Of a DNA stretch of 64,000 nucleotides, positions 1-64,000 are shown in pieces. The notes under the pieces were generated by a model that was not told the origin of the DNA, ran no database searches, and saw nothing but the letters and a program-made list of their open reading frames with translations. The stretch comes from Escherichia phage W22. Location: sequence record PV159336; one strand, written 5' to 3'. A program made the translations under genes and the position numbers. Positions within the stretch are counted from its first letter, which is position 1. Each line of letters opens with the position of its first letter.

Positions 1-1
1 G

Positions 2-112
2 ATCACAGGCTGGGGTTTTGGTGATAAGAAAGAACTTCGTGGTGCTTGGTATTGGTCTGCTCCGCTACAATATTACATTAATGGTAGGTGGATAACAGTA
101 ACCAACGTTTAG
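2..112 (+). CDS. partial CDS (3' end; 5' part lies outside window), product unknown
   Basis: Frame open from window edge to TAG at 110-112 (...RWITVTNV*); RBS of next gene follows directly. Confidence 0.35.
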   Translation: MTGWGFGDKKELRGAWYWSAPLQYYINGRWITVTNV

Positions 113-124
113 TAAGGAGAACAC

Positions 125-676
125 ATGAAAAAAGATGTTATTTACACTGGCTTTGAACTATATCAACCAGAATTGACAGAAGAAAATGTCATGTATCTTT
201 CAATAGGTGCTGGTTTTCTTAAAGATAAAGATGGTAATGATTGGTACGAAATTCAGAAATATTTATCCAAAAATTACCCTGATGCCTATTTCTTAACTCT
301 AGATCACAACAATGTAGTTGTTGCAGTTACGAAAGATGTTTCTACATATTTTCCTGCTGGTCTTACTGTTCTTGTAACGTATAATGTTCCAGATAAAATA
401 GAAGAAGAAAGCAATCTAGGATCGTGGAAATATGATAATGGTAAGTTTATTTCTTATAATGGGTTTGCAATAGAAGATGCCAACCTTAAAATGGAAAAAG
501 AATTAACTTGGGCCACAAATCAAATATCTGCAATGCAAGATTTAGAGGAATTACAAGGTTTATCTGAAGAACAAAAAGATTGGTTAGGAAAAGTTAAACT
601 ATATCGTGCAACACTGATTCAAATTAACGTTGAAGATGCACCTAATATAACTTGGCCTACAAGACCTAAGAAATAG
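125..676 (+). CDS. hypothetical protein (183 aa), probably virion/tail-associated
   Basis: ATG preceded by TAAGGAGA at 113-120; no recognisable motif; sits in fibre gene block. Confidence 0.5.
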   Translation: MKKDVIYTGFELYQPELTEENVMYLSIGAGFLKDKDGNDWYEIQKYLSKNYPDAYFLTLDHNNVVVAVTKDVSTYFPAGLTVLVTYNVPDKIEEESNLGSWKYDNGKFISYNGFAIEDANLKMEKELTWATNQISAMQDLEELQGLSEEQKDWLGKVKLYRATLIQINVEDAPNITWPTRPKK

Positions 677-685
677 GGGTAATGT

Positions 686-1027
686 ATGGAGCTAACAGAA
701 GTATGGGATATCGCTAAAGAGGCGATTATCCCTCTTATTGGTGTAATCTGGGTGGTCTTCAAACAGAAGATAGATGATATGGCAAGTGATTTGGATAAAA
801 TGGAAGACAAATACCGTGAACTAGAAAAGAAGTTGGTGTTTGTTGAATCCACTTATGCTACCAAAGCAGAACTTGCTCAAATGCTTAACCAGATCAACTC
901 TACATTAATGGCAAATAATACTGCCTTAGAACAGAAGATTGAAAAAATAATGGATTTAAAAAATGCTCCTGTTCAATTAATGCTAGAGGAGATTACGAAG
1001 CGCACACAAAGTAAGGACAAAAATTAA
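686..1027 (+). CDS. hypothetical protein with N-terminal hydrophobic segment and coiled-coil
   Basis: AGGGG RBS; hydrophobic AIIPLIGVIWVVF then heptad-like charged region; stop overlaps next start (TAATG). Confidence 0.5.
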   Translation: MELTEVWDIAKEAIIPLIGVIWVVFKQKIDDMASDLDKMEDKYRELEKKLVFVESTYATKAELAQMLNQINSTLMANNTALEQKIEKIMDLKNAPVQLMLEEITKRTQSKDKN

Positions 1028-3441
1028 TGGCGAATTTTCCAACATATCCTGCTACGACACTAGAACAAGGTGTTGATCTGGTTATATTCTCGTCTAACCA
1101 GATGCATGATGTTATTAACGGGGATGCTACAGCAACTGTAGAAACCGAAACAGGTTTAATACCTACACTGCGTAAAGCACTTGTTGATAACTTCTTCTTT
1201 AAGAGTCCTGTTGCTTGGTCAGCAGGATCAACTGAAACTGTATTTAACCAGTTACGTTATTTTGAAAACGGTATCTTGAGTGGGTACTACTATGCCCCAT
1301 CTGCCACTACTGCGAACCCTGTACCTATGCAGGGTACACCTGTAGGAGACAGTAACTGGACTCTGTACGCTCTTAAAACTGAACAGTTAGCTTCAGATGT
1401 GTATCCTTGGTATTTTAAAGGTGCTACAGGATATGAAACAGAAATCAGTCCTCCTTATATCTTTGATAATGCTATTGTCACCATTAACGGTGTAATTCAG
1501 ATTCAAGGTGAAGCATTTACTATCAAAGATAGTAAAATTATTCTGGCAGAACCATTAGGTTTAGATCCGTCTACTGGGCTACCTAACAAATTGTTTGCTT
1601 TTATTGGTAAAACAACAGCCTCTACTTCTTACGTAGAGAAAAACCTTTTGTCATCTACCACTGGTGCAGCAATGGTTGGTCTTCCATCTGGAGGCAACCT
1701 GTTACAAGCTCAATACTTTGTAACGCCTGAACAGTTTGGTGCAATTGGTGATGGAGTTACCGATGATACTCAAGCAATTTTAAAAACCATTACTTTCGCT
1801 AACACGAATAACATTCAAGTACGTGCAGATAAGAATTATAGATTCACAAGCTCAATTGCTATGTCTGGTATTCGTTGGTATGGTGGTACATTCACTGGTA
1901 ACGGTGGAACAATGATTTCTACTGTGTCCTGTTGGATTGAAAACGTTCGCTTTGAAAAATGTTATGTTAAGATGTTAGGTGGGGATTGCCGATTCTATCG
2001 TAATATCTTCTCCAACGCAACATCTACAGCAGCATTCTTAATGCAAGCGATGACAAGTGAAGGTACGTTGGACTTCAGTTACAACGAAATGTATGGTTGT
2101 AAATATGCGATCCTGCAACAAGGTACTGGAGAAGTAATGACCTATGGGCGTTACTCTAACAACTACATTCACGATATCAAAGGTGATGCTATTGAACTTA
2201 ACGTAGTTCAAAAACACTACACTGAAGGTTTGATCATCGAGAATAACCACATTGCTAACGTAGATGCTTCTGGACAAGGGGCAAACTGGGGTATTGGTAT
2301 TGGTGTAGCAGGTAGTGGCCCATATGGTGTTGATGCTCCTGATTCACAATATGTACGTAACTTCAGTATCGTTGGGAATAGGGTTTACAATTGCCGTCAA
2401 TGTTTACACGTTGAAATGGGTAAAAACTTTACGATACGTGATAATGAAGTTTATCCTAACACAGCAGTTTCAACAGGTACAGGTTTAACTACTTGTGGTG
2501 TTGCATTATACGGATGCCAAGACTTTGAAGTTGATGGTTTAACTGGTTATCTGCTTAATGATCCGTCTGTTTCAACACGCATGGTCTTTATTGACTGGGG
2601 TGTTAACAGTGGAAGATATGCGGGGCCACCAATTAACTTTACAATTAAGAATTTGGATATTCCAGAATCTTCAATTGAAATTGCAACGGCTGGATCAGAT
2701 GCCTGGGAAAACTCTACAATTGTTAGTAACATCAATTGTAATGTTTTTAAATGGCGTGGACTACCATCTAGCTCTACCTTTAATAATATTCGTTGCCGTA
2801 GTATTGACTTTATTGGTCAACACGGAAGCGGAGAAGGAAGTGGTGGCGGTTTCTATACTCGCAGCCAATTCACTTATATGAAGTGGGTAGGATGTACAGC
2901 ACTTAGCGGAGATGAAACAACAGTTTCTTTTGCTAAAATCTACACGGATCGTTGCGATCAGGTTGGAAATAACTTTGGTGTTCCAACTGCTGTTGATGGT
3001 ACAGGTCATCGTGGGCCAGTCTTAACCACTATTTCTGAACAATATTTTACAGATTATGATGAATTCCCAGGTGGGCGTGACTTCCCTACTGGAACAGTTA
3101 TTCATTGTGCAAGCGGTAAAAAACACGTTGTTACAGTAGGTGGTGCTTTCTTTAGTAATAATGAGAAAATAAAAGCAACTGTTACAGGTCAAACCTATCT
3201 ACAGTCTAATGCTTTAAACTGGGCTAGTAATGGCTACGCTAAAGCGGCAGGTACTAAGATTGTTATTCCAGGTGCAGGAGCAAATGGTGGCGATCTTGTG
3301 ACAACTATAGCACGTGCTACGTATGTGACAAATAGTTTGTACACAATAGATATTGCAGATCCAATTGTAACACCTACAGCAGAGAATACACAAATTAAAG
3401 CTCTGAACCCTGTTACTTTTGTTACTGTCAATAATGCTTAA
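1027..3441 (+). CDS. tail fibre/tailspike protein with predicted right-handed beta-helix (depolymerase-like) domain
   Basis: 804 aa; repetitive Gly/Asn/Thr-rich beta-helix-like repeats (NNHIANVD, GNRVYNC, NFTIRDNEVY); fibre gene context; family assignment from pattern, not search. Confidence 0.55.
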   Translation: MANFPTYPATTLEQGVDLVIFSSNQMHDVINGDATATVETETGLIPTLRKALVDNFFFKSPVAWSAGSTETVFNQLRYFENGILSGYYYAPSATTANPVPMQGTPVGDSNWTLYALKTEQLASDVYPWYFKGATGYETEISPPYIFDNAIVTINGVIQIQGEAFTIKDSKIILAEPLGLDPSTGLPNKLFAFIGKTTASTSYVEKNLLSSTTGAAMVGLPSGGNLLQAQYFVTPEQFGAIGDGVTDDTQAILKTITFANTNNIQVRADKNYRFTSSIAMSGIRWYGGTFTGNGGTMISTVSCWIENVRFEKCYVKMLGGDCRFYRNIFSNATSTAAFLMQAMTSEGTLDFSYNEMYGCKYAILQQGTGEVMTYGRYSNNYIHDIKGDAIELNVVQKHYTEGLIIENNHIANVDASGQGANWGIGIGVAGSGPYGVDAPDSQYVRNFSIVGNRVYNCRQCLHVEMGKNFTIRDNEVYPNTAVSTGTGLTTCGVALYGCQDFEVDGLTGYLLNDPSVSTRMVFIDWGVNSGRYAGPPINFTIKNLDIPESSIEIATAGSDAWENSTIVSNINCNVFKWRGLPSSSTFNNIRCRSIDFIGQHGSGEGSGGGFYTRSQFTYMKWVGCTALSGDETTVSFAKIYTDRCDQVGNNFGVPTAVDGTGHRGPVLTTISEQYFTDYDEFPGGRDFPTGTVIHCASGKKHVVTVGGAFFSNNEKIKATVTGQTYLQSNALNWASNGYAKAAGTKIVIPGAGANGGDLVTTIARATYVTNSLYTIDIADPIVTPTAENTQIKALNPVTFVTVNNA

Positions 3442-3444
3442 TTA

Positions 3445-3468
3445 AAAGGGGCGAAAGCCCCTTTATAA
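3445..3468 (+). terminator. rho-independent terminator
   Basis: AAAGGGGC-GAAA-GCCCCTTT hairpin followed by TAT-rich tract, directly after stop at 3441. Confidence 0.6.
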
Positions 3469-3481
3469 AAGGAGTAGTAAA

Positions 3482-5443
3482 GTGATTTTAACACGTCCAA
3501 ATAGTGCCATTGCAGACATGGTAGAGTCTCGCTATAGAAAGCGTAGAAGTTTTGCAAGTGGTTTTACCTTAAGAGATGCTCGTGAAGCATTGCTCTTTGA
3601 AGCTGACGGTAACTACTATCAGTGGAAAGGCTCTCTACCTAAAGTTGTACCTGCTAACTCTACTCCTACATCTACTGGAGGGATTTCAGATACAGCTTGG
3701 AAAAATGTGGGTAATGCAGATGACATTGCTCAAATAGAATCAGAATTAGATGCTATTGAAGCTGAAATTGAAGATCTTAGAGAATCCATCCCAGAAGCTG
3801 GTAAATCAGCTTACCAGATTGCCGTAGACAATGGTTTCCAAGGTACTGAGACACAGTGGTTGGCTTCTTTAAAAGGTGATCCAGGTGCTCCATTAAAGCT
3901 ATTAGGGACACTATCTAATACCAACCAATTACCTACAAGTGGAAACAATGCAGGGGATGCATGGATTGTAGGCGAGAATATGTATGCTTGGGATGGTACT
4001 GCTTGGAGAAAAGTAAACTCACAGGGGCCAGAAGGTAAATCTGCTTATGAAGTATGGCTTGCAGCAGGAAATGAAGGTACAGAACTAGATTATCTTGCTT
4101 CAATTAAAGGTGATAAAGGGGAGCCTGGCCCAGAGGGGCCACAAGGTGTGCCAGGTAATAATGCTAATGGTTTTGATTACCAAGGCGCAGCTAATTCCGT
4201 TTCAGATCTTCCTTCTGCATCTCATGGAAACACATCTCAAGCATGGAGTGTTGGTACATATCTATACGTGTCAAACGGTGTAGAATGGATCAATATGGGT
4301 GCTATAGTGGGGCCAAAAGGAGATAAAGGCGACAAAGGTGATAAGGGTAACACTGGTGATTCAGCTTATCAAGTCTGGTTAAATGCTGGTAACGTTGGTA
4401 CTATTGATGAATATATTGCCTCTCTGAAAGGAGAAAAAGGTGATAAGGGAGACAAGGGTGATCAAGGTGCACAGGGTATACAAGGCTTGACGGGGCCAAC
4501 TGGTGCAGGGTTGACCATTATTGACATTCTTACTAGCACTTCTGAACTACCACAAACTGGAGAAGAGGGTGATGGTTATCTAATCAATAATGAACTTTGG
4601 GTCTGGTTGCAAGGAGCCACAGAGTGGACAAATGTTGGTCGTTTAGCTGGTACTCCAATCACTGCAAAAGGACACGTTGCGTCTGCAAGTGCACTTCCTC
4701 CTACAGCTAATTACGGTGATGCTTATCTGACGGAAGATACAGGTCATCTTTACATTTACACCTATGATGAACAAACTCAAACTGCTGAATATGTAGATAT
4801 GGGTAGTTTGAAAGGTGATAAGGGTGAAAAAGGTGACGCTGGTACTAACGGTACAGACGGTGCAACTTGGATTGTTAAAACAACAGATCCAATCTCTAGT
4901 GATGGTAAACAAGGTGATTATGCCTTTAATATCTCCACTGGCGAGGTGTTCTTAAAAACATCTGCAACTGTCTGGACTTCTCAAGGTACACTACCTAGTA
5001 TCACAGATGCACCTAGTGATGGTAAGACTTATGCTCGTAAAGATGGGGCATGGGAAGAACTCACTAATTCTGTAGATGGTCAAGATATAGTTCCAACAAA
5101 AGTAACAACTAATTTTATAGAGGTTACAGCATATACCAACAATTCTGTTACAGGCGACTGGACACCTCCAGGAACACATAACATGAATGTGTTGAATCTT
5201 ACTGGTAACTCTACTATAAAAGCATGGCCTGGTGTCGAAGATAGCACAAAACCTAAACCATTCTCTGCAATAGTTTATCTTATCCAAGATGCCACTGGAG
5301 GTCATACTGTTACTTTAGATCCATCTTACAAAGTAATTGGTTCTAGTGATATTAATACAGATCCTAACGGAGTAACAATACTACAACTAACATATTGTGG
5401 TGTTGGCGATTACGTGGATGCTATTGTTGCTAAACGCACATAA
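3482..5443 (+). CDS. collagen-like repeat tail fibre protein
   Basis: GTG start with AAGGAG RBS; multiple G-X-Y runs (KGDKGEPGPEGPQGVPG, GPKGDKGDKGDKGNTGD, KGEKGDKGDKGDQGAQGIQGLTGPTGAG). Confidence 0.7.
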   Translation: MILTRPNSAIADMVESRYRKRRSFASGFTLRDAREALLFEADGNYYQWKGSLPKVVPANSTPTSTGGISDTAWKNVGNADDIAQIESELDAIEAEIEDLRESIPEAGKSAYQIAVDNGFQGTETQWLASLKGDPGAPLKLLGTLSNTNQLPTSGNNAGDAWIVGENMYAWDGTAWRKVNSQGPEGKSAYEVWLAAGNEGTELDYLASIKGDKGEPGPEGPQGVPGNNANGFDYQGAANSVSDLPSASHGNTSQAWSVGTYLYVSNGVEWINMGAIVGPKGDKGDKGDKGNTGDSAYQVWLNAGNVGTIDEYIASLKGEKGDKGDKGDQGAQGIQGLTGPTGAGLTIIDILTSTSELPQTGEEGDGYLINNELWVWLQGATEWTNVGRLAGTPITAKGHVASASALPPTANYGDAYLTEDTGHLYIYTYDEQTQTAEYVDMGSLKGDKGEKGDAGTNGTDGATWIVKTTDPISSDGKQGDYAFNISTGEVFLKTSATVWTSQGTLPSITDAPSDGKTYARKDGAWEELTNSVDGQDIVPTKVTTNFIEVTAYTNNSVTGDWTPPGTHNMNVLNLTGNSTIKAWPGVEDSTKPKPFSAIVYLIQDATGGHTVTLDPSYKVIGSSDINTDPNGVTILQLTYCGVGDYVDAIVAKRT

Positions 5444-5445
5444 TC

Positions 5446-5471
5446 AAAGCCCCTTCGGGGGCTTATTATTT
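5446..5471 (+). terminator. rho-independent terminator
   Basis: AAGCCCC-TTCG-GGGGCTT hairpin then ATTATTT, 3 nt after stop. Confidence 0.65.
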
Positions 5472-5482
5472 AAGGAGATTAA

Positions 5483-8302
5483 ATGTATCCTATTCCTTTA
5501 TTTATGTCAACAACATCAGCTTCAGTAGTAACAGCTACATCTATAACCACTTCCTCTATTGGTATTGCAATAGTTGGTAGTAAAAAGCAACTGACATACA
5601 CAGTTTCACCGGAAGATGGTGCGTTATTTGATATAGCTTTTTCATCTTCAGATAATACCAAAATGGTTATAGATAATAACGGTATGATGGAGTTTGTTGC
5701 TGAAGGCGGTTTTGATGCAATAATGACAGCTAAAAATAATTTAGGTGCTGTCTTAACTGATCAGTCTGGTGGCTATGCTTCAGAATTAAGTGTGTACACT
5801 GAAAGTCTGTCTGCTATGGATGCAGGAACTACTCAACAATTGGTTGCTACAATCAGTCCAGAAGGTGCTAAAGACCTTCCAGACATGGTAATTACGTACA
5901 CCACAACAGATCCAGAAGTAGCTACTGTAAGCCCTACAGGATTAATAACTGCTCTTAAAGATGGCAGTTGCCGTATAGGTTGCACTGCAACTTATCAAGG
6001 AACAGTGGTGGCCTCTGATAGTTCTTATTTAGGTGTTAATGCTGTTCCTGTTATTTCTAATGTAACAGCCGTGGCAAACAGCTATGGAGACATTCGTGTT
6101 GCTTGGGATGTAGCTGATCCGCTAGATGGTGATACTTATACTGTAGAAGTATTAGATTTAAGTAATAACAGTGTCCAGTGGACTACAACAACCACGAATA
6201 CTTACGCCTACTTTGATATCTCTGACTCTATTCCTCTTTATGGGTTTGCTCCAACATACCTTAAAATTAGCGTTAAGAGCACCAAAGCAGCAGCCGTTAT
6301 CTTTAATAACTCAATAGCTACAGATGATTCATTCATTAAAGAAGTTATTGTCTTTGCTGGACAAGATAACGTAAATGCACACTTTACAGAACTATCTGGT
6401 GCAAATAAAGCAGCAATGAGTAGCACAACAGCCCGTAATGCATATGCTACGCAACGTGGTTTAGCAAATGCTGAAGTTCTCCCGTTAAATACAGCTTCTG
6501 GATCATCAGCAGCAGATAAATATGCAGATGATAAAGCCGGAACAGGTACACCAGACAACTACTGGTATGATCTGGATAACACAGCAGATGGGCCATGCTT
6601 AACTAACTTTATCACTAAAGTCACACCTTATGCAAGTAAGGTTAAAGCAATTATTTGGGGACAAGGTGAAAATGATGCTGTATCAGCATCTTCGACTGTT
6701 GCAGGAAGATACAGTAACACTACACGTTACCATGATGCTACGATAGCTATCTTTGATAAGATGCGTACAATAGTTCCTGCTTCTCAAGCAAAAATTGTTT
6801 GGCAGATCCTAGGACGTTCTTATCTGTATGGTGTAGAAGTTAATGGTGTGGATTGGCAGAAATACAGAAATGTACAAAGAACCATCTCTACAGCACGTGA
6901 CGATGTTATCATTGGTTCTTGGGTAGATGGTGCTGAACGTTACAGTGGTTATGTTTATGAAGAAGGTATTGATGGTCGTATCCATTATATTTCTTCTGTA
7001 TACCAGACAGCAGCTACAAAACTTGCTAAATCAGCAGCAGACGGTACAGACCTAACATCAACGTCACCTGTTTGGGTTGATATGGCTGTTCCAACTGGAG
7101 CAACAGCTACTTCCCAACCTAATCAAGATACAATCTTAGCATGGGATGCTCAAGGTTATAGTAAACACTACTTCCGTAATATTAACGTCTTAACAGCATC
7201 TGTATTAACTGAACAAACGCTTAATACGAACAGTTATACGTTTACCTATGCAGATCAAGTAGAACAATATGGTTTTGCAGCAGGTACTACGATATTTGAT
7301 GTTGCATATTATGACGAAGCAAATGATGTGTTATCTCCTTTAGTACGTTTTAATGTTAGCGTTACAGCAGGAAAAGTAGAAGATAAACCTGTCGTGATGG
7401 ACTATGATTTGACGCAAGAAACTCTCCCATCAGATGTTAAGGTTAATGGTGGAAACTCTTTTGCTCGTGCTTCTGGAGATACACTTGTAGCCACTAACAC
7501 CTTGGTTGCTCCGTTGGAGTATGTTGGCACTACCCCTGTAGGTAGACGTGTAACAGCTAACACAGCTACACAAATTTTTGTCAACAACGCCTTAACAAGC
7601 GCAAGCCCGTGGGTAAAGACCAACTTAACTGTTGCAGCTTCATCTGATAAATCTCCGGCTGGAACTACTGCTAATGTATTCAAATTAACTCCGACTACAA
7701 CCTCTGGTAGTCATATCTTAACTGCAACATATACTAACGCGTACAACATATCTGCCGGACGTAACTGGTCTGCCTCTGTTTTCTTGAAAGCGAACGGGAT
7801 TACTAAGGCCAAACTAAGATTAAAAGCAGGGACTGAAGTTAATGAAGGTACTTTTGATTTAGCAGCAGGTACATTCACAGGAAGTGAAGCTAATATTATA
7901 TCTATGGGCAACGGTTGGTATCGTGCTATTCTGCATAAAACAGGGATAGCCAAACAGTCCTCCATAAGTTTTGAAATAATTGCCTTGGATGCTACTGGTG
8001 CGGAGATTTTCGCTGGGGATGGTACTAGTAACCTTGCAGTTTGGTTGCCACAGCTTGAAGGTGCTTCTACAGGAGAAACATCAAAAGCTGGATCGCCTTA
8101 TGTCTGCACATATCCTGGAAATTTAGGAGGAGTATCCTTCACTATACCAAGGAACGGACATACTGGTGTGGATGTTTACTATTCCAACGGAGACGTTGTT
8201 CGTGACGTATTCTCTGGTACGGCATCTACTTGGACAATAAACTACTCCAGCTTGTACGATTGGGGATCAGTCTTTATTACAGGTTTGAAATATTACGACT
8301 AA
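5483..8302 (+). CDS. tail fibre protein with Ig-like (BIG2-type) repeats and SGNH/sialate-O-acetylesterase-like domain
   Basis: 939 aa; N-terminal Ig-like repeats; internal IIWGQGENDA resembles the W-x-QGESN esterase motif; AAGGAG RBS. Confidence 0.5.
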   Translation: MYPIPLFMSTTSASVVTATSITTSSIGIAIVGSKKQLTYTVSPEDGALFDIAFSSSDNTKMVIDNNGMMEFVAEGGFDAIMTAKNNLGAVLTDQSGGYASELSVYTESLSAMDAGTTQQLVATISPEGAKDLPDMVITYTTTDPEVATVSPTGLITALKDGSCRIGCTATYQGTVVASDSSYLGVNAVPVISNVTAVANSYGDIRVAWDVADPLDGDTYTVEVLDLSNNSVQWTTTTTNTYAYFDISDSIPLYGFAPTYLKISVKSTKAAAVIFNNSIATDDSFIKEVIVFAGQDNVNAHFTELSGANKAAMSSTTARNAYATQRGLANAEVLPLNTASGSSAADKYADDKAGTGTPDNYWYDLDNTADGPCLTNFITKVTPYASKVKAIIWGQGENDAVSASSTVAGRYSNTTRYHDATIAIFDKMRTIVPASQAKIVWQILGRSYLYGVEVNGVDWQKYRNVQRTISTARDDVIIGSWVDGAERYSGYVYEEGIDGRIHYISSVYQTAATKLAKSAADGTDLTSTSPVWVDMAVPTGATATSQPNQDTILAWDAQGYSKHYFRNINVLTASVLTEQTLNTNSYTFTYADQVEQYGFAAGTTIFDVAYYDEANDVLSPLVRFNVSVTAGKVEDKPVVMDYDLTQETLPSDVKVNGGNSFARASGDTLVATNTLVAPLEYVGTTPVGRRVTANTATQIFVNNALTSASPWVKTNLTVAASSDKSPAGTTANVFKLTPTTTSGSHILTATYTNAYNISAGRNWSASVFLKANGITKAKLRLKAGTEVNEGTFDLAAGTFTGSEANIISMGNGWYRAILHKTGIAKQSSISFEIIALDATGAEIFAGDGTSNLAVWLPQLEGASTGETSKAGSPYVCTYPGNLGGVSFTIPRNGHTGVDVYYSNGDVVRDVFSGTASTWTINYSSLYDWGSVFITGLKYYD

Positions 8303-8303
8303 T

Positions 8304-8335
8304 AAAAAAGGAGCCATTAGGCTCCTTTTCTTTTA
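8304..8335. terminator. bidirectional rho-independent terminator between convergent genes
   Basis: AAGGAGCC-ATTA-GGCTCCTT hairpin flanked by A-run upstream and T-run downstream; lies between + gene stop 8302 and - gene stop 8338. Confidence 0.65.
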
Positions 8336-8337
8336 TC

Positions 8338-8769
8338 TTAATCAGTGAAAATTACGCTCACATCTTCTTTAGAGAAGAGTTTATGATCTTCGCCTTTTGT
8401 CTCAAGAGTTTCATACAGGTTAAGAAGTTCTGAAACATCTTTCTCTACCAGTTTCTTCAATGTTGCAATTTTCTGTTTGCGACTCTTAATACGTTCAGCT
8501 ACAACCTTACGTTGGTATCCAGCAGTACGATAACCTGAGAAAGTTACACCAGTAAGACTTGCAGTTACAGGATCGTAGTGACGTTCAATCTGAAATTTAT
8601 TAAAAGGTACAGCGTCATCACGAATAATCTTACCGCCATTACTTACTTGACGAAGACCAGTAACTTGTTCCAGTCGTGCCATAGAAATCTTTGGAGACAG
8701 ACCAGAGTCCAAATTCATACCGTTGTTAATCAGTGCTTTCAGGGTGATTTTGCTGTTCATTGTACTCAT
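8338..8769 (-). CDS. hypothetical protein
   Basis: ORF of 143 aa; 5' end overlaps stop of upstream MTase gene so true start may be an internal Met. Confidence 0.4.
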   Translation of the reverse strand: MSTMNSKITLKALINNGMNLDSGLSPKISMARLEQVTGLRQVSNGGKIIRDDAVPFNKFQIERHYDPVTASLTGVTFSGYRTAGYQRKVVAERIKSRKQKIATLKKLVEKDVSELLNLYETLETKGEDHKLFSKEDVSVIFTD

Positions 8770-9457
8770 TTAGTCGTTCCTCCGCTTGCTTAAAAATATT
8801 TACATCGGCTTCACAGCCTAAGTATTCTCTACCTGTTAAAAGTGCCGCAACTTGTGTTGTTGCACTTCCAGAGAAGAAGTCTAAGACTACATCTCCTTCG
8901 TTGGTATGTATATTAATAAGGTCACAAAACAAAGTCAAGTGTTTTTGTGTTGGATGAAAACGATCTGCTCCTTGATAGATAGGATACTCAAACACACCCT
9001 TATGGTAGGAAGCATTGAAGGTTGGCTTCGAACCTTTAACACAAACAATAGCCATCTCTTTAGCGTTACTAAGGTAGTTAACACCACTGTTGATGGGTAC
9101 AGGGTTTGTTTTAATCCATTCAATAGTACGGAACATACGAAAACCAAGCGGTTCAAGGATTTCACGTAGCTCCTGGATCTTCCAGATATCATACCAAACT
9201 ATGCAAGTACCACCTTTTCTAAGCACCCTATAGGCTTCTTTGAATACTTCTTTAAAGTAAGGAATATCTACAACGTCCCAGTCACCAAAGTTGTAAGATA
9301 CACGGAATCTATCCGTATCTTTTCCAGTAGGCTCTCCAGATTGAAAATTTGTGTCACGAGAAATAGCATATGGTGGGTCAGTAAGAATCAAATCTACACT
9401 ATTGCTTTCGAGGGTTTGCAGGTAGTTTAATGCAGTGTTGTTTACAAATTCGCTCAT
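8726..9457 (-). CDS. DNA methyltransferase (N6-adenine/N4-cytosine class, motif IV before motif I)
   Basis: ILTDPPY catalytic motif near N-terminus and VLDFFSGSATT AdoMet-binding motif near C-terminus; GGAGAT RBS. Confidence 0.8.
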   Translation of the reverse strand: MSEFVNNTALNYLQTLESNSVDLILTDPPYAISRDTNFQSGEPTGKDTDRFRVSYNFGDWDVVDIPYFKEVFKEAYRVLRKGGTCIVWYDIWKIQELREILEPLGFRMFRTIEWIKTNPVPINSGVNYLSNAKEMAIVCVKGSKPTFNASYHKGVFEYPIYQGADRFHPTQKHLTLFCDLINIHTNEGDVVLDFFSGSATTQVAALLTGREYLGCEADVNIFKQAEERLNEYNEQQNHPESTD

Positions 9458-9475
9458 TATATCTCCTTCAAAGAA

Positions 9476-9495
9476 AAGGAGCCGTTAGGCTCCTT
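9476..9495 (-). terminator. hairpin terminator downstream of SSB-like gene
   Basis: AAGGAGCC-GTTA-GGCTCCTT hairpin, near-identical to the 8310-8325 hairpin; U-rich tract on - strand. Confidence 0.5.
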
Positions 9496-9517
9496 ATATT
9501 CACACAATATTTAACTA

Positions 9518-10465
9518 TTAGAAACAGTGCAGGAAGTTTCGACCATATTGCAAACCAATAGGAGCAAACGGGATATCATCATCGAAATCTTGAACAACAG
9601 GTTCTGGTTCTTTCGGTGCTGGCTCTTTCTTCTCTACTTTTTTAGTTTCTTTCTTAACATCTTGTACTGGAGTAGACATTCCACGGATAGCAGCAGCTAC
9701 TTTATCAGACAAAGCAAGAACTTCACGAGCAGCTTCAATAATCTCTTCTGCCGTTACAGTTTTACCTGTATGATCACGACAAGCGTTAAGAATTGCGTGT
9801 CCAACTGAAGCACCAAGATCATAGTCAGTCACATCAACACCACGATCTTTAGCAATTTCAGCTTTCAGAGTAACAGTTGCAGATTGTACCACACCAGCCA
9901 AATCGAAAGCATCACCTTTCACACCAGCACGTAGAAGCTCCAGAGCGCCGTTTACAGCGTGTCCTGTTTCAATCCCTACGGTATCACGTTTTTTGTAGTT
10001 AGGCTTGTTACCGTCATTATTAGATGGCTTATTTCCACCTTTTGAAGAGGATTGCGCTTGCTGAACACCTTCTGTTGAAAGAATAGTGATTTTACCTTTA
10101 GAGGAGTTGTAGTATGTTTTACCATTCCATTCGGAAGGTTTAACATCCATAGTTAGTTCTACGCCTTTTTCGATAGTAACCCACTTATCACCATCTTTAA
10201 CTTGCAGGTTTTCATGTTCTGGGTGCAGTTTAACTTCACCTAGGCTAACCCAAACACCTTTATCATCAGCACCAGCACCTTTCTCTTTAATAAGCAGAGA
10301 TGCTTTGTGAGTTGATTCAATTTTCTTATCTGGCTGACCTGCAACCTTAATATAAGAGACTTTCATTTCATCAAACTTATCTAGCTTGACATATTCGACA
10401 ATACCTTCAGCCCAGAATGCTTCTTTTTTAGTACGACGGTCGATTTCAGAATTAATTACTGGCAT
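9518..10465 (-). CDS. putative single-stranded DNA-binding protein
   Basis: AGAGGAG RBS; acidic DFDDDIPF motif typical of SSB C-terminal tails, here followed by 15 extra residues; low-complexity Gly/Ser/Asn linker. Confidence 0.45.
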   Translation of the reverse strand: MPVINSEIDRRTKKEAFWAEGIVEYVKLDKFDEMKVSYIKVAGQPDKKIESTHKASLLIKEKGAGADDKGVWVSLGEVKLHPEHENLQVKDGDKWVTIEKGVELTMDVKPSEWNGKTYYNSSKGKITILSTEGVQQAQSSSKGGNKPSNNDGNKPNYKKRDTVGIETGHAVNGALELLRAGVKGDAFDLAGVVQSATVTLKAEIAKDRGVDVTDYDLGASVGHAILNACRDHTGKTVTAEEIIEAAREVLALSDKVAAAIRGMSTPVQDVKKETKKVEKKEPAPKEPEPVVQDFDDDIPFAPIGLQYGRNFLHCF

Positions 10466-10481
10466 AAATTCTCCTCTATAA

Positions 10482-10880
10482 TTACATTACTTTAACACAA
10501 AACTCTCGTAAAAGAGTAGCGTCAGTTTCTTCCAACAGGTATTTACCAAGACCAATACCAAATCCTATTTCACCACTTTCAAAATGGAGAATTTGTATCT
10601 TTTCTCCACCAAGGTTAATTACTTTTGCTTTTCCAGGATTGTCCAAAACATCTCGTATTGTGTCCTGTAGTAGCATTAGTTCACGTTTTGTGATAGTGGT
10701 TTCAGATATCTCTTTGTCTTCTACCCGCACTGTTAAACGGTTGTATCCACCAAAGAGACATAGTATTTGAATAAAAAAGGTATTATCTTGAGGTTCAACA
10801 TCTTTTTTAGTTAGTTCAAGACGATTAGTTTCTCTACTGTAGAACGTCTCGACTAAGATTTTAGAACGATTGTCTGTCAT
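10482..10880 (-). CDS. hypothetical protein
   Basis: 132 aa ORF with GAGGA RBS. Confidence 0.45.
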   Translation of the reverse strand: MTDNRSKILVETFYSRETNRLELTKKDVEPQDNTFFIQILCLFGGYNRLTVRVEDKEISETTITKRELMLLQDTIRDVLDNPGKAKVINLGGEKIQILHFESGEIGFGIGLGKYLLEETDATLLREFCVKVM

Positions 10881-10923
10881 TCAAGTCCTCATAATAACAC
10901 ATAATTGTAAGGTTTGTCAACAC

Positions 10924-11517
10924 TTAAATCTTAAATTCTTCGTTGTTAAATGAATCCAGTGTACGTACTTCTGGTTCTTTGGGAATGAAAACGTCTTTTA
11001 CAAAGCGGAACATAGGGAAACGTTCTGCCATTTTACGGACGTGTGCTTCTTTACCTGTGTATCGGTGATTAATAGTGCAAATATTAGTTTTCAATGCAAA
11101 TTCAAAATCTGGATGATATACATAATTTTGACCATCCCAGTAACACAGGCAAATAGCTACGTCAAAGTTCCATACGATTTCACTGCGTACACCTTCTTCC
11201 ATGATCATAAAGTTAAACTTAAGGTCTTTATAGTATGCTTCAAATACCCATTTCAAATGTGGTAGTTCGGCATAAGTGTGTTCTGTTTGCTTAGTAAGTT
11301 GTTTAACATTACGTGCACCAACACCCAACATCAAAAATTTCTCTACTAGCACGAGTGTATTGTGGTTAGGCATACGCAAGTAAATGTCAATGTTTTGTGC
11401 AGGTTTCTCTAATCGCCAATCACGTACAGCGCCGCCAGCTACAATTGCAAACGGATCTACCAGTTGGCACATACGTAATACTTCTAAAGCGCGTACTTTT
11501 TGATCTTCAATATTCAT
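10924..11517 (-). CDS. nucleotidyltransferase, CCA-adding/poly(A) polymerase head-domain-like
   Basis: Start refined to ATG 11517 (AGGAGA RBS); IVAGGAVRDW motif plus NIDIY acidic pair resemble GGxVRD and DxD of class II CCA enzymes. Confidence 0.5.
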   Translation of the reverse strand: MNIEDQKVRALEVLRMCQLVDPFAIVAGGAVRDWRLEKPAQNIDIYLRMPNHNTLVLVEKFLMLGVGARNVKQLTKQTEHTYAELPHLKWVFEAYYKDLKFNFMIMEEGVRSEIVWNFDVAICLCYWDGQNYVYHPDFEFALKTNICTINHRYTGKEAHVRKMAERFPMFRFVKDVFIPKEPEVRTLDSFNNEEFKI

Positions 11518-11525
11518 ATTTTCTC

Positions 11526-12122
11526 CTATCGTGTCCACTCTTTATGTTGTTCTACATGCTCAAGCATTTCATTATACAGTGCTTTAAGATGTGGAACAAC
11601 TCTTTCATCTTCAGTTTCAAAGAATTTTGTAAGCTGTTCTGCTTTAGCTTTCAACCAGCAAAGATGCGCTTCAATTTCAGTATTAAAACGCCCCAGCGTT
11701 TTCATGCGACCGTCTACTTTTATATTGGCTTTGTATTTATTACGATCTTTTTCGTAACTACAGCCTACCATAGTTCCATGAGATCTTTTACTTACTCTAT
11801 AAGCTAAGAACTTATTAAGATCTCCTGTTACTAAAAGACAGGTATCGGGAGAGTAAACCCTCCCTCCTATAATATCTTTATCAAGTTCTAAGTTTTCCCA
11901 GTTTTCCCAAGTTTGCAACCAGGAGTAGAAATTTGAGAACAGTTTCCATTCTTCACAAACCGTCACCCCCTTATAACAAGGATCACGTTCTTGTTGGCAA
12001 GGGGAGTAACACCTCCCCAACATAGCCATCCATTTCATATAATGCGGCGTTAGTTTCTTACTACCAGGTAGTGTACTCTCGCCTTCCAAATCATTAATAC
12101 CTTCACCATATACGGTAAGCAT
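11526..12122 (-). CDS. putative AP2-like DNA-binding / homing-endonuclease-like protein
   Basis: C-terminal KYKANIKVDGRMKTLGRFNTEIEAHLCW resembles AP2 domain pattern; free-standing between replication genes; weak call. Confidence 0.3.
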   Translation of the reverse strand: MLTVYGEGINDLEGESTLPGSKKLTPHYMKWMAMLGRCYSPCQQERDPCYKGVTVCEEWKLFSNFYSWLQTWENWENLELDKDIIGGRVYSPDTCLLVTGDLNKFLAYRVSKRSHGTMVGCSYEKDRNKYKANIKVDGRMKTLGRFNTEIEAHLCWLKAKAEQLTKFFETEDERVVPHLKALYNEMLEHVEQHKEWTR

Positions 12123-12149
12123 AAAAACTCCTTTAAAATCAAAGAGATG

Positions 12150-14729
12150 TCAGTGACAAGTTGACCATGAACTACCAACATCGTAACCAGCAGTGAGAGG
12201 TACATTAAGATTGTAATACTCACCAGCTTTATTAACAGCGATAGATGCTAATTCTCCAGCACGACTGTAGGCTGTAAACCAACCACCTTTCGGAGATTCA
12301 TGTACGTTAGCCCAAATCTTGCCAGTACGTTTCTCTTCCTCTTCTTTCCAGGCGTTAACTTTATCCAAACATTCTTTATCAATTTTCTTTTGTTCTTCTG
12401 GATCATCAACTTGAGTCCAACCTAAAGATTCTTTAGAGAACCATTTAAAATGCACCAGATCACGAGTTACTTCAAGCTGTGCTTCATCGTGATATGCAAT
12501 CATTTGTTGAACGAATGACTTATTTTTCCAGTCATCAACAAAAAAGTCAACAGCTAATCCTTCTTCTTCGATAAGATCATCGTAGATAACCATTGCTCTT
12601 TTTGCACAAATAACACCACCACTCTGGAACAGAGAGTTAAGTATTGCGTGTGCAGATCGTGTAGGTACTTTCCTACCATCAATACCAAGAATGTATTTCT
12701 TACCTGTTTTAACCCAAAAATCATGCAGACGTTCTTTAAGAAGAGCAAGAGGCTTTGCAGCTTCCCAGAAAGCATCGTATACAAGCTGTCCTGTATACAT
12801 ATCACTACCAATAGTTTTTGCTACTTTTGCAGCTTGAGCACCATAAGTAATGCCATACTTAACAGATTTAGCAGGGCTTCGTTCAAACTTGCGACCAATA
12901 GTGTCAGAAATACGTCGAGCCATCATTGTATGAACATCATTAGGTTTTTCCAACAATAGAGCATTACAATATTCGTGTGGTTCCTGCTCGTACCGCCAAC
13001 AGTAGTGTGATTCTATTTTTGCCTCAAGAGAATCAAAATCATAACCAATTTGGAAGTATTTTGGAACTTCTACACCAAATAAGTTACGCATTTCATATCC
13101 GTACAGAGATGTTACACGTGGGATATTTGCTACTAGCCTATGCTTCATACGAGACGTAGCTGCATCACACGTTGCAGCAGGAGTTGGTATACGACCATCA
13201 GCCCTTACTGCCGCCAGATAACCTTTATCGTAATCCTCTTCATCTTCTTCCCAATCAGCGCCACCACCTAGAATAGAGTTTCTACGATGTTTATACGTAA
13301 GATACTGCACAATCTGCGTAGCATAAGGAAACTTTTCACCTAGTGCTTCCAAGTTAGGACAAATATCCTTCTCTTGCCCTTTTGTAAAGGAAGGGTTAGT
13401 AAGCACTTTAACACCACGACCTTTAGCTTTAGCAATACGATCTCTTAGTTTCCATTCCAAAGTTTCTGGTGTGCACTCCAGATGATCACATCTGTCCTGG
13501 CAGAAATTAGATGCTAATGTTTGATCAACATAGTCACGAATAGCCTTCTCCATTTGTGCTTCATCTTTCTTAATCTTAGTGCCAGATTTAAGAGTGATAT
13601 CTTTATCTTTATATTCAGATGGACTCCAACCTAAACCAACTAACCAATTTTTAATATGTGTAGTGTCGTCTAAAGTAGCAGGTACTGTAGGATCACAAAT
13701 AGGTTCTTCTGCTGGAATAGGTAGTTTAAACTCTTTACCTAATGCAAATAACCACCAACCATCTTCTTTTTGTACAAGTTCACCAGAATGTTTCTCTGCA
13801 AACTTTATCATGTTACTTGAAGGTTCACCATTCTTTTTAAACTGTAGTTTAGGTGGAATGAATGATTTCAAATAACCTTTAGTAGCAGGTTTAGGAGGTA
13901 GCACAGGTTCTGCCTCTAAACGACATGCTTCCATTCGAGCATCCAGATCACGAATATTATCTTCTGCTTGTTTCATATTGAAAGCAAAGCCACGGTGCTC
14001 TTGACGTGTAATAATATCAGCTACACGTTGTTCTAAGTTAAATGGTTCAGACCACTTGTTATAATCACCCCACTCTTCCATCAAATAACGGAACACTGCG
14101 GTGTTAGCTTTGTTATCGTAAATACAGTAATACAGCATATCTGCTGCAAATGTTCTAAATCTTTCAGTTTCAGGAATGTTTTTTCTAAAATCAATTTTAA
14201 CATCCCCTCCAGCTTTCTTAGATAACTCTGCCAGACTATGACCACCGAAGCGATCAGGGTTTAGTGTCTTACTTAAGATCATAGTATCACAAATTTCAAT
14301 GTTACTATTACCCCAAGTATTGTACTTAATACTGTAGTTGAGTTTAAAAAATAATTTAATTGCCAGTAAGTCGAAGTTAATGATGTTGTGTCCAACTACT
14401 TTGGTAATTTTATAGTTTGAATTACCTTTAAATTTACCTGTTCCATTTACAAAATCAGGAAAATCTTTAAGAGGGAAATGGGTATATTCTAAATGCTCAT
14501 ATTCCTCCAGTCGGTATTCATACTTTCCGTCAGTCTCAATATACGGACGACCATCGAAAAGATATTTATCACCATCATGGAAAGCAATAATCTCTCCAGT
14601 ATCATGACTTTCGCACACAATACAGTGCATTGCAAAACTATCTTTTAAACGATATGGACTTGCCAAGTAATCTACACTTTCGTCATTAAGCAAGTTGTTA
14701 CTTTCAATGTCGAAAGTAAAAGCTCCCAT
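12150..14729 (-). CDS. DNA polymerase, family A (T7 gp5-like) with 3'-5' exonuclease domain
   Basis: 859 aa; N-terminal FDIESNNLL (Exo I), motif B KSVKYGITYGAQAAK, motif C YHDEAQLE, T7-like C-terminus ...SWSTCH; GGAGGG RBS. Confidence 0.9.
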   Translation of the reverse strand: MGAFTFDIESNNLLNDESVDYLASPYRLKDSFAMHCIVCESHDTGEIIAFHDGDKYLFDGRPYIETDGKYEYRLEEYEHLEYTHFPLKDFPDFVNGTGKFKGNSNYKITKVVGHNIINFDLLAIKLFFKLNYSIKYNTWGNSNIEICDTMILSKTLNPDRFGGHSLAELSKKAGGDVKIDFRKNIPETERFRTFAADMLYYCIYDNKANTAVFRYLMEEWGDYNKWSEPFNLEQRVADIITRQEHRGFAFNMKQAEDNIRDLDARMEACRLEAEPVLPPKPATKGYLKSFIPPKLQFKKNGEPSSNMIKFAEKHSGELVQKEDGWWLFALGKEFKLPIPAEEPICDPTVPATLDDTTHIKNWLVGLGWSPSEYKDKDITLKSGTKIKKDEAQMEKAIRDYVDQTLASNFCQDRCDHLECTPETLEWKLRDRIAKAKGRGVKVLTNPSFTKGQEKDICPNLEALGEKFPYATQIVQYLTYKHRRNSILGGGADWEEDEEDYDKGYLAAVRADGRIPTPAATCDAATSRMKHRLVANIPRVTSLYGYEMRNLFGVEVPKYFQIGYDFDSLEAKIESHYCWRYEQEPHEYCNALLLEKPNDVHTMMARRISDTIGRKFERSPAKSVKYGITYGAQAAKVAKTIGSDMYTGQLVYDAFWEAAKPLALLKERLHDFWVKTGKKYILGIDGRKVPTRSAHAILNSLFQSGGVICAKRAMVIYDDLIEEEGLAVDFFVDDWKNKSFVQQMIAYHDEAQLEVTRDLVHFKWFSKESLGWTQVDDPEEQKKIDKECLDKVNAWKEEEEKRTGKIWANVHESPKGGWFTAYSRAGELASIAVNKAGEYYNLNVPLTAGYDVGSSWSTCH

Positions 14730-14797
14730 TCTCCCTCCTTAAAATATTTCTAAAGTCTTAATTTGTTAATACTGTACCATAAATTAATTGTTTTGTA

Positions 14798-14815
14798 AAG
14801 GGGCTTTCGCCCCTT
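14798..14815 (-). terminator. intergenic hairpin (possible terminator or attenuator) upstream of DNA polymerase gene
   Basis: AAGGGGC-TTTC-GCCCCTT hairpin between stop 14820 and pol start 14729; weak U-tract on - strand. Confidence 0.35.
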
Positions 14816-14819
14816 CTTG

Positions 14820-15215
14820 TTATTTATTGTCAGCACTTAATTGTACTTTAATAAGGCAATTAGGGACACCATTGGTATTTCTCAAGCCTACACGTTCAAT
14901 TTTAACTGTCCCTGTTAAGCCACTAAAAGTGGAAACAATGTTATTAATGTTTTCATCCTTACTAGCTATATCAAGAACAACCTTATCACTAACATTTTTC
15001 AGCATACGATCTACAAGCTCTCCCACAAAACCACTGGTAGTTTGAATGAGAAGGTATAGGCAACCATCCTCAAACCACAAATGTTCACCATAAGCATAAC
15101 CGTATGGTTCTAACTCCGATCCATCTTGAAATTTAAACTTAGCAACAGTTTTCGTATAATCATACCCTAACGCAGAAGGGGATACCCCATAAAGGATATT
15201 TTCGTTGTCTTTCAT
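14820..15215 (-). CDS. hypothetical protein (131 aa)
   Basis: Start refined from track 15344 to ATG 15215 with AAGGAGA RBS, just downstream of primase stop. Confidence 0.45.
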   Translation of the reverse strand: MKDNENILYGVSPSALGYDYTKTVAKFKFQDGSELEPYGYAYGEHLWFEDGCLYLLIQTTSGFVGELVDRMLKNVSDKVVLDIASKDENINNIVSTFSGLTGTVKIERVGLRNTNGVPNCLIKVQLSADNK

Positions 15216-15225
15216 ATTTCTCTCC

Positions 15226-16998
15226 TTAATAAGAACCATCAGGAATATTCTCTGGGTTACTTGTGTATTGATCGTAATCGTGAAGTGTAGCTGTTTTAAT
15301 CTCATAGAAGAAACTACCTGCTGCACCAGTTTCTGAGAACTCACGGTTCTTTAGAATGTAGCAATATGTGCGGTTACGTTCCATAGGATCTTCAGCTTGT
15401 TTATCACGCTCCAGCGCAATTGTGATACCAGCACCTTTAGCAAGGAAGCTACTACCCATTGCATCATCTTCTACAATATGTTCATTACTATTGTTAGAAG
15501 ACTTTTTAACGTGTGAAATTACAACAATGGTAATTGCGTACTCTTTCATAATGCGTTTGAGCCACGTCGCAAGTTCCTCTTGTTGTGACACGTCCATACC
15601 AGAAAGCAAGTCAGAATAAGGGTCGATAACAAGAATGGTTACTCCGAAATAAATAATCATTTCCAGAACCTTCTCTTTAATCACATCTACGTTAGCTCCA
15701 CGATCATCACAAACATAGAAACGTGGTGTTCCATCTTCTCGTTCGTAAAAATCACGAATCTTTTCTTCATTATCTTTTAAAATCTTTTCCTTCTCTTCTT
15801 TTGTTTTACGGTGAAGAGGGATGTGCAAGAATGAAGACAGTAAGTTACGAGAATACTTCTTATACGTTGCCTCCAAAGATAAAATACCAAGAGTATGTTC
15901 TGGGTGTGCAAGAATAATGTGCTTCGTAATCTCGTTAACCAACAGTGTTTTACCGATACTTGTTTTTGCAAGTATAACAGTAATTTCTTCTTCTACCAAG
16001 CCTCCACCTAACATATTAGAAGCAACACGCATGAATGGAGGAAGGGTGATCATTTTAGCTTCCAGGCATTCCAAGGCTGCTTCATACAGTACGTTAGAAG
16101 CATAAACACCAGCAGGTGTGTACAGTTTAGCTTTGAAAAAGCGATCAAGAAAGTGATCAATTTTTCCTTCTACTAGTGCCTGGTTAGGATCTTTAACATC
16201 CGTTAGTTCCATCACGTAAACTTTATTACGTGGTAAGATTTTAACACATTTCTCAACTGCTGCACGTCCAGCTTCATCATTATCCATACACAGAACAATC
16301 TTTTTAAATTGATCTAAGAATTTATAACGATGTTGAAGCTGCTTATGCAGAGATGTTTCGCCACAAGTACCAGATACTACAGCAGGAACAGGATATTTAC
16401 CGCCCTTGTTATAATCTTTTAGCATCTGTGTTGCAGCCAGCATATCGTGTTCACCACCAACAATTAGAATAGTACCGCTGTGGTTACGATATTTAAACTC
16501 ACCAAAAAGATCACAATCCTTTCCTGTTTCACCAATAGGATGCGAAAAATCTTTTGGATCGATACGTTGTTTATACCCAGCAATATTGTAATCTTTAGTT
16601 GTAGGGTATAATGTTGAAATTACTTCGCCAGTAGCTTCATCGTACATATAGCGTACACCGAAAGGTTTAGAGATATCTTCACGAATACCGCGATAACCTT
16701 TTGGATTAGTTCCAGTGCTGGCTTTTAGTTTATCATGTACTTCTGGATTAAACTCACTACCCAAGATATCCTCCTCTTCAATTTCTTCGCCGTGTGCATT
16801 TAACCATTTTTGATCAGGGATAGTAAAGCCACAAGAAAAACAATGTGCGCCTCGATGGTCTTCATCGGCATCTAAGCCATATACCATCAAATTGTTTTGT
16901 GATCGATCACGCCCTCCTTTCATACAACGAGGACACCCAGTATGTCCTTCTTGACTTAGATCAATGTTATACCCATATTTATTTACAACATAAGACAC
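15226..16998 (-). CDS. DNA primase/helicase (T7 gp4-like)
   Basis: GTG start with AGGAGA RBS; N-terminal Cys4 zinc ribbon (CPRC...CFSC); C-terminal DnaB-like helicase with P-loop AKTSIGKT. Confidence 0.85.
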   Translation of the reverse strand: MSYVVNKYGYNIDLSQEGHTGCPRCMKGGRDRSQNNLMVYGLDADEDHRGAHCFSCGFTIPDQKWLNAHGEEIEEEDILGSEFNPEVHDKLKASTGTNPKGYRGIREDISKPFGVRYMYDEATGEVISTLYPTTKDYNIAGYKQRIDPKDFSHPIGETGKDCDLFGEFKYRNHSGTILIVGGEHDMLAATQMLKDYNKGGKYPVPAVVSGTCGETSLHKQLQHRYKFLDQFKKIVLCMDNDEAGRAAVEKCVKILPRNKVYVMELTDVKDPNQALVEGKIDHFLDRFFKAKLYTPAGVYASNVLYEAALECLEAKMITLPPFMRVASNMLGGGLVEEEITVILAKTSIGKTLLVNEITKHIILAHPEHTLGILSLEATYKKYSRNLLSSFLHIPLHRKTKEEKEKILKDNEEKIRDFYEREDGTPRFYVCDDRGANVDVIKEKVLEMIIYFGVTILVIDPYSDLLSGMDVSQQEELATWLKRIMKEYAITIVVISHVKKSSNNSNEHIVEDDAMGSSFLAKGAGITIALERDKQAEDPMERNRTYCYILKNREFSETGAAGSFFYEIKTATLHDYDQYTSNPENIPDGSY

Positions 16999-17010
16999 AT
17001 GATTCTCCTA

Positions 17011-17280
17011 CTAAAATGATTCGTTTGTCTCCATAATATATTGCATTTCCAAATCTTCCATATGTTTCTTAAATTGGTAAACAATTTCCGATGGGGAAAT
17101 ATCTATATCAAAAAGTTCTTTTGTACCAGAATAAAACCTAATACCGTCAACAATAAGTCCACCATAATAATCCCAATCACTTTCTCGTGAGAAAGGATTA
17201 GGTTCTTCATAATAGTAATCTACTTCAACAATAATAGGTTCTTTATTATCTTGTTTATACTCAAAATCAAAAGTGTTCAT
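17011..17280 (-). CDS. hypothetical protein
   Basis: 89 aa ORF; stop/start packing with neighbours. Confidence 0.4.
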   Translation of the reverse strand: MNTFDFEYKQDNKEPIIVEVDYYYEEPNPFSRESDWDYYGGLIVDGIRFYSGTKELFDIDISPSEIVYQFKKHMEDLEMQYIMETNESF

Positions 17281-18224
17281 TATAAATCCTCGATAAGCAG
17301 TCTGCGGGTTTCATTTAAATCATCAATATTGTAGTTATCTCTTACATATTTAGCAAGAGCCAATCCTTTCTCAATACAAACATCAGGAGATTCGATTAAG
17401 TATTCTACAATATCTTTCCACTCTTTAACTGAATCAGCAAAGAAGATTAGATCTTTAAATTCTTCAGTATAGTAGTTCTCTCGTGGAGAACAAACGAGTG
17501 GCAAACCTTTAGCACCAGCCTCAAGAATTTTTAAATTACTTTTGGCATTATTAAAATGATTATTTACTAATGGAGCTATGGAGATTTGATGACCATCGTA
17601 TGCTTCCATATAACACTCATAAGGACGAATACCTTCATAAACACAATCTGGTTGAATCTCTTCTTTAATTTGCAACCATTGAGCACTACTTAACTCTTCG
17701 TGATCTCTACGAAATCCACATAAAGTTAAATCTTTACCAAAAGCAGGAAGAATTGCTAAATCATGTTTATGTGTTTCACTTCCCGCCCAAACCAGTGGGC
17801 TTTTAGAATAACGATCTTTAGTAAGAACAAACTGCCCTTCATCAAAAGGTAGTCCGTTAGGCACAATATGTACATTATCATTGTATTGGCTTAATTCAAC
17901 CTTTAATGCTGGAGTTGTTGTAGTTACAAGATCGCTTCTTTCAAGGAACCATTTTAGGTCATCTCGGATTTGACTTTCAAATAATCCTTCCAGCATATGC
18001 CCTTCAGGAATAATTAAAGAATCATCCAGATCCATTACCAATTTAAACCCAAGTTGTTTAAGAGCCAGGAAACCTGGCTTTCCACGAGTTGGTACTCCAT
18101 TGAATACAAAAATATTATGCTTAGGATTAATAGTCAGTTTGCGTTTATATGGCAAAATGATTCTATGAAAATCACATACACTATACCTTTCATGTCCACG
18201 TGTGTCAAGAATAATATTAGGCAT
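17280..18224 (-). CDS. glycosyltransferase (GT-B fold-like), paralogue A
   Basis: AAGGAG RBS; shares YDGH-IAPLV-N-FNN-KSNLKILEAGAKGLP block with adjacent paralogue. Confidence 0.5.
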   Translation of the reverse strand: MPNIILDTRGHERYSVCDFHRIILPYKRKLTINPKHNIFVFNGVPTRGKPGFLALKQLGFKLVMDLDDSLIIPEGHMLEGLFESQIRDDLKWFLERSDLVTTTTPALKVELSQYNDNVHIVPNGLPFDEGQFVLTKDRYSKSPLVWAGSETHKHDLAILPAFGKDLTLCGFRRDHEELSSAQWLQIKEEIQPDCVYEGIRPYECYMEAYDGHQISIAPLVNNHFNNAKSNLKILEAGAKGLPLVCSPRENYYTEEFKDLIFFADSVKEWKDIVEYLIESPDVCIEKGLALAKYVRDNYNIDDLNETRRLLIEDL

Positions 18225-18235
18225 ATGGCTCCTTG

Positions 18236-19210
18236 TTAAAGACTTTCAATAACTTGACGACGCAGTTCATTGGCATCTGCAAGATTATAATTAAGACGAA
18301 CGTGTTCTGCAAGCATCATACCACGATCTTCTGTGTATCTAGGGTTCCTCATTAGCTTGACAACTTCATAATGCCAAGATGCTTTAGAGTCTGCATAAAT
18401 AACAGCCTTTGCATCTACCGGATTGAAGTACGGCAGCACAGGAGAACAGATAATAGGAAGACCCTTTGCACCTGCTTCCAAAATCTTCAAATTGCTTTTA
18501 CAGTTGTTGAAGTCATTATCTACCAGAGGAGCAATTGCAATACTGTGACCGTCATACACAGACATATACTCACCTAAATTTTTAATAGCTGGTTTATACT
18601 GTGCATTTGGAATTTTACGTTTTACTTTAACCCACTCCGCAGTAGTTAGATACTGACTATTATTTCCAACAGGTGCAGAAGGATACACTTCATACCCTGC
18701 AATTGTCAATAGCGTATCATCAAATGTGTTAGCTACAAGAGATAAATCAGGTTCATGGCTTGCTCCTCCAGCCCAAACGATAGGCGTGTCAGAATAACGG
18801 TCTTTTGTCAAAGTAAATTGACCTTCATCGTAAGGTAGTGCGTTTCTAATAACGACAACATTACGATTTAAATGACGAATTTTGTAAGCTAGGTATTCTG
18901 TTGTTACAGTAACAACATCTGCTAACTTAACCATCTCTACAATAGTCTTTGAGTGATTAGTAAATACGCCAGCCATATAATGTTCAGGATTAAGCGAATA
19001 AAAGTCATCTAAATCAACAATAATCTTAACACCTTGTGCCTTCAGGCGTTTAACTTCGTCTGATCCACGAGAATACACTCTATTAAAAACTAAAACGTCT
19101 TTCTTAGGCTTAAACGTATTTCCCGCAAATGGCATTACAATACGATGGTAATCACAACCACTGCCTAACTTATTATCACACTTAAGTACAGGAGTATTAG
19201 GATTTACCAT
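18236..19210 (-). CDS. glycosyltransferase (GT-B fold-like), paralogue B
   Basis: Start refined to ATG 19210 (GAGGAGG RBS, overlaps stop of upstream gene); clear paralogue of 17280-18224. Confidence 0.5.
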   Translation of the reverse strand: MVNPNTPVLKCDNKLGSGCDYHRIVMPFAGNTFKPKKDVLVFNRVYSRGSDEVKRLKAQGVKIIVDLDDFYSLNPEHYMAGVFTNHSKTIVEMVKLADVVTVTTEYLAYKIRHLNRNVVVIRNALPYDEGQFTLTKDRYSDTPIVWAGGASHEPDLSLVANTFDDTLLTIAGYEVYPSAPVGNNSQYLTTAEWVKVKRKIPNAQYKPAIKNLGEYMSVYDGHSIAIAPLVDNDFNNCKSNLKILEAGAKGLPIICSPVLPYFNPVDAKAVIYADSKASWHYEVVKLMRNPRYTEDRGMMLAEHVRLNYNLADANELRRQVIESL

Positions 19211-19883
19211 ATTTTTGAGCCTCCTCATAAGAGATAAAAGTTTTACCATTGCGAAGATCCTCCAGTGATTGTTTATATTGTTCCCAGTTTACACCAATCC
19301 CCTGTTCTTTCTCTTCTTTTGACAGATTCGCAAAAGGTAAAGGGTTGTCTCCAAACACATCATCAGGATGGATAAACGCCATAATTCGAATAGGACATGG
19401 TACGCCCTGAATACCTCGGTTCAAACCTGCTAGTGGAACGCGCTGAATCCACTCTGCATCTTCATATCCATAACCGTGGGTGTATGAGCGGAAATAGCCA
19501 GCTTTCTCAATAACTGCACGGGAATACATACCAAACTGGCACATACCTAGTTCCCAAATAACCACTTCACCTTCAATACCTTTTACTTTATCTTTAAAGT
19601 ATTCAGGCATACCAAAGAAATCCCAGCCATTTTCCTTAGCTTGTTTTACAAAATATGTTTCCCAACCTGGCACAACCGGATAGCAATCATCATCAAAAAT
19701 AAACCAGTAATCATACCCTTCATCATAAAACTTTTTCATCAGTTCATTACGAGCATATGCAACACCTTTTCGTTCCCGATCATACTGTACAACAAAAGTA
19801 GCATTAGGATCAGTCACAAGATAATCTTTAAGAGGACGCTTACCTACAGTAATAACACCAACACCAATTTTTGTATTTTCCAA
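19197..19883 (-). CDS. glycosyltransferase (GT-A fold-like, DxD)
   Basis: TTG start with AAGGAG RBS; FIFDDDCYP acidic motif typical of nucleotide-sugar transferases. Confidence 0.45.
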   Translation of the reverse strand: MENTKIGVGVITVGKRPLKDYLVTDPNATFVVQYDRERKGVAYARNELMKKFYDEGYDYWFIFDDDCYPVVPGWETYFVKQAKENGWDFFGMPEYFKDKVKGIEGEVVIWELGMCQFGMYSRAVIEKAGYFRSYTHGYGYEDAEWIQRVPLAGLNRGIQGVPCPIRIMAFIHPDDVFGDNPLPFANLSKEEKEQGIGVNWEQYKQSLEDLRNGKTFISYEEAQKYGKS

Positions 19884-19892
19884 AATAACTCC

Positions 19893-20456
19893 TTAAATAA
19901 TTTTATTCATGTCTTGACAATGTAAAAGGTGTGAAACAGCTTTTCTAGGATCATCATTACCTAAACGGTATGTGTGAAATAAATATAACCCACGTAGTAA
20001 ACCTAGCCTTTTATTGTTAGCGTGTAATGCTTTAGAGAAAATTATATCAAACTGTATTGATCTTTCCTCAAAAGGGATTTCATTCCACAAACTCTTACGA
20101 AAGAGAAGAAAGAATCCTGCTAAGATAGCATCTGTAGGTACTTCCTCTATTGAGTTTCCCCATTCTAGATGTGCTCTTTTTGCAATCTCAATGTGGTGTA
20201 ATATATTTGGATCTTCACTTCTTTCATTATTAAATAATTGATATGTTGATCCCAGTCTATTACAAGATGCACCAAGAACATCAAAATCAGGATTTGAACG
20301 GACTATTGATTCCAACCAAGCAGGTTGTTCTGGAAGAAGAAACATTGTATCAATGTCTCTTAGGCAAATCCAACTATCTTCTGGTAAGACACTTATTGTG
20401 TCATTGATACCTTTTCCAATATCTCCAGAAAGATAGGGAGTTATGTGAAATATCAT
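19893..20456 (-). CDS. putative glycosyltransferase/nucleotide-sugar transferase
   Basis: GGAGGG RBS; CLRDIDTMF acidic motif; fourth member of the transferase cluster; weak call. Confidence 0.35.
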   Translation of the reverse strand: MIFHITPYLSGDIGKGINDTISVLPEDSWICLRDIDTMFLLPEQPAWLESIVRSNPDFDVLGASCNRLGSTYQLFNNERSEDPNILHHIEIAKRAHLEWGNSIEEVPTDAILAGFFLLFRKSLWNEIPFEERSIQFDIIFSKALHANNKRLGLLRGLYLFHTYRLGNDDPRKAVSHLLHCQDMNKII

Positions 20457-20513
20457 ACTCCCTCCGTATTATTACTTTAGCATTTTTAGACTAAAAAGTC
20501 CAAATGGTTTTAC

Positions 20514-20708
20514 CTATTGATTACGTTTTGCGAGTTCCATTTGGATAGCTAAACTGTGATCTCGTGCTTCCATATACTCTTTATATGTTTCATTAAGATG
20601 ATCACGACAAACATCACGCAGTTTAATCAGTTTATCTGTAGGGATACCACTAAGATCATCCCAAGACTTTACAACTTCACCAGTATCATTGATCCCAATG
20701 GTTTTCAT
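20514..20708 (-). CDS. hypothetical protein
   Basis: 64 aa ORF. Confidence 0.35.
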   Translation of the reverse strand: MKTIGINDTGEVVKSWDDLSGIPTDKLIKLRDVCRDHLNETYKEYMEARDHSLAIQMELAKRNQ

Positions 20709-20916
20709 CTACAACCTCCTTAATTGCTACAGCACAGTTTTTGCAGATACACTGCCCTTTACCTTTAGAAATCTGGATGTAAGGTTCATTTTCATTTTCG
20801 CCCTTACGTGAGTCATATATTACAGAATTGAAGCACACAACGCAAATATTTTTTAAGATTGTATACTTATCAACTTTCTTTTTTGTTTTAAAGTTAACTT
20901 CAATAACATCAGCCAT
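20686..20916 (-). CDS. small zinc-ribbon protein
   Basis: Start refined to ATG 20916 (TGATG overlap with upstream stop); two CxxC pairs (CVVC...CICKNC). Confidence 0.4.
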   Translation of the reverse strand: MADVIEVNFKTKKKVDKYTILKNICVVCFNSVIYDSRKGENENEPYIQISKGKGQCICKNCAVAIKEVVDENHWDQ

Positions 20917-21194
20917 CAGTGTAACACTCCCAGTATGTTGTTTTGTGACATAACCATAGAACATTCAACATTATCGTGACTACGTGAAAAACGTTCCCAA
21001 ACATCTTCATCGACTCGTAAAGCTATACAAGGATAGACGTTATCATTGATCATTTCAATTGAATAAACATCCACATTGTCTTCGTCCTCGATGAACATCA
21101 TTGCAAACTGTTCTAAATGTTTCCTAATGTAATGTACATCCTCTTCTGTAAGACCAATAACAAGATAACTTGCAACGATAACGCCATCTTTCAT
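20916..21194 (-). CDS. hypothetical protein
   Basis: 92 aa ORF, translationally coupled to downstream gene. Confidence 0.4.
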   Translation of the reverse strand: MKDGVIVASYLVIGLTEEDVHYIRKHLEQFAMMFIEDEDNVDVYSIEMINDNVYPCIALRVDEDVWERFSRSHDNVECSMVMSQNNILGVLH

Positions 21195-21204
21195 CTATAT
21201 CTCC

Positions 21205-21714
21205 TTAGCGATAGAATTGATGTTCTTTGTAGCGGTACACCAGAACCATATCTTTTTCCCAGTGTGCTCTTATTGTAGATTTTTTAAAGTATAATGCTCC
21301 TTTTGTAATATCTAATGCAATTCGTAATTCTGGAAAATGGTTATCGAGATAAAGTAGACGTTCTGCTATAGCTTTAGCGTCTTTCCACTTATCGTGTTCC
21401 ATAACGTTGAATGTCTTCGTGTAAGAGAATTGTCCTTTCTGAAACAAAACTTCTTTTATAGTATCAGGGAAATATGAATCTCTAGCCCTATTCAATACTA
21501 CATTACCAACAGCAGACATACCGCGCTTTCCTTGATTACGACTTTCTGCATAGATTGCACAAGCTAATAGATTTTCTTTACTATCACGCTTTGTACACTT
21601 GTGAACTACTTTAGCAGTTTTTACGTTTGCAGCTTCGGCTTGCGCCACAACAGGTGTAAATGTAAAAGCAGTTAAGGATAGTAACGCAATTGCGACAAAG
21701 GTTTTTATTGACAA
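21205..21714 (-). CDS. secreted cell-wall hydrolase (SleB/CwlJ-type), candidate endolysin
   Basis: TTG start with AGGAGG RBS; signal peptide MSIKTFVAIALLSLTAFTFTPVVAQA; CAIYAESRNQ...AVGNVVLNRA...FPDTIKEVLFQKGQFS block. Confidence 0.65.
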   Translation of the reverse strand: MSIKTFVAIALLSLTAFTFTPVVAQAEAANVKTAKVVHKCTKRDSKENLLACAIYAESRNQGKRGMSAVGNVVLNRARDSYFPDTIKEVLFQKGQFSYTKTFNVMEHDKWKDAKAIAERLLYLDNHFPELRIALDITKGALYFKKSTIRAHWEKDMVLVYRYKEHQFYR

Positions 21715-21745
21715 ACTTGCCTCCTATTTTGTTAAACGAACTTTT

Positions 21746-21774
21746 ATTGTAACACAGAAGAGGCTATTTTGCAA
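21746..21774 (-). promoter_or_regulatory. sigma70-like promoter for cell-wall hydrolase gene
   Basis: On - strand TTGCAA (21769-74), 17 nt, TACAAT (21746-51), about 30 nt upstream of start. Confidence 0.5.
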
Positions 21775-21806
21775 GTGGAGGGGGACTATCCCCCTCTTAC
21801 ACTCTG

Positions 21807-22409
21807 TTAGATATTGTAAACCTTTGTATGAGTTACTACACCATCTTCTACAAAATCAATACGTTCTTGATCCGTGACTAGTGCAGACAACACTTTAAAT
21901 TTAATTTTTACACGTTCAAAAGCTGGTTGACCATCTTTAAGATAATTATGTTCGGTTGTCACTGTCTTGTTTACAAAATCAACTTTCGCTTTACCGTTTT
22001 CGCGTAGGTGGAATGTTTTTCCTGCTTTGTACACAATTTCAACATTACCTTCGAGAGTAATTCCTTCAAAAAGTTCACCCTCTTCTTCATTTTCTTCACT
22101 TTTGAACAGACGACGAAACTCTTCCATATCAAGATAAACAACATCTTCAGAAGAACTATCAGTAAGATATGTCTTACCCTCCATCAACCCGAAATATTGC
22201 CAGATTGCCGAATAAACATCACTAGATGATCCAAGGGTTTCTCTGAGTTTAGTTCCACGGATTACTTCATAAACTTCAAAATTGAAACCAGACTGCAAAG
22301 CATCAAACAGCACATCACTAACTTCTAAAGCATAATCTTCATCGCTGTCAATATCTACAAGAAAATTGCCGCTACGAATAAGTTTTTGACCTTCTAAAGT
22401 AATACCCAT
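21807..22409 (-). CDS. hypothetical acidic protein
   Basis: 200 aa ORF with AGAGGAG RBS. Confidence 0.45.
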   Translation of the reverse strand: MGITLEGQKLIRSGNFLVDIDSDEDYALEVSDVLFDALQSGFNFEVYEVIRGTKLRETLGSSSDVYSAIWQYFGLMEGKTYLTDSSSEDVVYLDMEEFRRLFKSEENEEEGELFEGITLEGNVEIVYKAGKTFHLRENGKAKVDFVNKTVTTEHNYLKDGQPAFERVKIKFKVLSALVTDQERIDFVEDGVVTHTKVYNI

Positions 22410-22436
22410 TGTTTTCTCCTCTTTTATTTCAAATAT

Positions 22437-22452
22437 GCGCCCCGAAGGGCGC
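22437..22452 (-). terminator. hairpin terminator downstream of TerD-like gene
   Basis: GCGCCC-CGAA-GGGCGC hairpin followed by AT-rich tract on - strand. Confidence 0.4.
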
Positions 22453-22473
22453 TATGATTTATTACTTGACGTC

Positions 22474-23070
22474 TTACTCGAACCAATCGTCGCCAGCGCC
22501 AAACGCTTTAACTACATCGTAAATGTCAAGCCCAGCTTTACCTACACCATATGCTTTCAGTTTCCATTCGCTATCTTCTCGCACCAGGGAGGCAACGTGG
22601 CAAATGGTGTTACCTGCAAGTTCTGGAGCCAAGAAGTCAAAGTCCAGCAGTTCAACATTACGTTCATCATCGAAGATTTTAAGGAAACCTTCGGTAGCGT
22701 GACCAAGGCGTTTCTTACCCGTTTCGTCATCAATAGTAATTACGAATGCAATTTCCTGTGCTTCAGCAGAGATATTATCCAGTGTAACATCAATCTGCTC
22801 CATCTGTCCTACACCATCACGAACATCTTCACCTGCAAAAGTAGAACGTTCAGGATCAAATTTCTGCGCGTAGCACACCAGGTGACGAGGAGACAACAGT
22901 TCCGGCAGACCAGATGCATTGTGTCGGCAAATCAGAGCACTAACATCCAGATCCAGTTTTTCGTTAGATTTCCAAGAGAATTCCAGACGAATGCGTTTCA
23001 GTGCTGGTGCGATCTTTTTCAGAGAAACTTTTTCGCTAGAACCTTTTTTCAGGGAAATTTTCTGAGTCAT
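22474..23070 (-). CDS. TerD-family protein
   Basis: AAGGAGA RBS; ISLKKGSSEKVSLKK, LDLDVSAL, acidic GEDVRDGVG, EIAFVITIDD and EWKLKAYGVG blocks match TerD pattern. Confidence 0.8.
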   Translation of the reverse strand: MTQKISLKKGSSEKVSLKKIAPALKRIRLEFSWKSNEKLDLDVSALICRHNASGLPELLSPRHLVCYAQKFDPERSTFAGEDVRDGVGQMEQIDVTLDNISAEAQEIAFVITIDDETGKKRLGHATEGFLKIFDDERNVELLDFDFLAPELAGNTICHVASLVREDSEWKLKAYGVGKAGLDIYDVVKAFGAGDDWFE

Positions 23071-23142
23071 AATTTATTATCTCCTTTGTTGTTAATTTAC
23101 GTTGTCTATTTTACTAATCTTTTCTACAAAGTCAAGCGTTTT

Positions 23143-23937
23143 TTACGCTTTTGCTCCGAATTTTTTAACCCACTCACCAAACTCTTCGGATAACAGTTTA
23201 TCGTAAAGTTCTTCATCAGACAAGGACAAATCTGCAATACCGATAAAATCAACATTATCGTACTCTTTTGCCAAGTCTTTCAGGAATTTAAAGTTTGCAT
23301 TACCTACACCAACCATAAACCAGTAAACAGGCGTATTGCGGTGTTTGTTCAGTAAGCTACGTACTGCTGAAGTATCCATGTTTTCCCCGTCAGTTTGGAA
23401 GAAAATCATTGCAGGAGTACGATCAACTTGTGCATCAGTATCTACAACCTGTTCTACAACAGTACGTGTTACTTCTACAAGTTCTTTTTTACCAGTTAGT
23501 TTAGCAAGGAAACCCTTAGCCGGGACTTCTTCATACTCAACGACTTCACGTGTAATATTTTTCATAGGTACACTACCGAAGTATGTATCATAGATCTCTT
23601 GCATTACTGGAGCATAAGCAGTACCACCGTTGATGCAAACATTAGACATGCAAGAGCCGACATAATCATCATACACATCAGCCGTTGCAGGAGGCAGTTC
23701 AAAAGAAGAACTATTGAAAGCCCACATGTCAATCTGTGCATTATCATCAAACTTCATACCAAACGGCAGCAGTTTACCTACAAAATCACTAACAGTGCCA
23801 TCACGATACAGCTCACACATACTACCCGAAATATCTAAGGCGCTACCGACACGAAGAACAACATCGTTAATCTTTTTCTTACGCAGAGATACAGTAAGAG
23901 TTTCTTGACGTTTTTTAAGACTGATTTTATTGGACAT
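23143..23937 (-). CDS. von Willebrand factor A (vWA) domain protein
   Basis: AAAGGAGA RBS; MIDAS-like DISGSM and downstream GGTAY; N-terminus ISLKK...VSLRK resembles TerD N-terminus. Confidence 0.5.
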   Translation of the reverse strand: MSNKISLKKRQETLTVSLRKKKINDVVLRVGSALDISGSMCELYRDGTVSDFVGKLLPFGMKFDDNAQIDMWAFNSSSFELPPATADVYDDYVGSCMSNVCINGGTAYAPVMQEIYDTYFGSVPMKNITREVVEYEEVPAKGFLAKLTGKKELVEVTRTVVEQVVDTDAQVDRTPAMIFFQTDGENMDTSAVRSLLNKHRNTPVYWFMVGVGNANFKFLKDLAKEYDNVDFIGIADLSLSDEELYDKLLSEEFGEWVKKFGAKA

Positions 23938-23938
23938 A

Positions 23939-24208
23939 TTATTTCTCCTTTCTGAGTGTAATGTTAGTAACTTCTAAATCCACTTCTACCACTTCTGTAT
24001 CATATAAAATACAGTTAAGTTGACCTCTTTGTGAACCGTTCAGACACATTGCTTGGTTTGTATTAACTTTAATAAACACTAAGTTTCTGAACGTATCTAA
24101 ACCAGAATCTTGATACGCAACATAATATACGAATGTATCACCTGCGTCAAGTTCTCCAAAACATTTAGGTTCATCTGATTTATCGTCTTTGATATTAAAT
24201 TTAAGCAC
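23939..24208 (-). CDS. hypothetical protein
   Basis: 89 aa ORF tightly packed. Confidence 0.4.
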   Translation of the reverse strand: MLKFNIKDDKSDEPKCFGELDAGDTFVYYVAYQDSGLDTFRNLVFIKVNTNQAMCLNGSQRGQLNCILYDTEVVEVDLEVTNITLRKEK

Positions 24209-24764
24209 TGTCTTCTCCTTTACCTGCCATCCAGCCTAAATAGAAAGCCTCTCTGGTGATCTTTTGCAACTCGTTTAAAGAGATAGTTACAACTAAATCA
24301 TCTTCAATTTCTAGCTTTGAGTCTTCTTCTGTCTCAATGCAAGTATTATGCACTTTGTGGTAAGGATTGTCAACACGTTTAAATTTATTATTTTCAGTGC
24401 TGAAGAAGCAATCTGGATCTTCTTCTCCATCACCCCAACCCTGGTTAGGGTCTTCTTCAGATCTTTCTGTTGGGATCTCACCTGTAAAGTGCTCTTCTAA
24501 TACCATAGCGATACCATCTCCAAGATCGGAAGAGAACATCAAATTACAAACTTCTTCCCAAGGCATAGACCACTTAAATCTTTTACGATTGCCATGTTTA
24601 TCTTCTTCGTTAGAGAAAACACTACCATAGCTATCATAATTGCCATACATCTCTTCAACAACTTTACCACCTTTCAAAAGAAATAGGTAGCAAGGAGAAC
24701 CATCGAAAGAGGTAGAAAGAGCAGCATTACCAGACTCTTTGCACAAGAAACTAAAACACCCCAT
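24201..24764 (-). CDS. hypothetical acidic protein
   Basis: 187 aa ORF. Confidence 0.4.
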   Translation of the reverse strand: MGCFSFLCKESGNAALSTSFDGSPCYLFLLKGGKVVEEMYGNYDSYGSVFSNEEDKHGNRKRFKWSMPWEEVCNLMFSSDLGDGIAMVLEEHFTGEIPTERSEEDPNQGWGDGEEDPDCFFSTENNKFKRVDNPYHKVHNTCIETEEDSKLEIEDDLVVTISLNELQKITREAFYLGWMAGKGEDSA

Positions 24765-24964
24765 TATACACCAGCCTTAAGATCAATTAAAGCCAAAGTT
24801 GTTTCAGAATGTGTTTGCTCGTCTACAGGTGCAGTCATATGATAATACAAAAAGTCTTCGGCATCATACCAATCTGACTCTTGACCTTGTTTCCAACCAT
24901 CAATGAAAGCATCTTCCATAATGGTTTGTAATTCTTCACGAGTTAAGTGAATATCTTTATTCAT
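24764..24964 (-). CDS. hypothetical protein
   Basis: 66 aa ORF, start/stop coupled. Confidence 0.35.
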   Translation of the reverse strand: MNKDIHLTREELQTIMEDAFIDGWKQGQESDWYDAEDFLYYHMTAPVDEQTHSETTLALIDLKAGV

Positions 24965-25197
24965 TACACATTCTCCTCTTTTACCAATTCCATCGTTGAA
25001 CTATCAAAACCATCTTTAGAAGAATAGGTATAGACAGAACGTAGTTCTCGCAGGACAGTAAATACATTAGGATCATCTAACCAAGCATCCTGGAGGAGAA
25101 CATAACGATCTTCATTGTCGTACTGGACAGCGATCATAGAACCAGACAGTTTGTAAATTTTAATATTCATAATATATTGCTCCTTAAAGTAGACCAC
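24964..25197 (-). CDS. hypothetical protein
   Basis: 77 aa ORF. Confidence 0.35.
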   Translation of the reverse strand: MVYFKEQYIMNIKIYKLSGSMIAVQYDNEDRYVLLQDAWLDDPNVFTVLRELRSVYTYSSKDGFDSSTMELVKEENV

Positions 25198-26287
25198 GTT
25201 TAACAGTTTGAATCATACCATCTTCAAGAGATTGCACTTCTTGAATATAATCAATACGAGCAGCACGGGCTTCAGTGTTGATTCGGTTAGTTTCTTCCAA
25301 CATTTTAACTAAGTTTTCTTGATCGCGACGTAATGTTTCAATATCCAATACTTGACGATTAGCAAGTTGCGTAGCTTCAATTTGGTTTTGTGAAGCCAGA
25401 TCACTACCCATTGCAATAGCAGCATTAAATTCATTCAGTACATTGTTCTGTGTATCGGCTGCTTTCTTCTGGCGTAGACTTTCAATATACATAGAAAAGT
25501 TTGCAGAGTAAGCAGGGATAACATTATTCACAATGTTACGTGCTGATCGCATCAAACTTGCAGATACTTTCTGCATACTTTGTACACGTGGCCCCATCTG
25601 AACACACAGTAAACGCAAGGCTTTCAGGTCTGCAATACGAATTTCAAGCAGATCCATAGTATCACGAGTACGTTGACGCTCTTCTACTTCATTTTCAGGT
25701 AGTGTATTAAGGCGAACTTCTTCTTTTTCATAAGTAGCTGTTAGAAGCTCTATATCCCTGTTTAAGCTAAGAGCATATTTTGCAATAGCCTCTTCTAAAC
25801 GTTGCAGATATCGTAAAGAATCTTCTTCTTTTTTCAAGTCTGTTTGGAGTGTCTTTACCAAACCTTCAATACGATTATTGATGGTGTCAAATTCACCAAA
25901 CAAATCTTCTTTCATACCTAATACTTTCTTAACTAGTTTACCTAAGCCTTTAGATTGTTTAATAGAGTTAGGATCAAGTTGCTTTGCTTGCTTAATAAGT
26001 GCAGTTAAACGTTCACTCATTTCATCTCCCTGAGATGAACGCTGGTGTTTAAGCACTTCAGCATTAAGGTTACGAAGAGTAAGTCCTGCATCAGCACCAA
26101 CTTGTTCAATCTCTTCACGAGACATTGGAGGCAGCATTTGTACAGGTCGTGCAACAGCAGGGGCATATACAGGGCTTGCATCCATAGCACTTGGAGCAAA
26201 CAAAGACTTACTTTTTTCTGTTGTTGCCGTGAATACACTCATTTCAGACGGTTTGCTTTTTACGGCACTGATAAAAGGACTGGACAT
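25184..26287 (-). CDS. TelA-like (toxic anion resistance family) helical protein
   Basis: GGAGGA RBS; 367 aa, alpha-helical, coiled-coil-rich; similarity judged by pattern and by context with TerD/TerC; unverified. Confidence 0.4.
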   Translation of the reverse strand: MSSPFISAVKSKPSEMSVFTATTEKSKSLFAPSAMDASPVYAPAVARPVQMLPPMSREEIEQVGADAGLTLRNLNAEVLKHQRSSQGDEMSERLTALIKQAKQLDPNSIKQSKGLGKLVKKVLGMKEDLFGEFDTINNRIEGLVKTLQTDLKKEEDSLRYLQRLEEAIAKYALSLNRDIELLTATYEKEEVRLNTLPENEVEERQRTRDTMDLLEIRIADLKALRLLCVQMGPRVQSMQKVSASLMRSARNIVNNVIPAYSANFSMYIESLRQKKAADTQNNVLNEFNAAIAMGSDLASQNQIEATQLANRQVLDIETLRRDQENLVKMLEETNRINTEARAARIDYIQEVQSLEDGMIQTVKRGLL

Positions 26288-26355
26288 TCAATTTCCTCCA
26301 TATTCTTTAGTAGATGGTGATACCTCTGTACCACCATCATAACACAAATTAAGTA

Positions 26356-27207
26356 TTAAACAAACATATCTAAATAATTTGTAGTAATAAATGCTCCATC
26401 TGCTTCCAGATTAACATAACCAGTAGCATTAGTGGTTAAGAAATCCAGATCGAAGGATTCTTTAACACCCCGTACCTCAACACGAGAGATATCGAATACA
26501 GGTAGTGTAACAGCCTCTTCGTGCAATACCGTACCTTTGTAGGTTGCCTTAATGATAAACTTGATATTACCCGTTCCCGCATCATACAAAACACTTTCAA
26601 ACCCTTTGAGAGTATACTTATCACCAGAAGTGAAGTGCAAAGTGGCTTTGTTTACAGTACGTTTTTTACGAGGAGTTCCTTTCACACGTTTATGATCACT
26701 ACGTTTTTTGTATTTAGGAGTGAATACAAACGATACACTCTCAAGAAAGGTATCAACATCAAGGATTTCAATATCCTCTGTTGCAGCAAATTTTGAAGTC
26801 GTTGCATCAAAATGCTTTCCCCTGCGATCATACATAAAGATATCAAACCGATCTTCTACATCAAACAAATTATGTATCTTAATTTCAGAATGCTTGCACA
26901 TTGCAGCAACCTTAAACTCTTCAAAACGTGGGTGTTCTACAAGCTCTTCAAGTTTTACACCAAAGACAGTATATTGTTTCGAAGTTTTTTCTGGCGTTGG
27001 CATTACAGAAGCATAATCACCGATTGCGCTTTTAAAGCAAAATTGTTCTTGACCTGTATTTTTACCAACGAATTTACAGTATTCGTCATCGTGCATACTT
27101 TCTTTGGTAGTACCAACAAACTCAAAACCATCTTTATTCTTCTCAAGAATTTCTTGATTAAAGATCCAACCTTCCAGGCGATACACTTTACCAACTTCTA
27201 GTTTCAT
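26356..27207 (-). CDS. hypothetical protein
   Basis: 283 aa ORF. Confidence 0.45.
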   Translation of the reverse strand: MKLEVGKVYRLEGWIFNQEILEKNKDGFEFVGTTKESMHDDEYCKFVGKNTGQEQFCFKSAIGDYASVMPTPEKTSKQYTVFGVKLEELVEHPRFEEFKVAAMCKHSEIKIHNLFDVEDRFDIFMYDRRGKHFDATTSKFAATEDIEILDVDTFLESVSFVFTPKYKKRSDHKRVKGTPRKKRTVNKATLHFTSGDKYTLKGFESVLYDAGTGNIKFIIKATYKGTVLHEEAVTLPVFDISRVEVRGVKESFDLDFLTTNATGYVNLEADGAFITTNYLDMFV

Positions 27208-27242
27208 CTGTTTCTCCTTCTTATTTAATCTGTATTAAATTA

Positions 27243-27833
27243 TTAACGACGACGTGAGCTACTAAAACTACGTTTCGACGAAGAATAACTTTTCGAAGAC
27301 TTACTATAAGAGCTAATAGGGCTTGAGTAAGACTTACGAGCAGAGTAATTACTATTCACTTTTGTTGTTGATGGGCGTGAATACGTTTGTACACTTTGCT
27401 GCTTAATTGTGTTTTGTTTAGTGGTTGTATATGTATTCCCTTGTTTATCATAAAAACTATGCTTTTGTGTTGTATATGCTTTACTGTTAGTTGTAGGAGC
27501 AGCGTTGTTATTAATAATTGTTGTATTGCTACCGCCATCTCTATAACCACCACCGCCACTATTACCACTCAACATATGACCAAGAAGCATACCTGTAGCA
27601 AACTCACCTACACCAGAAGAACCACTGCCGCCTCCTTGCACAACAACTGTTGAAGGTTGTGCAGGTGCTGCTTGAACAACTTGAGGTGCAGGTTGATTTA
27701 CATATTGTTCATCTACCATCTGATTTGGTGTTTGTTGGTAACGTTGGTTTTGTACATTTTCAGAATCATCACAACCTACCAGCAATGCACTGCCTAAAAC
27801 AACTGCAACAATAAAAGATTTAATGTTTTTCAT
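27243..27833 (-). CDS. lipoprotein with glycine-zipper-like segment and Ser/Tyr/Lys-rich tail
   Basis: Start taken at MKNIKSF; signal peptide with lipobox LLVGC; GMLLGHMLSGNSGGGG. Confidence 0.5.
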   Translation of the reverse strand: MKNIKSFIVAVVLGSALLVGCDDSENVQNQRYQQTPNQMVDEQYVNQPAPQVVQAAPAQPSTVVVQGGGSGSSGVGEFATGMLLGHMLSGNSGGGGYRDGGSNTTIINNNAAPTTNSKAYTTQKHSFYDKQGNTYTTTKQNTIKQQSVQTYSRPSTTKVNSNYSARKSYSSPISSYSKSSKSYSSSKRSFSSSRRR

Positions 27834-28026
27834 TTGTAACCCTCTCATTTAAAGTCTCAACACAATTTTTAAAATCTCTAGAGAAACAATACATCTGTTC
27901 TCCGTTCCTGTTGATAGTAATTGTATGGTTATCAATATATGTTGTCAATATAAAAATCAAACAAAATAGCCCTAAAGCAAAACAAATATTTTCAAACAGA
28001 ATCCAAAGAACACGTAAAACCACCAT
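27820..28026 (-). CDS. small hydrophobic protein
   Basis: 68 aa ORF with hydrophobic core. Confidence 0.3.
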   Translation of the reverse strand: MVVLRVLWILFENICFALGLFCLIFILTTYIDNHTITINRNGEQMYCFSRDFKNCVETLNERVTNEKH

Positions 28027-28029
28027 CAG

Positions 28030-28060
28030 ATCACCTCAACAAAGCCCCCGAAGGGGCTTA
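28030..28060 (-). terminator. rho-independent terminator after TerC-like gene
   Basis: AAGCCCC-CGAA-GGGGCTT hairpin then UUUGUUG on - strand. Confidence 0.55.
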
Positions 28061-28065
28061 ATGAA

Positions 28066-29043
28066 TTAAGCAACAGCCTGGTCTTCTTTTTCAGGGAAGA
28101 TTAAACTTGCAATAACACCCAGCCCCAGAGTACCTAACACAATATACATACTGATCGTCGGATCAATGTGTGCTGGCAGGAAACTCACTTTTGCGTGCAG
28201 AGTTTCTGCAAACGGGTGATACATCAGTTTTACACCCACAAATACCAGGACTACGATAACTGCTTTCTCCAGATGAACCAAATATTTCAGTGCAACACTA
28301 AGGACAAAGAACAGAGCACGTAGACCTAAAATTGCACACAGCATTGAAGAAAATACAAGCAGAGGTTCTTGTGTCACTGCAATTACTGCTGGAACAGAGT
28401 CTACTGCAAAGATTACGTCAACCATTTCCATTACAAACACACAAACCAATGCAGGAGTTGCTACACGAACACCATTTTTGATTGTGAAGAACTTCTCACC
28501 ATCCATCTGATCAGATACAGGGAACAGCTTACGAACAATGCGAGTAGCCCAGTGTTTAGAGTAATCAACTTCTGCGTCATTATCTCCAGCGAATACCATT
28601 TTAGCTGCACAGAAAAGGATGACCGCACCGAAGAAGATATTAACATACCAGCCCAAACTCAACAAGTAAGTACCTACTGCTACAAACACACCTCGGAAGA
28701 CAATCGCACCTGCAATACCCCAAAGTAGAATCTTGTGTTGCAAGTGTGTACTTTTAATACCAAAACTTGCGAATACTGCCACAAATACTACTAAGTTATC
28801 TACAGAAAGAGATTTCTCCAACACATACCCACTCAAGAACAAGCTCGCAAAATCAGCACCGTGTTGGAAGTATACAAAACCATAGTAGGCTAATGATACC
28901 CCAATCCAGAAAATTGACCAGCCAATTGCAGATTTAAATGAAATTTCTTTGTTTTCCCTGTGTCCAAAGAAATCAATACAAATCGACAAGACTAAAATAC
29001 CCACTAAAACAACCACATCAATAATTGGGAAACCCAGTTGCAT
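28066..29043 (-). CDS. TerC-family integral membrane protein
   Basis: AGAGGAG RBS; multi-TM; signature LEKSLSVDNLVVF. Confidence 0.8.
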   Translation of the reverse strand: MQLGFPIIDVVVLVGILVLSICIDFFGHRENKEISFKSAIGWSIFWIGVSLAYYGFVYFQHGADFASLFLSGYVLEKSLSVDNLVVFVAVFASFGIKSTHLQHKILLWGIAGAIVFRGVFVAVGTYLLSLGWYVNIFFGAVILFCAAKMVFAGDNDAEVDYSKHWATRIVRKLFPVSDQMDGEKFFTIKNGVRVATPALVCVFVMEMVDVIFAVDSVPAVIAVTQEPLLVFSSMLCAILGLRALFFVLSVALKYLVHLEKAVIVVLVFVGVKLMYHPFAETLHAKVSFLPAHIDPTISMYIVLGTLGLGVIASLIFPEKEDQAVA

Positions 29044-29120
29044 TCTTTTCTCCTCTTTAATGCGGAGGACAATCCTCCGCTCTATGTCGTATACTATAAA
29101 CTGTTTTTAAAGAAAGTCAA

Positions 29121-29369
29121 CTAGTTCAGTTCTGTAATTTTAAGTTTATCTTCTTTGTTAATGATAGGGAAAGCTACAGCATCACCTACATCATCAATAA
29201 AGCAAACAGCAAGACCACCTTCCACTTTGCTAACCTGGCCATTAAAGGCGTGATACGGGGCAGGAACAATATCTCCATCTTCAAGGAGAATAGCCTCATA
29301 AACCTTACCAACAGTACAATCACGAGTGTTTATAAATTTTTCAAGCACTTCAACATTTACTTTACGCAT
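29121..29369 (-). CDS. hypothetical protein
   Basis: 82 aa ORF. Confidence 0.4.
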   Translation of the reverse strand: MRKVNVEVLEKFINTRDCTVGKVYEAILLEDGDIVPAPYHAFNGQVSKVEGGLAVCFIDDVGDAVAFPIINKEDKLKITELN

Positions 29370-29383
29370 ATAAAAATCCTCTC

Positions 29384-29590
29384 TTATTTGTTAGATTGAA
29401 AGATACCACGAAGTACCGCAAGAATGAACGTCACACAGACTACACTCCAAAACGTTACAGGAACATGATGCCAGTCTAAACCGATAATGTCAATCATATA
29501 GTTGTATGCTAAAAGCAGTAGCCAACTAGGGATTAACACAATCAAGAATACAACAATAAAACAACCTAATACTGCTAAAACACCTGCCAT
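29384..29590 (-). CDS. small membrane protein
   Basis: 68 aa, two hydrophobic segments. Confidence 0.4.
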   Translation of the reverse strand: MAGVLAVLGCFIVVFLIVLIPSWLLLLAYNYMIDIIGLDWHHVPVTFWSVVCVTFILAVLRGIFQSNK

Positions 29591-29599
29591 ACTTTCTCC

Positions 29600-30316
29600 T
29601 TATTTCAGTTTGTAAACAATTACATTTAAACCTTTGTTTACTAGAGTTTCTTCGATCATAAGTTTTACAATATTCCAAGAACCTCCAGCCAAACCACAAC
29701 CAAGCATTGGTAAACCTACAATTTTACCGCCTGAAGATACAACATCGTCTCCCATACTATCTAACGCATTGTAGATAGCTTCATAATTCAGGTCACGCTT
29801 ACCTTCCTCACGACGACTATAACCATATTGTCCATATAAATTATAAATTGTCAAATTGTTTTCTGTATACTTAGTAAACGTACCTAATTTTTTATAATCA
29901 CCACGTTTAGTGGCACAATCTGCTTTAAACGCACCAGGCCACTTGCTTTTAATTTTTGGTGCAATACCACTACCCATAGTGCAAAAACAGTTACAGCAGT
30001 GTGCTATAGCGTCTATATCGCCTCTCTCGGCTGCTGCTAAAAGATCACCGTATACCTCAATGATACCTGCTGGATAACTTGTTACAATTTCATCTTCCCA
30101 GTACATTTGCTCTACACCACCGATCAGTGCAAAGTTTTGTGTAATGCGATCATCAATATAATTAAGACCTGAAACATACACAGCATATTCATCCTGTGCT
30201 GTAATGCCTTGTACACGAATTCTTAAGACACCATCTTTATCTGTTGCTACACGCCCAAAATCTTTTTCTGTAATATTGGTGATAGGATCTCCGAAAGTCG
30301 TCACTTTATTAGACAT
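29600..30316 (-). CDS. Macro-domain protein (ADP-ribose binding/processing)
   Basis: Start refined to ATG 30316 (overlaps PRTase stop as ATGTCTAA); DAIAHCCN...MGSGIA and KIVGLPMLGCGLAGGSW fit macro-domain glycine-rich blocks. Confidence 0.45.
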   Translation of the reverse strand: MSNKVTTFGDPITNITEKDFGRVATDKDGVLRIRVQGITAQDEYAVYVSGLNYIDDRITQNFALIGGVEQMYWEDEIVTSYPAGIIEVYGDLLAAAERGDIDAIAHCCNCFCTMGSGIAPKIKSKWPGAFKADCATKRGDYKKLGTFTKYTENNLTIYNLYGQYGYSRREEGKRDLNYEAIYNALDSMGDDVVSSGGKIVGLPMLGCGLAGGSWNIVKLMIEETLVNKGLNVIVYKLK

Positions 30317-31166
30317 AATAATCCCCTTTAACATTAGATTTGTTGATAATGTTGCTTTCAAAAAATTGACGCAGGAAATCAAAGTTCTCTTTGTATTTTT
30401 CAATATTATTGTAACCTTCTGCAAGGCAACCAAAGAACAGTTGTTCTACATAATACAAAGGAAGTTGTGAAAGTGCAATTTTAAAATCAACTTCGCTTTG
30501 ACTCATTAGATACTTAATAGGACGAACCAAACATTTAGCATCAGTTTCTTGCTTAATCATTTTAATAAAAGCTGCCAGGTTATTGATATAGTTGAAGTTA
30601 AGTGCAGCTTCGGTGTTGGCTTCTGTACCTTCATACTTTGCAAAGTACAGGAAAAACGTATCGTTTTCAACACCTTCTTTGTCTAAAATTTCAATAAGTT
30701 TTTCTTCGTGTGTTCCTGTAATATTAACATCATCAATGAAAATCAGAGTTTTATTACCCCAGAAATCACGATTGATAGAGAAAGTGTCACCATCGATCAA
30801 AGCCTTACGATCTTCTTTGCTAAGAAATCCATAATCATTGATATAACTCACTTTACGATGAACGATATCCCACTCTACTGCTTTACCTCCTTTGATAGAG
30901 ATTAGGTAGTTGAGGTGATCTACAAAATGTTCAGATAACACTGTAGCTGCATTTTTCACATAGTTATATGGAGATGGAATAACAACAAAACTTTCATTTA
31001 CTAGTCGTTCTTCATATTTAGAAAAGAAACTTTCAGCCAGAATGCGTCCCATTCTTTTTGCTGCCTGGTTACTACCAAACTTTAGTTTGGAATAATCTGC
31101 AATGTTAAATTTTGCTTCCTTCAGGTTAGTAAAAGTATTAGCAAAATGTTGAATTTGATTACGCAT
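30309..31166 (-). CDS. phosphoribosyltransferase (type I PRTase-like)
   Basis: AGAGGA RBS; PRPP-binding-like KTLIFIDDVNITGTHEEK. Confidence 0.5.
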   Translation of the reverse strand: MRNQIQHFANTFTNLKEAKFNIADYSKLKFGSNQAAKRMGRILAESFFSKYEERLVNESFVVIPSPYNYVKNAATVLSEHFVDHLNYLISIKGGKAVEWDIVHRKVSYINDYGFLSKEDRKALIDGDTFSINRDFWGNKTLIFIDDVNITGTHEEKLIEILDKEGVENDTFFLYFAKYEGTEANTEAALNFNYINNLAAFIKMIKQETDAKCLVRPIKYLMSQSEVDFKIALSQLPLYYVEQLFFGCLAEGYNNIEKYKENFDFLRQFFESNIINKSNVKGDYYV

Positions 31167-31815
31167 TAATAAGTTCCTCTTTTTTAAGTTTAGCCAACAA
31201 GTCTTCTGGATTAATAATATGACAGAACTTCATCCCTATGTCAACAGCTTTTCCATCATAAATCAAACTATCTCCAACGTGTAAAATCTCCTCTGGTGCG
31301 AGATCAAACGTTACCATTTCATCAAAAGAGAGTTTAAAAAACCTAGGATCTGGTTTACACAAGCAAAACTCATCAGAAAAATGCATAAAGTCAAATGGTA
31401 ATTTTGTTAAGCCAGAATATACAGCTAAGAAACTACCTGGTACAAAATTAGTATTGCTCTTAATACTCAAAGAATAGATTGAACTTAGCTCTTCCAACTT
31501 CTTGCAAAGCTCAGGGTTCAATATTGGAGGATGTTTTATAAACATTGCTAAACAGTCTCTTTTTAACCCATCTACTTTATCAAGATCAATGTTCAAACGA
31601 GTAGAAAGTGTTTCCCAAGCATTCCTAGACGTTCCACAAATGCCTTTTTCTGCTTTTAAATCCAGGAGAGTTTTTACCTCTTTATATACAGTAGCTGCTT
31701 CTGCCTCAGAACAAGAGGCATACTCGGCAATAACCTTGTTGCGTTCTTCTGCATACAAAGGATTAGCAGTAATAAGAGTATTCCATACATCAAAAGAAAT
31801 ATGCTTAACAGTCAT
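31159..31815 (-). CDS. HAD-superfamily hydrolase
   Basis: Start refined to ATG 31815 (GGAGGA RBS); motif I ISFDVWNTL (second Asp replaced), motif III CKPDP, motif IV VGDSLIYDG. Confidence 0.55.
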   Translation of the reverse strand: MTVKHISFDVWNTLITANPLYAEERNKVIAEYASCSEAEAATVYKEVKTLLDLKAEKGICGTSRNAWETLSTRLNIDLDKVDGLKRDCLAMFIKHPPILNPELCKKLEELSSIYSLSIKSNTNFVPGSFLAVYSGLTKLPFDFMHFSDEFCLCKPDPRFFKLSFDEMVTFDLAPEEILHVGDSLIYDGKAVDIGMKFCHIINPEDLLAKLKKEELINA

Positions 31816-31984
31816 TTTTAATCCTCCGTCCAAAAGAATATCATCTGCTTAATTTTATTGATCTCTTGATGTAGTAACTTTCCAGCATGTGATTGATCTT
31901 TAATATTGATAGCAAGAATTTCAAGCTCCGTTAGTTTTTCTTGGATAGCTTTATATTCATCATCTGTAAGCATTTTCTTCCCCT

Positions 31985-32188
31985 TTAGAATGGTAATCTT
32001 TGTATGTCACTTATCCCCACACCCAGAAGTCTAGCAATATCCTTATCTAAAAGCAACTCTTTTTGTTCTAAAATGTTAATCAAATCTCCTAATACTTCTT
32101 TAATGTCACGATCATTTTTAGCAACGTGACCACCTGCGGTATCAACTTTATCTTTAAAAACAAAATAATGATCCATAATACCCTCCAT
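31985..32188 (-). CDS. hypothetical protein
   Basis: 67 aa ORF. Confidence 0.35.
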   Translation of the reverse strand: MEGIMDHYFVFKDKVDTAGGHVAKNDRDIKEVLGDLINILEQKELLLDKDIARLLGVGISDIQRLPF

Positions 32189-32195
32189 ATAAATA

Positions 32196-32215
32196 AAGGA
32201 GGCTTTCGCCTCCTT
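32196..32215 (-). terminator. hairpin terminator after ATPase gene
   Basis: AAGGAGGC-TTTC-GCCTCCTT hairpin with flanking A/T runs. Confidence 0.5.
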
Positions 32216-32222
32216 TTATCAC

Positions 32223-33383
32223 TTAGTAAGAACGACCACCAAACACATACTCTGTGTAGTTTTTACGTTCTTTGTTTTTAATAACAACTTCAATGTTGTT
32301 ACCTTTATCATCGGTGAACATAAAGTGATAACCGTCACCACCCATTGTACGAATGTGTTTTTCATCATACGTTAGCAAGATACGGTCTACACCCCAGTAG
32401 TAGTCACCTTCTTCATCTTTATCTTCTACGGTAACAATCCCTTCCATTTCAGGAAGATGCTCTTCTCCTGACTTATGATCTACAGCTACAACATAACGAT
32501 TACCGCTAAACAAACCTTGTGCTGTCATACCGTCAATATCGGTATCTGACGAAACATCTGCTGTACGATCTACACCGTTAACTTTCAGAAGTTTAACTTC
32601 TTTTGCAGCATAGCGGTGTTCAGTAATACTGATACCCATTAATGCAAGTGCATCAGAGAATTTGTCATTAGGATAACGGTTAAGTTCTTCTACTAATGAC
32701 TGAACAATATCAAAGTTCAAATCCACGGAGAGATTATAAAGCGTTTCAAAATCTGGTAAGAAGGCTTTGTTCTCCAGATTTTTAGCCAGATAATCATCCA
32801 TAGTAGCTTTAGGTAGTTTCTTATAACTAAAACTGTAGAAAATACGGCTAGGACGATTACGCAAAAATTCTGATACATAACCATCATTTTTAGTCAATAC
32901 AAACAGCTTGTCATAACCACCAACACCATCCAGCAGGGTAAGCAAACCGTCTTGTGCATCTTTTTCAGCATACAGTTTATCAAATTCATCGATCATAATC
33001 ATCACAGGTTGTGTGATTTTAGACATAAAATTGATAAAGCCTTCACCATTAAAAGCACTACCGATAGAAATAGTAGGAATACCCATTTCACGAAGAGCAG
33101 AAGACAGCATTTTAGCTTGCAAAGTTTTACCGCTACCTTTCGTACCCTCAAGGAGAACACCTGTGTTTTTACCTTTGCGGCTAAGGAACGTCTTGATAAT
33201 ACGTTCTGATTTATCATCAGTATCACCGTATGTTACTGAAGGGACTTCCATATCGTTTTTAGGATACAGGAAGAACTCGCCACTTTGAGTAACACCTACA
33301 CCAAAAGTTCCTGCTGGAATTTCTTCAATATCTGTACCAGACTTCTGACGCAGGAAGATTTGATTGCCGAATACTGTAAACAT
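32223..33383 (-). CDS. P-loop NTPase (AAA-type ATPase), paralogue 1
   Basis: AGAGGAG RBS; Walker A GTKGSGKT, Walker B IMIDEFDK; paralogous to 49186-50313. Confidence 0.6.
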   Translation of the reverse strand: MFTVFGNQIFLRQKSGTDIEEIPAGTFGVGVTQSGEFFLYPKNDMEVPSVTYGDTDDKSERIIKTFLSRKGKNTGVLLEGTKGSGKTLQAKMLSSALREMGIPTISIGSAFNGEGFINFMSKITQPVMIMIDEFDKLYAEKDAQDGLLTLLDGVGGYDKLFVLTKNDGYVSEFLRNRPSRIFYSFSYKKLPKATMDDYLAKNLENKAFLPDFETLYNLSVDLNFDIVQSLVEELNRYPNDKFSDALALMGISITEHRYAAKEVKLLKVNGVDRTADVSSDTDIDGMTAQGLFSGNRYVVAVDHKSGEEHLPEMEGIVTVEDKDEEGDYYWGVDRILLTYDEKHIRTMGGDGYHFMFTDDKGNNIEVVIKNKERKNYTEYVFGGRSY

Positions 33384-33403
33384 AGTTTTCTCCTCTATTT
33401 AAT

Positions 33404-33874
33404 TTAGTCAGATTCCCAAATGTTGTCTTTCTTAACCCACATTCGTTGATTATCTGAACCTCTATAACGTTTCGTTGTTGGTTGATTCATATCATACTTA
33501 CCATCTATCACTATGTCAACCAGTTTTTTAATTTTCTCTGGAATTTCTTCAAAAAGATATCCTGTATATAAGACAATATCTTTTTTGTTTCCAAAACAAT
33601 CTCTTACCTTCTCAAGAACATACTCTACAGTGTCAATGTTCTCTTTGTCAAGAGGTTCACCACCTAAAACTGTTAATCCTTTAATGAAAGGTCGAGATAA
33701 ATCTTCCAAGATAAGATCTAATGTTTCAGCAGTGAACTCTTGTCCGTAATTATACGACCAGGCTTTCTGGTTAAAGCAGCCACGGCAACCGTGGCTACAA
33801 CCGCTCACCCACAAAGAGCATCTTACACCGTCACCGTTGAGCATGTCAACAGGTTCATATCCGGCGTAATTCAA
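33404..33874 (-). CDS. nrdG: anaerobic ribonucleotide reductase activating protein (radical SAM)
   Basis: CSHGCRGCFN Cys cluster; ATGA overlap with nrdD stop. Confidence 0.85.
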   Translation of the reverse strand: MNYAGYEPVDMLNGDGVRCSLWVSGCSHGCRGCFNQKAWSYNYGQEFTAETLDLILEDLSRPFIKGLTVLGGEPLDKENIDTVEYVLEKVRDCFGNKKDIVLYTGYLFEEIPEKIKKLVDIVIDGKYDMNQPTTKRYRGSDNQRMWVKKDNIWESD

Positions 33875-35670
33875 AAATGTTTCTCCCTTTCTAGTACCTC
33901 TTGCATTTTACCTTTGTTATAAGGGCGAGAGTTAGGGGCAGAAAGGTATCCTGACACTCTTCTGATCACAGATATGGATTCTTCTTCATGATTACCACAA
34001 CTTGGACACTCGAAGCCTTTAGCTGTTGCCTTAAATTCACCATGAAAACCACATTTGAAACACTGATCTACAGGTTGGTTCACGCCAAAATAAGGAATTT
34101 TATTGTAGGCATAATCTACAAGAGTTTCCAGTGCTTGCAAGTTATTTTTAAGGTTTGGTGTTTCTACATAACCTATGTTCCCACCATTACTAATTTGTGC
34201 AAAACCTTCCTCATAATCCCACTTTTGGAACGGGGTAGTGTGCATCCATACAGGTTGATGGAAAGAGTTTGTCAAGTAGTCACGATCAATAGAGCCAGGA
34301 TAGCGATCATTTAACGCTTTGGCAAATTTATAGCACAAGGATTCTGCTGGTGTTCCATACAAACTAAAAGCTAAACCAGAACGTTCTTTAAATGTGCAAC
34401 AGATATCCTTCATATATTGAAGGATGTTTTTACCCATTGCTTTTGGATTGGTGTTATTTGGGTATAAAATCTCCATAGCTTCTGCTAAACCTACATAACC
34501 GATACTAATAGAGGCATAACCACCTTCAAATAGTTTACCAATCTCTTCATTAGCTTCTAGTCGAGCTAAAGCACCTTCCATAAACAATGTAGGGTTTTGA
34601 GATGCTTTGGTATGTCTAATACGGTTAACACGTAGCATATGTGCCTTATACGCCATCTCCATATGTTGTTCCAACAGTTCAGTAAATAAGATGCCCTTTT
34701 CACGGGACTCTGCTGCAATGATAGGTAAGTTTAAAGAAACTACGCCTAAGTTGAAACGACCATCATATTTTTCACCTTGCTCTGTTGCATAGTATGACAA
34801 GAAACTACGGCAACCCATGCTTGTGACGCGACCATCTGAAGATCCTGTAACTTCTTTGTTTAAAGGTACAGAGATAAAATCAGGATAAATGCGTTCAGCA
34901 CAACACTCCATTGCCAGTTGCTTCAAATCATAGTTTGGATCGCCAGCTTTCATGTTAACACCATCTTCCAAGAAGAAGATAACTTTAGGAAACACAGGAG
35001 TTACCCTATCTTTTCCTAATCCTTGTTTGTGCACCATTAGGTAGTTTTTAGTGATCATTCTACCAAAAGCAGAGGTATCCAAACCTAAACTAATTGTTAT
35101 AAAAGGTGACTGACCATTTACACTCATTAGAGTGTTCACCTGGTAGATTAAAGTTTGCATTGCATCATAGACCTGTTTATCTACCATACGCATAGCAATA
35201 TCATAATCGCCAACATCGGCATATATTTTATTAAAACTTGCTTTAACGTATTGACTAAGCCCAGTATCAACATGTGCACAAGTTTGTCCACCATATTGGC
35301 TAGAGGCTACTGCTTGAATAATTTGAGTTAGGACAGTAGTCGCTACACCGATAGATTTTGGTTTTTCAATATGTGCATTACCAATACGGAAACCGTTCTC
35401 AAGCATATCTTGGTAATTTACCAGGCAACAATTAGTTAAAGGTGAGAGTAAATAATCTAAATCGTGAATGTGACCATACCCACTTTTATGCCATTCTGCT
35501 AAATCTTCAGGTAAAATATGGGTCATTGCCATGTGCTTGCTTAGGATACCTGCTAGTAAATCTCGGTGAGTATTAACAATCATTGCAGGTTTGTTTGCAT
35601 TTTCACGAGTAAATTCTTCGGATGTTTGTTCGAGGAATCCGATTACATCCTCATATAGTTTTTGGGTCAT
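33871..35670 (-). CDS. nrdD: anaerobic ribonucleoside-triphosphate reductase
   Basis: 599 aa; C-terminal zinc ribbon CFKCGF...CPSCG and glycyl-radical-type RRVSGYLS; CGGAGG RBS. Confidence 0.9.
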   Translation of the reverse strand: MTQKLYEDVIGFLEQTSEEFTRENANKPAMIVNTHRDLLAGILSKHMAMTHILPEDLAEWHKSGYGHIHDLDYLLSPLTNCCLVNYQDMLENGFRIGNAHIEKPKSIGVATTVLTQIIQAVASSQYGGQTCAHVDTGLSQYVKASFNKIYADVGDYDIAMRMVDKQVYDAMQTLIYQVNTLMSVNGQSPFITISLGLDTSAFGRMITKNYLMVHKQGLGKDRVTPVFPKVIFFLEDGVNMKAGDPNYDLKQLAMECCAERIYPDFISVPLNKEVTGSSDGRVTSMGCRSFLSYYATEQGEKYDGRFNLGVVSLNLPIIAAESREKGILFTELLEQHMEMAYKAHMLRVNRIRHTKASQNPTLFMEGALARLEANEEIGKLFEGGYASISIGYVGLAEAMEILYPNNTNPKAMGKNILQYMKDICCTFKERSGLAFSLYGTPAESLCYKFAKALNDRYPGSIDRDYLTNSFHQPVWMHTTPFQKWDYEEGFAQISNGGNIGYVETPNLKNNLQALETLVDYAYNKIPYFGVNQPVDQCFKCGFHGEFKATAKGFECPSCGNHEEESISVIRRVSGYLSAPNSRPYNKGKMQEVLEREKHF

Positions 35671-35681
35671 TAATCCTCCGT

Positions 35682-35712
35682 GGAAAATAAAAGCCAGCTT
35701 AATGCTGGCTTT
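35682..35712 (-). terminator. rho-independent terminator upstream of nrdD
   Basis: AAAGCCAGC-TTAAT-GCTGGCTTT hairpin with U-rich tract on - strand. Confidence 0.55.
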
Positions 35713-35759
35713 AGGGTGGATCTTTATTTTAAATCTTTTTCGTAAGATTGTCCTTGATC

Positions 35760-36710
35760 TTAGTCAAGGTTTTTGGTAATACGTGTACAACCGTCAGAAG
35801 TCAAACCGTCAACTTGAGTTTCCCAAGTGCCATGAATATTTCGGAACAATGTTGTTACACCTTTTGGTTCATTAATAATGATTGCCATAACAAGTTTAGG
35901 ATCGATAACAGACATAATCTTTTCCTCAATACCCTCTGTAATAACATTATTGCGCACAATATTAATTGCATCTTCTTGTACAGTAAGAGCACTTACGTTC
36001 TTAAGAGTATATACCTGCTGTGTAGTGTAAATGATACGAACATAACTTACAGAACGAGTAGGCACAGGTTTACGCGGTCGGCGAAAACGTGATTTTGGTG
36101 AAGATTCAGTCTTACTTTCATGTTTTGAATAATACTCCTCAAACAGTTTAGTAAATGTTTTTACATCAACTACAAACCGATCTTTCCGGTATGGAGAATT
36201 CTTATGTGCACCATTAATACCACTGTTTTCATCGAAGAAAGTAATGTTTTCTTCAGTTGAATACATTAGATAATGATCTGCATTTTTCCAATGTGGTTGT
36301 GGACAACGAGAATTACAAACGGAAAGCAGATAATTAATATTTTCTTCCGTGGCCTCAGTATCCAGGAAACACGTATTATGCACAGTCAGTTGTACTTTTT
36401 CAGCCATATCTTTTTCTTTATCCTCTTTAGCAAGATATTCAGTACGAATAATCTCCAGAAAACCTTCAGGTGTTACTTCCATAAATGTATATTCAGGATG
36501 AAGTTCCATATATTCAAATCCACAACCATCTAATTGCTGTAGAAAGTTAGGGTAGAAGAACAAATCATTAACACTGTGAATCAGATCATTGATTTCTGCT
36601 TCAGTTGTGTAACCAAAACTCTTGTGAATTGCTTCGTTAAGAACATGCAGGATACCCATCTCTTCTGCTGCTTTTTTAACTTCCAGTTTATTAGCGTAAA
36701 ATGCAATCAT
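35760..36710 (-). CDS. hypothetical protein
   Basis: 316 aa ORF. Confidence 0.45.
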   Translation of the reverse strand: MIAFYANKLEVKKAAEEMGILHVLNEAIHKSFGYTTEAEINDLIHSVNDLFFYPNFLQQLDGCGFEYMELHPEYTFMEVTPEGFLEIIRTEYLAKEDKEKDMAEKVQLTVHNTCFLDTEATEENINYLLSVCNSRCPQPHWKNADHYLMYSTEENITFFDENSGINGAHKNSPYRKDRFVVDVKTFTKLFEEYYSKHESKTESSPKSRFRRPRKPVPTRSVSYVRIIYTTQQVYTLKNVSALTVQEDAINIVRNNVITEGIEEKIMSVIDPKLVMAIIINEPKGVTTLFRNIHGTWETQVDGLTSDGCTRITKNLD

Positions 36711-36727
36711 TATGTTTTCCTTCTAAA

Positions 36728-37162
36728 TTAGTTTAAAATTTCTTTTGCAATGGTAGAAGCAAGTTTTCCATCGTATTGATTCGGATACTCTGCTTTAAGG
36801 TGTTTCATCATATCTGGCATTTTCTTGCCTGTCAAGGCAAATTCTTCAGCAATAGCTCGAAGATCATCTTCAGATAGCATTTCTGGCAAATATTTTTCCA
36901 GAGTGGTGATATCACGCATAGCTCGCTCACATTTGCTAATGGAGGCATTAACTTTCTTAAGCGAGTCTAGTTCCTCTTTAGCGTGTGCAATACCAATCTT
37001 AACAATGTTAATCATAATATCGTCTTCTGATTTGTTTAGATTTGCCTTTTGAGTACGAGCAAGGTCAAACTCACCAATAATATTAGTTAACAAAGCAAAA
37101 GCACCCTTATCGGTTGTACGTGCTAAGATACGATCTGCTTTCATTTGTGTCACAATAGACAT
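36728..37162 (-). CDS. GatB/YqeY-domain protein
   Basis: LEKYLPEMLSEDDLRAIAEEFA...GKKMPDMMKHLKAEYPNQYDGKLASTIAKEILN resembles YqeY pattern. Confidence 0.45.
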   Translation of the reverse strand: MSIVTQMKADRILARTTDKGAFALLTNIIGEFDLARTQKANLNKSEDDIMINIVKIGIAHAKEELDSLKKVNASISKCERAMRDITTLEKYLPEMLSEDDLRAIAEEFALTGKKMPDMMKHLKAEYPNQYDGKLASTIAKEILN

Positions 37163-37174
37163 TCTATTCTCCTC

Positions 37175-37747
37175 TTATTTGCTAATGCTTTGAATGTTAT
37201 TTACAACACGGTTTATTGCCAGTGAAGCCCTAGGCTCCGCAATACCTGTTGCATAGATATAAGGATGACCTTTTGGAGACTCCCTCATACCGAATGAACC
37301 TAATTCTAAACCATATTCATCCTCTACGTCAACCCCAATATTAGTGGGTACTAAATATGTTTTAACTCCATAATAAGTAGAGAAGAAACAGCGCATAGCG
37401 TTAGCATACTCTTCAATTGTAGCATCAGGGTAGAACTCAATCAACTCCAATTTCAAGAAAATATTAAAATGGGTATCATCTAAATTTTCTTCTGTACGGT
37501 AACATGGCGTTAGTGCCATATACGGATTACCTGCTGCAAATTCAAAACCATCCTTCTCCATTTGCAGGAAAGATTGTTCTGCACTAGCTACATAGTATTT
37601 ACCGTTAGGATGCCCTAATGGGCGATCCTCTTTATTTTCTGGTAGTGTGTACGCCAGTATATCAGCATCCACGAGATATGGAACTTCCAACATTTGTGCA
37701 AACCGACCATAGTAATCAATAGCTTGAGCTATTACTGCAACATTCAT
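37175..37747 (-). CDS. hypothetical protein
   Basis: 190 aa ORF; no confident motif. Confidence 0.45.
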   Translation of the reverse strand: MNVAVIAQAIDYYGRFAQMLEVPYLVDADILAYTLPENKEDRPLGHPNGKYYVASAEQSFLQMEKDGFEFAAGNPYMALTPCYRTEENLDDTHFNIFLKLELIEFYPDATIEEYANAMRCFFSTYYGVKTYLVPTNIGVDVEDEYGLELGSFGMRESPKGHPYIYATGIAEPRASLAINRVVNNIQSISK

Positions 37748-37995
37748 GATCGACCTCCATTGCGGAATGCACGTTTAGTAATGTTTGACATAGTGATCAA
37801 ATCTTGAAGCGTCATATCAGGAAAATGCTGTTCAAGAACACCTTCAACAGCGCCTACAATATCTGATAACTCAATAAGTTGCATCAGCTTGCAATCTTGA
37901 TCAATAGCATCTTGAAGTTCATAAAGCTCTTCTTGAATCTTAGCAACAGAACCATATTCCTCTTTGCTAATCTCCTTCAAATGATACCCTGCCAC
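37744..37995 (-). CDS. MazG-like nucleotide pyrophosphohydrolase (small)
   Basis: GTG start with AGGGGG RBS; KIQEELYELQDAI...LIELSDIVGAV resembles MazG EExxE/D core; weak. Confidence 0.35.
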   Translation of the reverse strand: MAGYHLKEISKEEYGSVAKIQEELYELQDAIDQDCKLMQLIELSDIVGAVEGVLEQHFPDMTLQDLITMSNITKRAFRNGGRS

Positions 37996-38005
37996 TTTAA
38001 CCCCC

Positions 38006-40780
38006 TTAGTTTACCAGTTTATTTATGTCTGGTAAAAGATTTATTTCACCTAAGAAATCACCTTCACCTTCCTCTAGCCAACTCTCATATGCTTGTGCAT
38101 GATTATAGTTACCATCAAAAGAATCTGCAACAAATTTTTCTACAGTTTTTCGAGATGTGCCAGCGCCAAATACACCAAGTTTAATACCATTGATCGGTAA
38201 AGTAGGGCTTGTTGGTACTTTCTCTGTTGCAACACGGTTGATATCTATAATCTCCTGTACGGTTGTATTCCATTGTAAGCATTTAACACAACGGGTGTGC
38301 GCTACATACAGTAGGTTTCGCTCTGCCTCTTCTAGTCCTACCCATTCACCAGTCTTTTTATCATAGTTGGAAGGAAAATCATTAGCAACAATAACCTGAT
38401 CCCACTCCAAACCTTTAGACTTATGTGCTGTAGTCAGTGTGACTTTTGCTGTAGGAGAATTTCTATGCGTTCTAAGTGTATGTGCTATAGTGTTTGCCTT
38501 ACCAGAAACTACAATGTTTAACAAGCGTTTAGCATCTGGATCAGCCTCTGCACACTCAACAAATTCATTCCAGTCTGCGTAAGGTAATACAGTTTCATGT
38601 TTTACTTTCTCAATATCTCCTCTCCGAAGAGCATTAACACTATCTACCATAGAGATAAAATCCCTGGTATCTACGTTAATAATAATTTCTTCCCCATCTG
38701 CAATACGATCCATTGCCTCCATAAGCAAGGTTAAATTCTTGCGAAAGATGATAGTGTAAGGTTTTGTATAGTCTACAACATCTGATTTGTAGCTACCTAC
38801 TACAGTATCAAAGCCTTTACCAACCAAAGGATGACGCAAAGGTTCTTTATCACTTAAAATCATATTCGCAATGTTTGCCACTTTGGGGCCAAAACGGAAG
38901 CAAGCAGTTAATGGAAGCTCTGCCCCATACTTAGCTGTTTCAATCATCATATTAGAGCTACCTCTAAATTGATAAATGCAGTTATGGCTAAGAATTTCAT
39001 TGCCAAAGAAGTTAGCAGTATCCTCTACTTCAATATCATAATAGATACCATCACTATCTACAATGTCCACAATTTCTTCTGCCGTTACAGTATCACCATC
39101 TTTTACTAACACAGACATGCCTTTAAACAAACCCGCTGCCGGAATTAAATTATATTTGGCAGTGTTCACAGAGGACATGCATTCTTTTAAAGATGCAAAC
39201 GGAACTATTTCAAGGATCTTTTGTGCAAAACTCAATGCTTCACGATAAGAATTGAAATATTTACGTACACGGTAACGACCTTCCAATTTAGCAACACTTA
39301 CGCTTACACCTGCTTCAATGAGTGAGGCATAGATTGGCATTTCACTTTCTGTCCACTCAAAGCTAACTTGTGTTCCTTTACAACCTTGTGCTCGCAAAGT
39401 CACTGTTAACATTTTTCTTGCATCTACTGTACAATTGATGCTGTGCCAATGTGGATAAGCAAAATGATAATCTTTATCCTCTAAAAGTTTAAAACCATTT
39501 TGTCCGAATTGTTCAAAGATATTGTTGATCCTTTCTTGATTAATACCGCGTGAACTTGCCTCAAATACACAAGTAGGAATGCCATATTGTAAACTGTATG
39601 CCATTTCTTTTTCCATAGCAGCTTCACGGTTTTCAACAATATCCAACACCCACAACTTCTGTGCTTTTTCAGAACGTGTACGTTGCCCCAGTTTAGAAAA
39701 ACCTTCTTTATCATCGAATTTGTTAGTGATCCCTACTCGGAAACCTAAATCTTTTCTCCACATTAGGTATACCACCATCTGATCATCTTTCAGAACATAA
39801 GGTGAAGCCCAAATACGATGGTTATGTGTCATATCTAAAGTCTTACCTTTAGCAGTAATAATATTCCTACCTTTTGTACGTGTAGATAAAGTTTTATTTG
39901 TTACTTTTCTAAATGTAACTTTACCGTTAGAATAAGACTCTACCTTATCACCGATTTGCAGGTCTTTCATTGTAACCTGACCATTTTCGGTATTAAGTAC
40001 CGTGTTTTCTGACACACATTGGAATTCATCACCAACTACCACAATTTGTTTGGCAGATTTAGCATTCCGCAGAATAGACAAGAATGCAGGGTTAACATCC
40101 TGGAATTCATCCCCAAAAATAATGTCATAACCAAGATCAGCACCAGACAATTCAAACAATTTTACATAGGTGTCATGCGTCATCAAAGTATCTGTGTTAG
40201 GGTCAATGCGCTCTCGCCACAATTGTTTTGCATACTTAACTACTTCTGTAATTAGTTTGTGTTCGTTAATACCTTTTCTTTTAATATCTGCAAGATGTAC
40301 ACTAGGAAAATGTTTACGGCTGATAAAAGGATCATCCGAAAATTCAAACTTACCTACGGTTTGCTTGATCATTAAACCAATCATAGCACGAGTTAAAAGT
40401 GTTTTCCCTCGTTTATCAATAAGATTATTAATCTTAAATTTCTTTGCTATCTCACTACCTGTACCTGCAACGTTAACATACTGTCCTTCTGGTCGTGACA
40501 GTTTTGCACGTAAACGATGATCCAGGAATTGATAGCAAATGGAATGCAATGTACGGCATTCTACATTTGGTGGCATCTTACGCCGTGCTTCTTCTGCCAT
40601 GCTTTTATTGAAAGCTAAGTAAAGAATGCGATCTTCTGTACTGTTAGCCAGCAAATAAAGTGTTGACGTTTTTCCTGATCCAGATTTAGCTTGGATAGTT
40701 AAAAACCGATGATCTGGAAAAGCCTCCTTAATAGCTGTTTGCTCTTCTGTTGGAGTAAAACTCAACTCTTTCTTAGCCAT
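38006..40780 (-). CDS. SF1 DNA helicase (UvrD/Dda-like) interrupted by an intein
   Basis: Start taken at MAKKEL; Walker A AKSGSGKT, motif II GDEFQD, motif III split as VVGDEFQ / CIYQFRGS by a 346-aa insert. Confidence 0.8.
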   Translation of the reverse strand: MAKKELSFTPTEEQTAIKEAFPDHRFLTIQAKSGSGKTSTLYLLANSTEDRILYLAFNKSMAEEARRKMPPNVECRTLHSICYQFLDHRLRAKLSRPEGQYVNVAGTGSEIAKKFKINNLIDKRGKTLLTRAMIGLMIKQTVGKFEFSDDPFISRKHFPSVHLADIKRKGINEHKLITEVVKYAKQLWRERIDPNTDTLMTHDTYVKLFELSGADLGYDIIFGDEFQDVNPAFLSILRNAKSAKQIVVVGDEFQCVSENTVLNTENGQVTMKDLQIGDKVESYSNGKVTFRKVTNKTLSTRTKGRNIITAKGKTLDMTHNHRIWASPYVLKDDQMVVYLMWRKDLGFRVGITNKFDDKEGFSKLGQRTRSEKAQKLWVLDIVENREAAMEKEMAYSLQYGIPTCVFEASSRGINQERINNIFEQFGQNGFKLLEDKDYHFAYPHWHSINCTVDARKMLTVTLRAQGCKGTQVSFEWTESEMPIYASLIEAGVSVSVAKLEGRYRVRKYFNSYREALSFAQKILEIVPFASLKECMSSVNTAKYNLIPAAGLFKGMSVLVKDGDTVTAEEIVDIVDSDGIYYDIEVEDTANFFGNEILSHNCIYQFRGSSNMMIETAKYGAELPLTACFRFGPKVANIANMILSDKEPLRHPLVGKGFDTVVGSYKSDVVDYTKPYTIIFRKNLTLLMEAMDRIADGEEIIINVDTRDFISMVDSVNALRRGDIEKVKHETVLPYADWNEFVECAEADPDAKRLLNIVVSGKANTIAHTLRTHRNSPTAKVTLTTAHKSKGLEWDQVIVANDFPSNYDKKTGEWVGLEEAERNLLYVAHTRCVKCLQWNTTVQEIIDINRVATEKVPTSPTLPINGIKLGVFGAGTSRKTVEKFVADSFDGNYNHAQAYESWLEEGEGDFLGEINLLPDINKLVN
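38981..40018 (-). other. intein (346 aa) within helicase motif III
   Basis: Starts CVSENTVLNT (block A), TxxH at MTHNH (block B), ends YDIEVEDTANFFGNEILSHN followed by +1 Cys; flanks rejoin as GDEFQ-CIYQFRGS. Confidence 0.7.
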
Positions 40781-40781
40781 T

Positions 40782-41258
40782 TCAACCTCTCTTAATTTGT
40801 TTAACAAGCATAGGAACAAAATCTCGTTTTAAAATTTGTTCAATAATATGATCAGGTAGCTGTTGGAAATTATAATTAAACGCTACTGTTTCACCTTTAG
40901 GTGTTTCTACCCGCACATATAACATGTTGCGAAGTTTATCCACTTGTGCTGTATATTCTAAACCACGTAATTGATGCATTGCAAACATCAAATCATCAGT
41001 TTCAGTTTGGAATCTATCCCTTGTCTGCATCAAGGATAAGGCAAAAGGTAGATTTTCCCTAAGAGCCACCTTCTTAGGCACTAGTGAAGGGAAATACTCC
41101 CCAATAACTTCCTGTGTAAGCTGAATACACTCTTTTTCAAGCTGGTTTTGTTCCTTGAGTTCACAAACACTTTTTTGTAAAGTGTTAACCTCTTTTTGCA
41201 AAGCTGCTAGTTGAGCACTTAACTTTCTTTTTTGATTACGACCGAAACGTTTAGACAT
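40782..41258 (-). CDS. hypothetical coiled-coil protein
   Basis: 158 aa ORF. Confidence 0.45.
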   Translation of the reverse strand: MSKRFGRNQKRKLSAQLAALQKEVNTLQKSVCELKEQNQLEKECIQLTQEVIGEYFPSLVPKKVALRENLPFALSLMQTRDRFQTETDDLMFAMHQLRGLEYTAQVDKLRNMLYVRVETPKGETVAFNYNFQQLPDHIIEQILKRDFVPMLVKQIKRG

Positions 41259-41266
41259 ATTTCCCC

Positions 41267-41782
41267 CTAGTAAAACCCCTTAACAATTTGTATTAACTCG
41301 GCACAACGGTTGACCAACTTTTCATCGTACAATACACGTTGTGGCATATGTTGTATAATATACTCCATTTGCTCATGCCATGTCCACTTTTCTTTTTTGT
41401 CTGGGATAACATCACTAGCACGAGAATTATCTTTTAATGTTTGTATAATCCAATTACTTGGAAAGTGCTCTCCACCTTTCTTAAATGGTTTATAGTGGCC
41501 TAGAGTGAATTGAGAATCCCCTGTTAGAGCACCCAATTTATTTAGATGGATAATCAAACTACGAAACACATAATATTCATAGATGTTATCCACCGTATAG
41601 CAAGCATAATATTTCAAGATACCCTTATCTCGCGGATACTTACCAACATCCAGATTACACCAGTTGACATTTTCTGGATCATAGTGGTGTTCCTTAAGCC
41701 ATATTTCTCTTTCATCAAAGTCTGGATATATTACCGCCCTACTTACAGAGTCAACAAGTGGAGATTGAGCATCAAAAAACAT
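41267..41782 (-). CDS. hypothetical protein
   Basis: 171 aa ORF. Confidence 0.45.
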   Translation of the reverse strand: MFFDAQSPLVDSVSRAVIYPDFDEREIWLKEHHYDPENVNWCNLDVGKYPRDKGILKYYACYTVDNIYEYYVFRSLIIHLNKLGALTGDSQFTLGHYKPFKKGGEHFPSNWIIQTLKDNSRASDVIPDKKEKWTWHEQMEYIIQHMPQRVLYDEKLVNRCAELIQIVKGFY

Positions 41783-41804
41783 TATATTTTTCCTTATTGG
41801 TTTA

Positions 41805-42170
41805 TTAAACGTTTTCTAAATCTTTTAAGGCATTACCCAACGTTAGAACAATAACATCGTTTGCTGCCTCTTCCCCATTGATATTGGTGAAATTTGGTGT
41901 GACAAAAGTAACCATATAAAACTCGTCCACCTGGAAGACAGCAATAACACCGTCCATCTTAACATCTTGACGAAAGGAAAAACCAATCATCTTCTCTTGC
42001 AAAGGCATATCCCCTTCCTTCATTACTGCCAGGGAGTTTTCAGGAATGTTATATTTATCTGCTCCGATGTAGATGTACGTAATGTTATCTTTATCGTGAT
42101 GATACAGGGTTGCTTTTTCCATATCTAAACCTGACAGATCAAATACGTTAATTTCTTGTGTAGTCTTCAT
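41805..42170 (-). CDS. hypothetical protein
   Basis: Start refined to ATG 42170 with GGGAGG RBS. Confidence 0.45.
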   Translation of the reverse strand: MKTTQEINVFDLSGLDMEKATLYHHDKDNITYIYIGADKYNIPENSLAVMKEGDMPLQEKMIGFSFRQDVKMDGVIAVFQVDEFYMVTFVTPNFTNINGEEAANDVIVLTLGNALKDLENV

Positions 42171-42534
42171 AAATATCCTCCCAAATCCAATAATCATCTG
42201 TGTAAGTAGGATGCCTTTTATCCCACTCTGTTCTAGCCCAAGCAACCGCTGCTACCAATACATCACCATGACAAGGTTGAGGTGAGCAGAAGCAAACTAA
42301 GTCTTTCCCTTCTAATTCTAACAAATCCTCAAGAGTGATTTTACCACAACGAATTTGTTCCCACAACCACTCTTTATATCTTTGTATAGTTGATCCTCGT
42401 GGTTCATCATCCTTTAACTTAAAAGGATTTGCAAACTTTGAGGCTTTTAACCCCATATGAGGCATAGCTCTGCCAATGTACACTGCACCTTCAGGTATTA
42501 CTTTACCTAAATGGTAGAAATTTAATACTTTCAT
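42148..42534 (-). CDS. DUF4326-like protein
   Basis: Start refined to ATG 42534; YIGR...NPF...Y.EWL...CFC...CH pattern. Confidence 0.45.
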   Translation of the reverse strand: MKVLNFYHLGKVIPEGAVYIGRAMPHMGLKASKFANPFKLKDDEPRGSTIQRYKEWLWEQIRCGKITLEDLLELEGKDLVCFCSPQPCHGDVLVAAVAWARTEWDKRHPTYTDDYWIWEDIYEDYTRN

Positions 42535-42535
42535 A

Positions 42536-42886
42536 TTAACCCAAACACATCTGTGCAATCAAGCCCTGTATAAATTTATTAGCTTCTTTACTGTCGTAAT
42601 CAGTTTCTTCTGGATATCCATCTTCATCGTACACAACTGTACCTTCAATATACCCTGCCTCAATTAAGGCACGGATCATATCAAATTGCCAGCATGAGTT
42701 ACCAAATGGACGTTTACCATTAAAACACTCTTCTTCTCTCCATAACGTAGAGAGTAGTTGTCGGAAATATTCCCGTACAGTGACAGTACCAAGATCTGAA
42801 TCCTCAAACATAACATCCAGGGCATCAGGATTGCTTTTCTCTACATAAGGAATATATTTAACACCATTAATAGTTACATCAAGCAT
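42536..42886 (-). CDS. hypothetical protein
   Basis: 116 aa ORF. Confidence 0.45.
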   Translation of the reverse strand: MLDVTINGVKYIPYVEKSNPDALDVMFEDSDLGTVTVREYFRQLLSTLWREEECFNGKRPFGNSCWQFDMIRALIEAGYIEGTVVYDEDGYPEETDYDSKEANKFIQGLIAQMCLG

Positions 42887-43249
42887 TTATTTCTCCTTAT
42901 CATCATATTCTAGGAACATATCTGCACGATATGCTTTACGCTCTTCAAACTTAGCAGGATCTACAACAATAAGCAATACAAGGTTAACATCTAAATACTT
43001 CTTAACAAATAGAAATAAATCTTTTCCACAGTTAAAACCTACACCAGTATAGGCATCCCCATATTGATCTACTGATTTAATCTTCTTACTAACCGTACAT
43101 TCTATGCTATTCTTTTCTTCTTGGTATAAGGCTTTCCCACCCCAATATGTAAAGAATTTAGTACCGTCAGCACCAAGTTTAAAACCTTCTGTTGCATGCA
43201 CAGCAAATGAAAGTAAACATAACCAAGTGATCATCAGGTACTTTAGCAT
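42887..43249 (-). CDS. secreted hypothetical protein
   Basis: Start refined to ATG 43249; signal peptide MLKYLMITWLCLLSFAVHA. Confidence 0.45.
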   Translation of the reverse strand: MLKYLMITWLCLLSFAVHATEGFKLGADGTKFFTYWGGKALYQEEKNSIECTVSKKIKSVDQYGDAYTGVGFNCGKDLFLFVKKYLDVNLVLLIVVDPAKFEERKAYRADMFLEYDDKEK

Positions 43250-43250
43250 T

Positions 43251-43733
43251 TTAACCACCCAATTGCAAATGTTTAGAAAGAACAATATCCCACTGATCAC
43301 CACAACCGTTATCTATGCGGAACATAATGTACGTATCATCTTCTTCTACAACATATAACACCTCATAGGAATTACAACAGCCTTCCCAATTTTTAACAGC
43401 CTCTGGTGTATCATGTGTAAAAATTTCATTACCATCATATGACCAAAACAAAGGGGTGAGGTTTTCGAACGTCAGTGAAGTAGGGTTCACTTCATCTTTA
43501 ACTGCTTCCTCATACTCCTTATGCGTTTGTACTGCTTTAGTTAGTGTACTCATGTCTATCTCCTTTTCTCCTTCTTGACTATGGAGGATAGCGAACTCTC
43601 TAAACTCCACTTCACGCCATGTTTTTAGGTAGTGCTTTATAATTTTATCAACATCTGCCTGTTCGACATTACTTTTCAAGCAATAGTAATCATGGTCTTC
43701 GCCCATTCTACCCCATATGCTGTACATTGTCAT
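43251..43733 (-). CDS. hypothetical protein
   Basis: 160 aa ORF. Confidence 0.45.
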   Translation of the reverse strand: MTMYSIWGRMGEDHDYYCLKSNVEQADVDKIIKHYLKTWREVEFREFAILHSQEGEKEIDMSTLTKAVQTHKEYEEAVKDEVNPTSLTFENLTPLFWSYDGNEIFTHDTPEAVKNWEGCCNSYEVLYVVEEDDTYIMFRIDNGCGDQWDIVLSKHLQLGG

Positions 43734-44001
43734 CTGATTGATCCTTTACATTGCTCTTGGTATACACAGGAATAACATCGTGTTGATCTTTATTACTTTC
43801 ATCTGTTAAAGCCCAAAACAACTTACCTGCTGGATGTTTAAAGATGTAGGCAATAGGTTCCTCTTCCTGTGCTTCTTTGCTACGGATACCATCCCGCCAG
43901 GCAAGCCAAGTGTAGATCATCACTTCTTGACGTTCTTCTTCGTTAGGCCACATATGTGGTGGGAAGGTTTTATCAAACCATTGCTTAAATTCTTCAGTCA
44001 T
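43708..44001 (-). CDS. hypothetical protein
   Basis: 97 aa ORF with AAGGAG RBS. Confidence 0.45.
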   Translation of the reverse strand: MTEEFKQWFDKTFPPHMWPNEEERQEVMIYTWLAWRDGIRSKEAQEEEPIAYIFKHPAGKLFWALTDESNKDQHDVIPVYTKSNVKDQSDDNVQHMG

Positions 44002-44011
44002 AATCTACTCC

Positions 44012-44176
44012 TTAGCGTACAAAGTTAACTTCTGCTTCTTTCAGCTTCGACACTTCTACATAACCACCATGATCATCTTTAATCCATTCTTTTCCTTTAC
44101 GGATGATAACAGGATATATAGAGTGAGTAAGTTTAGGCACAGATCTTTTTGTTTTAGTGATAGAAATGTTTTGCAT
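44012..44176 (-). CDS. small basic protein (54 aa), absent from ORF track
   Basis: ATG 44176 with AAGGAG RBS 6 nt upstream; ends TAA at 44012-14 just before next gene RBS. Confidence 0.4.
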   Translation of the reverse strand: MQNISITKTKRSVPKLTHSIYPVIIRKGKEWIKDDHGGYVEVSKLKEAEVNFVR

Positions 44177-44236
44177 AGTAGTCTCCTTAGTAAATTTTAC
44201 ATAGAGTCTAGATTATTTAGTAGATAGAGTCAATAA

Positions 44237-44503
44237 CTAATTACTGTTAGATCTGTACTCTGTCTTCCATTCACAATGGTAAACTTCAACAGGTTCTAAC
44301 TTCCAGTGTTCAGGAACTAATTCAGGGCAATATCTACAAAAGAGAAATAGATAGATAATTAAGACAGGTATTAAATAGTAAAATGGTATACGATCATAAC
44401 CATACTTACGAGATAACATGTAGACATAGAGATAGGGTATAACAATTAATCCTATAACTATAAGTAAGAAGAGAAGTATAAACCTTAGTGTAGTAACATC
44501 CAT
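44237..44503 (-). CDS. small membrane protein
   Basis: 88 aa with two hydrophobic helices. Confidence 0.4.
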   Translation of the reverse strand: MDVTTLRFILLFLLIVIGLIVIPYLYVYMLSRKYGYDRIPFYYLIPVLIIYLFLFCRYCPELVPEHWKLEPVEVYHCEWKTEYRSNSN

Positions 44504-44667
44504 AGTATTCTCCTATACAGTAATATACTCTGTTCCTGCCCCTCCATGAGTGACAGGAACAATATCTATAGAGAATACTAACTCGCTTCGCTCGTCACCT
44601 TTCAGGTTTAGGGTAGCATGTTTTTCTGAAAAAGTCAATACTCTCCACAAAACTTTACAAAATACTT

Positions 44668-44940
44668 TTACATAGGTACAACAGAGTCTGTTTTGAAGTC
44701 GTACATATGATTTACACCTGTGATTTTTGACATAGAGATTGCACGTTTAACACCTGCAATTACCTGGTCTGTCTTCTTAATCTCTTCACGGAACTTACGT
44801 ACAGTTAGAGAGAAGAAACGATGATCCATCCATTGACGATTCACACGATCACGTTTGAAGTGACGGAAATCTTCAATCTGTCTATTACGCAATCGGCGCA
44901 GTACATACAGTAATTCATAGTAAGGGTGTTTATTTTTCAT
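44668..44940 (-). CDS. hypothetical basic protein
   Basis: 90 aa ORF. Confidence 0.4.
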   Translation of the reverse strand: MKNKHPYYELLYVLRRLRNRQIEDFRHFKRDRVNRQWMDHRFFSLTVRKFREEIKKTDQVIAGVKRAISMSKITGVNHMYDFKTDSVVPM

Positions 44941-44943
44941 AAT

Positions 44944-45372
44944 TTATTCTCCAAATCGAAAATCGTCAATATCATCAAACCATACACAATGGCGAGTCCT
45001 TTCTTTTTCTGTTGCAGACATTGTTTCAACAGCTTTAGGACTAAGCACAACAGGAATGTAACGAATAGGTCGTTCATAATAGTAGCCATACTTTTCTGTA
45101 TTAGCTGCCTCAAAGACTTTACGGCGTTCTTCAAGATCTTCTATGGTGAATCCTACCATATAGCCATCATATTTGCTACCCCATCCTTCCTCGCTTTCAA
45201 CAACCGGGATATAAAAGCCGTTACGCGTCCCTGACGCTGGTTTTTCTTGAGCCTGAAGGCAAGCCTCCCATCCTGCTTTAAAGACGTTATAGAGCGATTT
45301 ACGCACGTTATGAGTGCCGCTTTCGCTTGCTGGATAGAGTTCATTAAATTTATCTTGGATTTGTTGTGTCAT
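44944..45372 (-). CDS. hypothetical protein
   Basis: 142 aa ORF. Confidence 0.45.
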   Translation of the reverse strand: MTQQIQDKFNELYPASESGTHNVRKSLYNVFKAGWEACLQAQEKPASGTRNGFYIPVVESEEGWGSKYDGYMVGFTIEDLEERRKVFEAANTEKYGYYYERPIRYIPVVLSPKAVETMSATEKERTRHCVWFDDIDDFRFGE

Positions 45373-45515
45373 ACTCGCCCCTTAGTGATTATTTGACCAG
45401 CTAAACAAATAGCTTGTAGTACAATAAAGAAGTAGCCTAATTTTACACTACCCAATACCCAGAATGCAATGTTTGCAAACAAACAAAAAGCAATATTAAG
45501 TCTAAAGAATAACAT
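45369..45515 (-). CDS. small hydrophobic membrane peptide (48 aa), absent from ORF track
   Basis: TAAATG coupling to upstream stop and ATGA overlap with downstream start; GAAGGGG RBS. Confidence 0.4.
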   Translation of the reverse strand: MLFFRLNIAFCLFANIAFWVLGSVKLGYFFIVLQAICLAGQIITKGRV

Positions 45516-45716
45516 TTAATCCCCTTCATATTTAGGTAAAGGCATATATGCCACAATAGGAGGGTAATCAAAGTGAAAATGATGGTTCACCACAATAATC
45601 TTACCAGACATACTTTTATGCACTTCACAATACCCTTTTTCACCATCTTCCATTACCACCACATACTCACCTAGTGGGATATCGTATGGATCTTCTACTT
45701 TTACCCATTCTGTCAT
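45516..45716 (-). CDS. hypothetical protein
   Basis: 66 aa ORF. Confidence 0.4.
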   Translation of the reverse strand: MTEWVKVEDPYDIPLGEYVVVMEDGEKGYCEVHKSMSGKIIVVNHHFHFDYPPIVAYMPLPKYEGD

Positions 45717-45748
45717 TTTGGAAATACCTCTTGTCCATCTTCATGCAT

Positions 45749-45982
45749 TTATAGTAAAGTTTCACAGATTTCATACACATCTTGGTATGTTACAACTGAG
45801 AGATCAGATTCTTGATCTTCGACAAGCATAGCACAAAGAGCTTTAATGTCAATACCTTTACAATGTTCCGTAGCTACACGGTACATTTCACCATCCTCCC
45901 AAACAATTGGTTGCGGGAGCAAAACATCTGTACCATCTTCACAAGTTACAATGTAGTCTGCAATATTATCACGAATTTTCAT
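45749..45982 (-). CDS. hypothetical protein
   Basis: 77 aa ORF. Confidence 0.4.
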   Translation of the reverse strand: MKIRDNIADYIVTCEDGTDVLLPQPIVWEDGEMYRVATEHCKGIDIKALCAMLVEDQESDLSVVTYQDVYEICETLL

Positions 45983-46236
45983 TGTACTACCCCCTTAAAT
46001 CCAGATGTACTGCCAGTTTTAACTTTTGCTTTAAGATGTTCCAACTCTACCATAGGTGTTGCTACTTGTATAGGATTTTCCTCAACCTCATAAATATAAT
46101 ATTCATAATAAGCATACTTACCAATAGAGTGCAGATACTTAATTGCATGTTCAGGCGAATCTGCTTCAACATACCCTAAATCTTTTGTGGTACGACCTTC
46201 GCAATCACCTTCGGTAGTTACATGATAAAGTGTCAT
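45979..46236 (-). CDS. hypothetical protein
   Basis: 85 aa ORF; last gene of - strand block before divergent region. Confidence 0.4.
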   Translation of the reverse strand: MTLYHVTTEGDCEGRTTKDLGYVEADSPEHAIKYLHSIGKYAYYEYYIYEVEENPIQVATPMVELEHLKAKVKTGSTSGFKGVVQ

Positions 46237-46366
46237 AAAACCTCCTCATAGTAAGGTAAAGCCTTGATCAGTTGTTCTGAAGTGCCATTTTGCACCCACG
46301 TAACACCATTGTCAACAGAAACATACCCTTTTTTTGTCAATAAATTTACGCAGACAACCAGTGAAC

Positions 46367-46546
46367 TTATTTTTGTAGATCATTTCTTCTTTCCTTTTTG
46401 ATTACAGCCCCGTCACTTCCTTGCCAAACTTCCGCTCTGAATTCCATCTCAAACCACTCACCACCGCAAAAACGGTTATGTTCAACACGTCTATCTTCCT
46501 TCATTGCTTCTTTAGCTTCGATAGAAGTTAGTTCGATGTTTTGCAT
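46367..46546 (-). CDS. possible small protein (59 aa) in divergent intergenic region
   Basis: ATG 46546 with AAGGAG RBS; longer track ORF 46367-46720 lacks RBS at its start. Confidence 0.3.
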   Translation of the reverse strand: MQNIELTSIEAKEAMKEDRRVEHNRFCGGEWFEMEFRAEVWQGSDGAVIKKERRNDLQK

Positions 46547-46664
46547 TTGTTTTTCTCCTTTCATTTGGTATGCGCTAATCTTAACAAAATAAAAATGTAT
46601 GTCAATACTTGATTTGAAATTAGTTTCTGGTACTCTGTGTGTATCGTAACAAAAGAGGTTAGAT

Positions 46665-46955
46665 ATGAACATCACACTAGCAACTAAGAATATTACAGAA
46701 ACTTTTGATGGTTTTGGCATTATTATTGCTGTTCATGGGCATAACGAAAAATGGTTAGCCTCTTTTGAAGAGGACAAAGAACGCAATGTACGTTTGAATG
46801 CACCAATCAAAGTTTTACACCAGGTAGGTGAGAATAAGAAACAATGGAGATCATATAAAGAGTGGAACATTACAAACGAGTTAATACACAAACTTGACAA
46901 AGTGATAAACATGTTCGACAATGCACCAAGCAGTGCAAAACGTGTCTTAATGTGA
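46665..46955 (+). CDS. hypothetical early protein
   Basis: 96 aa ORF with AGAGG RBS; first + strand early gene. Confidence 0.45.
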   Translation: MNITLATKNITETFDGFGIIIAVHGHNEKWLASFEEDKERNVRLNAPIKVLHQVGENKKQWRSYKEWNITNELIHKLDKVINMFDNAPSSAKRVLM

Positions 46956-46967
46956 GAGGAGAACCAA

Positions 46968-47255
46968 ATGTATTATTCACAAAATGAAGTAGCAAACATT
47001 AAACTGGCAGTGGGCGATCTTATTGTGTCACCTAACTACTATTGGGATAACACAGATTTGGTTGAAGTAGTAACCTATGTTGGAGTTGAAGGTATTGTGC
47101 TCTACACACTAGGTGGAGGTGTTGTTGGGGAAATGGAACGTTATACGACAACGAAGAAACTGGTAAGCTCTTATCGCATGTTTTTACACCAAGGTTCGGA
47201 AGAGTATACAGCTTTCTTGTTGAAATTAGATGCAGATCGGGAGAAGGCACGATGA
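46968..47255 (+). CDS. hypothetical early protein
   Basis: 95 aa ORF with GAGGAG RBS. Confidence 0.45.
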   Translation: MYYSQNEVANIKLAVGDLIVSPNYYWDNTDLVEVVTYVGVEGIVLYTLGGGVVGEMERYTTTKKLVSSYRMFLHQGSEEYTAFLLKLDADREKAR

Positions 47256-47605
47256 AAATTGTACACGATGAAATTCAATTTGAAGAGAGTGATCTTCTTG
47301 ATCTGGATGTGACACTAAGTAAACTGATCTACAACGCACTTTCTGCATATCGTGCAAAAGTGATAGCCACAAACAATGTTAAAATTCCTAGCGTGTTACT
47401 TCGTCGGATGTACCCACACGCTAAAGGTGACTATCTACCTTATATGGAAGAACGAGCAGCAGAACACTGGTTAGAAATTCTTGAAAAAATGGAGTCCTCT
47501 TTTAAAGATTCAACTCCACCGGAAGAAGTTAATGAAAAACAACGGCAAGAGCGTTTAGAAGGTCGTATTTTGTTTGCTAAGTATTTCCATAATTTGTGGA
47601 GCTAA
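47252..47605 (+). CDS. hypothetical early protein
   Basis: 117 aa ORF, ATGA overlap with upstream stop. Confidence 0.45.
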   Translation: MKIVHDEIQFEESDLLDLDVTLSKLIYNALSAYRAKVIATNNVKIPSVLLRRMYPHAKGDYLPYMEERAAEHWLEILEKMESSFKDSTPPEEVNEKQRQERLEGRILFAKYFHNLWS

Positions 47606-47685
47606 ACATATCTGGTAAAATCACTTATATGTTCTTAGTATACTTGTGTAAAGAAGTTATCGGTCTAATTAATTAAGGGGAAGAT

Positions 47686-47937
47686 ATGATTCAGTTTCAA
47701 AAAGGTCAAAAGATGACAGTTCACGATGCAGAGGAAATGGAGTTTGCACTTAAACTTCTCGAAAATGCTGGGTTTGTGTGGATCAACGGTGGAGAGAAGC
47801 CTACAGCTTGGCTTCCGCATGAGAAAATAGCCAACCACACCTTCCCTGATAGTATCAATTGGCATTCTGATGGTAAGATTTGCCGTGGAAGTTACCCAAC
47901 AGGTGTTGAGTGGACTATTAAATTAGGAGGGCTTTAA
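47686..47937 (+). CDS. hypothetical early protein
   Basis: 83 aa ORF with GGGGAAG RBS. Confidence 0.45.
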   Translation: MIQFQKGQKMTVHDAEEMEFALKLLENAGFVWINGGEKPTAWLPHEKIANHTFPDSINWHSDGKICRGSYPTGVEWTIKLGGL

Positions 47938-47938
47938 T

Positions 47939-48277
47939 ATGTTTAGTAAAGAAATGAGAGAAGTAATCGCCACTTTGGTAGTTGATCATGGTGTTGAAGT
48001 TGAGCGTCACGTTTGGAACGATGAACCTCCTTTCTTCGATTTGGCATCACGAGCTAAAAGTCATATGCACCTGCTGGAAGACGGTAATGAGTTTGTTCTC
48101 CGTATGCGTTATGATCGAGAGTTTCGAATTCCGCTTGACACTGAACCAGATGGTGTAGTAATGTGGTTGGCAGAACATTTCGCATACGATGCACTACATG
48201 GAAGAAGTTTTGGTAATGAGCGTTGGGATGCCATTTGTCGTAAGCATAATATTGAACCAGAGTACGGAGTTTTATAA
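47939..48277 (+). CDS. hypothetical early protein
   Basis: 112 aa ORF. Confidence 0.45.
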   Translation: MFSKEMREVIATLVVDHGVEVERHVWNDEPPFFDLASRAKSHMHLLEDGNEFVLRMRYDREFRIPLDTEPDGVVMWLAEHFAYDALHGRSFGNERWDAICRKHNIEPEYGVL

Positions 48278-48528
48278 TGTTAAGTATCAAACCTAAAATG
48301 ATAACAGCAGATGAAGCAGACTTTATTTTCAAATGTGGACGTGTATGGAGAGAATTCACAAAAGGGAATGAAGTGGTGGTTGTTGTCGAACACAAGATAT
48401 CTATCCAGGATCTGTTTGGACAATATGTTGATGTTATTAAATTAGGTATTGACAAGGGTTTAGTTGAGGTGTTAACATTAGATCAAGTTGAAGCAGAGCA
48501 CCTCGATAAAGTGGTGGTTGAATTTTAA
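48277..48528 (+). CDS. hypothetical early protein
   Basis: 83 aa ORF, overlapping start/stop. Confidence 0.45.
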   Translation: MLSIKPKMITADEADFIFKCGRVWREFTKGNEVVVVVEHKISIQDLFGQYVDVIKLGIDKGLVEVLTLDQVEAEHLDKVVVEF

Positions 48529-48548
48529 AATACAGACGGGAGAAAGGT

Positions 48549-48722
48549 ATGAGTTTCTTTGTTACAGTATTTATGGCTATCTGGATTGTAGTCTCACTCG
48601 TTCTTTTCCTGGTGGGTTGTCTGGAAGAGATTAAGAAAGCGGTTATTTGCGGTTTCTTTGGCTTTATTATCTCTCCTGCCTGGATGTGGTTCTTCATTAT
48701 GATTGGTTTCCTTAAAAGGTAA
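48549..48722 (+). CDS. small membrane protein (57 aa), absent from ORF track
   Basis: ATG 48549 with GGGAGAAAGG RBS; two hydrophobic segments. Confidence 0.4.
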   Translation: MSFFVTVFMAIWIVVSLVLFLVGCLEEIKKAVICGFFGFIISPAWMWFFIMIGFLKR

Positions 48723-48736
48723 GTGAGGAATAAAGA

Positions 48737-49174
48737 ATGAGTAAAACAAACGCAATCGCAGATAAAGCAACGGATGTACTTCTGAACATGGTTAACGTCA
48801 CTATTCAAACAATGAGTGATGTTGTAGAGTTTGGAAAACAACAAATTCCAGAAGTAATCCATCAATTATTAGTGTGGAAAGCAGTATCCGCAGGTTTATG
48901 GCAACTTTTTAGTATTTGCTTTATGTTTATTACTTTTATTGCTGTGCGGAACCTCGTAAAAGCAATTAAAGATAAAGAATGCCTGTGGTCACGAGATCGC
49001 TATGGTGAAGTATCTGCTTTACCTATTGTTGGTCTTGTTGTCTGTGCTTTCTTTTTCTTTTTAGGATTTGTTATTTTCTTTTCGAATTTTGATTGGCTAA
49101 AAATCATTATTGCACCAAAAGTGTATCTGATTGAATTTGCTGCTGATTTAATTCGTTCATCTCAACAAAAATAA
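48737..49174 (+). CDS. membrane protein
   Basis: 145 aa; GAGGAA RBS; multiple hydrophobic helices. Confidence 0.45.
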   Translation: MSKTNAIADKATDVLLNMVNVTIQTMSDVVEFGKQQIPEVIHQLLVWKAVSAGLWQLFSICFMFITFIAVRNLVKAIKDKECLWSRDRYGEVSALPIVGLVVCAFFFFLGFVIFFSNFDWLKIIIAPKVYLIEFAADLIRSSQQK

Positions 49175-49185
49175 AAGGGGTTAAA

Positions 49186-50313
49186 ATGAAATACACGATT
49201 TATGGTGATATTGTAAGTGTAAATAAAGATATGGGTGTGGAATCTAATTATCTTCCACCTGGATTCTATACTGTTAGTCGTGATCCCCTTGGCAATTATT
49301 TTTTAAGCCGTGGTAATCTAACAGGTGTACCGGATGTTCTGTATGGTGAAACAGAAAAACGAGCAAATCACGTTATCCGTACATTCCATCGCCGGAGTGC
49401 ACAAGGTAAAAATACAGGTTTGCTTCTGACAGGAACTAAGGGCAGTGGTAAAACTATGTTAGCCAAGCTCATTAGTCGTGACCTTGTAGAAGAAGGTATT
49501 CCAACTATTATGGTTACTCAAGCCTACAGTGATGCTAATTTCATTGAACTTATTAGCAAGATCACCGACAAAGCAGTGATTATTTTTGACGAGTTTGATA
49601 AAGTATATGAGAAGAAACAAGATCAAGAAGCACTTCTCACTTTGTTAGATGGTACTGGCAGTGGTAATAAACTGTTTATTCTAACTAAAAACAGTGGCTT
49701 TATCTCTGAATTCTTTCTAAATCGTCCTAGTCGTGTGTTTTATAATTTTAATTATGATAAAATCTCACTAGAAACTATGATTGACTATTTAGATAAAAAC
49801 CTGGATAACAAAGCACACTTTGATAATTTCCAAAGACTTTGGGATGTAAGTTTAGAGTTGTCCTTTGATGTGATCCAAGGTATAGTAGAAGAACTTAATT
49901 TCTACCCTGATTTATCCTTTAAAGAATGCATCTCTATGATGGGCGTTTCTTTGGGTGGTGGTAATAAATGGGATATCAGCAGTGTTGTTATTAATGGAAA
50001 ACTTCAGAAAGTTAGCTGGGTATCTAGTTGGCATAACTTCACACCTGCAATCTTTTTAGGTGGTTCGTGCACACTAGACGTGTACTTGTCATCTCCAAGT
50101 GATGCAGATTCTAAAGAAGCCCTTGCTAATAGCTCTTACGTGGTTTTTGATGATGAAGGCGATGCTCGAATTCCATTGAATGCGACAAAAATGAAAGCAG
50201 ATCTTATTACAGGCGGTAAAATCGTTGTGTTTAGTGATGATCCAGAAGATTCTTTCCGTATTGTTCTGGAACCAACTATCACCAATGGTGCAACTTTGGC
50301 AAGTGTGTTTTAA
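49186..50313 (+). CDS. P-loop NTPase (AAA-type ATPase), paralogue 2
   Basis: Walker A GTKGSGKT, Walker B IIFDEFDK; co-linear similarity to 32223-33383 (LLTLLDG, LFILTKN, NRPSRVFYNF). Confidence 0.6.
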   Translation: MKYTIYGDIVSVNKDMGVESNYLPPGFYTVSRDPLGNYFLSRGNLTGVPDVLYGETEKRANHVIRTFHRRSAQGKNTGLLLTGTKGSGKTMLAKLISRDLVEEGIPTIMVTQAYSDANFIELISKITDKAVIIFDEFDKVYEKKQDQEALLTLLDGTGSGNKLFILTKNSGFISEFFLNRPSRVFYNFNYDKISLETMIDYLDKNLDNKAHFDNFQRLWDVSLELSFDVIQGIVEELNFYPDLSFKECISMMGVSLGGGNKWDISSVVINGKLQKVSWVSSWHNFTPAIFLGGSCTLDVYLSSPSDADSKEALANSSYVVFDDEGDARIPLNATKMKADLITGGKIVVFSDDPEDSFRIVLEPTITNGATLASVF

Positions 50314-50327
50314 GTAAGCCAGTAAAT

Positions 50328-50354
50328 AAAAACCCGCTTCGGCGGGTTTTCTTG
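50328..50354 (+). terminator. rho-independent terminator
   Basis: AAAACCCGC-TTCG-GCGGGTTTT hairpin then CTTG. Confidence 0.7.
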
Positions 50355-50387
50355 TATTGATGCCAGATTTAATAAAAGGAGTAGTAG

Positions 50388-51365
50388 ATGGTAGCACCAA
50401 AATCATGGGAACAATATAAAGAAGAGTGTCAACCAATAGCAGAGAGTAAGCAAATCCAAATCTTAGGATGGACGGGACAATGGAAAGGGGGCCACACAAA
50501 ACTTGATTTGTTGTGCCATTGTGGTTATAAATGGGATACTACAAGTATTAACAGTTTTAAATGTGGTAGCGGTTGTCCACAATGTAAGAGGGAGAAACAA
50601 ACAATGTCCGACGATCAACATATTGCAGGTTTCTTTTCTACAGGGAAATTTAAGGAAGGCACTATCTTCACTAACACAGGAACACGGGGTAAAGGATGTA
50701 GGCATATTACCTGGATGGTTGAATGTCCTGTTTGCTCTCATGATGAATATGTTCAAGCAGGTGTTTGTGATGGTAAATTTTACTCTAAAGGACATCGCCT
50801 TAAACAAGGGTATATTCCGTGTCGTTGTGGGAACTATCAGTATACAGAAGACCAGATCACCTATAGGGTAAAAAAGGAAGTAGAAGGGAAAGGGTATGTC
50901 TGGGTAGATTGGATTACCAAACCCTCTTCTATAGGTAAGTTTAAATATCTTTGTCTTGTGCATGGTGAGCAGATAGGGAGTGCTCGTAATTTATTAAGCC
51001 TCGGTCAAGGTTGTCCACAGTGTGCTGGTCATAATCAACAGCAATTATATATTAATATTGTTAAAGATAATGATATTATAGTTGCTCTTAAGTTTGGTAT
51101 ATCTAAAGATAGTGATAGACGATTAAACGGTCAAAATAGCCGTAATCTGTTTTTTATGGAGCGTATTTGTTTATATGATTTTAGCACAGTGAAACAATGT
51201 AAGGCTGCTGAAAGAGCTATAAAGAAAAAATTAAAAACTGGTATTTTAACGGAAAGAGAGTTGAAAGACGGTTATACAGAAACAGTAAGTGTTTCTGATT
51301 TGGAAAATCTTCAAAAAATTATTACACAATATGGTGGCAAATTAGTATACAGTAAGGAGATGTAA
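50388..51365 (+). CDS. zinc-ribbon-rich protein with C-terminal T5orf172 (GIY-YIG-like) domain
   Basis: AAAGGAG RBS; repeated CxxC modules (CGSGCPQC, CPVCSH, CRCGNYQY, GCPQCAGH); C-terminal LKFGISKDSDRRLNGQNSRN. Confidence 0.4.
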   Translation: MVAPKSWEQYKEECQPIAESKQIQILGWTGQWKGGHTKLDLLCHCGYKWDTTSINSFKCGSGCPQCKREKQTMSDDQHIAGFFSTGKFKEGTIFTNTGTRGKGCRHITWMVECPVCSHDEYVQAGVCDGKFYSKGHRLKQGYIPCRCGNYQYTEDQITYRVKKEVEGKGYVWVDWITKPSSIGKFKYLCLVHGEQIGSARNLLSLGQGCPQCAGHNQQQLYINIVKDNDIIVALKFGISKDSDRRLNGQNSRNLFFMERICLYDFSTVKQCKAAERAIKKKLKTGILTERELKDGYTETVSVSDLENLQKIITQYGGKLVYSKEM

Positions 51366-51917
51366 ATGCGGATTACTGATAAGTATGTGTTCTTCTTCTC
51401 GGCAAAAGATGAATTTAGCAACTGGTATCTATCATCTTTTATTGAACCTTTAGCTCCCAAGTATAATAATTCTATTACAAGTTCTGTTGAATTTACTTGT
51501 GTGGAACAATATATGATGTGGAGAAAAGCATGTTTGTTTTATGATTACAGTATTGCATCTTCTATTTTAACCGGAGATCTAAGATATACAGGAGAAAAAG
51601 AACAAGCATATTATAAACGACTAGGCAGACTAGTTAAAGATTATGATGAAGATACCTGGACTTCTTTACGGGAGAAGATTGTCAAACGTGGTTTGTATCT
51701 TAAATACACACAAAATGAAGATCTCAAAAATAAACTTATAGCCTACGCAGATAAGGAGTTCGTAGAGGCAAGCCCTTATGATTCTATTTATGGTATCAAA
51801 ATGGGGATGTGGGATCGTGATGTGGAAAATAAGGACTGTTGGAAAGGACAAAATCTTTTAGGAAAATGGCATACAGACCTTGCTGTTTATCTAAAAGCAC
51901 AATCTGATATTTCCTGA
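51366..51917 (+). CDS. NADAR-domain protein (YbiA-like N-glycosidase / ADP-ribosyl-processing family)
   Basis: AGGAGA RBS; VFFFSAKDEFSNWY, CVEQYMMWRKACLF, EFVEASPYDSIYGIKMG, GQNLLGKW blocks. Confidence 0.7.
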   Translation: MRITDKYVFFFSAKDEFSNWYLSSFIEPLAPKYNNSITSSVEFTCVEQYMMWRKACLFYDYSIASSILTGDLRYTGEKEQAYYKRLGRLVKDYDEDTWTSLREKIVKRGLYLKYTQNEDLKNKLIAYADKEFVEASPYDSIYGIKMGMWDRDVENKDCWKGQNLLGKWHTDLAVYLKAQSDIS

Positions 51918-52132
51918 TATTTTGAAAATTTTTATTTTTATAAAAAGGGGTGTGGGTTTCATGTACAGAAATTCACCCTCTGCACAGTATATCCAGAGTA
52001 AATATTATTCTGTACTCTGTTAATAAAGTATTTAATTTGTTTGTTGGATTATGGTATCTGATCTTTAAAAGGCATACTATCTCTTAACTACTACTTATAA
52101 CAGAACAGTAAAATCATTTTTATAAAAAGGAC

Positions 52133-52340
52133 AAAATTATTTAAAGTTTTTACAGATTTTTGGGTACAAATTTTGAAAATGAAAAGTTCAAGTTTGGTCA
52201 AAATTATTTAAAGTTTTTGTACGTATTTCTATCCAGATTTTGAAAATGAAAACTTCAATTTTTTAAAAATTCCCCAGTTTATTTAAAGTTTTTTTGCCTT
52301 TTTCCGTAGAAAAATCAAAAATGAAAAGTTCAATTTCGTG
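52133..52340. repeat. three tandem AT-rich direct repeats (about 67-77 bp units)
   Basis: Each unit has ATTTAAAGTTTTT (52139, 52206, 52281) and TGAAAATGAAAA(G/C)TTCAA (52174, 52241, 52316). Confidence 0.7.
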
Positions 52341-52359
52341 TTTTTATGGGTATGCGTAT

Positions 52360-52470
52360 GATAATCATTCTCATTTGTAAATGAGAATCATTATCATTTA
52401 ATTATGTAAATGATAAGCATTCTCACTAAGAGAATGAGAATCATTAGCAAATGAGAATTTTTCTCATTTA
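52360..52470. promoter_or_regulatory. palindromic operator-like array built on TGAGAAT/ATTCTCA
   Basis: Three inverted repeats: 52360-52395 (17-bp arms), 52418-52436, 52449-52469; at least 7 copies of the 7-mer in 110 bp. Confidence 0.6.
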
Positions 52471-52730
52471 CAGAATAACGCGCAGGGGCGGTGTTTGTCT
52501 CGCGCTCCCGTGTCCCCTCGCCATACAATAAGAATAGCATAACCAACAACAAAAGCAAGCGATTATTTTTATCTTTACATTTCTTTACAAATTTATTTTG
52601 GACGAGCTACCGGCGATCAACCTTCCAACCAGTGCCCCCTGGTATGTTAGCCCCGCCTTTACGCCGTGGGGGTGGCGTTTCCTCTTCTGTATGTAAAACA
52701 GTATAAGCCCGATCCCTGGGCTTGTCAAGA

Positions 52731-52997
52731 TTATTTTTTGTTTTCTTGCCAGGATAGGACACCTAACCAAAAATACATGTCGCCCCGCGCCCCTGGCGGG
52801 ATCTTGCTTTCCCCGCCGCCACTGCAAGCCCATAAATAACCATCAGCGAACGGATCAAAGTGATCTATCTCTTCCACCTTATGATCGCCCAGGTTGAGAA
52901 CGGTTTCAACCTTTAAGCCCGTTGCGCTTGCTACCTGGTGCACCGTGCCGCCTTGCCAGCCCAATGAGTGCATGAGATGTAAAGGAGTATTTGTCAT
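52731..52997 (-). CDS. hypothetical protein encoded in GC-rich island
   Basis: 88 aa ORF with AAGGG RBS; local GC content far above surrounding phage DNA. Confidence 0.3.
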   Translation of the reverse strand: MTNTPLHLMHSLGWQGGTVHQVASATGLKVETVLNLGDHKVEEIDHFDPFADGYLWACSGGGESKIPPGARGDMYFWLGVLSWQENKK

Positions 52998-53108
52998 GGT
53001 ATCGCCCTTTCTTTGATGTGCGCCCTGGTTGGCGCGGTAGAAAGATAATAGCCGTTTCCTTTATAGATAGCAAGCAAAAAAGAAATGAAAAAAAGATTAA
53101 AAAAATGG

Positions 53109-53170
53109 TTGACGTTCCTCACCTGGTAGCGTAGTATTCATCTTGTCGAGGGGCGGCAATAGTGCCGCTC
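53109..53170 (+). promoter_or_regulatory. sigma70-like promoter plus 5'-UTR hairpin cassette
   Basis: TTGACG 53109-14, 17 nt, TAGTAT 53132-37; hairpin GCGGCA-ATAG-TGCCGC 53153-68. Confidence 0.6.
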
Positions 53171-53192
53171 ATAACAGAAGAGAGAAATAATC

Positions 53193-53465
53193 ATGGCATC
53201 ATATAGCGCATCAATGATCGTAAAGGGTATCACTGGTAAACCTATGCGCGGTGGCGGATCTTTCGCTAACATCAATATTGATGGACGTTTATCCCTGGAC
53301 GCAGCGATCACAGTGGCACGGGAAACGTTTAAAAAAGAATGTAATTTCAATAAACAAGATTATCTCGGTTTCGCTATTGAAAAAACCGCGCGATTTGTGG
53401 ATTATAAAAGCCCGAAAATGATCGACACTACACTAAAAGCGCAAGATGTAGCGTTTTTGCTTTAA
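53193..53465 (+). CDS. hypothetical early protein
   Basis: 90 aa ORF downstream of promoter-hairpin cassette. Confidence 0.5.
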   Translation: MASYSASMIVKGITGKPMRGGGSFANINIDGRLSLDAAITVARETFKKECNFNKQDYLGFAIEKTARFVDYKSPKMIDTTLKAQDVAFLL

Positions 53466-53468
53466 GTC

Positions 53469-53528
53469 TTGACACTGAAAAATAATTTGGTAATATATAC
53501 TCCATAAGGCGGGAAATGGTTTCCCGCC
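53469..53528 (+). promoter_or_regulatory. sigma70-like promoter plus 5'-UTR hairpin cassette
   Basis: TTGACA 53469-74, TAATAT about 53491-96; hairpin GGCGGGAAA-TGG-TTTCCCGCC 53508-28. Confidence 0.65.
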
Positions 53529-53550
53529 AAAACAAAGAAAGGGTAACACA

Positions 53551-53913
53551 ATGAGCAAGCAAATCAATACTATCATGTTAAACCTGGTATCTTTCCGCGA
53601 TGACGTGAAAAACCTTTCGCGTGATGCAGTGGATGCACGGATCGAAAGCTATCGCACACAGATCGCAACGTTACCGCTGAAACGTGATCAACATGCCGCT
53701 AATATGATGCTTGATGCTATGATTAAAAAGATGATTCAATGTGATCTTACCCTGGCTTATGAATATGCTGGCGATCTCTTTGTAACATATAGCAAGCCCG
53801 TTCCAGGTATGAGCACCACGGAAGAATTGCATGCCTTAAATCTGCGACAAGATGCATGGGATAACATGCGCCGTGTTATGGTATGGGTAGAAAGCGGTAA
53901 AATTTACGAATAA
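53551..53913 (+). CDS. hypothetical early protein
   Basis: 120 aa ORF after cassette. Confidence 0.5.
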   Translation: MSKQINTIMLNLVSFRDDVKNLSRDAVDARIESYRTQIATLPLKRDQHAANMMLDAMIKKMIQCDLTLAYEYAGDLFVTYSKPVPGMSTTEELHALNLRQDAWDNMRRVMVWVESGKIYE

Positions 53914-53919
53914 AAACGG

Positions 53920-53973
53920 TTGACATTGCACTAAAACCTGATAAGCTATCTTAAAGCGGGAATAGTTCCCGCT
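53920..53973 (+). promoter_or_regulatory. promoter-like -35 plus 5'-UTR hairpin cassette
   Basis: TTGACA 53920-25 with weak -10; hairpin AGCGGGAA-TAG-TTCCCGCT 53955-73. Confidence 0.5.
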
Positions 53974-53991
53974 TACATAGGATAAAACTTT

Positions 53992-54138
53992 ATGAAACAA
54001 TATGTAATGAGTATTCATACCAAAAACGGCGCTACTGTTACGACTCCGGCACGGTTTGCACTTGTAAACCGTTGCAAGAGACTAAAACGAGAGCTAAAAA
54101 ATAACCGTGCAACGGGCTTTAAACGCTGGGGAGGATAA
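53992..54138 (+). CDS. small basic protein (48 aa), absent from ORF track
   Basis: ATG 53992 after hairpin; K/R-rich; stop TAA 54136-38. Confidence 0.4.
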   Translation: MKQYVMSIHTKNGATVTTPARFALVNRCKRLKRELKNNRATGFKRWGG

Positions 54139-54140
54139 TC

Positions 54141-54401
54141 TTGTTTTTTCTAAAAGTTTTTGATAATGTGATCGCTTTTGAACATGCTACAACGTTCGAC
54201 CTGGCGAGATACGCTATCAGGTTTAAAGATAATGTTTATCCCCGTGCTGGCGGCGGTTACACTATTTTTAATCATCGCAACGCGCAACTGACTGATGTAA
54301 CTAATCCAGATCCTGGAGTGTATCGGATAGGCTGGCTACCGTCAAAAGACGCTGCAAGCATGTTTAAGGTATGTAAACTACTAACAGAAGAGGCGAACTA
54401 G
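54141..54401 (+). CDS. hypothetical early protein
   Basis: TTG start with GGGAGG RBS (GTG alternative at 54168); 86 aa. Confidence 0.4.
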   Translation: MFFLKVFDNVIAFEHATTFDLARYAIRFKDNVYPRAGGGYTIFNHRNAQLTDVTNPDPGVYRIGWLPSKDAASMFKVCKLLTEEAN

Positions 54402-54402
54402 C

Positions 54403-54957
54403 ATGGGGCGTGAATATGTGATCCAGTCCTGGGTAAAGCATGACGCAAATGATCCGCGCATAATACCAGATGACATGATCGATCACATGGTAGGGTATAG
54501 CGGGGAGCAGATAGGAAATCGAGCGGCAAAGAGCAACGGCAACACCAGGACGAGATCCGTTCGCCCTGGATGGCTGGCGAATGGTAACGCTGACATTGCA
54601 AGCGCCGCAGATCCAAGCGATGACGCTAAAAATAATCCCTTATACAGCATTGATCCGGCTTTTAAGGTGTTGGAAGAGTATCCCGCTAAATTAGCCGCAC
54701 TAGACAAGGCATACGAAGAAAAGCGCATGGCCTGGACTGTATACAACACCGCTAAAATGGTGCTAGATGCAAAACTAATTAAAGCCCAGGAGAAGATCAA
54801 TAAACTTGTTACCATAGCACAAGAGGAAGACCAGGGCGACCAGGAGGAAGAGGAAGAAATCATGCCTACCTTGGAAGAGGAAGAGATCCAGCCATACATG
54901 CCGACGGAAGAGGAAAAAAGACAAGCCTTAAAAAATTATGAAAATTGCATTGTGTAA
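54403..54957 (+). CDS. hypothetical early protein with acidic C-terminal tail
   Basis: 184 aa; start overlaps upstream stop (TAGCATG); C-terminus EEDQGDQEEEEE. Confidence 0.5.
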   Translation: MGREYVIQSWVKHDANDPRIIPDDMIDHMVGYSGEQIGNRAAKSNGNTRTRSVRPGWLANGNADIASAADPSDDAKNNPLYSIDPAFKVLEEYPAKLAALDKAYEEKRMAWTVYNTAKMVLDAKLIKAQEKINKLVTIAQEEDQGDQEEEEEIMPTLEEEEIQPYMPTEEEKRQALKNYENCIV

Positions 54958-54960
54958 GGC

Positions 54961-55016
54961 TTGACATATGCAAACAAGCACCGTAATATATACCACATAG
55001 AACGGGGCAACGCCCC
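54961..55016 (+). promoter_or_regulatory. sigma70-like promoter plus 5'-UTR hairpin cassette
   Basis: TTGACA 54961-66, 17 nt, TAATAT 54984-89; hairpin GGGGC-AAC-GCCCC 55004-16. Confidence 0.6.
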
Positions 55017-55038
55017 ATAAAGTGAAATAAAAAATCAC

Positions 55039-55066
55039 TTGACACCTGAAATCAGTAAGCTATAAT
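55039..55066 (+). promoter_or_regulatory. sigma70-like promoter (tandem, no hairpin)
   Basis: TTGACA 55039-44, 16 nt, TATAAT 55061-66. Confidence 0.65.
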
Positions 55067-55103
55067 GCTTATATAAATTAAAGCGTTACTAAGGAATAAA
55101 ATC

Positions 55104-55469
55104 ATGGCTAAAAATATCAATGTTTCTGCTTATGCTACCCTGGCTAACACTGCTAAAATTGAACTGTCCAGCATTGAAGCGGTACATATTAGCGCCCGTC
55201 GCTGGTTTCAAAAGTCTTATGGTAATACTTATTTCTCTTTGATGGTTGACGTTGAGATCGGCGGTAAACTGATTGAAGTCGTTAACGTTCCGTTTCAATA
55301 TGGCTATGGGGATCATTTTGATACCGTTGCCCTAGAAGAGTTTAGCAAGGTTATCAACCTGGAAGGTAAAGAGTTTTCAAATTATGCTTACCTTTCCCGT
55401 TTTTGCCGTGACAATGGGATCGCTGTATACAGTCATGCAAGCGATGTAAAACGTAAAAAAGATTTATAA
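55104..55469 (+). CDS. hypothetical early protein
   Basis: 121 aa ORF with AAGGAA RBS. Confidence 0.5.
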   Translation: MAKNINVSAYATLANTAKIELSSIEAVHISARRWFQKSYGNTYFSLMVDVEIGGKLIEVVNVPFQYGYGDHFDTVALEEFSKVINLEGKEFSNYAYLSRFCRDNGIAVYSHASDVKRKKDL

Positions 55470-55475
55470 AAAGCA

Positions 55476-55533
55476 TTGACAGCACGAATAAAAAGCATAT
55501 AATACTTATATCGAGAGCGGGAATAGTTCCCGC
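55476..55533 (+). promoter_or_regulatory. sigma70-like promoter plus 5'-UTR hairpin cassette
   Basis: TTGACA 55476-81, 16 nt, TATAAT 55498-55503; hairpin GCGGGAA-TAG-TTCCCGC 55517-33. Confidence 0.7.
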
Positions 55534-55557
55534 CTCACTGAAAAAGAGATTAACATC

Positions 55558-55797
55558 ATGGCTAAATCTAAAATGTACAACGGTCACAAAAATAAAACTC
55601 ATTGGAATGTAAGCCTTTGGATTAATAACGATCCAGGTTTTTATAATATGGCAAAAGAATTTATAGCCGTGAACAACAATAAAGATAACGCCGCGCGTGA
55701 AATGATGTCACTACTTAACGAAATGGGCCAAAATACTACGCCAGATGGCTATAAATTCAGTAAAACCAGTATCCGCGCCGCTATGGTAGGAATGTAA
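55558..55797 (+). CDS. hypothetical early protein
   Basis: 79 aa ORF. Confidence 0.5.
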   Translation: MAKSKMYNGHKNKTHWNVSLWINNDPGFYNMAKEFIAVNNNKDNAAREMMSLLNEMGQNTTPDGYKFSKTSIRAAMVGM

Positions 55798-55806
55798 TAA
55801 AAGCAG

Positions 55807-55866
55807 TTGACAACGTTTTTTAATCTGGTATAGTTTATCACATAGGGCGGGAAATGGTTTCCCGCC
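55807..55866 (+). promoter_or_regulatory. sigma70-like promoter plus 5'-UTR hairpin cassette
   Basis: TTGACA 55807-12, 16 nt, TATAGT 55829-34; hairpin GGCGGGAAA-TGG-TTTCCCGCC 55846-66. Confidence 0.65.
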
Positions 55867-55888
55867 AAATGAAAGAAAGGTTATCATT

Positions 55889-56116
55889 ATGGCTATCGTT
55901 ATTGTTCGCGTATCCGGCACGGTTGGAATCTCCCAGGTAGTAGCAGTTATCACCGAGAAGAAAGGGGATGATCTTCACTCCTCCTTGAATAGCTGGGCGG
56001 TCGCTAACTTTGGGCAATGGTCGAGCGTTGAGTACATCGAATCCTACCAGGTGCCAACGATTAGCCTGACCGATCTCAATGTTGATCGTCTGTTATGCCT
56101 GGATGAATTAATCTGA
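55889..56116 (+). CDS. hypothetical early protein
   Basis: 75 aa ORF. Confidence 0.5.
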   Translation: MAIVIVRVSGTVGISQVVAVITEKKGDDLHSSLNSWAVANFGQWSSVEYIESYQVPTISLTDLNVDRLLCLDELI

Positions 56117-56125
56117 AAAAGATTG

Positions 56126-56181
56126 TTGACACGGGAAAGAAAAAGAGTAAACTGTATTACGTAGGGCGGCAATAGTGCCGC
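56126..56181 (+). promoter_or_regulatory. sigma70-like promoter plus 5'-UTR hairpin cassette
   Basis: TTGACA 56126-31, 16 nt, TAAACT 56148-53; hairpin GCGGCA-ATAG-TGCCGC 56166-81. Confidence 0.55.
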
Positions 56182-56206
56182 TCATAACAGAAGAGAGATT
56201 ATCACG

Positions 56207-56422
56207 ATGGTTAATATCCGCACACTGTTAAAAAATGCAAGTCAAGTTTTATTTTCAGATGACGAGTATTTCAACAAAGACATTACAGGCGTGAAAAATT
56301 TAAAAGACGTGAAGGATGTTATCGGTATCCGTGGATCTTTACGTAAAGGTGACATATACGGTAACAAGGTGCAATATAAACTGTCAAAAGATTATGATTT
56401 TACTTTGACAATTATTTCATAA
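56207..56422 (+). CDS. hypothetical early protein
   Basis: 71 aa ORF. Confidence 0.5.
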   Translation: MVNIRTLLKNASQVLFSDDEYFNKDITGVKNLKDVKDVIGIRGSLRKGDIYGNKVQYKLSKDYDFTLTIIS

Positions 56423-56428
56423 AACTAC

Positions 56429-56489
56429 TTGCAAACCTGGTAAAATAAAGTAAACTATATTCATTAAGGCGGTGGAATAGCCCACCGCC
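56429..56489 (+). promoter_or_regulatory. sigma70-like promoter plus 5'-UTR hairpin cassette
   Basis: TTGCAA 56429-34, 16 nt, TAAACT 56451-56; hairpin GGCGGTGG-AATAGC-CCACCGCC 56468-89. Confidence 0.5.
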
Positions 56490-56512
56490 TAACAAAGAGA
56501 AGAGGAAACATC

Positions 56513-56683
56513 ATGATCACTTTCGCTACCCGTGAAGCCGCTCGCAACGTTGCACGTAAAGTTAATGCCGCCAACCTGGGCGCTACGCTTAAAGCCCCGG
56601 TTAAAGATGAATCAGGAAAATGGATCTTCCCTGGTCTGCGTCACGCTGATAAGCTGGGAACATTAACGTTAAAAAATAAATAA
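56513..56683 (+). CDS. small protein (56 aa), absent from ORF track
   Basis: ATG 56513 after hairpin; GAGGAAA RBS. Confidence 0.4.
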   Translation: MITFATREAARNVARKVNAANLGATLKAPVKDESGKWIFPGLRHADKLGTLTLKNK

Positions 56684-56690
56684 TATTCGC

Positions 56691-56749
56691 TTGACAGTAG
56701 CATCATTTATAAGTAAAGTAACAACAACGGCGGGAAATGGTTTCCCGCC
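56691..56749 (+). promoter_or_regulatory. sigma70-like promoter plus 5'-UTR hairpin cassette
   Basis: TTGACA 56691-96, 17 nt, TAAAGT 56714-19; hairpin GGCGGGAAA-TGG-TTTCCCGCC 56729-49. Confidence 0.6.
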
Positions 56750-56769
56750 ATCAATAAAGAGATAAGATT

Positions 56770-57129
56770 ATGAAATCAGTAAAAGCAATTAAAACTTACA
56801 TTGTGTCGGCTATTTCTTTTGATGGTACTACAACCGAAAAAGAAAAGATCACCGAACTGATGCGCCGTTTTAACTCTGAATACTGGTATCAATCTAATCG
56901 TGATCGTTATAATAACAATATGGTACAAGGTGTCAAAAGCTGGTTACAAGGTTTACCGTCAGATATCAATATCGCTTTTAATTATAACGAGATCGATCAA
57001 TTATTAATTGAATGGAAGTACATAAAAGAAACAAGCAAAGAAACAACCGTTACCCGTGAGCGGGAAAATTATTGGTTATATATTGCAAGCATGATCGTAA
57101 CTTTGGCAAAATATCATAACGTAGCGTAA
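56770..57129 (+). CDS. hypothetical early protein
   Basis: 119 aa ORF. Confidence 0.5.
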   Translation: MKSVKAIKTYIVSAISFDGTTTEKEKITELMRRFNSEYWYQSNRDRYNNNMVQGVKSWLQGLPSDINIAFNYNEIDQLLIEWKYIKETSKETTVTRERENYWLYIASMIVTLAKYHNVA

Positions 57130-57143
57130 TCGAGAGGAAAAAC

Positions 57144-57281
57144 ATGAACGCATCACAGCAGATCGAAAAATTCAACCGCAATAAAGCGCGTAAAGATTGG
57201 AACGAAGAGATCACCAAGAAAGGCGACAAGCGGAACAAAACAAAAAGAGATCGCAGCAGCAAAAGATACTGGAACGAATAA
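57144..57281 (+). CDS. small highly basic protein (45 aa), absent from ORF track
   Basis: ATG 57144 with GAGAGGAAA RBS; K/R-rich; followed by terminator. Confidence 0.4.
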   Translation: MNASQQIEKFNRNKARKDWNEEITKKGDKRNKTKRDRSSKRYWNE

Positions 57282-57283
57282 CA

Positions 57284-57308
57284 AAAAGGGCGCAATAAGC
57301 GCCCTTTT
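57284..57308 (+). terminator. rho-independent terminator
   Basis: AAAAGGGCGC-AATAA-GCGCCCTTTT. Confidence 0.7.
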
Positions 57309-57398
57309 AGCTTATATAGAGGCTTGTTGCTTATAGGCAAGGGTAACGCCAGGATAAGCCTATAAACCACGTTAGACGGCTTTACAGGAGCTTTAAAA

Positions 57399-57581
57399 AT
57401 GAAATTAGAGGAAATAAGCAAGGCACTAGCCCAGGGGCAAAGGTTATGCGCCCGATATCGTGATCAATATGGTTTCATAACTAGCGGCGTGATCCTGGGG
57501 ATTGAAGACAATAAGATTTTTATTGACACGTTGAAAAACGTTGTATATAGTGACAATATAATCTCAATAAAACATATATGA
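57399..57581 (+). CDS. hypothetical early protein
   Basis: 60 aa ORF with CAGGAG RBS. Confidence 0.4.
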   Translation: MKLEEISKALAQGQRLCARYRDQYGFITSGVILGIEDNKIFIDTLKNVVYSDNIISIKHI

Positions 57582-57589
57582 GGCAAGAA

Positions 57590-57991
57590 ATGAAAAAATT
57601 ATTGATAGCTGGTTTAATCTCTTTTGGCATGGTTGGAACATCTAGCGCGGCGATATCCTCCACAGTAGCAGAATTAAGCGCCGTTGATGCAATGGAAAAC
57701 GTCATGATCATTAATAATGCGATCCCCGATGAAATCATGGAGGATTCACACATGATCGCTTATGGTGCTGTTACACAATTAACGGCAAAAATAGATAAAT
57801 CTATTGTTAATGGCTTAAATGAAGATGTACCATGTGAAATTATTACCAGTGTGCTAACGACTCAAAATTTTACGCCGTGGTTAAAAAGTATTCAAAAAGT
57901 ACACAGTACAGCCGCAGATCGTAGCAATGAAAAACTAGTGTCAGCACTTGCAACGTATACCCTAGCAAAATGCACCGAAATAAAAGATTGA
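57590..57991 (+). CDS. secreted early protein
   Basis: Start taken at MKKLLIAGL (GAGG RBS); signal peptide ending SSAAIS. Confidence 0.5.
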   Translation: MKKLLIAGLISFGMVGTSSAAISSTVAELSAVDAMENVMIINNAIPDEIMEDSHMIAYGAVTQLTAKIDKSIVNGLNEDVPCEIITSVLTTQNFTPWLKSIQKVHSTAADRSNEKLVSALATYTLAKCTEIKD

Positions 57992-58016
57992 CAACATAGA
58001 AAGCACGTTATAAGAT
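57988..58016 (+). promoter_or_regulatory. sigma70-like promoter (no hairpin)
   Basis: TTGACA 57988-93, 17 nt, TAAGAT 58011-16. Confidence 0.5.
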
Positions 58017-58038
58017 ACACACAACAAAGGAGAACTAC

Positions 58039-58341
58039 ATGAACGGCATAGCTAAAACGTTTTTTCTTTTTTCTGGTGTAAATGACCCATCAATAAAAGT
58101 CGATAGCGTAAAAGAAAACAATACTATCACCGCTAAATTATTTCAAGATGAAACAAATAACGTGCTAATCATTAATCTTAAAGAAATAACAAAAGGTTAT
58201 TATACTATTGCTTACCATGCGATCTATAATGCTGATACTAGTGAGGAAGTGCAAACAAGCAACAACGAAAGCGCGGCGCTACCTGGTGATCTGGTGCTGG
58301 GCGTTATCAGTTTAATTGTCAATGATTTTTTTAAGGAGTAA
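58039..58341 (+). CDS. hypothetical early protein
   Basis: 100 aa ORF with AAGGAG RBS. Confidence 0.5.
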   Translation: MNGIAKTFFLFSGVNDPSIKVDSVKENNTITAKLFQDETNNVLIINLKEITKGYYTIAYHAIYNADTSEEVQTSNNESAALPGDLVLGVISLIVNDFFKE

Positions 58342-58345
58342 AACC

Positions 58346-58441
58346 ATGCCCTATTTACATTTATTTTTCGGGATCTTATTGACAGGATCTTTTTTCTTCT
58401 GTATGCTTGTTTCTATTGTAAACCACGTTTTAAAACATTAA
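58346..58441 (+). CDS. hydrophobic micro-protein (31 aa), absent from ORF track
   Basis: ATG 58346 with TAAGGAG RBS; single predicted TM helix. Confidence 0.35.
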   Translation: MPYLHLFFGILLTGSFFFCMLVSIVNHVLKH

Positions 58442-58599
58442 GGAAACAGCATGAAAATTATTCCCGTACAGTATAGCGTAATAAATCCAGCATATGAGGA
58501 AGGAAGGAAAACAAGCATGGCTTTATGTTGTATTGCTACTATAGCCATGTTATTATACACTGTGTTTTAATAGGTTTTATAGTTGTACGCTTTAAAGGC

Positions 58600-58627
58600 T
58601 TGACAATTTTTTGTTATGCTTTAAAAT
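58600..58627 (+). promoter_or_regulatory. sigma70-like promoter (no hairpin)
   Basis: TTGACA 58600-05, 16 nt, TAAAAT 58622-27. Confidence 0.45.
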
Positions 58628-58670
58628 ATATCTTGAAAACGGCAAAGGCCGCAAACAAAAGGGTAAAATT

Positions 58671-58994
58671 ATGAAATCTGTGATCGGTGTTTATTTGGAT
58701 AACTCTGATTTTTTCTATCATCGTGCGCGTTTACTTGATGCGATTGAAATGATAGAATCAGGCTTTAAAGAGTATCGCCTTGCACATGATGACCTGGAAG
58801 CATTACAGGGCAATAGTGTTTTTACATTGCAAGCTAAAGCACTATGTAAAAGCCGGATCGACATTGCAAGCAAAAAGATAGAACGCGGCATGTCCTGGTT
58901 GCGCACCGCAGAAATCAACATGGGGCAATGGTACGGCGAAAACTTAGAAAATAAACTCACTTTTGTAAATGTAGAAAATATTAAAGATTATTGA
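58671..58994 (+). CDS. hypothetical early protein
   Basis: Start taken at MKSVIGV, downstream of promoter; 107 aa. Confidence 0.45.
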   Translation: MKSVIGVYLDNSDFFYHRARLLDAIEMIESGFKEYRLAHDDLEALQGNSVFTLQAKALCKSRIDIASKKIERGMSWLRTAEINMGQWYGENLENKLTFVNVENIKDY

Positions 58995-59056
58995 TTGACA
59001 GCACACCTGATAAGTAATATATTGTATCTCATAGAGCGGGGAAATGGTTTCCCCGC
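58995..59056 (+). promoter_or_regulatory. sigma70-like promoter plus 5'-UTR hairpin cassette
   Basis: TTGACA 58995-59000, -10 TATATT about 59018-23; hairpin GCGGGGAAA-TGG-TTTCCCCGC 59036-56. Confidence 0.6.
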
Positions 59057-59076
59057 CTTAACAGAAGAGATAAGAT

Positions 59077-59361
59077 ATGAAGATCACAAAAGCACTTTCC
59101 AACTATGCAGCACGTCGCGGCTTATGCTTAACCGTTGAAAACTTAGGGAAAGAAGATTTTTTGTGCTTTTGGGAGCTTGAGAATGATAATGAGTGGATCT
59201 TCTCTTATTCTATCTGCAAAGATCAAAATGGTTGCTTGTTAACCTGGCGCGGTAATATCTATTTGCCGGAAGAAATAAAACAAGAATTACCAGGCACGAT
59301 CATGACTGAGAAACAGCTTAAGGAAGTGATCAATTTTGTAGGGCAAAACATTAAAAAATAA
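59077..59361 (+). CDS. hypothetical early protein
   Basis: 94 aa ORF. Confidence 0.5.
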   Translation: MKITKALSNYAARRGLCLTVENLGKEDFLCFWELENDNEWIFSYSICKDQNGCLLTWRGNIYLPEEIKQELPGTIMTEKQLKEVINFVGQNIKK

Positions 59362-59362
59362 T

Positions 59363-59423
59363 TTGACAGTAGGCAAACAACGTAGTAAAGTTTATCACAT
59401 AGGGCGGGAAATGGTTTCCCGCT
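59363..59423 (+). promoter_or_regulatory. sigma70-like promoter plus 5'-UTR hairpin cassette
   Basis: TTGACA 59363-68, 17 nt, TAAAGT 59386-91; hairpin GGCGGGAAA-TGG-TTTCCCGCT 59403-23. Confidence 0.6.
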
Positions 59424-59445
59424 CACAGCAGAAGAGAAACAAATC

Positions 59446-59616
59446 ATGATCCCAACTATGTTTTACGTATCGCGCAAAGGTCACAATATTTTTTGGTCTG
59501 AAGATTTAAATGAAGCCATGACGTTTGCCCGTGATCGTGTTGCTATCGGTGGCGTTAATATTACCGTAACCGATGAAAACGGCATTGAATACTATAACGG
59601 CGACGATGAAGAGTAA
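59446..59616 (+). CDS. small protein (56 aa), absent from ORF track
   Basis: ATG 59446 after hairpin; acidic C-terminus. Confidence 0.4.
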   Translation: MIPTMFYVSRKGHNIFWSEDLNEAMTFARDRVAIGGVNITVTDENGIEYYNGDDEE

Positions 59617-59623
59617 TTAATAA

Positions 59624-59644
59624 GGCGGGGGAGTATTCCCCGCC
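59624..59644 (+). promoter_or_regulatory. stand-alone 5' hairpin (no recognisable promoter)
   Basis: GGCGGGG-GAGTATT-CCCCGCC between two ORFs; may terminate upstream or mark a processed 5' end. Confidence 0.45.
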
Positions 59645-59663
59645 ATCAATAAAGAGATAAATC

Positions 59664-59933
59664 ATGAAAATATCATTGGACGTTGCAATCAAGGCCATCG
59701 AATCCGGTTACACCCTGGTAAAAGATGATAAGGCTAAAATAGTGCATCATGTTAGCAAGGAAACAGGCGAAAGCATGATCACATATAAAGCCGCCTACTT
59801 TCTCCAATCAGTAGCAGATCCGCGCGTACAGCGCCAGGTCACGGCGGCTATTGCTAAAAAATTATGTGCTTTACAGGGCACAAGTTTTAACGAGATCCCG
59901 CCGTGTTTTGACTGGTCGAGCTTGAAAAAATAG
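59664..59933 (+). CDS. hypothetical early protein
   Basis: 89 aa ORF. Confidence 0.5.
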   Translation: MKISLDVAIKAIESGYTLVKDDKAKIVHHVSKETGESMITYKAAYFLQSVADPRVQRQVTAAIAKKLCALQGTSFNEIPPCFDWSSLKK

Positions 59934-59934
59934 T

Positions 59935-59990
59935 TTGACAATAATTATAAATAGGGTAGAATGTATTGCGTAGGGCGGCAATAGTGCCGC
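59935..59990 (+). promoter_or_regulatory. sigma70-like promoter plus 5'-UTR hairpin cassette
   Basis: TTGACA 59935-40, 16 nt, TAGAAT 59957-62; hairpin GCGGCA-ATAG-TGCCGC 59975-90. Confidence 0.65.
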
Positions 59991-60013
59991 TCACAACTAA
60001 AAGAGAAATCATC

Positions 60014-60208
60014 ATGGCGCTTAAAAAACTAACAAGCAATACTCGTTGGGATGAAATTGACGGGGAAGTATACATTTTCGCCCGTAAACCAGGTGATCAA
60101 AAATGGTCAAAGGCTTTTACTTGTCACCCTGCAACAATAGATCTAATAAAAAGTAAAGGTTTTCGTGAAGCAGTAGCGAGAAGTTTACTGATCCCTTGTA
60201 AAAAATAG
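60014..60208 (+). CDS. hypothetical early protein
   Basis: Start taken at MALKKL (track ORF runs through the hairpin); 64 aa. Confidence 0.45.
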   Translation: MALKKLTSNTRWDEIDGEVYIFARKPGDQKWSKAFTCHPATIDLIKSKGFREAVARSLLIPCKK

Positions 60209-60209
60209 T

Positions 60210-60269
60210 TTGACAATATGCGGTTATCTGGTAAAGTGTACCACGTAGGGCGGGAAATGGTTTCCCGCC
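60210..60269 (+). promoter_or_regulatory. sigma70-like promoter plus 5'-UTR hairpin cassette
   Basis: TTGACA 60210-15, 16 nt, TAAAGT 60232-37; hairpin GGCGGGAAA-TGG-TTTCCCGCC 60249-69. Confidence 0.6.
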
Positions 60270-60287
60270 AGAATAGAGAGAACTAAA

Positions 60288-60392
60288 ATGATTATTCTTA
60301 CCATGATGTGCGCGGCGGTTATTATTCCTTTGATAACGCTTATTGTTTCTGAGATCGATGATCTTCTCTTTGAAAGAAGTTTAAAAAAGTAA
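60288..60392 (+). CDS. hydrophobic micro-protein (34 aa), absent from ORF track
   Basis: ATG 60288 after hairpin; single TM helix. Confidence 0.35.
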   Translation: MIILTMMCAAVIIPLITLIVSEIDDLLFERSLKK

Positions 60393-60455
60393 TTGACAAC
60401 GGCTAATAAGCTGATAATATGTATCACATAGGGCGGGGCAATAAGGCAACGCCCA
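60393..60455 (+). promoter_or_regulatory. sigma70-like promoter plus degenerate hairpin
   Basis: TTGACA 60393-98, 16 nt, TAATAT 60415-20; imperfect hairpin GGGCG...CGCCC 60431-55. Confidence 0.5.
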
Positions 60456-60472
60456 CTAATGAGGGTAGCATC

Positions 60473-60577
60473 ATGTTAGAGAAAATTTTCACGGTTGTAA
60501 TAGTGGGCCTGGCGTTATCGGTTGGAGTGATTGCAACTATGGCTAACATGATCCTATCTTCCCACGGTATTGGATAA
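60473..60577 (+). CDS. hydrophobic micro-protein (34 aa), absent from ORF track
   Basis: ATG 60473; single TM helix. Confidence 0.35.
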   Translation: MLEKIFTVVIVGLALSVGVIATMANMILSSHGIG

Positions 60578-60587
60578 GGTGAAACAA

Positions 60588-60803
60588 ATGATCACGAATA
60601 AGACAGGTAAAACGGAATTTTTACGCGGCTTGCAAATAGGTAAACCTGAGATCTGGTATTGCACTAAAACACCACGTGACGAAATGAAAGACTTTACCGC
60701 CACGCTGAAGCGGGTAAAGATATCTATTACGCAGAAAAAAGCCTTGATAGTAGTAGAAAACGAGATCCCGCAAACCATTATTATTGTTGAGCGTACAGCA
60801 TGA
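60588..60803 (+). CDS. hypothetical early protein
   Basis: Start taken at MITNKTGK with AAGGTGAAA RBS; 71 aa. Confidence 0.45.
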   Translation: MITNKTGKTEFLRGLQIGKPEIWYCTKTPRDEMKDFTATLKRVKISITQKKALIVVENEIPQTIIIVERTA

Positions 60804-61186
60804 AAACAGAAATCATTAACGAAATGATCAACGGCTATAAAGAAGCCTTTATTTTTGCTGAACCAGCGACGGATCACAATGGGGAATATATTGAGAATCT
60901 AGACGATTATGATTTTTCTTCTAGCGCCCTGAAACGTATTACCAGCGATGTGACCGCCTTTTGTAATGCCAATGTTGCCGCTATCTCTGAGGCAATGAGC
61001 GACGGCGCTACAGCAAACCAGATCGGGAATGATTTACATTTTACCCGTAACGGTCACGGCGTAGGCTTTTGGGATCGCCCTGAAATATACACCACTAACA
61101 CGGCGAACCGCCTAACAAATGCCGCTAAATTAATGCCATCGGTGCATGCTTACATTGGTGAAGATAATTTGATTTATATTGAATAA
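60800..61186 (+). CDS. hypothetical early protein
   Basis: 128 aa; ATGA overlap with upstream stop. Confidence 0.5.
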   Translation: MKTEIINEMINGYKEAFIFAEPATDHNGEYIENLDDYDFSSSALKRITSDVTAFCNANVAAISEAMSDGATANQIGNDLHFTRNGHGVGFWDRPEIYTTNTANRLTNAAKLMPSVHAYIGEDNLIYIE

Positions 61187-61192
61187 AAAGTA

Positions 61193-61251
61193 TTGACACC
61201 GATCCCCAGTATGGTATTATTTACCACGTAGGCGGGAAATGGTTTCCCGCC
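61193..61251 (+). promoter_or_regulatory. sigma70-like promoter plus 5'-UTR hairpin cassette
   Basis: TTGACA 61193-98, 16 nt, TATTAT 61215-20; hairpin GGCGGGAAA-TGG-TTTCCCGCC 61231-51. Confidence 0.65.
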
Positions 61252-61274
61252 AGGTAATCAAAAAGGTAAATACT

Positions 61275-61664
61275 ATGCGCAACCTGGTTTCTGTTTCTAA
61301 CGTTGAAAAATTCCAATCCTTGCAGGGTATCGTTAACAACGTAGCGCCTTTTTTAGTCAATGGCTTGATTGCAAAGATGAAAAATAAACATCATGCCGCA
61401 TGGTCTGCTTACTGCTTTGACAATGATGAAAAAGCGGCTGAAATGATGTTAAATATGCTGTTAGACAGTGTAGAATCATCTTTACCGGAAAACATCGCAG
61501 AAGAGATCACCTATCGTTATAATATGGCGATCACTTACCAGGAGGTTGCGCAATTTAATATGATGGACGATGACGAACAACAGGATCAGGAAATTTTCTG
61601 GGAGTATGCTGATCGTCAATCGGCTTTTGATGAAAAGTTAGCGATGTATTATAATGAATATTAA
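61275..61664 (+). CDS. hypothetical early protein
   Basis: Start taken at MRNLVSV after the hairpin; 129 aa. Confidence 0.5.
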   Translation: MRNLVSVSNVEKFQSLQGIVNNVAPFLVNGLIAKMKNKHHAAWSAYCFDNDEKAAEMMLNMLLDSVESSLPENIAEEITYRYNMAITYQEVAQFNMMDDDEQQDQEIFWEYADRQSAFDEKLAMYYNEY

Positions 61665-61676
61665 TACACGGTAAAA

Positions 61677-61705
61677 GAAAGGGGCGCACTAAGCGCCCTT
61701 TTTTG
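61677..61705 (+). terminator. rho-independent terminator
   Basis: GGGGCGC-ACTAA-GCGCCC then TTTTTTG. Confidence 0.7.
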
Positions 61706-61978
61706 TATTCTTTTTTCACGATGGAAACAACACGTAAAGAATAGGCGTAAAGGTGGCGTAAAACAGCCTAAAACCGATTATAACCGCTTAAACAAGGTAG
61801 GGATGATTAATCACCTTACCAGGATGAAAAAGCCGTTATAAAGCTATCTAGAGCGTTTAAAGCACATAGGGAATAATTTGCTTTTTATCTTGCCTTTTAT
61901 TCTGCTTTTGATTATTATTATGGAACGGGCGGCACCTGGGGACAGGGGAAGATAATCACCGGACGACCCCGCTATATA

Positions 61979-61999
61979 TTGATAGCTAACATCTATCAA
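61979..61999. promoter_or_regulatory. inverted repeat, candidate operator
   Basis: TTGATAG-CTAACAT-CTATCAA, 50 bp upstream of promoter at 62049. Confidence 0.35.
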
Positions 62000-62048
62000 A
62001 CAACAAAACATCAAAGAAATAAACTATCAAATCTTTACAATCTCATCT

Positions 62049-62077
62049 ATTGACCGATAAATCATAGCAGTTTAATA
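62049..62077 (+). promoter_or_regulatory. sigma70-like promoter (no hairpin)
   Basis: TTGACC 62049-54, 17 nt, TAATAT 62072-77. Confidence 0.55.
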
Positions 62078-62126
62078 TTGTTTTTAGAGGGTAGAACATA
62101 CCCAAAACGAAAACAGGAAAAAGAAA

Positions 62127-62363
62127 ATGAAAGAAGTCATGATCCTCAAAAAATCACCTATTTTACGTGGTGGCTTTATCGCTTACTCTGATGATCTGTT
62201 AATTGCAACGGTTGCAAAAATACTAAAATCAGAAGAGGATAGTAAAAACGGCGTTTATCGTATCTGTTTCACCCGTGGGAAATTGCAAGGCAAGATCGCC
62301 TATGCTTTTGATTTACAAGATGTAAATGATAAAATCTGCGCTGTTATTGATTATGCAAAATAA
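62127..62363 (+). CDS. hypothetical early protein
   Basis: 78 aa ORF with AGGAAAAAGAAA RBS. Confidence 0.5.
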   Translation: MKEVMILKKSPILRGGFIAYSDDLLIATVAKILKSEEDSKNGVYRICFTRGKLQGKIAYAFDLQDVNDKICAVIDYAK

Positions 62364-62375
62364 TGAACTTTCTTA

Positions 62376-62404
62376 TTGACACCGGATCACGCTTACATTA
62401 TTAT
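62376..62404 (+). promoter_or_regulatory. sigma70-like promoter with lost hairpin
   Basis: TTGACA 62376-81, 17 nt, TATTAT 62399-62404; conserved CACGTAGGGC start motif present but stem absent. Confidence 0.5.
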
Positions 62405-62450
62405 TTATCACGTAGGGCAAATCATTTTAAACGGTAAACGAGGAAACACC

Positions 62451-62834
62451 ATGAGCAATATCATCAACCTGGCAGCGACTGTAAACGGTAAAGACTTTAA
62501 CGGCGCTGTAGACCGTGATCCTATGTGGTGCTTATCAGTGTTTAAAGGCGACCTGGTTGAAGTTAGAACAACCGAAGGGTATAGCGATGATTATAAATGC
62601 GAGATCCATTTACATAACTGGTACACGGGTAAAACTTATGCGCTGAATCACGCGTTTATCGGGAAAATTGAATATCGCGAAATGATCGACGAAGAAACGG
62701 GGCAAGATTTTAGCGATTATGTTTATATTCGTTCCGAAACATTAGCCGAACGGTTGATCGAGAAAATGAAAGCAAAAAATAAAATTAATTTATCTCATTG
62801 GATTGATATAACAAACGATCCAGCTTATCAGTAA
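62451..62834 (+). CDS. hypothetical early protein
   Basis: Start taken at MSNIINL; 127 aa. Confidence 0.5.
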   Translation: MSNIINLAATVNGKDFNGAVDRDPMWCLSVFKGDLVEVRTTEGYSDDYKCEIHLHNWYTGKTYALNHAFIGKIEYREMIDEETGQDFSDYVYIRSETLAERLIEKMKAKNKINLSHWIDITNDPAYQ

Positions 62835-62848
62835 ATAACATTCCATAC

Positions 62849-62876
62849 AAGGGCGCAATAAGCGCCCTTTCTTTTT
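62849..62876 (+). terminator. rho-independent terminator
   Basis: GGGCGC-AATAA-GCGCCC then TTTCTTTTT; same hairpin as 57288-57304. Confidence 0.7.
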
Positions 62877-63169
62877 ACCTCAATAAAGATGATAGCTTTT
62901 ACCTATCAAAAACGTTCACCGAAAAAAGTGAATAGATCGCGGTATCGAGCTAATCAAGGAGCAGATGAATAACCATACCATGAAGATCATAAGGCGCTTA
63001 CAACGTGTTTTAGACCGCTTATTTTTAATTTCTCCATGTAACTATCTGGCAAAAACAGCCTTTTTCTTATCTTTCCTCTTAAATAATAATCATTCTCATT
63101 TATAGCTGATTATTTATGCAATAAACTGAATAATGCAATAATGATAATCATTCTTAACTTAAGACCATC

Positions 63170-63480
63170 TAACCTATAAAATAATAAGTTATCTAACTAA
63201 ATTAAAACTAATTATCTTACTTTTATTTATAACTTACTGTTACTATCTCATTGATAACCTTATATTAAACAACAATAACTAATATAAATCATTACTAAGC
63301 TAAATATAATCTATCTAACCTTTAAAACTATAACTATAATCTATTTAATTATTGCACAAAGTAACTATTAAATCGTTAGTAACATTACTAAATAATTAAT
63401 ATCCTATCTATTTATGATCTAATCTTTACCTTACTATCTATTACCTAAATAATCATTTCATACCGTAATCATTTCATACA
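63170..63480. repeat. G-depleted, extremely AT-rich low-complexity tract
   Basis: About 10 G in 300 nt on + strand; built from CTAA/TTAT/ATCT-type words; no ORF. Confidence 0.7.
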
Positions 63481-63523
63481 ATAATTATAACAAGAAATAT
63501 AATTCGCAAGCGTATCATTAGCA

Positions 63524-63692
63524 GCCTATGCCGGACACATAGGCGGCTAATAATAACGCAACTACACACCTCACATAATAACTATCACCGATAGTTATTA
63601 TCTGTGCTTATGTAGCTTGCAACAATTGCAAGCGCAACAATATACACGGTATATTGTATTCCCTTACATTGTTGCGGTGCGTTATTATTAGC
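63524..63692. repeat. cluster of nested inverted repeats (cruciform/structured-RNA candidate)
   Basis: GCTAATAATAACGC 63546-59 pairs with 63679-92; inner IRs at 63524-44, 63576-63600 (11-bp arms), 63615-33, 63633-76. Confidence 0.65.
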
Positions 63693-63900
63693 TAATGTTT
63701 AGAACATTGGCTATAATATAAGCTATCCAATAATAAACATAGTGAATAATGACCCTGATGATCATAATGCGCCACCTTCCAGGGGGCGCTATGTGAACAC
63801 AAAGAAATCTTTCTTGTCAAGAAAAATATTACCATTATTGCGCAAAATTATTTACATCTGAATAGATGGTTTTTCATACTATTGGCCCAATGTAACTTGT

Positions 63901-64000
63901 CATTTGTTGAGCATAGTTATAGCCTATTTGTTGCAATGTATCTTCCTATTTGTTGCCCTAACTATTGCTATTTGTTGGGTACAACTATTCCTATTTGTTG
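63901..64000. repeat. iteron-like array: five copies of C(T/A)ATTTGTTG at 22-23 bp spacing, running off window edge
   Basis: Copies at 63901, 63924, 63946, 63968, 63991. Confidence 0.7.

Follow-up and report, generated by a model that had tools for sequence, protein, structure and literature searches.

The NADAR gene of Escherichia phage W22 (PV159336) very probably encodes an orphan, antitoxin-like ADP-ribosylglycohydrolase, an orthologue of AdfN^Bas60 that would reverse the guanine ADP-ribosylation of DNA by the toxin DarT1. We analysed a 64,000-nucleotide stretch of this record (hereafter the window), in which the initial annotation had proposed the gene as a counter-defence against DarT-type ADP-ribosylation of DNA. 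This proposal is supported by published experiments on AdfN^Bas60, which shares 182 of 183 residues with the W22 protein, and the demonstrated protection is against DarTG1, not DarTG2. The function is therefore already known rather than new, since AdfN^Bas60, 99.5% identical to the W22 protein, was tested and named in 2025.

As read from the sequence, the gene extends from ATG to TGA and encodes 183 aa (Table 1). Its ATG directly abuts the TAA stop (51363-51365) of the upstream gene, with a Shine-Dalgarno sequence 6 nt away, and the N-terminus MR[IV]TDKYVFFF is conserved in the 61%-identical homologue of Klebsiella phage 05F01, which supports the choice of start codon. Two antisense ORFs within the gene, 49 and 61 aa long, lack support. 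All four hallmark blocks on which the initial annotation had based the family assignment are present, starting at residues 10, 46, 131 and 161, and the protein scores far above the Pfam NADAR threshold across most of the domain (PF08719, E=3.5e-36; 125.4 bits, gathering cutoff 35.1; the match spans positions 9-154 of the 163 in the profile). The catalytic glutamate of the superfamily and the lysine seven residues further on correspond to E47 and K54 within the block VEQYMMWRKA. Further matches were to phrog_1017 (E=5e-50) and to the NCBIfam model TIGR02464 (109.4 bits, curated cutoff 73.7), and a chain of PDB entry 8BAU (E=2e-12) was the sole solved structure found by sequence search. In contrast, the W22 protein is not a member of the DS32_2 NADAR anti-phage defence family (NF053876), against which it scores 26.2 bits for a cutoff of 240.

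Table 1. Features of the W22 window discussed in the text, in order of position.
Feature	Position	Strand	Basis or remark
TerC-family membrane protein gene	28066..29043	-	
Macro-domain gene, candidate AdfM-type thymidine-ADPr hydrolase	29600..30316	-	Pfam Macro; phrog_335; T4 Tk.4 homology
ComF-like PRTase_3 gene	30309..31166	-	
HAD hydrolase gene	31159..31833	-	
AAA+ ATPase gene, diverged paralogue	32223..33383	-	
AAA+ ATPase gene	49186..50313	+	phrog_2376
Terminator-like hairpin AAAACCCGC-TTCG-GCGGGTTTT with T-rich tail	50329..50350	+	Between the AAA+ ATPase gene and the endonuclease/NADAR pair
CapR-repeat and T5orf172 (GIY-YIG-like) endonuclease-type gene, 325 aa	50388..51365	+	Pfam CapR 85.9 bits, T5orf172 20.5 bits; phrog_681 'endonuclease'
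Shine-Dalgarno AAGGAG	51354..51359	+	Before the NADAR ATG, within the last codons of the upstream gene
adfN-type NADAR gene, AdfN^Bas60 orthologue	51366..51917	+	ORF; Pfam, NCBIfam and PHROG matches; near-identity to BASEL copies
14-bp stem-loop, no canonical U-tract	51946..51981	+	29 nt past the NADAR stop; end of the co-directional block
AT-rich stretch, 22-24% GC	52100..52480		Immediately downstream of the NADAR block
Palindrome nest (ATGATAATCATTCTCATTT / AAATGAGAATCATTATCAT)	52357..52476		Resembles tandem Fur boxes
GC-rich island, 50-54% GC	52500..53000		Flanks ~30-45% GC
Near-consensus sigma-70 promoter	52728..52700	-	11 of 12 positions
ORF, 88 aa	52731..52997	-	Equivalent to bas61_0109; no Pfam match

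The window is that of a Justusliebigvirus-type E. coli myovirus. The 4 kb around the NADAR gene are most similar to Escherichia phage EmilieFrey (98.8% nucleotide identity), the BASEL phage Bas61 of the genus Justusliebigvirus in the Stephanstirmvirinae, and match dozens more E. coli myoviruses of ~146 kb at 96-98% identity. Orthologues of the NADAR gene in this group include bas60_0111 (PaulScherrer, Bas60), bas61_0107 (EmilieFrey, Bas61) and bas62_0106 (JohannJBalmer, Bas62), all annotated in BASEL as 'putative YbiA-like N-glycosidase', and the records matching the gene also include that of phage phi92. The W22 protein differs from the Bas60 copy solely by A178T (W22 Ala, Bas60 Thr), at a position past the end of the Pfam match (residue 168), and the two genomes share the gene order ATPase, CapR/T5orf172, NADAR. 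It differs from the Bas61 copy solely by S62N (W22 Ser, Bas61 Asn; 182/183 identical), and from the Bas62 copy by S62N and D96T (181/183 identical). All three BASEL copies equal the W22 protein in length and occupy the corresponding locus, behind the ATPase and CapR/T5orf172 genes. The 7, 16 and 18 nucleotide differences to Bas60, Bas61 and Bas62 thus yield merely one, one and two amino-acid changes, which argues that the gene is under purifying selection, and it is kept at an identity of at least 95% in 55 related phage genomes. Homologues were detected by tblastn in 716 phage records, mainly of Staphylococcus, Escherichia, Listeria, Enterococcus, Bacillus and Klebsiella phages, a breadth that is consistent with the survey of Iyer et al., in which NADAR occurs in 27% of myoviruses. 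Labels of public orthologues vary from 'GTP cyclohydrolase II' and 'DNA methyltransferase' to 'swarming motility protein' and 'hypothetical protein'. Four 'Campylobacter phage' records of ~146 kb (MG065639, MG065645, MG065656 and MG065689), for which C. jejuni is given as the host, are 97.8% identical to the W22 NADAR gene, and this host attribution looks doubtful.

The experimental basis for an anti-DarT1 function comes from Johannesman et al. (Nat Commun 2025, PMC11825919; preprint PMC11257639), whose main text distinguishes the NADAR of Bas60, Bas61 and Bas62 from gp30.3 of T4 and names it AdfN^Bas60. As reported there, plasmid-expressed AdfN^Bas60 neutralises the DarT1 toxin in uninfected E. 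coli, and phages RB69, T5 and Bas25 regain full titre on a DarTG1 host when it is supplied ectopically; the plaquing of T5 on DarTG2 is unchanged (PMC11825919). The tests of AdfN^Bas60 in that main text are by ectopic expression and include neither a deletion in Bas60-62 nor the plating efficiency of these phages on DarTG1, and the in vitro glycohydrolase assays that it describes are of AdfN^T4, not AdfN^Bas60 (PMC11825919). All NADAR families tested hydrolyse guanine-linked ADP-ribose (G-ADPr) in vitro. From this family biochemistry and from the conserved catalytic residues described below, we infer that the W22 protein would likewise hydrolyse G-ADPr enzymatically. The phage itself would presumably need the gene. 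In the mechanism that we propose, the DarT1 toxin of a DarTG1 host would ADP-ribosylate the guanines of the phage DNA at N2, a modification that would block phage replication; by hydrolysing the N-glycosidic bond, NADAR would release the ADP-ribose and restore the template, so that replication could proceed on the DarTG1 host.

The predicted active site of the W22 protein is consistent with this mechanism. In DarG1 of E. coli C7, guanine-ADPr hydrolysis depends on residues E88, K95 and D171, and K115 is needed in vivo against DarT1 though dispensable for catalysis, whereas in the P. nicotianae NADAR (PnNADAR) ADP-ribose is held by K50, R79, Y84, D86, W89, R93, E125, D130 and W133 (Schuller et al. 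2023, PMC11543638). We mapped these residues by HMMER alignment to 8BAU, deposited as 'NADAR domain-containing protein' and equated here with the P. nicotianae NADAR of Schuller et al. by its residue pattern (chain numbering being theirs plus 2). The catalytic and ADPr-binding residues so predicted for W22 NADAR are E47, K54, K84, R88, Y93, E95, W98, R102, E134, D139 and Y142. E47, which is invariant in the NADAR alignment, corresponds to E88 of the C7 protein and E43 of PnNADAR, K54 to C7 K95 and PnNADAR K50, and K84 to C7 K115 and PnNADAR K75. R88, Y93, W98, R102, E134 and D139 align with PnNADAR R79, Y84, W89, R93, E125 and D130; the substituted positions are E95, for D86, and Y142, for W133. 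Since E134 also aligns with the glutamate in the 'VEHT' of YbiA, W22 NADAR is of the Glu type, like YbiA and the general "NADAR" family. At the position of K84, YbiA has alanine and T4 AdfN has glutamine in the alignment, and neither of these two proteins neutralises DarT1 in uninfected cells. The lysine may thus track DarT1 neutralisation, AdfN^Bas60 having the lysine and being active, a suggestive pattern that is a correlation across three proteins and not a test.

Compared to T4 AdfN (gp30.3), the founding phage anti-DarT1 NADAR, the W22 protein belongs to the same superfamily, would share the role of reversing guanine ADP-ribosylation by DarT1 and has the same spacing of glutamate and lysine. 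The two proteins nevertheless have no detectable pairwise similarity (BLASTP E=2.3) and fall into different PHROGs, phrog_652 for T4 AdfN. T4 AdfN has Lys-His where W22 has E134-A135, so that the histidine which replaces the subfamily glutamate in the T4 type is absent from W22 NADAR. They also differ in behaviour, as T4 AdfN is fully active just in T-even infection and does not by itself neutralise DarT1, which AdfN^Bas60 does according to the main text of the published study. The lack of similarity and the separate PHROGs fit the conclusion stated there that phages acquired NADARs more than once. With the DarG1 antitoxins of E. coli C7 and G. lovleyi, W22 NADAR shares the fold family and the equivalents of C7 E88, K95 and K115, and it would share G-ADPr chemistry and DarT1 neutralisation. 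It differs in the position of the catalytic aspartate D171, two residues before the conserved glutamate, which in W22 is a phenylalanine (position 132, in KEFVEAS), E134 being the predicted counterpart. It also differs in the N-terminal beta1-beta2-alpha1 extension of DarG1, for which W22 NADAR, judged by sequence, has no room since its Pfam domain begins at residue 13, at profile position 9. Furthermore, the W22 gene is an orphan, with no adjacent DarT and no ART domain in the four genes at 48737-51917.

Three other readings of the protein were weighed against reversal of DarT1 modification as its main role. The best surviving of these, which we consider improbable, is that it natively acts mainly on other ADP-ribose conjugates, either linked to cytidine or RNA or in the form of small ADPr-derived immune signals, the reversal of DarT1 being one of several activities. 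Members of the Glu-type NADAR and YbiA families can strip both DNA and RNA of C-ADPr, an activity that DarG1 and T4 AdfN lack, and as W22 NADAR is of the Glu type it may also erase cytidine- or RNA-linked ADP-ribose. The phage group to which W22 belongs carries a broad NAD/ADP-ribose toolkit that could offer a setting for such substrates: the EmilieFrey genome (MZ501063) encodes a sirtuin-family protein (103822-104634), an adjacent pair of genes for a PRPP-synthetase-like protein and a nicotinamide phosphoribosyltransferase (139344-142042), an RNA ligase and a polynucleotide kinase. The gene pair presumably resembles the NARP1 NAD+-reconstitution pathway. No test so far points to substrates of this kind, however, and the DarT1 phenotype is, in the published main text, strong and specific.

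It is very unlikely that the gene is instead an auxiliary metabolic one, for a YbiA-like N-glycosidase which removes reactive intermediates of the riboflavin pathway and acts on DarT1 modification as a side activity of over-expression. Though the protein has sequence marks of the YbiA subfamily, with a score above the cutoff of TIGR02464 ('riboflavin biosynthesis intermediates N-glycosidase') and the subfamily-defining glutamate E134 rather than the aspartate of DarG1 or the histidine of T4, and though the label chosen by the BASEL annotators agrees with them, identity to E. coli YbiA is just 27% over 82 aa. The published tree sets AdfN^Bas60 among bacterial NADARs that are not YbiA-like (PMC11825919, main text), and no riboflavin genes are annotated nearby in EmilieFrey. 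Also against a purely metabolic role, E. coli YbiA gives no protection against DarT1 in vivo, whereas AdfN^Bas60 is reported in the same main text to protect fully. That the enzyme reverses ADP-ribosylation by an ADP-ribosyltransferase (ART) of the phage itself, for self-immunity or regulation, has a precedent in T4, which couples its own ARTs (Alt is annotated; ModA and ModB also belong here) with NADAR and Macro genes, but is hardly credible for W22, as the annotation of the EmilieFrey genome lists no ART in the parts examined (~25.7 to 146.7 kb) and nothing ART-like lies near the NADAR gene in the W22 window.

Reversal of DarT1 modification by NADAR may be complemented by a second enzyme. 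The separate Macro-domain gene to which the initial annotation had pointed is confirmed by a Pfam Macro match (31.3 bits, cutoff 22), and encodes a macrodomain at residues ~85-238 preceded by an N-terminal extension of ~85 aa. It matches phrog_335 at 6e-65, the same PHROG that T4 Tk.4/AdfM matches at about 1e-65, and is homologous to Tk.4 itself (30% identity over 139 aa, E=1e-17), with which it shares the motifs IAHxCNCFxTMGSG and NLYxQ. What sets it apart from the T4 protein is the additional N-terminal region and a location beside the HAD hydrolase and ComF-like PRTase genes. Among solved structures it is closest to SCO6735 (E=3e-15), BT1257 and TARG1, and it matches the macrodomain of DarG more weakly (1e-3). 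SCO6735 cleaves thymidine-linked ADP-ribose off DNA and is able to rescue cells from DarT, with Gln85, Asn27 and Gly128 as key residues; by our reading of the alignment these are conserved in W22 Macro, in GQYG, CN and GCGLAGG. The macrodomain AdfM of chimalliviruses, an anti-DarTG2 factor, is DarG2-like with a catalytic lysine, in place of which W22 Macro has the glutamine of the SCO6735 type. In T4, tk.4 encodes the macrodomain AdfM, and its knockout sensitises the phage to DarTG2 (HIDEN-SEQ 2025 preprint, doi 10.1101/2025.11.20.689424). By analogy with T4 AdfM, W22 Macro would probably cover the thymidine-linked modification made by DarT2.

Because of the relationship to T4 Tk.4/AdfM and the DarTG2 sensitivity of the T4 knockout, the idea of two activities is well founded by homology, and on balance we lean towards a W22 phage that would carry two ADP-ribose-removing enzymes, NADAR and Macro. 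A more far-reaching proposal, which we advance only tentatively and regard as rather doubtful, is that the two may form a two-armed anti-DarTG kit, AdfN acting on guanine-linked and an AdfM-type Macro on thymine-linked ADP-ribose, in which AdfN might additionally erase cytidine- or RNA-linked ADP-ribose as a broad-spectrum eraser of base ADP-ribosylation.

The Macro gene stands in a minus-strand run (28066-31833) of HAD hydrolase, ComF-like PRTase, Macro, two small ORFs and TerC-family genes, and PRTase, HAD and TerC are components of the abbreviated phage 'Ter' modules described by Iyer/Aravind. The Macro family was found in 2,908 phage records, of which just 71 cover at least 80% of the W22 protein, and the N-terminal extension occurs at full length mainly in the phage group of W22. 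The PRTase was found in just 156 phage records, regularly listed beside a hydrolase gene; it is also present in Rhizobium, Brevundimonas and Caulobacter phages, and the Rhizobium records list the hydrolase beside it. Given 2,908 records with Macro against 156 with PRTase, the adjacency of the two appears to be lineage-specific and without an obligate link, and with the homology to T4 AdfM we rejected a part in a Ter-type small-molecule module as the main reading of the Macro gene.

The initial annotation had further placed the NADAR gene at the end of an early operon. Gene order and geometry fit an operon end: eleven co-directional ORFs follow each other with small gaps (46665-51917), the neighbouring genes upstream of the block lie on the opposite strand in the EmilieFrey reference annotation, and beyond it lie ~1.25 kb of gene-poor DNA for which that annotation has just two small minus-strand ORFs. 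The hairpin at 50329-50350, a strong terminator-like one, sets the last two genes apart from the rest of the block, however, so that an early operon is supported only in part. The 38 nt in front of the endonuclease-like gene showed no good promoter, and NADAR has no obvious dedicated one. A canonical intrinsic terminator directly after NADAR was rejected, as the consensus scan called none and the hairpin there is without a U-tract; folding of a 161-nt stretch with this stem-loop gave z=-2.3.

The CapR/T5orf172 gene immediately upstream of NADAR varies in length (325 aa in W22 and Bas61, 390 aa in Bas62 and 467 aa in Bas60), and in Klebsiella phage 05F01 no gene of comparable size is annotated upstream of the NADAR homologue. 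The length variation points to CapR repeats that expand and contract, or to mobility of the nuclease gene, and the gene is probably a selfish nuclease gene that provides context only and is not needed for NADAR function. Upstream of it, the AAA+ ATPase gene has a diverged paralogue on the opposite strand ~16 kb away, the two products being 47% identical over 254 aa with C-terminal regions that do not align. The BASEL equivalent of the plus-strand ATPase is labelled 'FtsH-like protease', yet no protease domain was detected.

Within the gene-poor DNA beyond NADAR, the AT-rich stretch contains three direct repeats of ~70-79 nt (starting at 52116, 52183 and 52258) and, after these, densely packed palindromes. 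Matches to the Fur consensus with up to 3 mismatches number four in the window versus 0.05 expected by chance, and two of the four fall in this stretch. The stretch with these repeats and palindromes could serve as an origin of replication or as an array of operators. The stretch is followed by the GC-rich island with its minus-strand ORF and promoter-like sequence, and RNA structure of the GC-rich segment was not above background on either strand (z ~0.2). A tRNA or noncoding RNA in the gene-poor 1.25 kb was rejected, as ARAGORN found nothing and Rfam gave just two chance-level miRNA matches, and so was a host origin of the island and palindromes, for which a search of 5,426 E. coli genomes gave no match and whose ORFs match nothing in Pfam.

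DarTG systems, which ADP-ribosylate DNA, are widespread as a defence against phages, and orphan antitoxin-like hydrolases offer phages an escape route from them. The case of W22 NADAR is mainly confirmatory, in that a genuine counter-defence gene was recognisable from sequence alone, and it has practical value given that many NADAR relatives in GenBank carry wrong labels or are listed as 'hypothetical protein'. The companion Macro gene is an obvious candidate for an anti-DarTG2 factor in a phage group that is popular for therapeutic use.

Follow-up and report, generated by a model that had tools for sequence, protein, structure and literature searches.

Putative Fur-operator array in a conserved non-coding hub of phi92-like bacteriophages

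INTRODUCTION

In bacterial iron regulons, and in some prophage cargo operons, Fur boxes are familiar textbook features. The iron-uptake operators of Escherichia coli (fhuA, fecI, fecA, entC/fepB, fepA-fes and cirA) are built from a 19-bp palindromic motif, adjacent or overlapping copies of which form arrays; the Fur titration assay exploits the fact that multicopy Fur boxes titrate Fur. Host Fur operators are also found on phage DNA: the sitABCD operon carried by lambdoid coliphages has a Fur box that controls the iron/manganese transporter of a temperate phage (PMC6969025).

Tandem promoters that fire into an AT-rich region are the feature by which the primary origin of T7 and the T4 origins oriF and oriG resemble the locus considered here. 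Iterons are direct repeats of about 17–22 bp that bind an initiator, and iteron origins (lambda ori, P1 oriR and plasmid oriV) share with this locus direct repeats set in one orientation beside AT-rich DNA. A further parallel is offered by T5 iss: an untranslated region rich in repeats and palindromes lies about 8% from the left end, with 65–67-bp repeats and, as shown below for the T5-like phage Gostya9, putative Fur boxes in arrays. The boundary of first-step transfer in T5 is placed at 7.9% of the genome, in a repeat- and palindrome-rich untranslated region that includes two 66-bp repeats called DRE (10.1101/866236). Fur is not mentioned in that preprint (10.1101/866236).

Phages of the rV5 group have been reported to encode a T7-type DNA polymerase and a gp4-like primase-helicase, and in the rV5 genome paper a region of the kind described below was labelled 'non-coding' and the origin could not be defined (PMC3606486). 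The searchable literature describes neither the present hub nor an origin or a non-coding RNA of the rV5 group, and it yielded no virulent phage for which conserved Fur-box arrays had been noted in non-coding control regions.

We have analysed such a region in a stretch of 64,000 nucleotides from Escherichia phage W22 (sequence record PV159336), hereafter called the window. Its palindromes share with the host iron-uptake operators the 19-bp motif and its arrangement in arrays and, in several genera, the placement of a box between −35-like and −10-like hexamers. Unlike the host operators, they are putative sites; the hub around them is non-coding, belongs to a virulent phage and has no gene related to iron in its vicinity, and up to five copies occur per hub at spacings of 17–29 bp. 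They also differ from the sitABCD box (PMC6969025): the present phage is virulent and carries no such cargo, and its boxes are found in non-coding, cis-acting regions close to the end of the genome.

MATERIALS AND METHODS

Homologous hubs were collected by two IMG/VR pattern scans and by distant BLAST searches; where lineages have to be told apart they are given by L numbers. Of 18 non-redundant homologous hubs, 11 contain such palindromes; the 28 palindromes that they supplied were the sole input to a symmetric weight matrix, which was used to scan four 50-kb pieces of E. coli K-12 (200 kb). AT-rich palindromes can look like Fur boxes. Three-unit repeat arrays in other lineages were identified by TRF (period 67) in L005 (SSE121), L028 and L030, and by eye in L032, L035, L011 and L026.

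RESULTS

Location and extent of the non-coding region

Judged by its sequence, the source phage is a phi92-like member of the genus Justusliebigvirus (subfamily Stephanstirmvirinae): positions 51918–52520 of the window are 100% identical to Escherichia phage EC.P2 (PQ631072; 603 bases compared), and the interval 51300–53200 shows 97–98% identity with about 55 phi92-like phages of this genus. Public annotations of the region are blank, give 'repeat_region' only, or list tiny hypothetical ORFs. A preceding sequence-only reading had noted about 560 bp devoid of credible ORFs. Indeed, no ORF longer than 54 aa occurs in 51918–52480, and the shorter ones lack conservation, but the non-coding stretch is larger than had been proposed: the next plus-strand gene begins at 53193, and the sole gene before it is a small minus-strand ORF. 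The hub, as we use the term, spans 51918–53192 (1.27 kb) and holds both the direct repeats and the palindromes, together with predicted minus-strand sigma-70 promoters, a direct repeat resembling a CpxR box, a predicted, covarying structured RNA and the small minus-strand gene (Table 1). The neighbouring genes encode a NADAR protein, a CapR/T5orf172 endonuclease and, in the case of the small minus-strand ORF, a protein of 88 aa and unknown fold. GC content falls to 18–28% across 52000–52450 (about 450 bp), as compared with 37% for the genome. A scan for tRNA and tmRNA returned none, a CRP consensus scan of the hub was likewise negative, and a search of both strands of 51500–53600 against Rfam gave only two chance microRNA matches on the palindromes (E values of 0.26 and 0.58).

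Table 1. Features of the hub and of the subterminal region, in window coordinates
Feature	Position	Strand	Remarks
GATATTT direct repeat	51906..51922	+	2 copies 10 bp apart; TRF period 10; left edge of hub; overlaps stop codon of NADAR gene
Repeat unit 1	52132..52198	+	67 bp; ATTTAAAGTTTTT, 24-nt spacer, then AAAATGAAAAGTTCAA
Repeat unit 2	52199..52273	+	75 bp
Repeat unit 3	52274..52340	+	67 bp
Putative Fur box 1	52357..52375	no strand	27.8 bits; left half of large palindrome
Putative Fur box 2	52380..52398	no strand	32.1 bits; overlapping 19-mer 52377–52395 matches GATAATGATAATCATTATC at 16/19 positions
Putative Fur box 3	52409..52427	no strand	23.6 bits
Putative Fur box 4	52433..52451	no strand	19.0 bits; overlapping 19-mer 52430–52448 matches the same consensus at 16/19 positions
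Putative Fur box 5, proximal	52450..52468	no strand	27.3 bits; position-conserved in the enterobacterial-phage hubs fetched
GC-rich segment	52478..52522	no strand	Short hairpin with sequence-conserved loop GGTGTTTGTCTC
Candidate promoter P2(-)	52531..52558	-	TTGCTT-16-TATTCT; weak here; read from alignments
CpxR-box-like GTAAAGAAATGTAAA	52574..52588	-	Perfect fit to GTAAA-N5-GTAAA; just upstream of P2(-)
Predicted structured RNA domain, conserved	52600..52693	-	From P1(-); stem CGCC/GGCG, pseudoknot stem CCNN/NNGG, bulged hairpin
Predicted promoter P1(-)	52700..52728	-	TTGACA-17-TATACT, 11/12; terminator hairpin of upstream ORF in spacer
Small conserved gene, 88 aa	52731..52997	-	Phi92_gp224 / phrog_19316
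Second putative Fur-box cluster	63082..63158	no strand	Boxes at 63082 (28.6 bits) and 63140 (19.0 bits); subterminal AT-rich non-coding region

Conservation of the hub

Homologues of the hub were found in Phapecoctavirus, in Seunavirus and in phages of Klebsiella, Cronobacter, Erwinia, Pectobacterium, Serratia and Proteus, while Aeromonas phages possess its right half only. The order of its seven modules is constant across lineages: GATATTT repeats, blocks of A/T tracts, three repeats of about 67 bp, one to five Fur boxes, a GC-rich non-coding element, P1(-) and the small minus-strand gene. Two or three copies of GATATTT start the hub in every genus, regardless of which gene lies upstream. That the palindromes and the three repeats belong as modules to one deeply conserved, cis-acting hub is well supported. 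At 1.3 kb, this hub ranks among the most conserved non-coding features of these genomes of about 145 kb. The sequence-only reading would have been undermined had the repeats been missing from related genomes; they are present there and keep their layout. Within the genus, where sequences are 97–99% alike, selection on individual sites is uninformative.

According to the conservation survey, every hub fetched from enterobacterial phages holds one to five boxes, often 29 bp apart in several genera, with a single one in SSE121, L011, L026 and L032. The proximal box lies 146–157 bp before the anchor CTACCGGCGAT in all hubs but one, the distance being 198 bp in L032. The RNA unit is kept without any Fur box in L037/L046, L029, L034 and the Aeromonas phages, and L037/L046 have a different palindrome at the spot otherwise taken by the Fur box.

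The direct repeats

The claim that three AT-rich repeats follow one another in tandem is confirmed. A repeat finder delimits copies at 52116–52194, 52183–52261 and 52258–52336, with start-to-start spacings of 67 and 75 bp, the second and third copies each being 72% identical to the first over 79 nt, and TRF reports a period of 67 with a score of 178. Exact copies of ATTTAAAGTTTTT are found at 52139, 52206 and 52281 and nowhere else in the 64 kb, in which four matches are obtained against 0.77 expected if one mismatch is allowed. Similarly, AAAATGAAAA(G/C)TTCAA occurs exactly at 52176, 52243 and 52318 and at no other place in the window, always 37 bp from ATTTAAAGTTTTT. Both of these blocks are thus present in all copies as the sequence-only reading had quoted them, except that the leading 'TGAAAATG' is inexact in the third copy, which reads TCAAAAATGAAAAGTTCAA. 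The units contain several internal palindromes, and the array is unique in the genome.

Three units of about 67 bp are present at the equivalent place in at least seven other lineages. Their sequence varies among genera, mostly as GGTTCTCGATCGA followed by TTTTCAAAATCGAAAACGTATTTT and then by GAAAAAATTTTT; the source phage has just the core TTTTGAAAATGAAAAG of this unit, with copy number and period retained. The three repeats constitute a separate conserved module of the hub and most likely provide binding or bending sites for some factor. The phasing of AA/TT dinucleotides gives a modest 11-bp signal that falls in the top 0.5% of genome windows and is not decisive. The units were also considered as sigma-70 or T4-type late promoters and rejected as such: the hexamers misfit by eye, and the match to TTTAAATA is not conserved in other genera.

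The palindromes match host Fur operators

The palindrome GATAATCATTCTCATTT-GT-AAATGAGAATCATTATC, with 17-nt arms built on TGAGAAT/ATTCTCA, lies at 52360–52395 exactly as had been quoted; its extended arms measure 19 nt and are 95% complementary. When up to two mismatches are tolerated, AATGAGAATCATT has 16 matches in the window against 4.4 expected, a number that none of 100 shuffles reached; half of them (8/16) fall within 52357–52468 and a further 4/16 in a second cluster at 63082–63152. The Fur consensus GATAATGATAATCATTATC, with up to three mismatches, is matched four times in the window (0.05 expected), twice in the array and once in the second cluster. The core TGAGAAT-C-ATTCTCA differs from the 7-1-7 Fur core TGATAATnATTATCA at one symmetric position.

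When the matrix derived from phage palindromes alone was run over 200 kb of E. coli K-12, 9 of its 11 matches above 10 bits were classical Fur operators, namely those in the promoter regions of fecI, fhuA, entC, cirA, fepB (two), fecA, fepD-entS and fepA-fes. At a threshold of 19 bits, random sequence of 25% GC gives 0.0035 sites per kb, and the array has five in 112 bp. Boxes of this strength are confined to two non-coding regions of the window and are absent from the 10 kb of small genes between them; the remaining 51 kb contains only two weak matches, of 12.2 and 15.6 bits. The identification of the TGAGAAT/ATTCTCA palindromes as Fur-operator sequences is therefore well supported by motif comparison, and it is probable that Fur binds the array.

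The palindromes had been proposed as possible operators of a phage regulator. This assignment is not upheld: they match the operator of host Fur, and clusters of these boxes also occur in Gostya9, an unrelated T5-like phage, which points to a host factor rather than a phage-specific one. What stands of the 'iteron plus operator' organisation is an anatomy of repeats plus operators within a conserved cis-acting hub, the operators having the sequence of those of the host protein.

Promoters and neighbouring elements

Every lineage aligned, the Aeromonas phages included, shows a recognisable sigma-70 promoter at the position of P1(-), or else its −10 hexamer at the least, and these counterparts combine conserved hexamers with a variable, hairpin-forming spacer. 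At the position of the weaker P2(-), other genera show TTGATC, TTGCAA or TTGACC followed after 16–17 nt of freely varying spacer by TATTAT, TATATT or GATACT. Both promoters are directed leftwards into the Fur boxes and the AT-rich repeats. Numbered from P2(-), the boxes occupy about +56 to +74, where a repressor would not usually be expected to bind.

On the other strand, TTGAAT-18-CAGAAT/CTGAAT surrounds the proximal box in L005, L011, L026, L028, L030, L035 and L038 and resembles a plus-strand promoter. The source phage has the −10-like CAGAAT at 52469–52474, but its −35 sequence (GCAAAT) is poor, so that this promoter is probably weak or absent in the window. A promoter scan near the boxes flagged only TTCTCA-18-TATCAT (9/12), on both strands of the large palindrome.

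The direct repeat GTAAAGAAATGTAAA fits, as a pattern match, a candidate CpxR box. The pattern GTAAA-N5-GTAAA occurs twice in the window, is absent from 200 kb of E. coli sequence and is present in the E. coli cpxR-cpxP intergenic region; it is conserved in most genera. The GC-rich segment was rejected as coding, as indels of 1 nt separate the genera, and searches for it as a ColE1-like primer or a single-strand initiation signal gave no relevant homology in plasmids or E. coli genomes. The fold predicted for the 88-aa product of the small gene is confident (pLDDT 94) and resembles no solved structure.

A predicted structured RNA domain downstream of P1(-)

When the whole 230-nt element was submitted to RNAalifold, the signal was weak on both strands (−10.4 and −11.9 kcal/mol), and the sole part that holds up is a domain of about 90 nt next to and downstream of P1(-). 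It comprises two short stems arranged as a possible pseudoknot, and a bulged hairpin. One stem varies among lineages from CCCC/GGGG to CCAA/UUGG, CCAG/CUGG and CCAU/AUGG, all five counted pairs of the bulged hairpin carry compensatory changes, and the domain has six pairs with compensatory changes. Of the alignment cells, 95.6% are paired as compared with 87.5% in shuffles (reached by 0 of 500) and 22–45% when the partners are slid. In some lineages the hairpin is capped by GAAA or GCAA, and the GNRA form is obtained on the minus strand only. The domain has no match in Rfam. No other part of the hub is conserved as widely, and in Aeromonas phages it is retained by itself, accompanied by promoter and terminator.

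Position relative to the genome end

Phage BME3, of the same genus, is reported to have 342-bp direct terminal repeats as determined by PhageTerm (PMC12210895). Since position 63955 of the window aligns to position 343 of BME3, the right end of the window would correspond to the left physical end of the genome. Counted from the first base of the BME3 record, the hub is 11.2–12.4 kb in, at 7.6–8.5% of 147 kb; counted from the physical end, the distance grows by about 70 bp. The second Fur cluster, about 10.5 kb from the hub, is next to the physical genome end, and two more boxes are found in the BME3 terminal repeat, just past the window. Boxes of at least 19 bits are accordingly distributed as two in the terminal repeat, two subterminal and five in the hub, with none in between. 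Diverged Klebsiella-phage relatives also have the second cluster, 9.3–10.4 kb from the anchor, in a non-coding stretch of more than 1 kb. All genes of the terminal block encode 184 aa or fewer and are transcribed towards the end, with the exception of the small ORF with P1(-)/P2(-), which is directed inwards and is the only predicted transcription unit of the left-terminal 12 kb to be so oriented.

In Gostya9 (L007), five boxes of 21.8–33.3 bits fall at 6874–7588, within the untranslated region of the terminal repeat. The 30 kb scanned of this phage contain a single further site that reaches 19 bits, at position 188 inside dmp.

DISCUSSION

The best overall explanation of these observations, to which we give about even credence, is that the hub carries a five-site array for host Fur that gates its transcription. 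In an iron-replete cell, Fur-Fe2+ would occupy the array, which lies directly between the AT-rich block of three iteron-like repeats and a conserved, predicted non-coding transcription unit; this unit would consist of P1(-) and P2(-), firing towards the array, and of the structured RNA. In several other genera the proximal box fills the spacer of the promoter-like TTGAAT-18-CAGAAT that faces the unit from the plus strand. Because of this placement of array and promoters, Fur occupancy might gate hub transcription in one or both directions, a step that we consider about as likely to be right as wrong, and the activity of the hub would thereby become responsive to iron. What the analysis shows is sequence identity to host operators, conservation, geometry and RNA covariation; from these we infer Fur binding, the promoter that might be controlled and the possible function of the hub. 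Several points weigh against this explanation: the plus-strand promoter is weak or absent in the window, the boxes are unusually placed with respect to P2(-), some relatives keep the RNA unit without a Fur box, and AT-rich palindromes can look like Fur boxes. If Fur does bind, a broad group of therapeutic coliphages, Klebsiella phages and Salmonella phages would sense host iron through a cis element; the gut and infected tissue are poor in iron, so phage performance there could be affected.

For the hub as a whole we tentatively favour, by a narrow margin and at clearly less than even confidence, a transcription-activated origin of the T7/T4 kind. Conserved promoters, of which P1(-) is the best match, are aimed into a downstream AT-rich region, as in the T7 and T4 origins, although the promoters here are of the host sigma-70 type and the AT-rich part consists of 450 bp of structured repeats plus Fur boxes. 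An iteron origin fits less well. AT-rich DNA suited to unwinding does adjoin the repeats, but these are three units of 67–75 bp with internal palindromes, far longer than the 17–22 bp of classical iterons; no recognisable initiator or Rep-like gene is adjacent, the small neighbouring protein having no known fold, and no DnaA or IHF consensus sites were found in 51900–53200. The repeat length and these absences also weigh against the origin reading as such. GC skew, which turns at about 47 kb and not at the hub, was rejected as an indicator of the origin, as it follows gene orientation.

Several other readings have to be weighed against these. The hub may be a regulatory RNA locus, in which a conserved minus-strand RNA from P1(-)/P2(-), acting in trans on phage or host targets, is opposed by a Fur-repressed antisense transcript and the repeats serve as control elements. 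This is possible, if somewhat doubtful: the RNA domain is the part most widely conserved and, with promoter and terminator, the one kept in Aeromonas phages, covariation and the GNRA loops favour a minus-strand RNA, the promoter-like sequence with the Fur box in its spacer faces the RNA unit, and L037/L046 have exchanged the operator at this very spot. Yet the RNA has no target, no clear minus-strand terminator in the window and no Rfam counterpart, and the three 67-bp repeats, the GATATTT repeats and a second Fur cluster 10 kb away would go unexplained. Alternatively, the boxes might act as a sponge that titrates Fur as the genome replicates and so derepresses host iron uptake to the benefit of the phage. 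The genome has at least nine strong boxes, counting two in each terminal repeat, which would suit titration; we nevertheless consider it improbable, since several genera have one operator-like hub box, the boxes are fixed relative to other cis elements, and derepression late in a lytic cycle would have little time to take effect. Operators for a phage-encoded regulator, for example the neighbouring small minus-strand protein, appear more improbable still; a small conserved gene does lie 260 bp away and palindrome arrays are typical of phage repressors, but the likeness to host operators and the boxes of Gostya9 argue for a host factor.

The position of the hub suggests yet another role, that of a DNA-entry checkpoint comparable to the T5 injection stop. 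The hub would then be the inner boundary of the segment that enters first. Transfer would be paused or gated there by host proteins, namely Fur and perhaps CpxR, or else these would gate the switch from the terminal block of small genes to the rest of the genome. The coincidence in position with T5 is close (7.6–8.5% against 7.9%; 10.1101/866236). Both regions are large, untranslated and rich in repeats, with direct repeats of 65–67 bp (two in Gostya9, at 1589–1718) and arrays of Fur boxes; in both, small genes fill the interval up to the terminus and are directed towards it in BME3 (all of them) and in Gostya9 (those closest to the terminus, dmp to gp006). Moreover, Fur clusters bracket the terminal block in the genus and in the Klebsiella-phage relatives. 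Against this, no rV5/phi92-like myovirus has been reported to transfer its DNA in two steps, the present phage has neither the paired DnaA boxes nor the 10-kb terminal repeat of T5 (10.1101/866236), its own repeat being of 342 bp and DnaA boxes being absent, and the terminal block, with no coding sequence above 184 aa, has no gene of the size of A1 and no A1/A2 transfer genes. Apart from the Fur boxes there is no sequence homology to the T5 region, the match at 8% could be coincidence, and the terminus is taken from one published PhageTerm result (PMC12210895). On balance a checkpoint seems unlikely. It is more speculative again, and quite unlikely in our estimate, that rV5/phi92-like myoviruses and T5-like siphoviruses independently placed Fur arrays and 65–67-bp repeats in a large untranslated region about 8% from the end, as a checkpoint of DNA entry or of the early phase at which the abundant Fur protein, perhaps with CpxR, would bind incoming DNA and pause or gate the transfer or expression of the remaining genome in line with the iron and envelope state of the cell. 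The parallel does offer a testable host-factor candidate for the sixty-year-old question of the injection stop; if it is true, Fur would be that factor.

Whichever of these roles applies, the hub presents a defined target for the study of the origin, of the early transcription programme or of DNA entry. With respect to the putative CpxR site, the phi92-like phages differ by an insertion of about 10 nt, or about one helical turn, between the CpxR-like box and P2(-).

A candidate structured RNA in the control region

The hub, the conserved non-coding control region at 51918-53192, contains a candidate non-coding RNA on the minus strand (see the table). It begins with a strong sigma-70 promoter, followed by a domain of about 90 nt that may fold into a pseudoknot and a bulged hairpin and in which six base pairs show compensatory changes. 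Rfam holds no entry matching the candidate, which extends from phi92-like phages through to Aeromonas phages. In the latter it stands alone, flanked by the promoter and a bidirectional terminator. Two metagenomic relatives (L037 and L046) retain the RNA unit together with the conserved CTGAATGACG, and in both of them another palindrome, TTAGTCAC-G-GTGAGTAA, takes the place of the predicted Fur box, the presumptive operator of the host iron repressor. One operator appears to have been exchanged for another there, the position staying fixed.

Upstream of the second candidate minus-strand sigma-70 promoter, P2(-), a perfect match to the CpxR-box pattern is kept in most genera; in phi92-like phages an insertion of about 10 nt, or roughly one helical turn, separates it from the -35 element.

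Positions of the features discussed, in window coordinates unless another record is named
Feature	Position	Strand	Remarks
CapR-domain/T5orf172 endonuclease and NADAR (YbiA-like) protein genes	50388-51365 and 51366-51917		directly upstream of the hub
GATATTT repeats	51906-51922		hub opening; also in homologous hubs
GTAAA-N5-GTAAA	52574-52588	minus	pattern match to CpxR box, 5' of candidate P2(-)
Candidate conserved non-coding RNA	52600-52728	minus	promoter and structured domain
Phi92_gp224 (phrog_19316) gene	52731-52997	minus	88-aa protein; third-position variation
Second long AT-rich non-coding region	62835-64000; BME3 locus L171, 1-1480		adjoins physical genome end
Gostya9 untranslated injection-stop region	L007/L173, record 6874-7606		five strong candidate Fur boxes

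Borders of the hub and neighbouring genes

Two or three copies of GATATTT, spaced 10-12 bp apart, start the hub in every genus despite differences in the gene upstream, which encodes a NADAR protein in the window, an HNH endonuclease in SSE121 and a methylase in FBKp34. In addition, TTATCTCAAA occurs in two or three copies in most of the other genera and is absent from the window. The CapR-domain/T5orf172 endonuclease of the window is shorter than the phi92 or alia versions, and relatives have about 255 bp extra within 51300-53200, spread over separate BLAST pieces.

Phi92_gp224 is the sole inward-facing gene within the terminal 12 kb. Variation in its reading frame falls mostly on third positions, as is typical for a real gene. 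A confident structure model predicts five helices, and structural and sequence comparison yielded no relative of known function.

Candidate Fur boxes elsewhere

In the subterminal region (29% GC over 63001-64000), numerous short repeats accompany candidate Fur boxes at 63082 and 63140, and a 23-bp tandem repeat extends past the window end; the 342-bp terminal repeat of BME3, a phage of the same genus, contains two further candidates. The injection-stop region of the T5-like phage Gostya9 has, besides its candidate Fur boxes, a run of 23-bp repeats, these containing half-boxes and adjoining DnaA boxes. Fur is unmentioned in the preprint dissecting the T5 injection-stop region (10.1101/866236).

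Since an IMG/VR scan found the exact 19-mer AATGA(G/T)AATCATT(A/C)TCATT in more than 120 viral contigs among the matches listed, perfect sequence matches to the Fur box are widespread in viral sequence collections. Several records labelled as Campylobacter, Acinetobacter or Serratia phages are 90-98% identical to these coliphages by BLAST, a level of identity that points to wrong host labels or to contamination in public records.

Follow-up and report, generated by a model that had tools for sequence, protein, structure and literature searches.

Fur-box-like palindromes form tandem arrays at conserved positions in two non-coding regions of a phi92-like coliphage

Around ten strong near-consensus Fur-box sites lie in two non-coding regions of one 148-kb phage genome, and these sites are real, non-random, positionally conserved, and indistinguishable from real Fur operators. 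Their best explanation, to which we give a probability of roughly 0.45, is that the palindromes are sites for host Fur and that the bound array would gate a hub in cis according to iron status; Fur binding, its cooperativity, and the cis effect are points that we infer from sequence. Fur boxes ahead of temperate-phage cargo genes were already known, while arrays in virulent phages are apparently new: in the literature consulted, mostly open-access, we found such arrays described neither for virulent phages nor for the rV5/phi92 group or T5, and the rV5 genome paper marks just a "non-coding" box (PMC3606486). If Fur binds, then phi92-, rV5-, and T5-like phages, which are large virulent coliphages common in therapy collections, would be wired to host iron status or would manipulate host iron, which would couple infection to a factor of overriding importance in the gut and in infected tissue.

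Genomic setting and layout of the sites

The window is the whole stretch of 64,000 nucleotides of Escherichia phage W22 (PV159336) that we analysed. The region around the finding is 97–99.7% identical to phi92-like phages (Justusliebigvirus, Stephanstirmvirinae), and the closest relative is Escherichia phage EC.P2, from which we read the rest of the 148-kb genome. The first non-coding region, NCR1 (51918–53192, 1.27 kb), is almost gene-free in the phi92 and alia records, and the second, NCR2 (62835 to about 64580, 1.75 kb), is gene-free and extends beyond the window end. The G+C content is about 38% genome-wide and 29% in NCR2. A rightward operon ends at 51917, and the genes near NCR1 are mostly function-less by annotation, with one AAA ATPase 2 kb upstream.

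The sites form a 21-bp family with the consensus AAATGAkAATCATTmTCATTT (from a matrix built on phage-family sites) and a 15-bp core of the type TGAkAAT-N-ATTmTCA. NCR1 carries five of them in tandem over ~110 bp (52356–52469), with cores starting at 52359, 52382, 52411, 52435, and 52452 and centre-to-centre gaps of 23, 29, 24, and 17 bp; neither these sites nor sites A and B below are assigned a strand. Site 1 (GTATGATAATCATTCTCATTT, 52356..52376, score 30.1, core 52359–52373) has one mismatch to TGATAATNATTATCA and includes the 16-mer ATAATCATTCTCATTT, which an earlier note on this DNA had reported as identical at 52361 and 63086; we find it at both places. The same note had matched two 19-mers to the classical Fur consensus GATAATGATAATCATTATC at 16 of 19 positions each, namely GTAAATGAGAATCATTATC (52377–52395) and AATAATGATAATCATTCTT (63137–63155), and both the matches and the coordinates hold. 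The former is site 2 (AAATGAGAATCATTATCATTT, 52379..52399, score 34.0, core 52382–52396), followed by site 3 (AAATGATAAGCATTCTCACTA, 52408..52428, score 24.5, 15/19 to the Fur consensus), site 4 (GAATGAGAATCATTAGCAAAT, 52432..52452, score 23.5), and site 5 (AAATGAGAATTTTTCTCATTT, 52449..52469, score 28.8), which is the position-conserved proximal site. Beyond it, a half-site-like hexamer, CAGAAT (52471..52476), stands 18 bp, or three hexamers, after the GAGAAT of site 5; this phasing comes from direct reading of the sequence, and the AGAAT of the hexamer hardly varies across alignments A1 and A2.

NCR2 holds two sites inside the window, at 63081–63159, with cores at 63084 and 63142. Site A (AAATAATAATCATTCTCATTT, 63081..63101) scores 29.7, and site B (TAATGATAATCATTCTTAACT, 63133..63159) scores 22.0, and a second copy that overlaps it at a 6-bp offset scores 6.9. 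Site B contains the second 19-mer with its 16/19 match, and its three hexamers, AATAAT-GATAAT-CATTCT, are laid out as in classical Fur boxes. Two further sites of NCR2, C and D, fall shortly after the end of the window, at EC.P2 positions 12665 and 12860. Overlapping pairs shifted by 6 bp, in hexamer NATWAT phasing, occur at 63133/63139 and at 52350/52356.

Statistics of the site family

On the 21-bp phage matrix the window's seven sites score 22–34 bits, and these seven sites of ≥20 bits compare with none in 60 simulated windows. Every ≥20-bit site of the whole genome falls within NCR1 or NCR2; outside them the rest of the genome, read via EC.P2, holds nothing above 12 bits, with a single exception in the window at 39462 (18.6 bits). 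That match is internal to an ORF of 937 aa, and we left it out of account as probably due to chance. The classical Fur consensus is matched at ≥16 of 19 positions four times in the window, against 0.05 expected. The earlier note had cautioned that AT-rich palindromes can resemble Fur boxes by chance, and it is true that the genome is A+T-rich and that a single exact 16-mer repeat in it is unremarkable. Yet the simulated windows, the solitary 18.6-bit match elsewhere, and the conservation of positions across subfamilies already refute a reading of the sites as chance A+T-rich palindromes without function, to which we assign next to no probability.

Exact recurrence of the 16-mer is weak evidence on its own. 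Exact 16-mer repeat events number 27 in the window against 0.7 in first-order Markov shuffles; most of the 27 come from other repeat families. The common DNA-binding protein that the earlier note deduced from the identical 16-mer is thus weakly grounded in that identity (0.7 events in shuffles), and what supports such a protein is the shared motif, with Fur favoured. The count of the 16-mer that the note proposed as a check points the same way: allowing ≤3 mismatches, the window holds 10 matches against 2.1 expected, and nine of the 10 lie inside the NCR1 and NCR2 regions rather than being spread.

Measured against the 19-bp Fur consensus, the phage sites match at 15–17 positions and the host operators of the ent-fep cluster, scanned likewise, at 15–16, so that the phage sites equal or exceed these host operators. 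The best phage sites have 1–2 mismatches to the 7-1-7 motif TGATAATNATTATCA. The same 19-bp/7-1-7 recognition sequence is found in bacterial Fur operators (aerobactin iucA, fhuA, fecI, fepA-fes, and entC), and extended Fur operators contain tandem and 6-bp-shifted copies, as the phage arrays do. The phage consensus is nearer to the ideal than most host Fur sites, with one difference: at heptamer position 4 it favours G (TGAGAAT), where canonical sites have T and a minority of host operators have G.

The palindromes also bear on a reading in which structure alone matters, i.e., DNA cruciforms, or RNA hairpins formed in P1/P2 read-through, acting as terminators, packaging signals, or injection-stop signals with no sequence-specific protein involved. 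The array does fold on paper, and Rfam returns weak matches to hairpin (microRNA precursor) models. But of the distinct phi92/rV5-type cores, 34 in all, just three are perfectly palindromic, roughly half mix a T-type with a G-type half-site, which breaks pairing, and the differences between half-sites are non-compensatory; this scarcity of perfect palindromes and mixing of half-sites speak against any selection for a hairpin or cruciform. In most sites the palindrome is imperfect and its half-sites differ (GATAAT opposite GAGAAT), which fits protein recognition rather than hairpin formation. Further, the stems are A+T-rich and weak, and it is the sequence, beyond the pairing, that is conserved over a range of 21 to 53% G+C. 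We regard a purely structural role as very unlikely.

Conservation across relatives

Homologous regions were gathered with the anchor GTTAGCCCCGCC (window 52646) from phi92, alia, ESCO5, KP13-26, SSE121, KB57, CR8, and 16 IMG/VR contigs. In 22 of 23 distinct sequences, which represent two subfamilies, a strong site lies 183–198 bp from the anchor (233 bp in one), and in the remaining sequence the proximal site is displaced by a ~740-bp insertion. Up to four more sites follow upstream of the proximal one, often exactly 29 bp apart, and the DNA directly left of the array is unalignable between the subfamilies. NCR2 shows a comparable picture among the Stephanstirmvirinae, with a site 244–247 bp into the region in four of them and two more sites 330–680 bp ahead of the next gene in those compared, in surroundings that are ~72% identical or unalignable. 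In Mydovirus-like contigs, equivalent sites stand ~10 kb from the anchor.

Just left of the NCR1 array lie three direct, iteron-like repeats (52116..52336, plus strand), spaced 67 and 75 bp start to start. Three repeats of 63–78 bp occupy the same place in every relative examined, and their sequence differs between Stephanstirmvirinae and Vequintavirinae. To judge from these patterns, the repeats behave as sites for a co-evolving phage protein would, and the palindromes as sites for a factor that is constant across phage lineages and across enterobacterial hosts. Since the iterons vary by lineage while the palindrome does not, the binder of the palindromes is probably a host factor.

Host Fur as the binder

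As a control for cross-recognition, we ran a phage-only matrix over 160 kb of E. coli K-12 around known iron genes. Ten matches reached ≥10 bits: fepB-entC (two), fepA-fes, fhuA, fecI, fecA, cirA, the yeiS/preT spacer (at the preT promoter), the map/rpsB spacer, and one inside htrE. PreT belongs to the Fur ChIP-seq targets and depends on Fur for its expression (PMC4676285), and in Salmonella a Fur site has been predicted in the map/rpsB spacer for two genes that are Fur-dependent (PMC3212961), so that nine of the ten matches come from loci for which there is evidence that Fur binds or controls them and the htrE-internal match is the sole one with no Fur link. Seven of the eight Fur-controlled promoter regions in the K-12 segments scored ≥10 bits; the eighth, fepD-entS, reached 5.9 bits and ranked fifth in its segment. 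Despite these eight promoters, the 160 kb contain just two sites of ≥20 bits. On this phage-derived matrix the host operators score 6–25 bits against the 22–34 of the phage sites, which outscore all host sites but one. Site 4 offers a direct link to a characterized operator, as its bases 52436–52449 (GAGAATCATTAGCA) share a 14-nt identity with the iucABCD Fur box GAGAATCATTAGCATTCGC, which Fur protects from HinfI (PMC10318462).

Other candidate binders fared less well. Half-site spacing or discriminating bases misfit Lrp, ArgR, TyrR, Zur, and PerR, judged by inspection against their consensus sequences. The phi92-like genome encodes no Fur homologue detectable with an approximate E. coli Fur query, nor any homologue of the T5 pre-early proteins, among them the DNA-binding A2. 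A BLAST search of the array against E. coli genomes gave nothing beyond short, uninformative plasmid matches.

A different binder, such as a phage regulator or initiator or another host factor preferring GAGAAT-N-ATTCTC, would make the likeness to Fur boxes incidental or a mimicry. The G favoured at heptamer position 4, where T is canonical, leaves room for an unknown protein with such a preference; the sites adjoin the iterons and do not lie over promoters, and the neighbour genes, mostly function-less by annotation, could encode a DNA-binding protein. Set against this, the G-type sites of E. coli (fecI, map/rpsB, preT, and iuc) are themselves Fur-linked, the pattern of co-evolution with a phage protein is displayed by the iterons and not by the palindromes, and the same 21-bp consensus with its flanks recurs in T5-like phages as well as in contigs with marine and soil phage relatives, among all of which no shared regulator is evident. 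A motif that stays constant across such lineages supports host Fur as the binder, and the sole evident common denominator of the array-bearing phages would be a conserved host protein; the Fur-box consensus is widely common to bacteria. We consider a different binder unlikely. Both loci share a real protein-type recognition motif for which Fur is much better supported than a phage regulator, and we think it likely, by about two to one, that host Fur binds the sites.

Anatomy of the NCR1 hub

To the right of the array, NCR1 contains several conserved elements. A G+C-rich hairpin (52480..52522, no strand) separates the array from the promoter P2 and carries a conserved loop, GTGTTTGTCT (plus strand). 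Its stem reads GCG/CGC, CCGG/CCGG, or CCCGG/CCGGG by lineage while the loop is kept, a variation that appears to preserve pairing in a by-eye reading of alignment A2 without a pair-count test. P2 (52531..52558, minus strand; TTGCTT, 16 bp, TATTCT) is the weaker of two sigma-70-type promoters, with a predicted start at ~52524; in most Vequintavirinae, where it reads TTGCAA-17-TATATT, it reaches 9/12, and in the W22 window it is weak. The strong sigma-70 promoter P1 (52700..52728, minus strand; TTGACA, 17 bp, TATACT; 11/12) lies at a fixed position, with 9–12/12, in all 24 sequences scanned, and its hexamers are conserved around a variable, G+C-rich spacer, which is the signature of a real promoter. 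To its right is a small ORF (52731–52997, minus strand), function-less by annotation.

Transcribed from P1 is a conserved element of ~100 nt (52590..52693, minus strand), annotated as non-coding and ~84% identical in distant subfamilies, which is a candidate structured non-coding RNA. Its indels are limited to one hairpin loop, and RNAalifold supports just 1–2 covarying pairs, so we treat its RNA structure as a candidate. Rfam has no match at gathering thresholds for the array or the P1 element, and only chance-level ones at E-values up to 10; single-sequence folding of 52470–52695 on either strand gave a stability no better than that of shuffles.

The array thus sits downstream of P1 and P2, between the promoters and the three repeats, ~46–170 nt downstream of the predicted start of P2, and where the leftward P1/P2 unit converges with the rightward operon. 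With units converging on it, there may be nothing there for a repressor to repress. A promoter scan and the relatives' alignments show no recognisable or conserved −35/−10 element overlapped by the NCR1 array, and no convincing conserved promoter lies over the NCR2 sites, C and D included. One plus-strand candidate over the proximal site (TTGAAT, 18 bp, CAGAAT) was rejected, its −35 being unconserved in Stephanstirmvirinae and its −10 lacking the key A in KB57-like phages. The earlier note had spoken of a shared operator: the motif family does occur at both loci, but in neither does it overlap a conserved promoter, so that the iron-responsive control of phage functions which the note suggested is something that we infer. 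Host Fur operators lie over the −35/−10 of an iron-regulated gene and usually comprise one to three boxes; the phage, unlike them, has five plus four boxes in gene-free hubs, off recognisable promoters. Such a position weakens the description as a classical operator, not that as a Fur-binding site, and E. coli itself has about 200 Fur ChIP sites that are without transcriptional effect (PMC4676285).

The iteron region resembles an origin of replication or a control locus. Like iteron origins that use IHF, DnaA, or Fis, NCR1 combines three lineage-specific repeats in an A+T-rich setting with promoters that point inward and a group of putative host-factor sites. Unlike these origins, neither NCR1 nor NCR2 has DnaA boxes (TTWTNCACA is absent from both); LexA sites are also missing from the two regions, and for IHF we found just two IHF-like words, in NCR2. 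We know of no role for Fur as an origin accessory factor. For rV5, the genome paper reports just skew changes tied to the direction of transcription (PMC3606486).

Gating in cis and titration in trans

In the favoured reading, iron-loaded Fur dimers would occupy the array next to one another, as they do at the extended aerobactin operator, and the Fur-covered ~110 bp would form a nucleoprotein block through which events at the hub would come to follow the host's iron status. The likeliest such event would be P1/P2 transcription entering the iteron region, and in NCR2 the two right-hand sites, C and D, may act likewise on early transcription. Positions kept within a few bp of promoters, hairpin, and iterons favour this role in cis. 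Two points count against it: five to nine tandem high-affinity sites would exceed the needs of simple regulation, and a block in iron-replete hosts would seem counterproductive for a lytic phage.

The alternative in trans is that the arrays act as a sponge, titrating host Fur as the phage genome replicates. Roughly ten strong sites per copy would outcompete the weaker host operators and derepress the Fur regulon, and the resulting siderophore uptake, RyhB iron sparing, and NrdHIEF reductase would supply iron for the phage ribonucleotide reductase and DNA synthesis; the genome does encode a ribonucleotide reductase large subunit and a glutaredoxin. Site number, strength, regular spacing, and the lack of promoter overlap favour titration, as do the higher scores of phage over host sites on one matrix and the recurrence at two loci per genome and in unrelated phages, where arrays of three to nine sites off promoters are found among the matches listed. 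A cell holds ~5,000–10,000 Fur monomers, with 2–4 monomers bound per site, and ~10 sites on a few hundred phage genome copies would, on our assumption, match the cellular monomers. Clusters of high-affinity sites are known as titration loci, where their effect is to sequester a regulator: multicopy Fur boxes titrate Fur in the FURTA principle, and clustered sites titrate DnaA at the datA locus, so that by analogy the phage arrays might do the same. Pure titration, however, has no need of exact positions, which are conserved within a few bp, and it would come late in infection; compared with titration loci, the strict positional conservation of the phage arrays suggests some cis role. Though we judge the sponge doubtful as the explanation, gating in cis and titration are compatible, and a role in trans is as open as that of a cis operator.

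Arrays in T5 and unrelated phages

Fur boxes on temperate phages, e.g., at the stx1 promoter, likewise place a host Fur site on a phage genome, and they are single operators before a cargo gene that wire the cargo into the host regulon. A further example is the Fur box that precedes sitABCD in lambdoid phages (PMC6969025). The phi92-like arrays, unlike these, belong to virulent phages, have no cargo gene, and are conserved across subfamilies.

The array part of the BLAST query also matched T5-like phages, with the similarity limited to the array. T5 carries four sites of ≥25 bits and one weaker site at 9551–9710, within the annotated injection-stop region, and the corresponding region of phage Gostya9 has five sites. 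The likeness extends to the setting, as T5 repeat region 3, or iss, presents the same 21-bp palindrome array in a large conserved non-coding region, with lineage-specific (here T5-specific) direct repeats and a G+C-rich hairpin beside it. T5 alone adds paired DnaA boxes (9449–9518) and a LexA-box-like palindrome, which have no counterpart in NCR1 or NCR2, and two-step injection is a T5 trait, none being known for phi92-like myoviruses. A preprint by Davison assigns the DnaA boxes of T5 and says that no guess can be made at what the remaining palindromes and repeats do (10.1101/866236). If our reading is true, a binder would be assigned to the T5 injection-stop palindromes. The lie of the T5 array inside a mapped injection-stop region, and of arrays near terminase genes in three unrelated contigs, could also be taken in favour of the structural reading; the terminase link, though, may reflect ascertainment, since the detection of short viral contigs favours those with terminase genes.

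Scanning IMG/VR with an exact pattern returned at least 120 stretches, of which 119 were scored; among these, at least 66 carry two or more strong sites and at least 34 carry three or more. The arrays reach up to nine sites in a few hundred bp, in stretches of 21 to 53% G+C, both among the matches listed. The carriers are diverse: one contig has a terminase closest to those of Stenotrophomonas, Alteromonas, and Acetobacter phages, and another to those of Pelagibacter phages. Arrays across phages in this manner suggest a wide recruitment, or soaking-up, of host Fur by phages. We hold it as a tentative possibility, with the odds still against it, that near-consensus Fur-box arrays are a widespread and so far unrecognised non-coding element by which phages recruit the host iron sensor. 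Such a class could serve as a Fur sponge unlocking the host iron supply, or as an architectural or gating factor at hubs for origin-like functions, packaging, or injection, and the T5 iss palindromes would then be Fur sites. If true, tandem Fur boxes in gene-free hubs would constitute a DNA signature searchable across phages. As in W22, site pairs shifted by 6 bp are present in several IMG/VR contigs among the matches listed.

A departure from the Fur consensus in the phage sites

At position 4 of the heptamer, the phage Fur-like sites favour G over T (TGAGAAT) in the window, in L001-L032 and in L033-L151, and many of them join a G-type half to a T-type half. Among the matches listed, this preference is common to phi92/rV5-like phages, T5-like phages, and unrelated contigs, and it sets the phage sites systematically apart from the textbook Fur consensus. 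One isolated Fur-like match, AAATGATAATCTTTATCCTCT at 39462-39482, falls within a minus-strand ORF of 937 aa; it scores 18.6 bits with the matrix built from the phage sites and matches the classical consensus at 16 of 19 positions, and it is probably a chance occurrence.

Elements around the array in the first non-coding region

Immediately upstream of NCR1, the first conserved gene-free region, the products of the genes at 49186-51917 are an AAA ATPase, a protein combining CapR with T5orf172 (endonuclease-like) domains, and one with a NADAR domain. Left of the Fur-like array, three direct repeats of 63-78 bp keep a constant position in the window (52116-52336), L005 (941-1149), L006 (794-996), and L007 (787-980), with spacings such as 67/75. 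Their sequence differs by subfamily, each Vequintavirinae repeat containing two GATC or CGATCG, and the layout looks like that of iterons of a replication origin or control locus.

The minus strand at 52590-52728 carries P1, a conserved strong sigma-70 promoter, driving an element of ~100 nt that retains ~84% identity across two phage subfamilies and is annotated as non-coding everywhere. A comparison of this element with Rfam matched no family, and its alignment offers weak structural support, namely one covarying pair and indels that all fall within one loop; we regard the element as a possible new non-coding RNA of the phage, or else as a primer or leader. In L022, a Raoultella phage Ro1-like contig, an insertion of ~740 bp lies between the pair of Fur-like sites and the P1 element, and the related Klebsiella phage K23PH08C2 has an annotated HNH endonuclease gene under the match, which together suggest that a mobile endonuclease was inserted in the hub.

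Repeats in the small-gene region and the second non-coding region

Spacers of the small-gene region hold families of G+C-rich stem-loops in exact copies (window 53151, 53508, 53955, 55516, 55846, 56164, 56729, 57286, 59403, 59973, 60249, 61231, and 62849), including GGCGGGAAATGGTTTCCCGCC at six places, GGGCGGCAATAGTGCCGCTCA at three, and AAGGGCGCAATAAGCGCCCTTT at two. A common sequence, TATCACATAGG, stands in front of some of them, and AAAAAATAGTTTGACAATA is repeated at 59925 and 60200. They look like promoter/stem-loop or terminator cassettes that recur from one early gene to the next.

The second gene-free region, NCR2 (29% G+C), contains an unusual tract of several hundred bp (63160-63560 and beyond), composed of short words (TAACT, ATCTA, TATAA, and the like) together with imperfect repeats of 21-28 nt, and flanked by the two pairs of Fur-like sites. 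NCR2 is also the start or end point of several public records of related phages.

Arrays in phage T5 and in unrelated contigs

In the injection-stop region of phage T5 (L029), a perfect LexA-box-like palindrome, TACTGTATAAATATACAGTA, at 9409 is followed by DnaA-box-like words at 9449, 9498, and 9510, directly before a Fur-box-like array at 9551-9710, so that, judged from sequence, three different DNA-binding proteins of the host appear to have adjoining sites here. Arrays of the same palindrome occupy large spacers ~0.2-2 kb from terminase genes in three unrelated IMG/VR contigs among the matches listed (L033 5707-5946, L081 5779-5907, and L135 2952-3240). Their proximity to terminase may be an ascertainment effect, because detection of short viral contigs relies on genes such as terminase; the arrays may also mark genome-end or packaging regions.
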